Source: a virus (lineage: Duplodnaviria > Heunggongvirae > Uroviricota > Caudoviricetes). Taken from it: 56,670 bases of DNA. A program made the position numbers and the translations under genes. The stretch's first letter is position 1; each line of letters opens with the position of its first letter. The stretch is taken from the IMG/VR virus record IMGVR_UViG_3300045988_159288; one strand, 5' to 3'. This document shows, in pieces, positions 1 through 56,670 of this stretch. A model generated the notes under the pieces. The model saw nothing but the letters and a program-made list of their open reading frames with translations, was not told the DNA's origin and did no database searches.

Positions 1-5149
<5,149 letters not shown>

Positions 5150-5160
5150 CAAGCATATCC

Positions 5161-5595
5161 TTATGCTGTAGTCGTGTTTATGGCCATAACTGCGGTATAT
5201 GTTTTGCCCACATACAGCGAGTCTTCCTGGACACAAATAATGGCGATTGGCTTGTTCTCGTTATCCAGAACAACCAGAGTGTTGAATGGGTAGTTTTTCC
5301 CTTCCTGCAACTGGCTTTGATCAAGGTCCATTCGGACAGTTATTATCCCGCCTGAGTAGGTTGGGACGAGGTTGATGGTGCAAAATTGACTGGTCAGTTC
5401 TGCCAGATCGAAAGCCTTTGGCAGTTCTCCAATCTCATAAGTGCCATCTCCTTTCTTAGTAACCAGTGAACTGGTACCGAAAACGGCCTTGCTGATTAAA
5501 AATCGAGAGCCTTTGTTAATGGACGATTCAGCGCGCCGCTGATAGTAATAGTCCAACAACTGACTCTTATAGAGGTTTGTTGAGACGTCAGACAT
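5161..5595 (-). CDS. Tail-fibre-associated protein, function unknown (P1 gene R position)
   Basis: 144 aa; RBS TAGGGAAAA before the ATG; immediately upstream of the fibre gene in the same operon. Confidence 0.5.
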
Positions 5596-5673
5596 GATTT
5601 TCCCTAATCAATGTTGTGAAGCCTCATTGTAAGAGAAGTAACTTGTCACCCCGCCCTGCGGACGGGGTGATTG

Positions 5674-6513
5674 TCAGGCGTCGCTATCCAGCAACAAATC
5701 ATCTGCGCGTGTGCGATCAAACGTAGGTGTCGCTTTCACAATAGTGCCACCAGGCGTTGCGGTGATCGGGGCGCTAATCGACGTAACTCCAGTAAGCGAA
5801 GTTGTATCCGAAGTTTCAAACCAGCAGAATGCTTTTTCGGTATCAGAAATCTCGTTCAAAGTGATCATGTCGGCCTGTTCATTTACAACAACCGACAAAT
5901 AGAGCGTAAGCCCATCAAACACTATATGCAGTGGCAGTAGAGGCTTTACGAACTGATTAAACTTTCTGAGAATTTCTTCTGTAATTGCGGACTGATCTAT
6001 CGTGCCAGTAATCCCCATTGTCCGGGCCAGGTCGTTTATGGGAATACTGATCATCCCTCTGGAAGTCAGAAACATCTCGCCGAATGTGCCGCCGGTAGTC
6101 TCCAGTGTGCTTTCTGGTATTAGAACCGTGCCATAGGGATGACGCTCAAGGTCCACCGGTGCATATATCGGATCCCATAAAACAGAAATACCGTTAAATT
6201 CGCGGTAAATTGTCTGGTTTATAGGGCGTTCAGTCCCCTTAAAGTGAATCTCATCAAGACGCTGTTGTAACAACATCGGAACGGAAGATGAGTTCGACGT
6301 TCTGATAGTAAAGAACTGGCCAAGTTCATTTGTCCTGGTCTCCAGATCCTCCTTGCTCATGGAAAAAATAGACTTCCGGTTGGTAATTCGCTCCAACCAT
6401 GGGTCAACAAAGGTATCCATCATTGACTGAACCAAATCAGCCAATGATTTATAGAGCAATGACTTTTGCTTAGCTGATGTAAGCCGGTTATTAAACCAGG
6501 AACGCTGCATCAC
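5674..6513 (-). CDS. Putative baseplate protein
   Basis: 279 aa; ATGA overlap with the upstream J-like gene; position between baseplate J-like and fibre genes. Confidence 0.45.
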   Translation of the reverse strand: MMQRSWFNNRLTSAKQKSLLYKSLADLVQSMMDTFVDPWLERITNRKSIFSMSKEDLETRTNELGQFFTIRTSNSSSVPMLLQQRLDEIHFKGTERPINQTIYREFNGISVLWDPIYAPVDLERHPYGTVLIPESTLETTGGTFGEMFLTSRGMISIPINDLARTMGITGTIDQSAITEEILRKFNQFVKPLLPLHIVFDGLTLYLSVVVNEQADMITLNEISDTEKAFCWFETSDTTSLTGVTSISAPITATPGGTIVKATPTFDRTRADDLLLDSDA

Positions 6514-7943
6514 TCCTCCTCATACGAAATATTAAAGGTGGAGTTTTCTGTATCCAGATAAACGAAATCGTAAAAGCCGTTGGACTCATTCCACTCGACA
6601 AATTCCAGATAAAAGTCGCGGAAATAACCCAGCGTTTCGATAAATGCCCAAACGTCTTTTTTCTTGATTAGGATGTACTTGCCGACACGGTTCGGATCAA
6701 AGAAAGTTGAGTCACGCCCAAATTTTGTTTCCAGTGCCGACTTCAGCTCATCAGTCACGTTCTCAATGGTCAGGCTTGCCGATATCCGCCCGGTGATGGT
6801 GATCTTAAAGGGTAGTTTTCTGACCTCTTTATACGAGAATTTCTTGTTCAACTCATTCGGCACCTTCTTAAAGGCAGCCAGGATCATTTCTTCAAGCTCT
6901 GACTGGCTTTTGTTTGGATGCCATCCTGAAATAAATATCTTATTGATATTCCGGACATTATAAGCACCATCTAATTTCTCTTGCTGGCCTTCGCCCCATG
7001 CCTTTACCCAGGACAGTCCCGGGATGTTACGCACCAGAAAATACGTATAGTCCCCGCCCCATACGACCTGATCATCATAGGCAAGGTAATATTGTGCACG
7101 ATTACGTGTGATCTCCGTTGTTTCGGCATCGGTACCTGCGGTTATGGGTGTCGTTGTCTTAACTGAAATCAAATTAGCTAAATTAGCCGCAGAATCGACA
7201 GGCGTCAGATTTTGGCCAGCAACCAAGGTTATATCTCCGTTGGTGCACCATACCTTAAGTGTAATGGTCGAGCCTTCTGGCGGTATTTGCCCAATTAGCC
7301 CATCACCGAATCGAACCCCCAACTGCTCGGATGGTTTATAAAACTCAACGTAGACCTGGCTTTTACTACCGGCTAACCGGAACATAGTGCTGGAAGACCA
7401 CTGCGTGGTCTTACCATCGGTCGTCACGAATACTTCCAGCTTATAGCAGACAGCAGTGAGAGCCTTTGATAACACGACTTCCAGAAATTCTTTGGCTGCC
7501 GTAACGGTATATGTCACCTCCTGGATTTCCAACTGTGCCACTTCTACCGTACCGGTGCCGTCAACCAACCTGCATACATCCATAGTCATGTAAGGGTACT
7601 GGTCGTCAGATATTAAAGGCATGTTTTTGGGGATTACCGCTGGGGCATCTTCACTTGTGGCGGTGATCTCAATCATCCCCGATGACGGTGTTGGCTTGGT
7701 ACCAACGTAACTATTCGTTTCTGCCGCTGCCAAGATAGAGGAACGCCGCGTCGCGGTCGATATAAAGCCTTCAGCCAGCGCCGCATCGGCATACTGAAAG
7801 CACCTGTAGACAATCTGGGTAATAAACAATGTCAGCATCGAGACAAATTGAGAGCCGACAAACTTCGACCAGAATGAATCTTTCTCGACAAGCTCTTCAA
7901 ACTCTGCACGAATACTGTCTTTAGTCGGTGTTGTTTTACTCAT
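6510..7943 (-). CDS. Baseplate J-like wedge protein
   Basis: 477 aa; size and position typical of the gpJ/gp6 family in contractile-tail baseplate operons; overlaps both neighbours by 4 nt. Confidence 0.5.
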   Translation of the reverse strand: MSKTTPTKDSIRAEFEELVEKDSFWSKFVGSQFVSMLTLFITQIVYRCFQYADAALAEGFISTATRRSSILAAAETNSYVGTKPTPSSGMIEITATSEDAPAVIPKNMPLISDDQYPYMTMDVCRLVDGTGTVEVAQLEIQEVTYTVTAAKEFLEVVLSKALTAVCYKLEVFVTTDGKTTQWSSSTMFRLAGSKSQVYVEFYKPSEQLGVRFGDGLIGQIPPEGSTITLKVWCTNGDITLVAGQNLTPVDSAANLANLISVKTTTPITAGTDAETTEITRNRAQYYLAYDDQVVWGGDYTYFLVRNIPGLSWVKAWGEGQQEKLDGAYNVRNINKIFISGWHPNKSQSELEEMILAAFKKVPNELNKKFSYKEVRKLPFKITITGRISASLTIENVTDELKSALETKFGRDSTFFDPNRVGKYILIKKKDVWAFIETLGYFRDFYLEFVEWNESNGFYDFVYLDTENSTFNISYEEE

Positions 7944-8299
7944 AGCACCACGTCCTGTGTGATAGTTATATCCCTGATACGAATGGATATTTTCAACTTA
8001 TCAAAAGCATCTCCCTCGGCTACTGACAAGCCAGAAATCGGTATGTCAGATAAATCTACCGTCAGTTTTTGCAACAGCATTGCCTCAACCGCAATTTGAA
8101 CATGCGACAAGTTGGTCGGTTCGTGTTTAAACTGCGGTAAAACATTGCCCCATGACGGATCTCCGTATACCTCACCCTGATAAGTGTTTAGCCACTCATA
8201 TAAACGAGCGCCCCAGGCCTCCTCCTGGGACTCATACGTTTTTACGCCGGATAACTCCAGCGTCAGCAAAGGATCAATTTCGTTATTGTTGGCCATCAA
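7940..8299 (-). CDS. Small baseplate protein (GpW/gp25-like, putative)
   Basis: 119 aa; translationally coupled between the tape-measure gene and the J-like gene. Confidence 0.4.
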   Translation of the reverse strand: MMANNNEIDPLLTLELSGVKTYESQEEAWGARLYEWLNTYQGEVYGDPSWGNVLPQFKHEPTNLSHVQIAVEAMLLQKLTVDLSDIPISGLSVAEGDAFDKLKISIRIRDITITQDVVL

Positions 8300-11200
8300 T
8301 CAACTCTCGCGTAGTCATTCATCAACGGATCATCAATTGACAGTGGTACCGTGCGCATAACGCCCGGCTGAGGCGTGCTGACCTTTACGACAGTTCCCTG
8401 GCCTTTCGCCGAGTCTTTGGTGTGCTCTTCAATCCTGGCAAGTAATGAGGTCATCTGCGCAAACAGCCGCTTCGTTTCACCATCAAGTGAAACGGTATTA
8501 TCAGCCAACTGCATTGTCGGCTTGGCACCGGAACCACCAAGGTCACTAATAACCTGTCCGTCTATCTGCATACGACCGGTTGGTTGCTGCAAATCGTTGG
8601 CGGCAGTCGTCACCTGGGACGTGGAGGCTGGTTCAGGCGCATTATTTTTCCGCATCCCCGGCGAGTTGCGGAGTTTATCGAATAGTCCATCAATCCCCAT
8701 TTGTGCGCCGAGTTGGTCAAAGTAACTTGAGTTGCTGGTCACCGGACGCGCCTCTTCAACTGGCATCGGAGTATCAACATACACATTGCCAGCTGCTGTT
8801 GCGGTCCCCTTCCCTCGTGCACGTTCTTCGAGCGTTCCCTGAACGACTTCCCGACGCATACCCCGGCCATTCATGAATTTGTTGACCAGATCGTTAACGC
8901 CAACAGCATTGCCGATTTTGTCTACCAGACCGCCTTTCTCAAACGGGCTATCACCAGGGGTAAACGCCAGGCCAGTAGACTGATCGATAACAGCGTTATC
9001 AGGCAGTGGTCCCCTCACTCCATATTGCGCCCCACCCTGTGCTCCTGCTCCAGGTGTATAGATTTCACCACCTAAATAGCGAGCACGATGAGTATTGACC
9101 TTGATCGCGTACTCACGGTTTTCTTTCGATAAGTCACCTGTGCCTTTTTTCCACTTATTGATAGTGCCAAACCCAGCGTTATATGCAGTGATGGCCTCGT
9201 TTAAGTCTCCATTGGCTTGCTTCAGATACTTGCTCATGAGAAGAGCCGCAGCTTCTGCCGATTTCACAGGATCAAACGATTCACCTTCAGCTAAGCCAGT
9301 CTCTTCACGAGCAATCCCCGTGAACTGAAACATTCCCAGAGCACCGGTTTGGGATTTTGCATACGGATTACCACCAGATTCAGTTGCAGCAATCGCGTAA
9401 AGAGTGCCTTCTGGAAGACCATATTTATTCTCTAGTTCAGCAAAATACGGAGCCAACTTATCGAGATTTGCCTTACCTTCAGATCCAAGACTTCCGACTT
9501 TTACATCCAAGCGGCCATTGTTGTAGGTATCCGCAGCTTTCTGAATGTCATTCCTGGTGCCAGTGGTATTAAGCGACGATGATGACGAGCTATTTTGACC
9601 AATAGCTTTATCAATTTTCTGCAACGCGCTATTGCCCGTTTCTGCGGCATTTGCATTGATAATCTGATTCGCAGTTTCTTTAACTGTTTTATTGCTATCT
9701 TTCGCCGTGTCCAGTGCCGCATTTATCACGCGGGTAACAATATTAGTCTGTTTGGCATCGGATTCAGTTTTAGAATCAGATGTCTCCTGGTGGCTATTAA
9801 CCGGAGCTTTTAACTCTGGAGCGATTTCTTTCGCATTAGCCTCGCCGATCGGATTGGGTATTTTTGATACAATCATTGCCGCAGGGGTATTTTTAACGGC
9901 ATCAACCGCTGCATCTAATGCTTTACCAGGTAAATTTTTAACCCCATCCCAAATATTACCAGCCGCCTCTTTAATGTGTTTCCCTGGGTTCTTAATGAAA
10001 TCAATTGCACTATCAATTGCATCACTGAAAACCTGTTTCAGGTTATCAACAGTAAAGAAGTCTTTGATGGCATCCAGCTTTTCAAGCAGCTTATTAGATG
10101 TATCGCTAAACCATGCTGAAACAGCATCACCAATCTTTGCTGTGTAATCTTCGAACTTGGTAGAAATGGTGTCGCCAAGGTTAGAAATATATGTTTCTAA
10201 GTTGGTAATCCCACTATCAATGGCCTGGGCAATACTTTCCGTCGAAAATGATTGCAACATATTGCCGATATCCTCAAATCCAAGTGATTTGAGAACCTCA
10301 CCAATGGCGCTGCTAATACCAGATACCAGTCCCCCCATATCAAGAACATTGGCTAACGTATAAGCGGCTTTTTGCTGGAATGATGGATCTTGTCCTGATT
10401 TAAGCCCAAACGCTCGACGTTGCGCTTCTGTATCATTCCAACCGGTTACCGCATCATAAATACCTCCAGCCACTGTGCCGACTAAGGGAATTGCGCGTAA
10501 CGCCCCTTTACCAACTGCCTTTAATCCAAGTTTACCTGCTGCCCGGGCAGCCAAATCTCCACCTTCATGGGCGATAGTCTTCTTGCCACCACCGCGTAGC
10601 ATTCCTACAAGTTTCTTTGCCCCCAGAGCGCCAAAAGCGAGTGCTCCAGCTTTTTTCAGCATGCCACGCCCCATTAACAACGACGCGACGCCACCGGCCC
10701 CCTTCCCTAACAGGCTAAATAGTTTGGACAGCAAGCCGCCCTTCTTTTTCCCGGTGTTTTTGGCTATCTGATCAAGGGCGCTGAGAATCTTGTCATTGCC
10801 CTCTTTAATTTCGCTGGTCTGCTCCTGAAGTTCCTGAACTGTCCGTTTTTGGGTGTTAACCTGAACGACATCGGCACTATTTTGCGATTTACGCCTAAAA
10901 AAACCTTTTCTACGGCTGTTATCGTCATTGCCACGAATCACATCGGCAATAGACTTTCTGGCACCATTAAGCGATCCACCAACTTCTTTTGATATCCCGC
11001 CAAGCTCCTTCCCTGCTGCCCACAATGGACCAGCAACGGCATAACCTAACGCATCAACGGCACGAGTCTCTGAAGGGTTACCTATGCCTTCAGCTACTTT
11101 TGACAGTTTTTTTAATAAACCTGATTCAGCATTTAGACGCTCATCATCCTCTTTGCGCCTGGCCTTTTCAGCACGTTCAGCACGGGCATCTTCCGCTGCG

Positions 11201-11688
11201 GCCTTACTCCCTGACTTTCCAATAAAACGACCACGCGCATCGCGTTGGTTTTGGCTTTTTTGCGCGCCGCCTTTTTGATCGAACATTTCGCGAGCGTGTT
11301 CGGCTGCTTCGGTCCGTTGTGCCTTTATATCCTCTGGTATAGCCTTCCTGCGTCTTTTTTTACCCTTTGGTGTAGTTGATTTGGCCTGCTGTTCCTGTTG
11401 AGCAATGCCCTCCTGAACTACACGAGAAACGTCCCCTAAATTAAGCCGTTTCATTGCGTCAACAATAGGGTCTACTGATGGCGCTTTGGCCACAAAGTCA
11501 GGCCGGGAATCTTCGATTGTGCGATTTAATGCCGACACGCTGCGAGAGACAGGATCAACAGTAGCAACTCGCCCACCTTTCAAATCTTCAACAGCTTCCC
11601 GGATACCAGCAAGCTCTTCCAGCTCTTTTGCGCTGGCGGTTTCAACTGTCCTTATAACATCGTCAATATTGGCGTTTTTTCTTTCCAT
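8296..11688 (-). CDS. sit: Tape-measure-like structural protein with C-terminal soluble lytic transglycosylase domain
   Basis: 1130 aa; Gly/Lys/Ala-rich helical repeats; SLT motif block LYAIAATESGGNPYAKSQTGALGMFQF; matches the size and position of P1 Sit. Confidence 0.75.
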   Translation of the reverse strand: MERKNANIDDVIRTVETASAKELEELAGIREAVEDLKGGRVATVDPVSRSVSALNRTIEDSRPDFVAKAPSVDPIVDAMKRLNLGDVSRVVQEGIAQQEQQAKSTTPKGKKRRRKAIPEDIKAQRTEAAEHAREMFDQKGGAQKSQNQRDARGRFIGKSGSKAAAEDARAERAEKARRKEDDERLNAESGLLKKLSKVAEGIGNPSETRAVDALGYAVAGPLWAAGKELGGISKEVGGSLNGARKSIADVIRGNDDNSRRKGFFRRKSQNSADVVQVNTQKRTVQELQEQTSEIKEGNDKILSALDQIAKNTGKKKGGLLSKLFSLLGKGAGGVASLLMGRGMLKKAGALAFGALGAKKLVGMLRGGGKKTIAHEGGDLAARAAGKLGLKAVGKGALRAIPLVGTVAGGIYDAVTGWNDTEAQRRAFGLKSGQDPSFQQKAAYTLANVLDMGGLVSGISSAIGEVLKSLGFEDIGNMLQSFSTESIAQAIDSGITNLETYISNLGDTISTKFEDYTAKIGDAVSAWFSDTSNKLLEKLDAIKDFFTVDNLKQVFSDAIDSAIDFIKNPGKHIKEAAGNIWDGVKNLPGKALDAAVDAVKNTPAAMIVSKIPNPIGEANAKEIAPELKAPVNSHQETSDSKTESDAKQTNIVTRVINAALDTAKDSNKTVKETANQIINANAAETGNSALQKIDKAIGQNSSSSSSLNTTGTRNDIQKAADTYNNGRLDVKVGSLGSEGKANLDKLAPYFAELENKYGLPEGTLYAIAATESGGNPYAKSQTGALGMFQFTGIAREETGLAEGESFDPVKSAEAAALLMSKYLKQANGDLNEAITAYNAGFGTINKWKKGTGDLSKENREYAIKVNTHRARYLGGEIYTPGAGAQGGAQYGVRGPLPDNAVIDQSTGLAFTPGDSPFEKGGLVDKIGNAVGVNDLVNKFMNGRGMRREVVQGTLEERARGKGTATAAGNVYVDTPMPVEEARPVTSNSSYFDQLGAQMGIDGLFDKLRNSPGMRKNNAPEPASTSQVTTAANDLQQPTGRMQIDGQVISDLGGSGAKPTMQLADNTVSLDGETKRLFAQMTSLLARIEEHTKDSAKGQGTVVKVSTPQPGVMRTVPLSIDDPLMNDYARVD

Positions 11689-11769
11689 GATCTTATCGCC
11701 TACCGTTTCGGTTTAAGTTTTTCTTCCAGTTTCTCCAACAGGAAAAACGCATAGGATTCAGTAAGCCTT

Positions 11770-12651
11770 TCAGCGTCCTGAATCGGTATACCCCCATACA
11801 AAACCAGGTTGGACACTAAGGTCTGATAGCTTTTCAATCCCCACCTGTGGAATGAAGTCGGTAGCCCGAAAGGGCACCCACAGACGGGTATACGCACCCT
11901 CTGTGGACTCCTTTGTATCCTGGTTTGGGCATTTGTGCGGCGGGAGACGAAGACGCATTTCGCCTTTATCGATGTAGCACGGTAAACCATGTTCGAGCTT
12001 TTCATGAGCCAGCCGGATGTGTGCCGCCAGCTTCATAAATTCAGTATCAATGGCCATCCGTTTGATCGTTTCATAACGACGCTCAGCCTGCTCTTCACGA
12101 GTACCGCTAACATCGTTATAAAGTTCACACTGATAAGCGAATTCCCAAAAACGCAAATCAACGATCGCTTCTTTGAATTCCGCGTCGTCTTCAGGTGGCA
12201 ATGCTGTTCGGCGCATCTCCAGCATTTCCATTGCCCAACCATCAAGCGGCACGATACGCCATTGATAAGGCACGCCCTCTACAGACACCTCAATATCGTC
12301 AATGAACGGTTCCACTTCCAGGACCTGGATATCTTCAGCCAGAGCATTCATATCGCAATCGTAATAATGCTCTTTACCGCAATGTTTACAGGTGTAGGTA
12401 AATGTCTCGATCGGTGTTTCGCGGGAGCCAGTAAATATCCACCATAACGCGGTAATCCGGTCCTGTGCCGTCCATTTCAGTGGATCATGTTTCGCAGCTT
12501 CAGCCAGCAAGGCTTTTAAATACGCTGTTGTCTGCTGTTCTTGTTCCTCCGGTGTTATCGAGTTGAAACGCATCGCATCAGCAATATTTGGCTGACGGAA
12601 CTGGATTAATTCAGTTGGCCGCGATGGTAGCGGGAAAAGGGGTAAAAGCAT
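11770..12651 (-). CDS. Phage structural/morphogenetic protein with a CxxC...C cluster
   Basis: 293 aa; RBS AAGGAG 5 nt before the ATG; CKHCGKEHYYDCD motif. Confidence 0.4.
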   Translation of the reverse strand: MLLPLFPLPSRPTELIQFRQPNIADAMRFNSITPEEQEQQTTAYLKALLAEAAKHDPLKWTAQDRITALWWIFTGSRETPIETFTYTCKHCGKEHYYDCDMNALAEDIQVLEVEPFIDDIEVSVEGVPYQWRIVPLDGWAMEMLEMRRTALPPEDDAEFKEAIVDLRFWEFAYQCELYNDVSGTREEQAERRYETIKRMAIDTEFMKLAAHIRLAHEKLEHGLPCYIDKGEMRLRLPPHKCPNQDTKESTEGAYTRLWVPFRATDFIPQVGIEKLSDLSVQPGFVWGYTDSGR

Positions 12652-12665
12652 CCTTGCTCCTTAAT

Positions 12666-13277
12666 TTAAAGCGAAAAACTAAAGCCCAGAAGGGAAGCTA
12701 AAGAACTTGAGGATTGGTTAAACGTGCTGTGCAATGCGAAGGTCATTGGGAATGACTTAAATTCCGTAACCTGATCCCGCGCATAGGTGACATCGCCGGT
12801 AGTGACCGGGAATACCGTCATCTCATTTTCCAGTTTGGTTAAACCGGAGGACAGCAACCGATAAATACGCACATTGAGCAAATATTTAGACGGTATATTC
12901 CCGGTACCGTCCGGATTGATCACCCGACTTTTTGCCGTCTTAAACCAGTCCAAAACGAGGCCATCAACGGTATCCCTGACCATCATTGTTATCTGCCCAG
13001 GCGAACGCTCCGTTGGCTGAAGGATATTCCCTCCGCCGATTTTAATCGTTTCATATTCGATGCTGTAATCGTGGTAGGTAATGTCTTTAGCAAAGAAGTC
13101 TGCCCCCTCCAGACCATCAACTTCGACAGAGAACTGCCATCCTTGCGCGAACAGCATTTTGTTCATGATGATTGACGTCAGCTTGCCAACTTCCCGCTCA
13201 CCAACGCCGGAGCCAAATAATGTCGTCGTTAATGCCGAAGATACATAAGACTTTACTGAAGCAACATTAAGCCCCAT
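12666..13277 (-). CDS. Putative tail/baseplate protein
   Basis: 203 aa; in the late operon upstream of the tape-measure gene. Confidence 0.4.
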   Translation of the reverse strand: MGLNVASVKSYVSSALTTTLFGSGVGEREVGKLTSIIMNKMLFAQGWQFSVEVDGLEGADFFAKDITYHDYSIEYETIKIGGGNILQPTERSPGQITMMVRDTVDGLVLDWFKTAKSRVINPDGTGNIPSKYLLNVRIYRLLSSGLTKLENEMTVFPVTTGDVTYARDQVTEFKSFPMTFALHSTFNQSSSSLASLLGFSFSL

Positions 13278-13287
13278 ATCAGCCCCC

Positions 13288-13878
<591 letters not shown>

Positions 13879-13885
13879 TTACCCG

Positions 13886-13907
13886 ATTATACGAGTTGTC
13901 ATTTGTT
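13886..13907 (-). promoter_or_regulatory. Putative phage late promoter (ACAAATGAC-N7-TATAAT)
   Basis: Minus strand reads AACAAATGACaactcgTATAAT, 31 nt before the ATG at 13854. The same motif recurs upstream of two other late operons (26548, 46982). Confidence 0.5.
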
Positions 13908-14007
13908 ACCGGTCAGTCTACACATTTCAGATGCTGCGTTAAAAAACCCAAGTACTTCAAGTAGCACATCATCATCAACACCCAGCCCCAAGATACGGTG
14001 ATAAAAT

Positions 14008-15075
14008 TCAAGCCTTAAGAGGCTTTGTGTATGTTCGTGTAATCCATCCAGTAATAAACTCGTCCCCTGATTTAACCTGCACGAAAAGCCATTGGCGATC
14101 TTTTTTATCTAAAACAGCCACTATAGTATTTTTGCCAATGCATTCAATCACCTCACTATTTATAGAAGGACTGACGTGTAATCTTACGTTCTCACCAGTT
14201 ATAAAACGAAAACCATTGAGATCTTCCCAACTAATTTCTTTGTTTTCTTTAATTAATTGTTGTTTTGATATTGGTTTATCCTCAAACAGAGATATAAAAT
14301 ATGATTCTGCCTTGTGTATTCCCAGCAAGGTTTTCTCTTTTCCGTAATCAATAAAAGCACCAAACACAACTTGAGAAAATATAACCATTAGTAACCATTG
14401 CAGTGGATAAGGAAGCTCTTTAAATGAATCAACAAACTTTGAGCTAGGTTTATTTAATCCTTTATTTTGAACATTACTTTTGGTGTGTGATGTTTCAGTA
14501 GCACCTTCAGCATAAGCCTGCGCAATAGATGAAATCCCCTGCTCTATTATTTGATGTAATGAAGCATTTCTTGTTCTAGCATAGTGATCTAGTACTTTCT
14601 TTATGTCTTGGCTTACATCTATTTTATAACTTGCACTTTGTTGTAATTCTTTAAGTATCGCTTGCATGTTATTTAAACCAGCTTGCTTATTAAGCACCTC
14701 AAGCTGTTTTCGTAATGGCATAGCTATTTCGGCCTGTTTCCTTAGCATTTGAATATATCTATTTGCATCATGAGGGAAAAGAACCTGAGTCTGTTTCTGT
14801 AAAATCGCGATATGTTCACGATACTTGCTGCCTATTCCAGCCAAGTTCGGTATACTAGCCAATTGTTTTCGAAGAGAGTTACTAATTACAGCTTGTCTAT
14901 TCAATCTTGTCATATTTTGAAAAGAATGTTTTTCTATTCCTAATTGTTTTTGCAAGATCGCTACGTGATCTTTGTATGATGGAATGAGCACTGACTGTTT
15001 ATACAGTAACTTCAACTCATTAGAATTAGTAATTTTTGTCATATTATTCCATTTATATAATAGAATATTACGCAA
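14008..15075 (-). CDS. Bitopic membrane protein: helical repeat N-terminus, one TM helix, C-terminal SH3b-like domain
   Basis: 355 aa; repeated xxILQKQ segments; TM LQWLLMVIFSQVVFGAFIDY; C-terminal block GENVRLHVSPS...GDEFITGWI; lies in the AT-rich block. Confidence 0.5.
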   Translation of the reverse strand: MRNILLYKWNNMTKITNSNELKLLYKQSVLIPSYKDHVAILQKQLGIEKHSFQNMTRLNRQAVISNSLRKQLASIPNLAGIGSKYREHIAILQKQTQVLFPHDANRYIQMLRKQAEIAMPLRKQLEVLNKQAGLNNMQAILKELQQSASYKIDVSQDIKKVLDHYARTRNASLHQIIEQGISSIAQAYAEGATETSHTKSNVQNKGLNKPSSKFVDSFKELPYPLQWLLMVIFSQVVFGAFIDYGKEKTLLGIHKAESYFISLFEDKPISKQQLIKENKEISWEDLNGFRFITGENVRLHVSPSINSEVIECIGKNTIVAVLDKKDRQWLFVQVKSGDEFITGWITRTYTKPLKA

Positions 15076-15116
15076 CCAATGTTTTATTGATTGCGTTAAT
15101 CTTTAACACAGAAAGA

Positions 15117-15593
15117 TCATTTGCCTCGTTTAATACATCCATCCATTTTGGCTTGTTGATACAACTTACTTAGCCCAGAAAGAGGGAATGTAGCAATTTT
15201 TTCATTATCAACATAAGCATCAATCATATTAGCATTTGAATCTGCTGCATCTTGCCAAAAGGCATACCACCAAGAATCTCCAACCATTGATCCAAGATTG
15301 CTAAAAGGATATTGCTCACCATCTATAGTTAATACTATTTTATTCTTGTCAGCATTATACTCTTTTTTATTATTCGACGAACTTAGCAACAAGCCTAAAC
15401 TACCTGCACTATCTGGTGAACCATACATGAATCCCATATCACATAAAAAACTTATCTTATCACCATTATGATTATGGATTGTATATTCTCTCCCCCCTCT
15501 CTCTTCAATTACATTCCATTGTAGAGGATCAATTTTTGCAAATGTTCCTGCTGAAACTAACGATACAAATAATAAAAACCATCTCATATTCAT
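15117..15593 (-). CDS. Secreted/periplasmic protein of unknown function
   Basis: 158 aa; N-terminal signal peptide MNMRWFLLFVSLVSAGTFA; two Cys residues; AT-rich codon usage. Confidence 0.5.
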   Translation of the reverse strand: MNMRWFLLFVSLVSAGTFAKIDPLQWNVIEERGGREYTIHNHNGDKISFLCDMGFMYGSPDSAGSLGLLLSSSNNKKEYNADKNKIVLTIDGEQYPFSNLGSMVGDSWWYAFWQDAADSNANMIDAYVDNEKIATFPLSGLSKLYQQAKMDGCIKRGK

Positions 15594-15615
15594 TCTTTTC
15601 GCTTCTTATCTGTAA

Positions 15616-15966
15616 TTATTCTGCAATATCATTTGCCCATTGCACGGCAGCAAAATGAGTACCCAAACCACTCAGGAAAGCAATTACCCCCAAAACAATA
15701 CTTGCTGCTGTTGATTCAAACAAAGTACCAATACTATAGCCAATAGCTCCCCATACTAAGCTAAATACAATCATCAATGGTATTGCTAGAAATTTTATTC
15801 TTAAACTAAAAATCAGTCCAAGAAAAGAACCGCCAAAGGCCCACCATGATTTAGACATTAAACCTATCAGTATTGACAGAATTCCTATTTCAATAAAGAG
15901 AATATTAGATTGCTCTTCATTGAATTTCGCATTTGTTACACCTTTACGAACATGTTCAGATGACAT
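15616..15966 (-). CDS. Small polytopic inner-membrane protein
   Basis: 116 aa with 3-4 hydrophobic helices; RBS AGGAGA before the ATG; first gene of the cassette. Confidence 0.5.
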   Translation of the reverse strand: MSSEHVRKGVTNAKFNEEQSNILFIEIGILSILIGLMSKSWWAFGGSFLGLIFSLRIKFLAIPLMIVFSLVWGAIGYSIGTLFESTAASIVLGVIAFLSGLGTHFAAVQWANDIAE

Positions 15967-16015
15967 GATTAACTATCTCCTGCCACAGATAAAACGCCTT
16001 AAAATAACATTTTGT

Positions 16016-16044
16016 AGCATAAAGTTTCACCATGCAATGGTCAA
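16016..16044 (-). promoter_or_regulatory. Sigma70-type promoter for the AT-rich cassette
   Basis: Minus strand TTGACC (16044-16039), 17-nt spacer, TATGCT (16021-16016); about 45 nt upstream of the ATG at 15966. Confidence 0.5.
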
Positions 16045-16049
16045 AATCT

Positions 16050-16078
16050 TTGACCCATATCAATTAAACTCATACATT
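16050..16078 (+). promoter_or_regulatory. Divergent sigma70-type promoter reading toward the immunity-type module
   Basis: TTGACC (16050-16055), 17-nt spacer, TACATT (16073-16078). Confidence 0.4.
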
Positions 16079-16112
16079 TTAGTTACCAGAGAAATAATTT
16101 ACATGGTTGCAA

Positions 16113-16129
16113 GTTGCTCTAATTATTTT
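16113..16129 (+). promoter_or_regulatory. Degenerate C1-type operator (P1 Op51 position)
   Basis: GTTGCTCTAATTATTTT matches the 17-bp C1 operator consensus ATTGCTCTAATAAATTT at 14 of 17. Confidence 0.45.
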
Positions 16130-16256
16130 ATTTTTTTAGCTTCATATGCTACATTAACTTGCTTGCGTGCTAATGCATTTTCGGTTTATCCTAAACAGGC
16201 ATCTTAGTAAAACGGATGCCGGGATTGGAACCCCGGATAATGCAAAAGGCGACATA

Positions 16257-16278
16257 GACGCCAAAAGCGTCTTTTTTT
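16257..16278 (+). terminator. Intrinsic terminator
   Basis: Hairpin GACGC-caaaa-GCGTC followed by TTTTTTT. Confidence 0.55.
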
Positions 16279-16299
16279 GTGTCATGCCATCGCACAACC

Positions 16300-16440
16300 A
16301 TACGTAGCACATAGCTCCGAGATCAATGGTAGTGCTGGCTGGGCTGCCGAAAGGCAGGCCGGTTCCCTTTTGCGCCGGTAGTCTCAACCCAGTCAGTGCT
16401 ACCGCCATTGAGATTGAGACCTCACGCGGTAGCTCCTTAA
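16300..16440 (+). ncRNA. Structured leader; candidate c4-like antisense RNA region
   Basis: Long imperfect inverted repeat (16319-16338 vs 16393-16417) with nested hairpins. CAATGGTAG at 16323-16331 is nearly complementary to CTGCCATTG at the icd start; TAGCTCC and GCTGCC recur as direct repeats. Confidence 0.3.
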
Positions 16441-16463
16441 ATTAGCAAAAGGAGGCTGCCATT

Positions 16464-16685
16464 GTGGCTACTATCCCTACCCCTACTCATCCTGAATTTA
16501 TCTGGCGCTTTTACTCCTGCCAAAAACACCACTATCACTTCGTTATCGCAGCAACAGAAGACGAAGCACGCTCTCAATTGCCTGATGGCCCCTGCATTTT
16601 TACTGCCCGTTTTTCAACTAACTCGCGCAATTCACTTAGTTACTGGAGCCTCCCCTTCTCTGCCGACGTTCAGGGGGGTTTATGA
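16464..16685 (+). CDS. icd: Small protein translationally coupled to ant (icd-like)
   Basis: 73 aa; GTG start 8 nt after AGGAGG; stop TGA overlaps the ant ATG (ATGA). Confidence 0.5.
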   Translation: MATIPTPTHPEFIWRFYSCQKHHYHFVIAATEDEARSQLPDGPCIFTARFSTNSRNSLSYWSLPFSADVQGGL

Positions 16686-18091
16686 AAACACCTCTCGTCA
16701 CCCGTAATGAAATAGCCGAAGCGATCGCCTTGCATACTGCCTGTATGCCGACACGGGAGATCCCCGGCGCAATTGCTAACTATTTCATGATAACCAGGCG
16801 TTTTTATACCCGAACAGATAAGGCTGTGATCAACAGGCTACTGATAGCCGAGATCAGGGATTATTTGATTGAACAAGGACGTCTACGTTACGCAACAGTG
16901 GCAGCAGAAATGAGAAAGGAGGCACATAGAATGACCGGTAATAATTTGAATGTTGAAAAACCAGCACCTGTTACGTCAGCTACGCCAGCACCAGCCGTGA
17001 ATATTATCCCCAACACCGGAGACACAATCGACAGCCTGACACTGTTAAAGATGGTCAATGAAGCGCGTAAGTTATGTGGGGAACCAGAGGTTCGGAACAA
17101 CAAATTCATCGAAAAAATACTCGACGAATTAGAAGGTGAGGACGGTTACACAAAAAGTGCAACCGTGCCGCCAGGTGGCGGTACGCCTATGGTTGTCATA
17201 ACCATGACCTACAAACAAGCCCTGCGAGTCGCCGCGCGCGAATCGAAAGCGGTCCGCCGTTCGCTACATACCATGATTCAGTCATTGGAACCTATAAATG
17301 TTGAAAATCAGCCTGATGAAATTCCCGTTCTGGAATGGCAGGGAGTACGCGTCGTGACAACCGAGACTCTTGCTAGAGGGTATGGCACTACACCTATTCG
17401 TATTCAGCAGAACTACAATCGCAATGAAGAACGATTTGTAGAGGGTAAACACTTCTTTAAAATCAAAGGAGATGAGATAAAAAGTTTGCGACTATCTTTT
17501 AGCGAGCTGCAAATTTCCCCCAAGACCAGATCCTTAATACTCTGGACCGAACGCGGAGCGGCACGCATGTCTAAGATCGTAGACACAGAGCAAGCGTGGG
17601 CATTCTTTGAAAAACTGGAAGACAGCTACTTCCGACAAAAAGAACAGCAACCGGTCGCAATCCCCCAGACGCTTCCCGAAGCTCTGCGCCTGGCTGCCGA
17701 GCTGGCTGAACAAAAGCAGCTACTGGAACAGAAAACCCACCAGCTAAATCAGCAGCTGGTGGCCGCAGCCCCTAAAGTCGATTTTGCCGACCGGGTATCA
17801 GTGGCTAATGGAATCCTGATCGGGAACTTTGCAAAGGTCGTTGGACTTAAGCAAAACGCCCTTTTCTCATGGTTGCGCCAGAACGGCATTCTCATGGCTT
17901 TTGGTGCGCGCAAAAACGTACCGCGCCAGCAGTACATCAACGCCGGATATTTCACGGTGAAAGAAGTGGTGCTGGATGATGAAAATGGCTACCAGATACG
18001 GCTGACGCCCCAATTAACGGGTAAAGGGCAGCAGTGGTTAACTCGCAAGCTACTTGATGCTGGTTTGTTAAAACCAGTAGCAATAGGTTAA
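16682..18091 (+). CDS. ant: Antirepressor Ant (ORF6N-like N-terminal part plus KilAC/ANT C-terminal domain)
   Basis: 469 aa; C-terminal block LPEALRLAAELAEQKQ...GKGQQWLTRKLLDAG shared with the next gene; in-frame internal Met could yield a shorter isoform. Confidence 0.65.
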   Translation: MKTPLVTRNEIAEAIALHTACMPTREIPGAIANYFMITRRFYTRTDKAVINRLLIAEIRDYLIEQGRLRYATVAAEMRKEAHRMTGNNLNVEKPAPVTSATPAPAVNIIPNTGDTIDSLTLLKMVNEARKLCGEPEVRNNKFIEKILDELEGEDGYTKSATVPPGGGTPMVVITMTYKQALRVAARESKAVRRSLHTMIQSLEPINVENQPDEIPVLEWQGVRVVTTETLARGYGTTPIRIQQNYNRNEERFVEGKHFFKIKGDEIKSLRLSFSELQISPKTRSLILWTERGAARMSKIVDTEQAWAFFEKLEDSYFRQKEQQPVAIPQTLPEALRLAAELAEQKQLLEQKTHQLNQQLVAAAPKVDFADRVSVANGILIGNFAKVVGLKQNALFSWLRQNGILMAFGARKNVPRQQYINAGYFTVKEVVLDDENGYQIRLTPQLTGKGQQWLTRKLLDAGLLKPVAIG

Positions 18092-18102
18092 CAAAAGAAA
18101 AA

Positions 18103-18128
18103 ACCTGCCAGCAAACTGGCAGGTTTCT
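18103..18128 (+). terminator. Terminator-like hairpin after ant
   Basis: 9-bp stem ACCTGCCAG/CTGGCAGGT with a weak T-tract. Confidence 0.4.
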
Positions 18129-18168
18129 GAGCAGATCGACCAACCCGATCTGGATCGAGTCAGAAAAA

Positions 18169-18185
18169 TTTGCTCTAATAAATTT
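18169..18185 (+). promoter_or_regulatory. C1-type operator with embedded promoter (P1 Op53 position)
   Basis: TTTGCTCTAATAAATTT, 16 of 17 to consensus; TTGCTC-N17-TAAGTG promoter overlaps it. Confidence 0.65.
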
Positions 18186-18254
18186 CGTTTTCTAAGTGCA
18201 AAGAATCACCATTTCGAGCTGGTGATTGAAGGTTGATGCAAATTTGGAGAAAAA

Positions 18255-19055
18255 ATGCAACAAACATTCAATGCGGATATGAATATATCAAACCTTCATC
18301 AAAATGTCGATCCTTCAACCACTCTGCCTGTTATTTGTGGTGTTGAAATTACGACCGACCGCGCTGGCCGTTACAACCTTAATGCTCTACACAGAGCGAG
18401 CGGACTCGGTGCCCATAAAGCGCCAGCTCAATGGCTAAGAACGCTGTCAGCCAAACAGCTCATCGAAGAGCTTGAAAAAGAAACTATGCAGAATTGCATA
18501 GTTTCGTTCGAAGGCCGTGGCGGCGGCACTTTTGCCCATGAATTGCTCGCTGTGGAGTACGCAGGCTGGATTTCTCCCGCGTTTCGGCTGAAGGTAAACC
18601 AGACATTTATCGACTATCGAGCTGGAAGATTACAACCTGCTATTCCGCAGAGTCTCCCTGAAGCTCTCCGTTTGGCTGCCGACCTGGCAGAGCAAAAGCA
18701 ACGGCTGGAGCAAAAAATGCTTATGGATGCACCTAAAGTCGAATTCGCCGAACGCGTTGCTACCGCCAGCGGGGTTCTAATCGGCAACTATGCCAAAGTG
18801 CTCGGCCTGGGCCAAAACTATCTCTTCACCTGGTTGCGTGATAACGGAATTCTGATCGCAACCGGTGAACGCAGGAACGTCCCCAAACAAGAATACATAT
18901 CCCGTGGGTATTTCACCCTTAAAGAAACCGTGATCGATACAAGCAATGGAAGCAGGATTTCTTTCACGACTCGTATAACCGGCAAAGGTCAGCAGTGGCT
19001 GATGAAGCGATTGCTTGATGCTGGTGTGCTGGTACCTGTCGCGGCAACGCGCTAA
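18255..19055 (+). CDS. kilA: KilA (KilA-N domain plus KilAC/ANT C-terminal domain)
   Basis: 266 aa; RBS GGAGAAAAA; N-terminal KilA-N-type block; C-terminal domain paralogous to the Ant C-terminus. Confidence 0.6.
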   Translation: MQQTFNADMNISNLHQNVDPSTTLPVICGVEITTDRAGRYNLNALHRASGLGAHKAPAQWLRTLSAKQLIEELEKETMQNCIVSFEGRGGGTFAHELLAVEYAGWISPAFRLKVNQTFIDYRAGRLQPAIPQSLPEALRLAADLAEQKQRLEQKMLMDAPKVEFAERVATASGVLIGNYAKVLGLGQNYLFTWLRDNGILIATGERRNVPKQEYISRGYFTLKETVIDTSNGSRISFTTRITGKGQQWLMKRLLDAGVLVPVAATR

Positions 19056-19084
19056 CAGACGTAGTAAGAACCACCAGCATTGTA

Positions 19085-19930
19085 ATGCTGGCTAAAGTCA
19101 CTTTCCTGAGCTGTATAACGATGAGCGATTTTACTTTTTCTGGCTATGAATTGGCCTGCTTTGTAACACACTCCGGTCTATCCCGTAGCGCCGGGCATAT
19201 CCTGTCGCAATGTGCAAATCTCGCGGCAACAACCAGTGAATACTTCATTCACAAGCCTCACCGCCTGATCGCGGCAGAAACTGGTTATAGCCAATCAACC
19301 GTCGTTCGTGCATTCCGTGAAGCTGTAAACAAAGGAATTCTGTCTGTAGAGATTGTTATCGGCGATCACCGTGAACGTCGCGCTAACCTGTACCGGTTTA
19401 CGCCATCCTTTTTGGCCTTCGCACAACAAGCCAAAAATGCGCTGATTGAAAGCAAATTAAAGATCTCTTCAGCGGCAACCAAGGTTAAAGCTGTTCTCGC
19501 TAAGACATTGGCTTTATTTAATTTTTTATCCACACCCCCATGTCAAAATGATACCCCCTCCCCCTGTCAGGATGACGTGGCAATAAAGAATAAGAAGTCA
19601 CAAGTTAAAAAAACAAAAAGATCAGTTTCCGGCGGTGCCGGAACGAGCAGACTCAAAAAATTGACTTCATGGATCGCTGAGGCAAAAGCAAAGGCTGACA
19701 ATCTGCGGTTATCCAAAAAGCGCGCTCAAAAACATGAGTTCAAGCAGAAAGTAGAGGCGGCAGCGCGGAAATATGCTTACCTGAAGAACAAGCGTTCTCC
19801 TGATATTGGCGGGGTATCAAACTTCGATAATTTGCCGCATTGCATGACGGTAAACGAAGCTCTTAATGCGGTTTTAGCCAAAAATAAAGATAACGAACAA
19901 TGGGGTATACCGGCAGGATTCAGAGGGTGA
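19085..19930 (+). CDS. repL: Lytic replicon initiator RepL-like protein
   Basis: 281 aa; winged-HTH-like N-terminus; directly downstream of kilA as in P1. Confidence 0.5.
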   Translation: MLAKVTFLSCITMSDFTFSGYELACFVTHSGLSRSAGHILSQCANLAATTSEYFIHKPHRLIAAETGYSQSTVVRAFREAVNKGILSVEIVIGDHRERRANLYRFTPSFLAFAQQAKNALIESKLKISSAATKVKAVLAKTLALFNFLSTPPCQNDTPSPCQDDVAIKNKKSQVKKTKRSVSGGAGTSRLKKLTSWIAEAKAKADNLRLSKKRAQKHEFKQKVEAAARKYAYLKNKRSPDIGGVSNFDNLPHCMTVNEALNAVLAKNKDNEQWGIPAGFRG

Positions 19931-19980
19931 TAGATTGCTCTAATCTGGAGTCACCTGGCGTTTTCAGTTTGAGGTCGGAG

Positions 19981-20226
19981 ATGCAATCTGATTTTTTACA
20001 GTTAGCGATCGCTTTTGCAGGATATGTTTGTATTGGCTTCTGTGTATACATGATCAGCCGAAAAATGCTTGTCGATATCGACCGCAAAGAACAAGCAGAG
20101 GAGATCTTAGAATGGATTTTCTTTGGCGCGGTCTGGCCATTAGGGATCATGTTTGCTGCAACATTTCTTCTGATGTGGATATTCACCCTTCCAGGTGATT
20201 TCTATAGAAAAAAAGCCAGACATTGA
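19981..20226 (+). CDS. Small membrane protein (2 TM)
   Basis: ATG preceded by GAGG; two hydrophobic helices. Confidence 0.35.
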   Translation: MQSDFLQLAIAFAGYVCIGFCVYMISRKMLVDIDRKEQAEEILEWIFFGAVWPLGIMFAATFLLMWIFTLPGDFYRKKARH

Positions 20227-20408
20227 TACAATCGTTGCGGGTGCTTGAGGCTATCTGCTTCAGGCATTACCCGAAAAGCAGATAGAAGAAAGCCCCAGAT
20301 AACATTACGCGTCCTGCAAGACGCTTAACATTAATCTGAGGCCATATCTATGCTTAGCATACGTAGATTAACCCTCTCCCCTTTTAAGGAGCAAGGAATT
20401 TTTTACTG

Positions 20409-21005
20409 CTATGCCGCATTTCCAATTATGGATTCAGCGACCAGAACAACCCCATGCTTACTTCGATCTGGGTGTTCACTCCATATCTCGGATTCAGGAA
20501 TACTTACCCCGTCATAGCAAACACGTTCGCCGTCAAACGGGTAATACTGAGCGGCATCGGTGTCAAGGATAAACACTTTTAGCTCGGAAGAGCGACGGGC
20601 GATGTGTTGCCAAAGAGCTTTTCCACCTTCGTATTGCTCATTATCACTGAGCAAAACAACACCAGCTTTTGAGGCTACGGTTTCGTAAACAAAAGTAGCT
20701 AAACCGACATCCCGGACGGTTCCATCAACCACGATACCTTCAATCTGGGCAACATCGCTATCCTCCCAGAACTTCCTTACCAGTACGCCTTCAAGCTGCG
20801 GGCGACGTTGAAGTTCAAGAGTAGCGACAACCTTATGGCGCATATCACCATCGATAATAGAAGGCGCAGCCTCTATTACAGCTGCAAATGGGGTTTTGGA
20901 ATCCCATATAACCTGGTAAAGCACACCTTGGATGGTAACTCCGTCCAGGATCGAAAATCGACGAGCGACAGTACCCGGGGAGTACGACATTGGAATCACA
21001 GCCAT
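20409..21005 (-). CDS. Hypothetical protein
   Basis: Start moved to the internal ATG at 21005 (RBS AAGGGGGA 8 nt upstream); the track start at 21041 has a GAGG only 3 nt upstream. Confidence 0.4.
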   Translation of the reverse strand: MAVIPMSYSPGTVARRFSILDGVTIQGVLYQVIWDSKTPFAAVIEAAPSIIDGDMRHKVVATLELQRRPQLEGVLVRKFWEDSDVAQIEGIVVDGTVRDVGLATFVYETVASKAGVVLLSDNEQYEGGKALWQHIARRSSELKVFILDTDAAQYYPFDGERVCYDGVSIPESEIWSEHPDRSKHGVVLVAESIIGNAA

Positions 21006-21131
21006 TTTAGAGTCCCCCTTTAACAGTACAGGCACAAACATCTACCTCAATAATTGTAGTTTATTAGAACATTAATAATCTAACATAAAACTCCAGACAA
21101 TGTTATCGATGCATGTTTATATAAAATAGTT

Positions 21132-21157
21132 ATAAAAAAAGCTCCCGAAGGAGCTTT
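21132..21157 (-). terminator. Intrinsic terminator closing the head/sheath/tube operon
   Basis: Minus strand hairpin AAAGCTCC-ttcg-GGAGCTTT followed by TTTTTTT. Confidence 0.7.
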
Positions 21158-21176
21158 AAAATACAAGGGATGACTC

Positions 21177-21686
21177 TTAATCCCACTCAATCCAGTTGTA
21201 GACGATACGAAGTGACGGGCGCACAGCGGCAGTCACATCTTCGGTACTAAAGTCGATTGCATCACTGTAGATTTTGCAGTCCAACATTTCAATTGTTGTA
21301 GCAGCTTTTGTCACAGCGTTAACCCCGGAAGATTTGGATTCAGGGGTCGCAGCCATCGTGATATCAACATAGTCCTTCGCCGCAATGCGATCTTTAATGA
21401 ACTGAAGAATATCGCCTTCGATAGTCTCCACGCACTGGACCTGGATTTCCCCGGAGTTACGGATTGGACCGTGCTGGTTGAACTTCACACCATTTGGGCC
21501 ATAGTCCTCCACATCCTCGCGGGTCATTTCAGGGATTTGCGACGTGCGAACCAGTACGCTGATATCTTCATAGCCTGCAAAAGTGAGCTGGAATTCAGAA
21601 GATACCAGTCGTTCGCCTTTGGCCGCGTTGGCAGTATAGCGGCCCTTAATAAATTTACGGTTTCCCTTAGTGTTATTGTGCCCCAT
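21177..21686 (-). CDS. Putative tail tube protein
   Basis: 169 aa; size and position downstream of the sheath gene; RBS AAAGGA. Confidence 0.45.
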   Translation of the reverse strand: MGHNNTKGNRKFIKGRYTANAAKGERLVSSEFQLTFAGYEDISVLVRTSQIPEMTREDVEDYGPNGVKFNQHGPIRNSGEIQVQCVETIEGDILQFIKDRIAAKDYVDITMAATPESKSSGVNAVTKAATTIEMLDCKIYSDAIDFSTEDVTAAVRPSLRIVYNWIEWD

Positions 21687-21697
21687 ATAAAATCCTT

Positions 21698-22279
21698 TTA
21701 CTGGAACGCCCGAACAATATCGGAGCTGTTATATATCGAAGAACCGGTCAACTGGAGGTTGACGGTGTTTTTCAGGAAATATCCATTACTGTCCCTTGGC
21801 GCATCGAGATCAAAACTTAAGTCCTGGATGGCGACATCGGTGATGTTGATCCGGCGACCAATGTTTAGCGTCACGCGCTCCGGGATTCGACCACCAACAT
21901 TGGCCGCTTTTAGTTCCGGGCTAATCATGGCTGTCAACGCGGCGATAGCGCCTGAAACTTCAATGAATGGATTGTTCAAAGCAATGAAAGTTACGGGCAG
22001 CGTGAACGTCGGCGGAGTCCCCCCTTCCCAAACCATTAAGCTATTCCAACGGGCAACAGACGTTGTTTCAGTACCTACTTGCACAAAACCACCCAGAGCA
22101 CCAGAAACAGATCCCATGGACATACCGGTAAATGGCGCTTCCCAATTCTGGGCCATGTTCATTGCCGCTCCCTGGCTGATATATCCGGTAACCTGGTACT
22201 GAGAGTTCGTTAAAGTAACTTTCAGATATGGCGATACACCGTCAGCCTGGCTGTAAACCCCATAAGCTATAGGAGCCAT
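21698..22279 (-). CDS. Tail-associated structural protein (possible second tube-like protein)
   Basis: 193 aa; a hairpin (GGCCGGAgaacTCCGGCC) lies just upstream of its start. Confidence 0.35.
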   Translation of the reverse strand: MAPIAYGVYSQADGVSPYLKVTLTNSQYQVTGYISQGAAMNMAQNWEAPFTGMSMGSVSGALGGFVQVGTETTSVARWNSLMVWEGGTPPTFTLPVTFIALNNPFIEVSGAIAALTAMISPELKAANVGGRIPERVTLNIGRRINITDVAIQDLSFDLDAPRDSNGYFLKNTVNLQLTGSSIYNSSDIVRAFQ

Positions 22280-22314
22280 TCAAGTTAAAGGCCGGAGTTC
22301 TCCGGCCCCCTCCT

Positions 22315-23130
22315 TTAGCCAAGGCGCTTACGGCGCAGTTTCATTGACTTTTTGCGGGCAAGTTTTGCCGCGCCGGTCTGGGCTTTTCGACGCGCTTTTT
22401 TCAGCGCCGATTTTTGAGCCGCAGTCAGACGTTTTTTACGCAGGCGTTTACGGATGAGTTTGATCTCACCGTTACGAACAACCTTCTTAAATGCTTCAGT
22501 CAGCATTTCATCAGAAGTGCCAGCAACAACAAACGCCGCTTCCAGTTCGTCACGGTCGTCGCTATCTAAACCAGCGATAGAGGCACCAACATCGGCAGCA
22601 GCGTCGTCGTCTTCATCGTCAGCCAGTGCTTCGATCAGGTCATCATCTACACCGCATGCTGCGAGGAAGTCAGCAACATTTGCCCATGCTTCGTTATAGG
22701 CATCGTCCTGTTCTTCTGTAACTTCGGAGTCGTCGTCATCAGAGATACCAGCGATAGCCTGAACGAAACCATCAAGGGAGTCGAAAGTCAGATCACCGCT
22801 ATCAGCCCAGGAGAAAACGGCGTCGGCCGCATCACTCAACGCATTCTGCATAGCACTTCGATTTGCAGCTTCCAGAATCATCTGGTGCGCCTGTTCGACG
22901 GTCCATTCTTTACCGTCTTTCCCTTCCAGGATTTGCTCTGGAGCCGGGGCAGATGGAACGTTATCGTTAGTCTGTGCCGCCGGTTCCGGATTATTATTAA
23001 TAGCCGGATCTGTTGGCGGTTCGGCGCTTGCTCGGGCAGACTCCATCAGCTGCACAGGATCAGAGTTCAAAGCGAAACGGGACAGTCCATTCCCCAAAAA
23101 TGCCCCGGATTGAAAAAAGTTTTTGCTCAT
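22315..23130 (-). CDS. Acidic protein with Lys/Arg-rich C-terminal tail
   Basis: 271 aa; long Asp/Glu-rich core followed by KKVVRNGEIKLIRKRLRKKRL...; RBS AAGGGAA. Confidence 0.4.
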   Translation of the reverse strand: MSKNFFQSGAFLGNGLSRFALNSDPVQLMESARASAEPPTDPAINNNPEPAAQTNDNVPSAPAPEQILEGKDGKEWTVEQAHQMILEAANRSAMQNALSDAADAVFSWADSGDLTFDSLDGFVQAIAGISDDDDSEVTEEQDDAYNEAWANVADFLAACGVDDDLIEALADDEDDDAAADVGASIAGLDSDDRDELEAAFVVAGTSDEMLTEAFKKVVRNGEIKLIRKRLRKKRLTAAQKSALKKARRKAQTGAAKLARKKSMKLRRKRLG

Positions 23131-23139
23131 TGTATTCCC

Positions 23140-24729
23140 TTACTTAATAAGCAGCGGTACGCCCTGGATACGACGGGCTACGCCAGTCGGGCAGCAGGCC
23201 CAGACTACTTCCCATTTATCGAATTCCGCCTGCGTAACTTTCAGCACATACGGTTCTGTACCGTCAGCATCGGGATCACGAGGAGCCACCAGAGCGCCGG
23301 AGGCGACAAAGCGATCTAAAAGTTTGGTCATCCCTTTAGTCAGGCCAGCCGCAGTAATACCGTCCGGGCTATGCTTCATCTGTCGGGCTAACTGGACAAA
23401 GAAACGGCTGATTGCATTCATCAGGGATGGGACGTGCTGGAAGTGCAGATAGTTATCCTGCGTGCAGCAAGTTAAAGCATCGTCGATGATCATCTGGCCA
23501 GAGGTGCCAACAGATACTTTATTGAGACGGCCCTTGACCATTGCTTCTTCGTCCGGGGTATCTTCCGGATACAGCGGTTGAATTGACGCACGAGCAATGA
23601 CGGCACGTTCTTCACCAGCCGGTGAGTAATGCCAACCGCCGACATCAGAGTTTTTCTTGACGCCACGAGCTTTCGCCGCATACGCCGCGCCAGACAGACC
23701 GAAGACCACACGGGATTGGGTCCATTTGTCTTTGCAGGAGAACGGGTAGTGATAGACAGAACAGCTTACATAATCGGTACCAAGTAAACCGGTACCCTCA
23801 ACAGCTGTTAGTGCTTCTGCGTACCTTAATGTCGGTTTGACATCAAAGAAGCCATCAATCAGGCGATCTGCACAGATTTTACCTAATGCGGTGATAGCCG
23901 CATTGTCATAGCAGCCCAGGCCAAGAACAGCGGTGTACATGTACGGCGCATTATTCAGCACTTTAACCGCACGCAGGTACGCAGCGGTTGAGATTTTCGA
24001 CTGATCGCCGTTGGTACCGCCAGTGAACGCCAACGATTTTTTGTTTGTTACTTTCGCTGTCGAAATCAGCTCTTCATTAACAACCGCGCGCAGATATTTA
24101 GAACGGGCTTCCAGAGCCGTAGGCAGATAACACAAGCGGCCCATGTCATCTTTCGCTTCTTCCGCCAAAGACACAGTGTGTGTCTCCAGGGTCGTTACCA
24201 CGCCGAGCGAAGTCGTCTGGGTCAGTTTTAAGAGGAAGCGTTCATTACCCGCGCTGTCCGCTGTTGCCGTTTCGATGGTTAACTCACGGGTAGGTGAAAT
24301 ACACGGATCACCATCATCAACGTAGATAGCAAAGGCTTCGCCACTATCAAGTTCAATTTCAGAACCGTATGGCAACGCACTGTAAGCCGGTTCGCCTGAT
24401 TCATCGAACATAATAATCGGGAACTTCGCATCATCCGGAACAGCGCGAACAACATAACCAGACGTTTGCTGAATAGCTTCGTATACATGGCGAATTGGTT
24501 CGAACTGTGAGCCGGAAGACGGCTTCAGCGGTTCGCCGAGAACATCTTCGTAATTGGACTCAGTAACCGCAAGAACAGTAAACGGCTTGCCACGCGCAAA
24601 TACGCCAATACCAGCCCATAAGCTGCTATTTAATGCAACACCGGTAGATAACGTCGCATCGGCATTGATCGGGCTAACCGCGACGCCGGATGCATTACCT
24701 AATGACTGTTGAATTGAATATTGAGACAT
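23140..24729 (-). CDS. Contractile tail sheath protein
   Basis: 529 aa; sheath-like C-terminal region; followed by tube-like genes. Confidence 0.6.
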   Translation of the reverse strand: MSQYSIQQSLGNASGVAVSPINADATLSTGVALNSSLWAGIGVFARGKPFTVLAVTESNYEDVLGEPLKPSSGSQFEPIRHVYEAIQQTSGYVVRAVPDDAKFPIIMFDESGEPAYSALPYGSEIELDSGEAFAIYVDDGDPCISPTRELTIETATADSAGNERFLLKLTQTTSLGVVTTLETHTVSLAEEAKDDMGRLCYLPTALEARSKYLRAVVNEELISTAKVTNKKSLAFTGGTNGDQSKISTAAYLRAVKVLNNAPYMYTAVLGLGCYDNAAITALGKICADRLIDGFFDVKPTLRYAEALTAVEGTGLLGTDYVSCSVYHYPFSCKDKWTQSRVVFGLSGAAYAAKARGVKKNSDVGGWHYSPAGEERAVIARASIQPLYPEDTPDEEAMVKGRLNKVSVGTSGQMIIDDALTCCTQDNYLHFQHVPSLMNAISRFFVQLARQMKHSPDGITAAGLTKGMTKLLDRFVASGALVAPRDPDADGTEPYVLKVTQAEFDKWEVVWACCPTGVARRIQGVPLLIK

Positions 24730-24789
24730 AACTTTCCCTGTTATGCGCCCCGCACGGGGGCGCTATGTTAAACGGAGAACTTCCCCTGA

Positions 24790-47346: not shown

Positions 47347-47925
47347 ATGTTGCGCTTTACTGAGGAAGAGTTTCAGGCTTTTAGTGAGCGTAGAAATAAG
47401 GGGCAGTCCAGGCCAAAAACCAAAAAGGATCCATTCTTATCGCTTGCGCCGGTAAAAGAAGTTTCTCCACATGCGAAGGCACTTGCAGCACTGGCAAAGA
47501 ACCCAGACCTGCGCGACGGAAATTGCGAGCACTTCGAGCAGGTTTTCATTTTTGATTACTTCGAACGCAAGCACCCTGACATCTATGAGCTGTTGCATGC
47601 AACGCCTAACGGAGGGAAACGTTCAAAAGCAACCGCCGGGAAAATGAAGGCTGAAGGGCAGAAAAAAGGTTATCCGGACATGAGTCTCGATAAAGCATGC
47701 GGTATTTATCACGGCATGCGAATTGAGCTTAAAGAACCAAATGGTAAAGCCCCGACGAAAGAGCAGATCGCCTGGATGCGCAGGCTTAGAGAGGAAGGTT
47801 ACTACGTCGTTCTTGCGTATGGTGCAGAACAAGCGATAACCGCCATCCTGGAATACATGAGCCTTAAAAAGGGTGAGGCTATTGAGCATGTATTGAACGG
47901 TGACAAGTGGTTGTACGCTACGTGA
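47347..47925 (+). CDS. VRR-NUC domain nuclease-like protein
   Basis: 192 aa; block GYPDMSLDKACGIYHGMRIELKEPNGKAPTKEQIAWMRRLREEGYYVVLA fits the VRR-NUC motif pattern. Confidence 0.55.
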   Translation: MLRFTEEEFQAFSERRNKGQSRPKTKKDPFLSLAPVKEVSPHAKALAALAKNPDLRDGNCEHFEQVFIFDYFERKHPDIYELLHATPNGGKRSKATAGKMKAEGQKKGYPDMSLDKACGIYHGMRIELKEPNGKAPTKEQIAWMRRLREEGYYVVLAYGAEQAITAILEYMSLKKGEAIEHVLNGDKWLYAT

Positions 47926-47992
47926 AATAATAAATTAATTAGTGCATATGTGTATCTTTGATACAGCGCACATTAACATCGGGAGAATAATC

Positions 47993-48148
47993 GTGTCATC
48001 CAAGGCTAATTATGAATCGCTGGCATCGATCATGCCGCGTAATGAACAGGAAGCAGATGCTGTAGTGGACCCGGTAATCGCTGAAATGAATGCTCGCCTG
48101 GAGGCTGAATTTGCAGCTGAGAATGAACATACCACCCAGGGCGACTAG
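47993..48148 (+). CDS. Small hypothetical protein
   Basis: GTG start after GGGAGAA; acidic 51-aa product. Confidence 0.3.
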   Translation: MSSKANYESLASIMPRNEQEADAVVDPVIAEMNARLEAEFAAENEHTTQGD

Positions 48149-48752
48149 GACTGTTTTTTGTGTCGGTAGCGGTCCGTCACTCACTCGTGAGGACTGTGCT
48201 GCTATAGAAAAAACTGGCTGTTCAATCATCGCGGTTAACAATTCCTGGCAGATGTTCGATGACATTTATGCCTTATACGCCGGTGATTTGTCATGGTGGA
48301 AGCAATACGGATCCACCATACCGGGAGGGAAATTCCGCAAAGTGACAGCCAACCTGGCGGCGGCGAAATCATTTTCGTTGGAGTACAGGCGATATTGTGG
48401 ACCGGCGGAAGGGGTAAATAGCGGCGCGCAGGCTATCAGTCTGGCTGCTGAATCAGGGGCTGAAGTAGTGGTATTAGTCGGCTATGACTGTTCTCTGCAA
48501 AACGGCCTTCATTGGCATGGCGCGCACCCTCAAGCCCTACGGAATCCAACGCAGGTGTCTATTTCAAAATGGCAACAGCAGTTCCTGGATACCCGCAAAA
48601 AACACGCAGATTTACATATTTTGAATGCAAGTAGGAGCAGTGCAATTCAATGTTTCCCAAGAATAAATTTAGAGGCAGTGATCGCGTTATTATCGTCGGC
48701 AGTGGCCCAAGCGCCGCAAACTTTGTTGCGCCGCGCGGAGTGCCGATTATAG
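48123..48752 (+). CDS. Rossmann-like protein, paralogue A (VGSGPS...IAVN motif)
   Basis: ATG at 48123; paralogous to the next gene; 3' end overlaps it by about 100 nt in another frame. Confidence 0.45.
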   Translation: MNIPPRATRTVFCVGSGPSLTREDCAAIEKTGCSIIAVNNSWQMFDDIYALYAGDLSWWKQYGSTIPGGKFRKVTANLAAAKSFSLEYRRYCGPAEGVNSGAQAISLAAESGAEVVVLVGYDCSLQNGLHWHGAHPQALRNPTQVSISKWQQQFLDTRKKHADLHILNASRSSAIQCFPRINLEAVIALLSSAVAQAPQTLLRRAECRL

Positions 48753-49276
48753 CGGTCAATGGGGCCATCGACTGGCTGAACCGCGCTTCTTATTTTTTCA
48801 CACTTGATCCATCGCCAGACAATATGCGGCGCGTTGGTCGTGGCCGCCGTCGCCGTGGTGTTTGTTATTGCATGGCACTACCCGATGTTAAAGAACGTGA
48901 AGTCAGAGACGGCGTTCTGTGCTTCCGTCGTGTGGCTGAACGTGGCATGGAGCCAAAAAATACGAATTCTCCCGAGTGGTGGGCGTGGCGCTGGTCCGCA
49001 CATTTCGGACTTTGCGAAGATGAGAATGAAATTGCCAGCGGCAATAGTGCATATGGTGCTCTGAACCTGGCTTTCCATATCGGATTCAAACATGTCGCCC
49101 TGGTGGGCGTTGACGCTACACAAGAACCACGCGTTCACTCCGGCGGCACGCCAAAAAATCTAAGTCACCTGCCTTTGTTATTCCAGTCTGCGCGTGAACG
49201 GATTGACGTTGTTTCATGCGGGAAAATGGGAGGTATTCCGCAGATGACTCTTAAAGAATGGCTGAAGAATACATGA
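48650..49276 (+). CDS. Rossmann-like protein, paralogue B (VGSGPS...IAVN motif)
   Basis: 208 aa; RBS AGGAG; stop overlaps the phosphatase start (ATGA). Confidence 0.5.
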
Positions 49277-49950
49277 TGGCACCCACAATTTATCACCGTA
49301 TCGACGGTACCAAATACAGGAATGTCTGGGTTGTTGGTGATCTGCATGGTTGCTACACCAGACTGATGTCCGAACTCCATCGTGTGGATTTTGACCCGGC
49401 GCAGGATTTACTGATATCGGTCGGCGACCTTATCGATCGCGGTACTGAAAATGTCGAATGTCTGGAACTATTGCAGATGCCCTGGTTCAGGGCAGTGATG
49501 GGGAACCATGAGCGGCTGATGATTGATGCGTTAAGTCCAGATGGCAACGTGAATAACTGGCTAATGAATGGCGGACAATGGTTCTTCATGCTGGACACTG
49601 ATCAGGAAATATTAGCCTGGGCGCTGGTGGAGCTGGTAAAGCGTCTGCCCTATATCATTGAGTTGAACACCGGGCAAGAAACTATCGTTATAGCCCATGC
49701 CGACTATCCGGATAATGAATACCAATTCGGTAAGGAGGTACCGCTTTTCAACGTTGTCTGGGCGCGCGAGCGTATCAGTGATTCGATGGATGATATTGGT
49801 GGCGAAATTTCGGGCGCAGATCGTTTTATCTTTGGTCACACTCCGGTGAAAAGCCCGAAGACATTCTGGAATCAGCAGTATATCGACACTGGTGCCGTAT
49901 TTTGCGGAAACCTGACATTGATGAAAGTGAAAGGTGATGGTGCAGCATGA
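49273..49950 (+). CDS. ppp: Ser/Thr protein phosphatase, lambda PPase-like (metallophosphoesterase)
   Basis: GDLHG, GDLIDRG and GNHE motifs; aligns by eye over its length with lambda PPase; start at the ATGA overlap. Confidence 0.8.
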
Positions 49951-50648
49951 AGATTGCTTTAGTTTTTCGCTCTGGTGGTGACTATAACGCTTCCGATGTG
50001 CAGTGGCTGGTTAATCAACTGCCAAAAGGCTATGAAATTATTTGCCTGACAGACCTGAAGCGTTTACATGTACCTGGCGTCAAAGTTGTCCCATTGATCA
50101 ACCAGTGGCAAAAGTGCCGTGGCTGGTGGGCGAAAATCGAGTTGTTCCGACCGGATATAACCGATGATCTGTTCTATCTGGATTTGGACACGGTTATTGC
50201 CGGTGATATACGCCCAATCCTAGAGCATCCACCAACCAGCTTCACCATGCTTAGGGATTTTTACCATCCACAATATCGTGGCAGCGGTGCCCTGTGGATA
50301 CCAAATAGTGTTAAAGCGCATATCTGGAGTTCATTCTGGCAAGATCCGGAAGGTTGGATTTCTCGTTGTGTCACTACTGAGTGTTGGGGTGACCAGGGGT
50401 TCTTACGAAAGGTTATGGGCGATGATACACCAGCATTTCAGGATCTGTATCCAGGATGGTTTGTAAGTTACAAGGCCGATGTTGTGGAACCTGGTTCAAA
50501 ATATGCGAGCGCGCGTTACTCCAGGGGGAATGGGGCATTACCAAAAGACTGCCGAATAATCTTTTTCCACGGCAAACCGCGACCTCGCGAAGTGTCAGAG
50601 GATTGGCTTCCCCTTATCAGCTCATTTTTTGAGCGGGAATCAGAATAA
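49947..50648 (+). CDS. Hypothetical protein, possible nucleotidyl/glycosyl transferase
   Basis: 233 aa; YLDLDTV (DxD-like); ATGA overlap with ppp. Confidence 0.4.
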
Positions 50649-50649
50649 T

Positions 50650-50666
50650 ATTGCTCTAATAATTCC
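50650..50666 (+). promoter_or_regulatory. C1-type operator (first of an inverted pair)
   Basis: ATTGCTCTAATAATTCC, 14 of 17. Confidence 0.5.
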
Positions 50667-50674
50667 ATATTTTT

Positions 50675-50704
50675 AAAACGTGATGTACACTCATCACGTT
50701 TTTT
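50675..50704 (+). terminator. Intrinsic terminator lying between the two operators
   Basis: AAAACGTGATG-tacac-TCATCACG-TTTTTT. Confidence 0.6.
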
Positions 50705-50715
50705 ATTAGAGCAAT
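50699..50715 (-). promoter_or_regulatory. C1-type operator (second of the inverted pair)
   Basis: Minus strand ATTGCTCTAATAAAAAA, 14 of 17; shares the terminator T-tract. Confidence 0.5.
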
Positions 50716-50729
50716 CTACAAGGTGCACT

Positions 50730-50948
50730 ATGTGGCCATTCCGACGGAAATATCACTACTGGCTGATCGCCTTTGTTACGCCGACCGGCGGTATCAGGCA
50801 TGTCATCACCAGGTATCGCAACAAGAGACTCACCTTAGCCAGAATTTTACAGGCTGCCATAGGTGAGGGACTGGATACAAATTGCGTAGTCCTTCCTCCT
50901 TCATACTTAGGAAAAATGACCGAAGCACAAGCTAATACGGAACTTTGA
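50730..50948 (+). CDS. Small basic protein
   Basis: 72 aa; RBS AAGGTG; stop adjacent to the next start. Confidence 0.4.
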   Translation: MWPFRRKYHYWLIAFVTPTGGIRHVITRYRNKRLTLARILQAAIGEGLDTNCVVLPPSYLGKMTEAQANTEL

Positions 50949-50949
50949 A

Positions 50950-52212
50950 ATGAGCACTTCAGCACAAAACCAATCAATCGAAAATGTATCTATCCCTGAT
51001 GTCCTGAATGCCGGTATCCCGGCCATTATCCAGAACATCCGGGCCGCGCAACGCCGCGTTAGTTGTGATGACCTCACAGCACGTTTTTTTGATAATGCGG
51101 TTCAGTCAGCGGAGATGCTTCACGCACAGCTTATTGATGTTTATAACGCAGAAGCTGATAGCCATAACTCCCTGGTAGATGCAGCTGAAAATATGCAGTT
51201 GGATCTCGGTCTGAAGGGTAAAGAAATTGAAGAGCTTCAGCTGCAAATTGAACATTTGAAACGCCAGCAACAGGACGCGATCGACGATGCGACGCATGAC
51301 GCCAACCAGCGTGCTGATAATGCCGAACGTATAAGCATTGAGCTGGAAACAAAACTCAATGAAATGACCGCGATGGTTGAACTGCGGAACTCACAGATTT
51401 CAACGCTAAAATCTCAATATAAAGAGATCATGAAACTTGATCCTTTTAACCTTGAGAAACGCTATAACAAAGCTAAAAGCGAGCGACAGGAACTGCGTAA
51501 GCAGGTCGCCGACCTTAACCAACAGCTCAAAAAAACTATTAAAGATGCAAGCGAAGCGCGCGTGGCATTTGCTAATAAAAAAGCAGAGGTTACCGCGCTG
51601 GTTAATGAGAATGCCAAATTTGCGACGCTCAAGAAGGAAATGTATGGCATTACTGAGCGCCGTTTCCCTGCAAGCAAACTTCATCCGACGTTAGGGCAAA
51701 TCTCCTTCTTCCCGCGCCTCCTGGCTTATGGGATCTCATCGCCTAAAGAGTTCAATAACGAGCGTCCTTATATCGTTTCTAAGCTGGACTTTGCTTATCA
51801 GTTCTGCTGCGACATGGGCTATGCCATTGATATCCGGATCAACGAATGGTTGATGCCAAACTTCCAGCCGCTGGCCATTTTCCGCGAGTTCCAGCCGGAA
51901 GGTTGGGTAGAGTTCTTCCATGAATTGATCTGTAAAGAGATGGAAAGCCGCCGCCCGGAACTGGTCCGCCGTGTCGAGTGGGCGCAAGAGGTTATGTTGG
52001 CAGATGCAGAGCTGCCGTTCGAACCGGAATTTATTGATGATCTGGCAGCTAAAGGGCTGCATACCCTGTTTGATGTGGTTACCCGCCGTCATGAGCAGTT
52101 GGTTGTCGAATTGGGTTTAGAGGAAACAGCGGCAAGAAGACTTCTCGATGTTTGCTATGCACGTAGCGATGCATGGGAAAAAGAGAACGGCGGCACTATT
52201 TACGTTCGCTGA
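50950..52212 (+). CDS. Coiled-coil protein with globular C-terminal domain
   Basis: 420 aa; about 200 aa of heptad-like coiled coil. Confidence 0.45.
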   Translation: MSTSAQNQSIENVSIPDVLNAGIPAIIQNIRAAQRRVSCDDLTARFFDNAVQSAEMLHAQLIDVYNAEADSHNSLVDAAENMQLDLGLKGKEIEELQLQIEHLKRQQQDAIDDATHDANQRADNAERISIELETKLNEMTAMVELRNSQISTLKSQYKEIMKLDPFNLEKRYNKAKSERQELRKQVADLNQQLKKTIKDASEARVAFANKKAEVTALVNENAKFATLKKEMYGITERRFPASKLHPTLGQISFFPRLLAYGISSPKEFNNERPYIVSKLDFAYQFCCDMGYAIDIRINEWLMPNFQPLAIFREFQPEGWVEFFHELICKEMESRRPELVRRVEWAQEVMLADAELPFEPEFIDDLAAKGLHTLFDVVTRRHEQLVVELGLEETAARRLLDVCYARSDAWEKENGGTIYVR

Positions 52213-52231
52213 CAGTTACAGTGTCACTTTT

Positions 52232-52266
52232 AATGCTGGTGGAGTGCGCCCACCAGCATTTTTTTC
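52232..52266 (+). terminator. Intrinsic terminator
   Basis: AATGCTGGTGG-agtgcgc-CCACCAGCATT followed by TTTTTT. Confidence 0.75.
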
Positions 52267-52284
52267 GTCCAATGAGGAGGGCAT

Positions 52285-52791
52285 TTGAGTATTTTCAATA
52301 AACACGCACACCAGGAACGTCCGTATATCGTCATAGTTGATATTGATGGAACAATATCAGAGGCAACTGAAGACAGACTGCATTTGCTTCCGCCACCAGG
52401 TAAAGGTGCATTAACAAAGGACTGGAACGAGTTTAATCTCGCCTGTGACACCGATACTCCCATCACTTCAGTTATTGATATGGTGCGCCAGTTATTTAAC
52501 GTTTACACGGTCTGGTTTGTAACCGGGCGCTGTGAGATCGCAAGGGATAAAACACGAGCCTGGCTGCGGAAGTACGTAACAAACGGGGCTGAGCCTTTGC
52601 TATCTATGCGTCCTGCCACCGATGACAGAAATGACGGCCCAGCAAAGATTGATCTCCTTAAGAAAATTGGTCTAAGTAAAATCGCGTTCGCGCTGGAAGA
52701 TAAGATTGAAGTGGCGCGTGTTTTCAGGAGGCACGGCGTGCTTACGTTAATGGTCAGGGAGTATGAAAATGCGCTTCTTCATCAACAATGA
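52285..52791 (+). CDS. HAD-superfamily phosphatase-like protein
   Basis: 168 aa; motif I IVIVDIDGT near the N-terminus. Confidence 0.5.
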   Translation: MSIFNKHAHQERPYIVIVDIDGTISEATEDRLHLLPPPGKGALTKDWNEFNLACDTDTPITSVIDMVRQLFNVYTVWFVTGRCEIARDKTRAWLRKYVTNGAEPLLSMRPATDDRNDGPAKIDLLKKIGLSKIAFALEDKIEVARVFRRHGVLTLMVREYENALLHQQ

Positions 52792-52807
52792 TTGCTCTAA
52801 TAAATCT
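52791..52807 (+). promoter_or_regulatory. C1-type operator with embedded promoter
   Basis: ATTGCTCTAATAAATCT, 16 of 17; TTGCTC-N17-TAAAAC. Confidence 0.65.
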
Positions 52808-52889
52808 TGATTTTTAAAACGGAGAAAGTGAAAATAAAAACATGCCGCAAGGCGCGGCATGTATCCAATCAATCACAGGAGCTGAAAAT

Positions 52890-52976
52890 ATGAACACGGC
52901 ATTCAAAATCATTATGGCCGCGATCTATTTCTGGCTGTTCTCTATCACTTTTGGCGGCATCGTCGCACATGGGTAA
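52890..52976 (+). CDS. 28-aa hydrophobic peptide (candidate small membrane protein)
   Basis: ATG 9 nt after AGGAG; MNTAFKIIMAAIYFWLFSITFGGIVAHG; sits between the operator-promoter and the next gene. Confidence 0.3.
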   Translation: MNTAFKIIMAAIYFWLFSITFGGIVAHG

Positions 52977-52985
52977 GGGGGATGC

Positions 52986-53567
52986 ATGAAAGGCGAAGTG
53001 AAAGAGCGCGGCATGATTTTCAACGATGAGATGGTCCGGGCAATTCTTGGCGGGAATAAAACACAGACTCGCAGGATTGTTGAAGAAAAATTCTATGGAC
53101 GGGCAGTGGCCGCAGAGTTGCTTGCTAAGCATTGTCCATATGGTCAACCGGGCGATCGTATTTGGGTTCGCGAAACCTACCGGGTACATGGCAAAGCGAC
53201 GGACGTCGCAACGCTGGTTTATCGCGCAAGCGTGCGTAACTCCTGGACAGAACAAACGCACCGGGTTCCGGTCGAGGTTTGTAATAAACCAGTATCAGAA
53301 AAGTGGACGCCATCAATTCACATGCCGCGCTGGGCATCGCGCATTCTTCTGGAAATTACCAACGTGCGCGTTGAGCGGTTGAACGATATCAGCGAATGCG
53401 ATGCAAGGGCTGAGGGCGCACCAACAGAATCGACCCTCATTGGCGATAAGCATTACCCAGGTTTCCGTAGCCTATGGAAATCAATTTATGGCGAAGATAG
53501 TTGGAACGCTAATCCCTGGGTGTGGGTAATCGAGTTTGAGCGTATTCAGGGGGCAACCAGTGAGTAA
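52986..53567 (+). CDS. Hypothetical protein (possible ASCH-like fold)
   Basis: 193 aa; RBS AAGGGGGA directly upstream. Confidence 0.4.
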   Translation: MKGEVKERGMIFNDEMVRAILGGNKTQTRRIVEEKFYGRAVAAELLAKHCPYGQPGDRIWVRETYRVHGKATDVATLVYRASVRNSWTEQTHRVPVEVCNKPVSEKWTPSIHMPRWASRILLEITNVRVERLNDISECDARAEGAPTESTLIGDKHYPGFRSLWKSIYGEDSWNANPWVWVIEFERIQGATSE

Positions 53568-54204
53568 CCGTTTTTACATGATGTGCTTGCGTGAAACTGT
53601 GGGTAATAACGCCTCATTCCATTGCCATAACGGCAATGGTTACAGTTCTGATATCGATCGCGCTCATATTTACACGCTGGAAGAAGCCCAAAAAGCCTGG
53701 AATTGTGGGCGAGATATCGATCAGCCTGTTTGTGCCGATAGTGTGGATGCAATGGCTGTGTGGCACGTTGATTGCCAGTACATCCCTACAGAAAGCCTGA
53801 TTGAGTCAGATTGCACTGAGTATGTGGCCTACAAAAAAGGTAGCTGGAACGGCAACGATGTTTACTGGCTTCAACACGGTGGATTGCCAACAGATGACTT
53901 CAGTAAAGCGACCATCTTTAGCGTCGTCAACAAAAACGAACCAGGAATAGTTTGGTTGCCATTTTCCATTGCTGATGCAGCAAAGCGCCGGACGTTCAAT
54001 ATCAATAACTTTAACCGCAGAACAATGGTTCAGGGCGCAGGTTTGGTCATGCCTGACTGGTTGAAAAAGCAGAACAGAAGAAAGAAGTCGCGAAGCGGGA
54101 AGGTGCGTTGGAATTGTCCGCATTGCGGAAAAATCACCTGGCAGTACAGCCCATATGATTTTGAAGGCTGTCGTGATTACAACTGTGAAGGATGGCGAGA
54201 ATGA
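53560..54204 (+). CDS. Cys-rich hypothetical protein
   Basis: GTG start overlapping the upstream stop; multiple Cys pairs including a C-terminal CPHCG...C...C. Confidence 0.4.
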   Translation: MSNRFYMMCLRETVGNNASFHCHNGNGYSSDIDRAHIYTLEEAQKAWNCGRDIDQPVCADSVDAMAVWHVDCQYIPTESLIESDCTEYVAYKKGSWNGNDVYWLQHGGLPTDDFSKATIFSVVNKNEPGIVWLPFSIADAAKRRTFNINNFNRRTMVQGAGLVMPDWLKKQNRRKKSRSGKVRWNCPHCGKITWQYSPYDFEGCRDYNCEGWRE

Positions 54205-54902
54205 CAATTGACTATCAAGAACTGCGCGAGGCGGCGGAACAGGCAACGCAAGATGAATGGGTAGCATATATTTTGCCGGGTCATAACGGCATTTATCCTG
54301 CGCGCACGTCTGAGGGTAGGCATTGCGGATACTTTATTGACTGGCCTGGCATTGATGGGCAAAGGAATGCTGGTGCTAATGCCCGTTATATCGCGGCTAT
54401 CCCACCAAAAGTTGCGCTGGCACTCCTGGGCGAAATTAAGCGCCTGGAGGACACAAATATTGATGCTATGTGCCGAATAGCACCGCTTGAGACTAAGCTC
54501 GCGGCTCTGGTGGCAGAGAACGCCGGGCTGAAACTCGCAATGGCTGTAACTCTTGATCATGTGTCGGTCACGGATGCAGGGCAGGCCGGAGTTGCTGCAA
54601 TGATTATCAACGATGCCCTGCACCACAGCGAAACTCCAGCTACCGATGCTTTTCTGGCTGAAATTCGTGCGGAAGCACGCAACGAGGGGATTAACTATAC
54701 CGCCAGCCGTCTTGCTGCTGCGTTCAATCACGGATTTATCAATAAGTCTTTGCGTGAAGTTTTCGACGTTACACGCATGATTTTGTCAGCGAAAGAAGAG
54801 TTGGCTAATGAAGCGCATCCGATTGATGGCCTGTCTGGTGAATATGCGGAGAAATCCCTTGAAGAATGGGCGGAACAGATTCGCAAAGGAAGCAGCCAGT
54901 GA
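54201..54902 (+). CDS. Ead/Ea22-like protein, paralogue 1
   Basis: N-terminal MTIDYQELREAAEQAT; C-terminal block ATDAFLAEIRAE...EQIRKG shared with the gene at 55186. Confidence 0.5.
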   Translation: MTIDYQELREAAEQATQDEWVAYILPGHNGIYPARTSEGRHCGYFIDWPGIDGQRNAGANARYIAAIPPKVALALLGEIKRLEDTNIDAMCRIAPLETKLAALVAENAGLKLAMAVTLDHVSVTDAGQAGVAAMIINDALHHSETPATDAFLAEIRAEARNEGINYTASRLAAAFNHGFINKSLREVFDVTRMILSAKEELANEAHPIDGLSGEYAEKSLEEWAEQIRKGSSQ

Positions 54903-55189
54903 ATATCGACACGACAATAACGATCGATACGCTCCTAAATACCGGTCTGGCACTTCTCGGTTGGCTTTACATCATGTCCCGCACATGGCGATGGCTGGGT
55001 TCCATTTTCCTAAAACAGTGGAAAAAACGGCGCAAACAGGAACTACGCCAGAAGGCATTAGAAGCGTTCTATGACGCATTTGAGCTTAGCCGCATTGAAC
55101 CAGGTACAACAGCCAGGATAGCGACAAAAGGCGACCTGATGATAGTGATGTTCCGACAGGAGAGAGCAGAGAAAGGGGAATCAGCATGA
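54898..55189 (+). CDS. Small membrane protein
   Basis: GTG start at a GTGA overlap after AAAGGAAGCAG; one TM helix. Confidence 0.35.
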
Positions 55190-55920
55190 AAATTTCCAAA
55201 TTTTCTGAGTTGGTGAATCGTATTTTGTCCAACAACCACAGCCATCGTCGCGATATGGATGTAACAATCGTTGTTCATTCGCCTGGCAGCATTGGTTCAA
55301 CACCTTCAGTTGAGGTTCAGTCAATTCACGCTGGTTTTGATTGGGATTCCGGGAAAGTGCTTATTTTCCCATCACAGCCACTGACCACGCTAACACCAGA
55401 ACAGATTACTGATATCACTGATAGTGTGCGCAAAGGTCAGTCTTGGCACGCATATCAGGAATACAAGAAGCATCAAGAGCAGTTGGAAAAATTGTCGATT
55501 GAACTGGATGCCGCAAAACAGCGCATTGCAGAGCTGGAGGGTAATCGCACGGCGCTGGCAGTGGAGAATGAGCTGGCTCGTAAGGCATTTCAGGCATTCT
55601 GCGATGTTGTTGGCGACAACACCGAGGTTATCGCTGAGGTGGTTGGGCGAGATGGCGTTCTGGTTATTTTGAAGGCCATGAAGGCAACAGGAAATATGTC
55701 AGCCACCGACGCTTTCTTGGCTGAAGTCCGGGCGCAGGGGGTGGATGCTGCTATAGAAGCTGCAAAAAATCTGGTGGCCCAAGAATATGAGTATAAGGAT
55801 TTCAAAGCGGCGCAGAGTGATTGCTGTATGCACCCTGGTTCAGACCTGGTAGGGAAGGTTGAAATGACTGAGTGGTTAGTTGACTTTGCTGCCCAGCTTC
55901 GCAAAGGAGGCAACCAGTGA
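55186..55920 (+). CDS. Ea22-like family protein, paralogue 2
   Basis: 244 aa; C-terminal domain paralogous to the 54201 gene. Confidence 0.45.
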   Translation: MKISKFSELVNRILSNNHSHRRDMDVTIVVHSPGSIGSTPSVEVQSIHAGFDWDSGKVLIFPSQPLTTLTPEQITDITDSVRKGQSWHAYQEYKKHQEQLEKLSIELDAAKQRIAELEGNRTALAVENELARKAFQAFCDVVGDNTEVIAEVVGRDGVLVILKAMKATGNMSATDAFLAEVRAQGVDAAIEAAKNLVAQEYEYKDFKAAQSDCCMHPGSDLVGKVEMTEWLVDFAAQLRKGGNQ

Positions 55921-56216
55921 CTGTATGTCTTATTGATAAACGTCGACGTGGGCAACAAATACCATCTGTTGAAATGCCGAATCACACATGGTTTTGCGTA
56001 CTTGATATCGATGGTATGGATACGTTGGTTGACACTCGTCATTACTGCGATACCGCAACAGCTACTCCGGCGAAAGCAAAGAAAATGGCTGCTCTGATAG
56101 AAAACTGGACTCCACCTGATGGTTGGTGCAATGGGAATGATCGAGATTGGCACGAAAAAATGAAGGGCTATATCTGCGATTTTTTACGTAAATGCAACGG
56201 CTTCAGGGTGATGTGA
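55917..56216 (+). CDS. Cys-rich small protein
   Basis: 99 aa; GTGA overlap with the upstream gene. Confidence 0.35.
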   Translation: MTVCLIDKRRRGQQIPSVEMPNHTWFCVLDIDGMDTLVDTRHYCDTATATPAKAKKMAALIENWTPPDGWCNGNDRDWHEKMKGYICDFLRKCNGFRVM

Positions 56217-56217
56217 T

Positions 56218-56670
56218 ATGACCAAAATTAACTATCAGGCACTGCGTGAGGCGGCAGAACGTGCAATTCCGGCAATGGAACGCCTGTTAATGTTGCCAGT
56301 TGATGATGATCTGATAAGCGAACAGGAACTTAAAGATTACGGTGTGGATATTGATGCGCTCAACGCCTTCAAATTTCTGGCCGGACCAGAAACCGTGCTG
56401 GCACTACTGGATGAACGGGAAAGAAACCAGCAATACATCAAATCCCGCGACCAGGAGAACGAGGATATTGCGCTAACGGTAGGGAAGTTGCGCGTTGAGC
56501 TTGAGGCAGAAAAACAGCGGGCAAAGGATCTGTTTATGGAAAATGCTCGGCTTAAGTCAGGTATAGCCGGTCTGATACACCTCGGTATTCGATATGCAGA
56601 TGTTGATGTCATGAAAATTGCTGGAGATGCCCAGCTTTCTACCCCATGCACTGACAGCATCATAAACAGC
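56218..56670 (+). CDS. Ead/Ea22-like protein, paralogue 3 (3' end beyond the window)
   Basis: ATG after AGGGTG; MTKINYQALREAAERA N-terminus parallels the 54201 gene; open to the window end. Confidence 0.45.
   Translation, partial: MTKINYQALREAAERAIPAMERLLMLPVDDDLISEQELKDYGVDIDALNAFKFLAGPETVLALLDERERNQQYIKSRDQENEDIALTVGKLRVELEAEKQRAKDLFMENARLKSGIAGLIHLGIRYADVDVMKIAGDAQLSTPCTDSIINS

Follow-up and report, generated by a model that had tools for sequence, protein, structure and literature searches.

A P1-type IsrK–C4 antisense-RNA immunity switch with a non-P1 pairing specificity and one mismatched decoy site

Described immunity systems and the identity of the locus

The antisense action of c4 is said to have been worked out by Citron and Schuster in 1990, transcriptional polarity after translational repression was reportedly treated by Biere, Citron and Schuster in 1992, and RNase P processing of P1 c4 is said to have been reported by Hartmann et al. 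in 1995. In the immI regions of P1 and P7 the elements follow one another in the order Op51, P51a/b, a1, b1, c4, a2, b2, icd and ant1/ant2 (P1 record), and the logic that connects c4, icd and ant in P1 has been described (PMC8198154). IsrK has been equated with seqA and C4 with CI, as a single immunity system shared by P4, P1, P7, N15 and lambdoid prophages (PMC3632133). In P4 immunity (seqA, CI RNA, seqC) the Rfam families isrK and C4 occur in that order, 107 nt apart, a longer spacer than in the locus described here. There the a sites form a matched triple (GUGAGAA/UUCUCAC/GUGAGAA) and the b sites are matched as well; the outcome, according to the literature, is premature transcription termination of the replication genes, and icd and ant are absent. 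The Gifsy-1 locus of Salmonella (IsrK, STnc1160/orf45, AnrP) likewise combines a leader sRNA and terminator of the isrK type, a processed stable RNA and an anti-repressor (PMC4825925). Its mRNA is made by read-through of the leader terminator, the short IsrK is complementary to the downstream RNA and activates anti-repressor translation in trans, as has been demonstrated, and the downstream element was read by the authors as a 45-codon ORF (PMC4825925). Gifsy-1 has no icd, and its anti-repressor induces AntQ.

The window, a 56,670-nucleotide stretch recorded in IMG/VR as IMGVR_UViG_3300045988_159288, possesses a region with the same order of parts as P1 and P7. We are highly confident that the interval from 15967 to 16700 belongs to a P1-like phage-plasmid and forms its immI (secondary immunity) control region, in which an IsrK–C4 antisense-RNA module silences Ant in the lysogen. 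In regions of this well-known kind the small antisense RNA c4, derived from the very transcript on which it acts, prevents translation of a cell-division inhibitor (Icd) and of an anti-repressor (Ant). The preliminary description had proposed antisense logic of the P1 c4 kind acting on a coupled icd and ant, and the Rfam C4 match (75 bits against a gathering score of 45, a clear similarity to known c4-type RNAs), the homology to P1 and an Op51-like operator all agree with it. That description had also taken 700 bp to be non-coding; the non-coding part is in reality about 497 bp (15967-16463) and the remainder of the interval is icd. The genes downstream are as follows.

16464-16685, + strand: icd, 73 aa, GTG start (NCBIfam NF033153, 52.8 bits against a cut-off of 25)
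16682-18091, + strand: ant1, 469 aa; ATGA overlap with the icd stop at 16682-16685
16931, + strand: in-frame internal ATG start of ant2, with the Shine-Dalgarno sequence AAGGAGG at 16916-16922

The 73-aa frame and its ATGA overlap with ant had been recognized correctly beforehand. Pfam returned nothing for Icd or for the upstream ORFs, and Icd was identified through NCBIfam. It is identical to P1 Icd at 64 of 73 residues; its first ~10 codons are of the D6/JL22 type and the remainder is of the P1 type. From 16491 onwards icd, ant1 and ant2 share 93-95% DNA identity with P1, and upstream of this position no P1 alignment exists. The starts of ant1 and ant2 are 249 nt apart, as they are in P1. 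Ant comprises the P1 Ant1/Ant2 protein plus an insertion of ~120 aa that carries an ORF6N domain; ORF6N and KilAC are the domains found.

An alignment with the P1/P7 c4 region had been suggested. The order of parts is the same, but the leader, c4 and the 5' end of icd are of the D6/JL22 type. The shared features include the position of the C1 operator, the architecture of c4 with b' in the loop of hairpin 2 and a' in the junction, a b2 site lying over the icd ribosome-binding site, a 73-aa icd joined by ATGA to ant1, and the neighbours kilA and repL. In contrast, the leader, c4, the targets and the first ~10 codons of icd are unlike those of P1 and P7. The a'/a2 pair is GUCUCAA/UUGAGAC in the window and CUGUCAA/UUGACAG in P1, and b'/b2 is CCUUUUGC/GCAAAAGG in the window and CACUAAC/GUUAGUG in P1. 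The leader scores as isrK instead of c4-a1b1, the operator has three mismatches to consensus where P1 has one, icd starts with GTG, and Ant has the extra ORF6N domain. The sim genes that lie upstream in P1 and P7 are replaced by genes for other small membrane or secreted proteins.

The resemblance to D6 and JL22 is much closer. The c4 of JL22 is identical to that of the window and the c4 of D6 differs by one base. In D6, and in the second c4-icd-ant module of JL22 and RCS47, a', b', a2, b2, b1 and the 5' end of icd are the same as in the window, and JL22 shares the operator and promoter region from 16114. These loci differ from the window in the spacer between leader and c4 and in a1, which is UUGAGAC in all three and matches a', whereas a1 in the window is UUGGAAC. 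In addition D6 lacks the C1 operator, and the JL22/RCS47 module occupies another genome position, between pacB and c1, where it drives a Roi/Ant-type protein.

Operator, promoters and the IsrK-type leader

The upstream part of the interval contains the following elements.

16044-16016, - strand: sigma-70-like promoter match (consensus scan, 9/12)
16050-16078, + strand: sigma-70-like promoter match (consensus scan, 9/12)
16098-16126, + strand: promoter candidate TTTACA-17-AATTAT, its -10 within the operator (consensus scan)
16113-16129, + strand: homologue of the C1 repressor operator (equivalent of Op51/Oc4), GTTGCTCTAATTATTTT, 14/17 to the consensus ATTGCTCTAATAAATTT, predicted to bind
16127-16132 (-35 TTTATT) and 16150-16155 (-10 TACATT), + strand: putative positional homologue of P51a/P2c4, from alignment to the annotated P1 promoters
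16163-16168 (-35 TTGCGT) and 16187-16192 (-10 TATCCT), 18-nt spacer, + strand: putative positional homologue of P51b/P1c4
16199-16277, + strand: leader RNA of the IsrK / c4-a1b1 (P4 seqA) type (Rfam RF01394, 58.3 bits, gathering score 50)
16225-16231, + strand: a1 site TTGGAAC, in the loop of leader hairpin 2, unmatched to the window's own a'
16242-16249, + strand: b1 site GCAAAAGG, an exact copy of b2 that can pair with b' (-12.6 kcal/mol)
16256-16272 (stem), continuing through 16278, + strand: intrinsic terminator of the leader, AGACGC-CAAAA-GCGTCT and a T-run, the 3' part of the isrK model

The operator match of 14/17, GTTGCTCTAATTATTTT at 16113-16129, is just as had been stated, with three mismatches to the consensus. 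It aligns with the annotated Op51/Oc4 of P1 and Op(c4) of P7 and overlaps promoter-like hexamers, and the window as a whole contains 9 sites resembling the C1 operator where 0.3 would be expected. The back-to-back promoters that had also been described are present as divergent matches, but each scores just 9/12 to consensus. These matches (within 16016-16078) have in common the palindrome GGTCAAA-ATC-TTTGACC (16039-16055), and the - strand site would drive a 116-aa ORF at 15616-15966. The consensus scan yielded 5 sites, compared with 1.8 +/- 1.3 in shuffled sequences. As judged by homology, the likely promoters of the module are the counterparts of those annotated in P1: GGTTTATCCT aligns with P1 GGCTTATAGT, the annotated -10 of P51b/P1c4, and this would place the start of transcription near G16199. 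By consensus these homologous promoters are weak (3-4/6 per hexamer).

The leader RNA lies 44 nt upstream of C4. Rfam RF01394 (isrK) and RF03163 were the leader families considered, and an isrK/a1b1 element is found upstream of C4 in 15/15 loci compared (P1, P7, D6, JL22, RCS47, 673R5, six Stx/lambdoid phages, APSE-1 and P4). Its predicted fold consists of hairpin 1, hairpin 2 (~16219-16236, with a1 in the loop), a single-stranded linker that contains b1, and the terminator. An intrinsic terminator had been reported before and is indeed present, a stem at 16256-16272 followed by a T-run; that it belongs to an IsrK/a1b1-type leader RNA had been overlooked. For c4, icd and ant no promoter of their own was detected except weak consensus matches, and read-through of the terminator is therefore logically needed for their expression. 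Partial read-through has been demonstrated for the IsrK of Gifsy-1 only (PMC4825925).

The C4 RNA and its contacts with the icd leader

C4 and the sites that concern it are listed here.

16322-16409, + strand: C4 antisense RNA (Rfam RF01695, 75.0 bits, gathering score 45, E=7e-13, full-length model 1-87)
16366-16373, + strand: b' CCTTTTGC, loop of c4 hairpin 2, pairing with b2 and b1
16381-16387, + strand: a' GTCTCAA, single-stranded c4 junction, pairing with a2
16414-16420, + strand: a2 target TTGAGAC, icd leader, homologous by position to the a2 site annotated in P1
16426-16433, + strand: GCGGTAGC, complementary to the c4 3' arm at 16398-16405
16445-16452, + strand: b2 target GCAAAAGG, overlapping the icd Shine-Dalgarno AAGGAGG at 16449-16455

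The GC-rich element with a long imperfect inverted repeat, noticed in the preliminary description, is this RNA. It folds into a 17-bp stem (arms 16327-16343 and 16388-16404), hairpin 1 at 16344-16357, hairpin 2 at 16358-16379 and an 8-nt junction at 16380-16387, and the minimum free energy structure (-46.6 kcal/mol) has the same architecture. Over the 15 loci, the 27 intramolecular pairs can form in 100% of cells and 14/27 show compensatory changes. Alignment to the annotated 77-nt c4 of P1 predicts a mature RNA of ~79 nt, approximately 16328-16406.

A second reading of the element is that it is mainly a small protein gene, a 39-aa ORF (16326-16445); ribosomes translating it would unfold the structure that follows and be coupled into icd. 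Such an ORF is indeed present and begins with an ATG at 16326. This AUG is invariant, and in 12/15 loci the downstream start follows 138 nt later in the same frame. PGAP calls the ORF an 'ash family protein' in near-identical plasmids, and it is analogous to orf45 of Gifsy-1, mutation of which, or a stop within it, lowered the IsrK-dependent translation of anrP (PMC4825925). However, its length is unconserved: 14 aa in P1, 15 in APSE-1, 31 in P7 and 37-39 in others, or else it runs into the downstream gene. Moreover the substitutions across it obey the rules of RNA base-pairing, no family model matches the peptide, and the sequence before the AUG offers no more than a weak GAG. The name itself traces to an old annotation of P4 ('put. 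ash gene'); Rfam assigns that region to the C4 family of RNAs, and the P4 literature knows it as the CI RNA (PMC3632133). With an unconserved length and RNA-like substitutions, an ash/orf45-like ORF was rejected as the primary function of the element, a role that we regard as very unlikely. The unprocessed transcript may occasionally be translated, with some role. In dozens of plasmids PGAP annotates this sequence as a CDS for an 'ash family protein', which should be corrected to c4 RNA.

Reading the element as C4, the working contacts are a'/a2 and b'/b2, as judged from homology to the annotated P1 sites and from covariation. The complementarities are observed directly, with duplex energies of -12.4 kcal/mol for b'/b2 and -9.1 kcal/mol for a'/a2, and within the c4 ensemble the unpaired probabilities are 0.99 for a' and 0.87 for b'. 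Covariation across the 15 loci affects 8/9 pairs of b'/b2 and 6/7 pairs of a'/a2. When the c4 fold and both contacts are taken together, 97.1% of cells are paired and 28/43 pairs are compensatory; none of 500 shuffles did as well, and slid controls reached 30-48%. In a subfamily of 73 loci, a' fits a2 and b' fits b2 without exception (73/73). These loci fall into four matched types that make up a 2x2 set of a and b variants, inside one closely related clade. Whole-molecule duplex and cofold energies were set aside because they ignore, or barely alter, the intramolecular folds.

A different contact had been proposed earlier, between a 5' segment of c4, CAAUGGUAG (16324-16332), and the start region of icd, CUGCCAUUG (16456-16464). 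As a regulatory contact it would mask the GUG start codon. The c4 segment, CAATGGTAG, had been placed at 16323-16331, one base off from its position at 16324-16332; the icd-start segment is CTGCCATTG. The complementarity is real in that 9 bp exist (one of them G-U) with -11.0 kcal/mol for the isolated duplex, the equivalent columns are pairable in 83% of cells over the 15 loci, the icd start region GGCUGCCAUNAUGGCUAC is strikingly conserved regardless of the gene that follows, and a shuffled 19-nt segment from the c4 5' end attains the observed energy in just 2.8% of trials. But it does not go beyond chance. The duplex prediction that had been called for showed that all 1000 of 1000 shuffled whole c4 sequences can pair with the icd initiation region at least as strongly as -11 kcal/mol. 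There is one compensatory cell, a count matched by 322/500 shuffles; 31/500 shuffles equal its percentage paired, and pairing is just as good (85.7%) in a control register slid by +3. The c4 side is buried within the 17-bp stem, where its probability of being unpaired is 0.001, and four of its nine bases (16324-16327) lie 5' of the mature end predicted from the annotated P1 c4 and would be lost in processing. P1 itself lacks this complementarity. A simpler reason for it is the likeness of the icd start region to the 3' arm of c4, with which 16426-16433 covaries. As a regulatory contact the pairing of 16324-16332 with 16456-16464, without covariation, stem-buried, partly outside the predicted mature RNA and of chance-level energy, was rejected, and we find it scarcely credible.

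The helix between 16426-16433 and the c4 3' arm is paired in 93.8% of cells and 6/8 of its pairs are compensatory; 0/500 shuffles did as well and slid controls gave at most 67%. It appears to be an alternative in the unprocessed transcript, where it would put a2 in a hairpin loop. A hairpin predicted by minimum free energy (16427-16437 with 16449-16459) would sequester the icd Shine-Dalgarno, and we consider it a possibility; it is paired in 77.9% of cells and 48/500 shuffles are as good.

With a'/a2 and b'/b2 as the contacts, the switch may work as follows, largely by analogy with P1. Transcription would start at promoters just downstream of, or overlapping, the C1 operator at 16113-16129, probably near 16199. 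The first 79 nt would constitute the IsrK/a1b1-type leader that ends in the intrinsic terminator, at which some transcripts would stop while others read through. The read-through RNA would hold c4 (16322-16409), to be excised as a stable RNA of ~79 nt, its 5' end presumably made by RNase P as in P1. This RNA is predicted to expose b' within the loop of a hairpin and a' within the unpaired junction; their partners, b2 (16445-16452) and a2 (16414-16420) respectively, would be sites on the mRNA of the same operon. Since b2 overlaps the icd ribosome-binding site, icd would remain untranslated. Because ant1, which starts within the icd stop (ATGA), would depend on icd translation, and the mRNA would in addition be terminated prematurely by Rho-type polarity as in P1, Ant1/Ant2 would not be made and C1 would stay active. 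The a1 and b1 sites would provide a second copy of the target that, as a short RNA, may titrate c4 (as IsrK in Gifsy-1) or act as an upstream target (as seqA in P4). In the P1 record the role of a1/b1 is still 'putative'.

The mismatched a1 site and the meaning of the locus

The a1 site UUGGAAC differs from a2 UUGAGAC at two positions, and its duplex with the window's own a' amounts to -2.8 kcal/mol, compared with -8.8 for the a' of the closest relatives. The interaction of the leader with c4 would consequently rest on b1 alone, and trans-activation of the Gifsy-1 kind would be weaker, if it occurred at all. Among the 73 loci, a1 equals a2 in 70. The closest plasmids (such as NZ_CP069570.1, pEC13-3 and pFORC64.1; ~50-65 records at >=98% identity) are 99.7% identical to the window over 15600-17000 and agree with it in the flanking genes, the leader, a1, the b sites, icd and ant. 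Their a' is GUUCCAA and their a2 is UUGGAAC, which makes a1/a'/a2 a matched triple. In 1401 bases the window differs from them at four positions only (16383, 16384, 16417 and 16418), which convert a' and a2 to the D6/JL22 type. The a1 mismatch is the only feature that separates the window from its sequenced relatives. The joint swap of a' and a2, leaving a1 unmatched, has two candidate explanations: conversion of a short tract by a second module, or a collapse in assembly.

If it was a collapse, the mismatch is not biological, two near-identical c4 cassettes of one genome having been merged. On either side of the four differing bases the module types agree over 64 and 66 nt, flanks short enough for a graph of k=55 to be mis-threaded. 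The window's exact a1/a' combination was absent from GTDB representative genomes and from JGI metagenome contigs, and a full-length identical copy from 331 PLSDB plasmids and 304 RefSeq complete E. coli records of the family. In IMG/VR the combination occurs once more, in locus L020, at the end of a metagenome contig whose other end (L080) is a second module of the JL22 type; both ends stop at the base equivalent to 16484 of the window. On the other hand, the sequence of the window is continuous across both junctions and beyond them is again of the immI type, the bases at 16485 and 16491 being those of immI and not of JL22. Over 7 kb, L020 and the window are 1.6% divergent, so that the allele is seen in two different elements. 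It is biologically plausible that a short patch is converted between modules residing together, and the swap keeps function, a' and a2 having shifted together as expected of a viable recombinant. We regard a collapse as quite possible, though short of probable.

That the four-base difference is real we hold as a tentative reading. It would then be a gene-conversion patch of 36-166 bp, donated by a co-resident second IsrK-C4-Icd-Ant module, that moved a' and a2 and left a1 behind. Such second modules sit between c1 and pacB in JL22, RCS47, 673R5 and pEC13-3. If this is true, the window carries a natural separation-of-function allele in which a'/a2 pairing is indispensable and a1 pairing is not. 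The a' and a2 sites are never mismatched (73/73) and a1 occasionally is, so that a real a1 mismatch would be natural evidence on which contacts are essential. The c4 of such a lysogen would be only weakly titrated by its own IsrK-like leader, which would make induction by way of Ant more difficult. Taken with the matched a and b types and their 2x2 arrangement, a real patch would also imply that immI specificities diversify combinatorially by the exchange of cassettes.

As a whole, the region is a textbook antisense-RNA immunity switch. The P1-type IsrK–C4 system is already known and the locus is ordinary in kind; its own marks are a pairing specificity other than that of P1 and an unusual decoy site, a1, that is mismatched, and its added value may be evolutionary. 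Recognition of the switch is a dependable marker, identifying the element as a P1-like phage-plasmid. Pairing specificity, as read from the sites, resides in a' and b', which differ here from those of both P1 and P7 and equal those of D6/JL22, and the element should therefore be heteroimmune to P1 and P7. On superinfection it should be immune to elements of the D6/JL22 type. With respect to its closest sister plasmids, just the a contact is altered and b'/b2 is identical, so that cross-repression between them is uncertain.

Layout of the control region

A scan of the whole window with Rfam models, applied at their gathering thresholds, places adjoining matches to the isrK and C4 families within the interval 15967-16700. 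The C4 match coincides with the GC-rich element with a long imperfect inverted repeat that the preliminary description had singled out. That description correctly recognized an antisense control region of the type of P1 immI, the secondary immunity operon, as the two Rfam matches and the homology to P1 Icd and Ant show, but it overlooked the isrK-type leader RNA. It also gave the non-coding stretch as 700 bp, and the actual length is about 497 bp. The features are as follows.

14008-15966, minus strand, three ORFs replacing sim: 116 aa, hydrophobic; 158 aa, with a signal-like N-terminus; 355 aa, with a C-terminal SH3_3 domain
15616-15966, minus strand, 116-aa ORF, left border of the interval
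16150-16155, plus strand, -10 (TACATT) of the P51a homologue, a candidate promoter placed by alignment
16163-16192, plus strand, P51b homologue (-35 TTGCGT, -10 TATCCT), a candidate promoter placed by alignment
16199-16277, plus strand, isrK-type RNA (Rfam scan, 58.3 bits, cut-off 50)
16322-16409, plus strand, C4 antisense RNA (Rfam, full-length, 75 bits, cut-off 45, E=7e-13)
16366-16373, plus strand, b' (CCUUUUGC), pairing with b2 at 16445-16452, which overlaps the SD at 16449-16455
16381-16387, plus strand, a' (GUCUCAA), pairing with a2 at 16414-16420
16464-16685, plus strand, icd, 73 aa, GTG start (NCBIfam NF033153, 52.8 bits against 25)
16682-18091, plus strand, ant (ant1), 469-aa ORF, right border of the interval

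The 73-aa ORF, which overlaps ant at ATGA as had been noted, is Icd, identical to P1 Icd at 64 of 73 residues. The 469-aa product corresponds to P1 Ant1, with an in-frame Ant2 start at 16931 whose offset of 249 nt equals that of P1, and kilA and repL come after ant. Relative to P1 Ant1 the protein carries an insertion of about 120 aa (window 17266-17659) that holds an ORF6N domain (Pfam PF10543, 73.7 bits) and that at the DNA level shares about 81% identity with JL22 'roi'; the PGAP annotation of one relative covers just the C-terminal 272 aa of Ant.

The 14/17 operator match reported earlier is present at 16113-16129 and corresponds in the alignment to the operators annotated as Op51/Oc4 in P1 and Op(c4) in P7. 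The consensus for the operator of the P1 repressor, C1, occurs nine times in the window against 0.3 expected. The eight additional operator-like sites, with 0-3 mismatches, lie at 18169-18185, 33315-33331, 36591-36618, 47025-47041, 50650-50715 and 52791-52807; among them are the equivalent of Op53, upstream of kilA, and two inverted sites that overlap each other (36591-36618). The start predicted from the P51b homologue, at about 16199, is the first base of the isrK model match; the promoter function of both P51 homologues is putative, and by consensus they are weak. The back-to-back promoters proposed earlier amount to two 9/12 consensus matches around a 17-nt palindrome (16039-16055). The isrK-type leader ends in the intrinsic terminator, found at 16256-16272 plus a T-run.

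Overall, the window is a P1-like phage-plasmid; its 15600-17000 segment is matched at no less than 98% identity by 50-65 sequenced plasmids, almost all of them from E. coli. Just 3' of repL there is a 'sok antitoxin' Rfam match (20239-20413, plus strand, 94.7 bits, cut-off 59); no Hok-like ORF was evident near it among ORFs of at least 25 aa in 20150-20750, and hok/sok is not known from P1 itself. Three plus-strand tRNA genes (37276-37348, 37354-37426 and 39430-39502) agree in number and arrangement with the annotated tRNA-Asn, -Thr and -Ile of pEC13-3.

Contacts between c4 and its targets

The contacts were examined in 15 phages (P1, P7, D6, JL22, RCS47, 673R5, six Stx/lambdoid phages, APSE-1 and P4), the P1 record itself annotating a1, b1, c4, a2 and b2. 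In all 15, C4 is preceded by an isrK/a1b1 element, b', in the loop of the second c4 hairpin, is complementary to b2 at the ribosome-binding site of the first downstream gene, and a', at the c4 junction, is complementary to a2 just 3' of c4. The leader carries copies of both targets (a1, b1), and the contact sequences vary between phages but do so in concert. When the c4 fold is taken together with a'/a2 and b'/b2, 97.1% of alignment cells are paired and 28 of 43 pairs show compensatory changes; none of 500 shuffles matches the observed pairing, and slid controls reach 30-48%. In the window the duplex energies are -12.4 (b'/b2) and -9.1 kcal/mol (a'/a2), and unpaired probabilities of 0.87 for b' and 0.99 for a' indicate that both are exposed.

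The preliminary description had instead assigned the antisense contact to the 5' arm of c4, paired with the icd start region (16456-16464). Its segment CAATGGTAG exists, although one base from the position given (16324-16332 rather than 16323-16331), but the pairing fails the tests that a'/a2 and b'/b2 pass. Its 83% pairing reflects only the conservation of the columns; with its single compensatory cell it reaches a count of compensatory pairs that 322 of 500 shuffles also attain, and a control slid by +3 pairs as well. Furthermore, the c4 side is locked in a stem (unpaired probability 0.001), four of the nine bases precede the 5' end that P1 predicts for mature c4, and 1000 of 1000 shuffled c4 sequences form a duplex with the icd start region that is just as strong. 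That this pairing is a regulatory contact is thus extremely unlikely. The resemblance behind it is likely to trace to the c4 3' arm: the icd start region resembles this arm and therefore appears complementary to the 5' arm. The 3' arm (16398-16405) covaries with 16426-16433 (GCGGUAGC; 93.8% paired, six of eight pairs compensatory, 0/500 shuffles). In the unprocessed transcript this helix would rival the c4 closing stem and show a2 in a 20-nt loop; with a'/a2 it has a pseudoknot topology.

A protein-coding reading of the same region comes from annotation, since in near-identical plasmids PGAP places an 'ash family protein' CDS (39 aa, WP_001396852.1, orf45-like) exactly on c4, at window 16326-16445 (plus strand) and, in three further loci, L015 4227-4346, L016 727-846 and L017 727-846. 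However, the length of the ORF over c4 varies (14 aa in P1, 15 in APSE-1, 31 in P7, or a fusion with the downstream gene) and the substitutions in it keep to base-pairing rules, so that we consider it very unlikely to act as a protein gene. The CDS call appears to be a systematic annotation error handed down from P4, where the old 'put. ash gene' covers a region that scores as C4-family (CI) RNA. An invariant AUG at c4 position 5 (window 16326) is in frame with the downstream start at 16464, 138 nt on, in 12 of the 15 loci (columns 5-7 and 147-149 of their alignment, A1), and in seven the frame is open into the downstream gene. The downstream start region GGCUGCCAUNAUGGCUAC is conserved whether Icd, Rha or Ant follows.

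An apparently unmatched a1, and second modules in relatives

The one unusual feature of the window is an apparently unmatched a1. Its closest relative, NZ_CP069570.1, has the same base at all but four of 1401 positions; a' accounts for two of the four (16383-16384) and a2 for the others (16417-16418). The relatives have a matched triple (a1 and a2 UUGGAAC, a' GUUCCAA), and the window has a D6/JL22-type a'/a2 yet retains a1 UUGGAAC, which pairs weakly with its own a' (-2.8 against -8.8 kcal/mol). Across 73 tabulated loci (72 from IMG/VR and the window), a'/a2 and b'/b2 are matched in every case, and two a variants combine 2x2 with two b variants into four matched types (26, 19, 18 and 7 loci). 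Only three have an unmatched a1: the window, L020 and L091. The last (IMGVR_UViG_2778261639_000014, 13042-25936) is the reciprocal hybrid, with a1 UUGAGAC and a'/a2 GUUCCAA/UUGGAAC. There the pacB-side leader of a second module is joined to a P1-type ant-kilA-repL, by either a rearrangement between two modules or a chimeric assembly.

Between c1 and pacB, a region that the window does not span, many P1-like elements have such a second module, a complete IsrK-C4-Icd-anti-repressor unit.

pEC13-3: L093 10240-10640, NZ_CP060930.1 about 57240-57640, minus strand
Other elements: JL22 L003 2591-3100; RCS47 L014; 673R5 L007; L080

The pEC13-3 module (a UUGGCCU, b GUCUAAGG) is orthogonal to the immI module of the same plasmid.

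On either side of the four variant bases, 64 and 66 nt are identical between module types, so a short-k assembler could put the wrong cassette into immI flanks. L020, with a control region exactly as in the window and 1.6% divergence over 7 kb, is the end of a metagenome contig whose opposite end, L080, is a JL22-type second module adjoining pacB; both stop at one base, equivalent to window 16484, as is typical of an assembly break induced by a repeat. The hybrid allele is absent from complete plasmids in PLSDB and RefSeq E. coli and was not found in GTDB representatives or JGI metagenomes, and second modules are present in complete relatives such as pEC13-3. These observations make both explanations plausible, genuine gene conversion of a short patch and collapse of the modules during assembly; that the mismatch is an artefact of the latter kind is a serious possibility, although we lean slightly against it.

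Mosaic structure, proposed mechanism and expected specificity

Homology to P1 (93-95%) does not start until about 16491, within icd. The 5' end of icd, like the leader, c4 and the targets, is of D6 type (88.7%) or JL22/RCS47 type, and a D6/JL22-type specificity set is thus placed on a P1-type icd-ant backbone. Upstream of c4 the P1 sim operon is replaced by three unrelated minus-strand ORFs (14008-15966); in P7, too, this place is taken by other membrane or lipoprotein genes.

The leader corresponds to seqA of P4 and IsrK of Salmonella. IsrK-C4 is already regarded as one immunity system common to P4, P1, P7, N15 and lambdoid prophages (PMC3632133), and 'isrK' and 'C4' are annotated side by side in one deposited Stx phage record, so the kind of system is known. 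The short IsrK RNA of Gifsy-1 acts in trans on the read-through transcript to activate translation of the anti-repressor (PMC4825925).

By homology, the leader would be transcribed from C1-controlled and constitutive promoters, its terminator would stop part of the transcripts, and processing of read-through RNA would release c4. Binding of a2 and b2 by c4 would block icd translation; ant1, coupled through the ATGA, would then be unexpressed and C1 would stay active, the coupled silencing following the control logic described for c4, icd and ant of P1 (PMC8198154) and the parts annotated in the P1 record. The a' and b' sequences of the window are unlike those of both P1 and P7, and so, judging from these sequences, the element should be heteroimmune to both.
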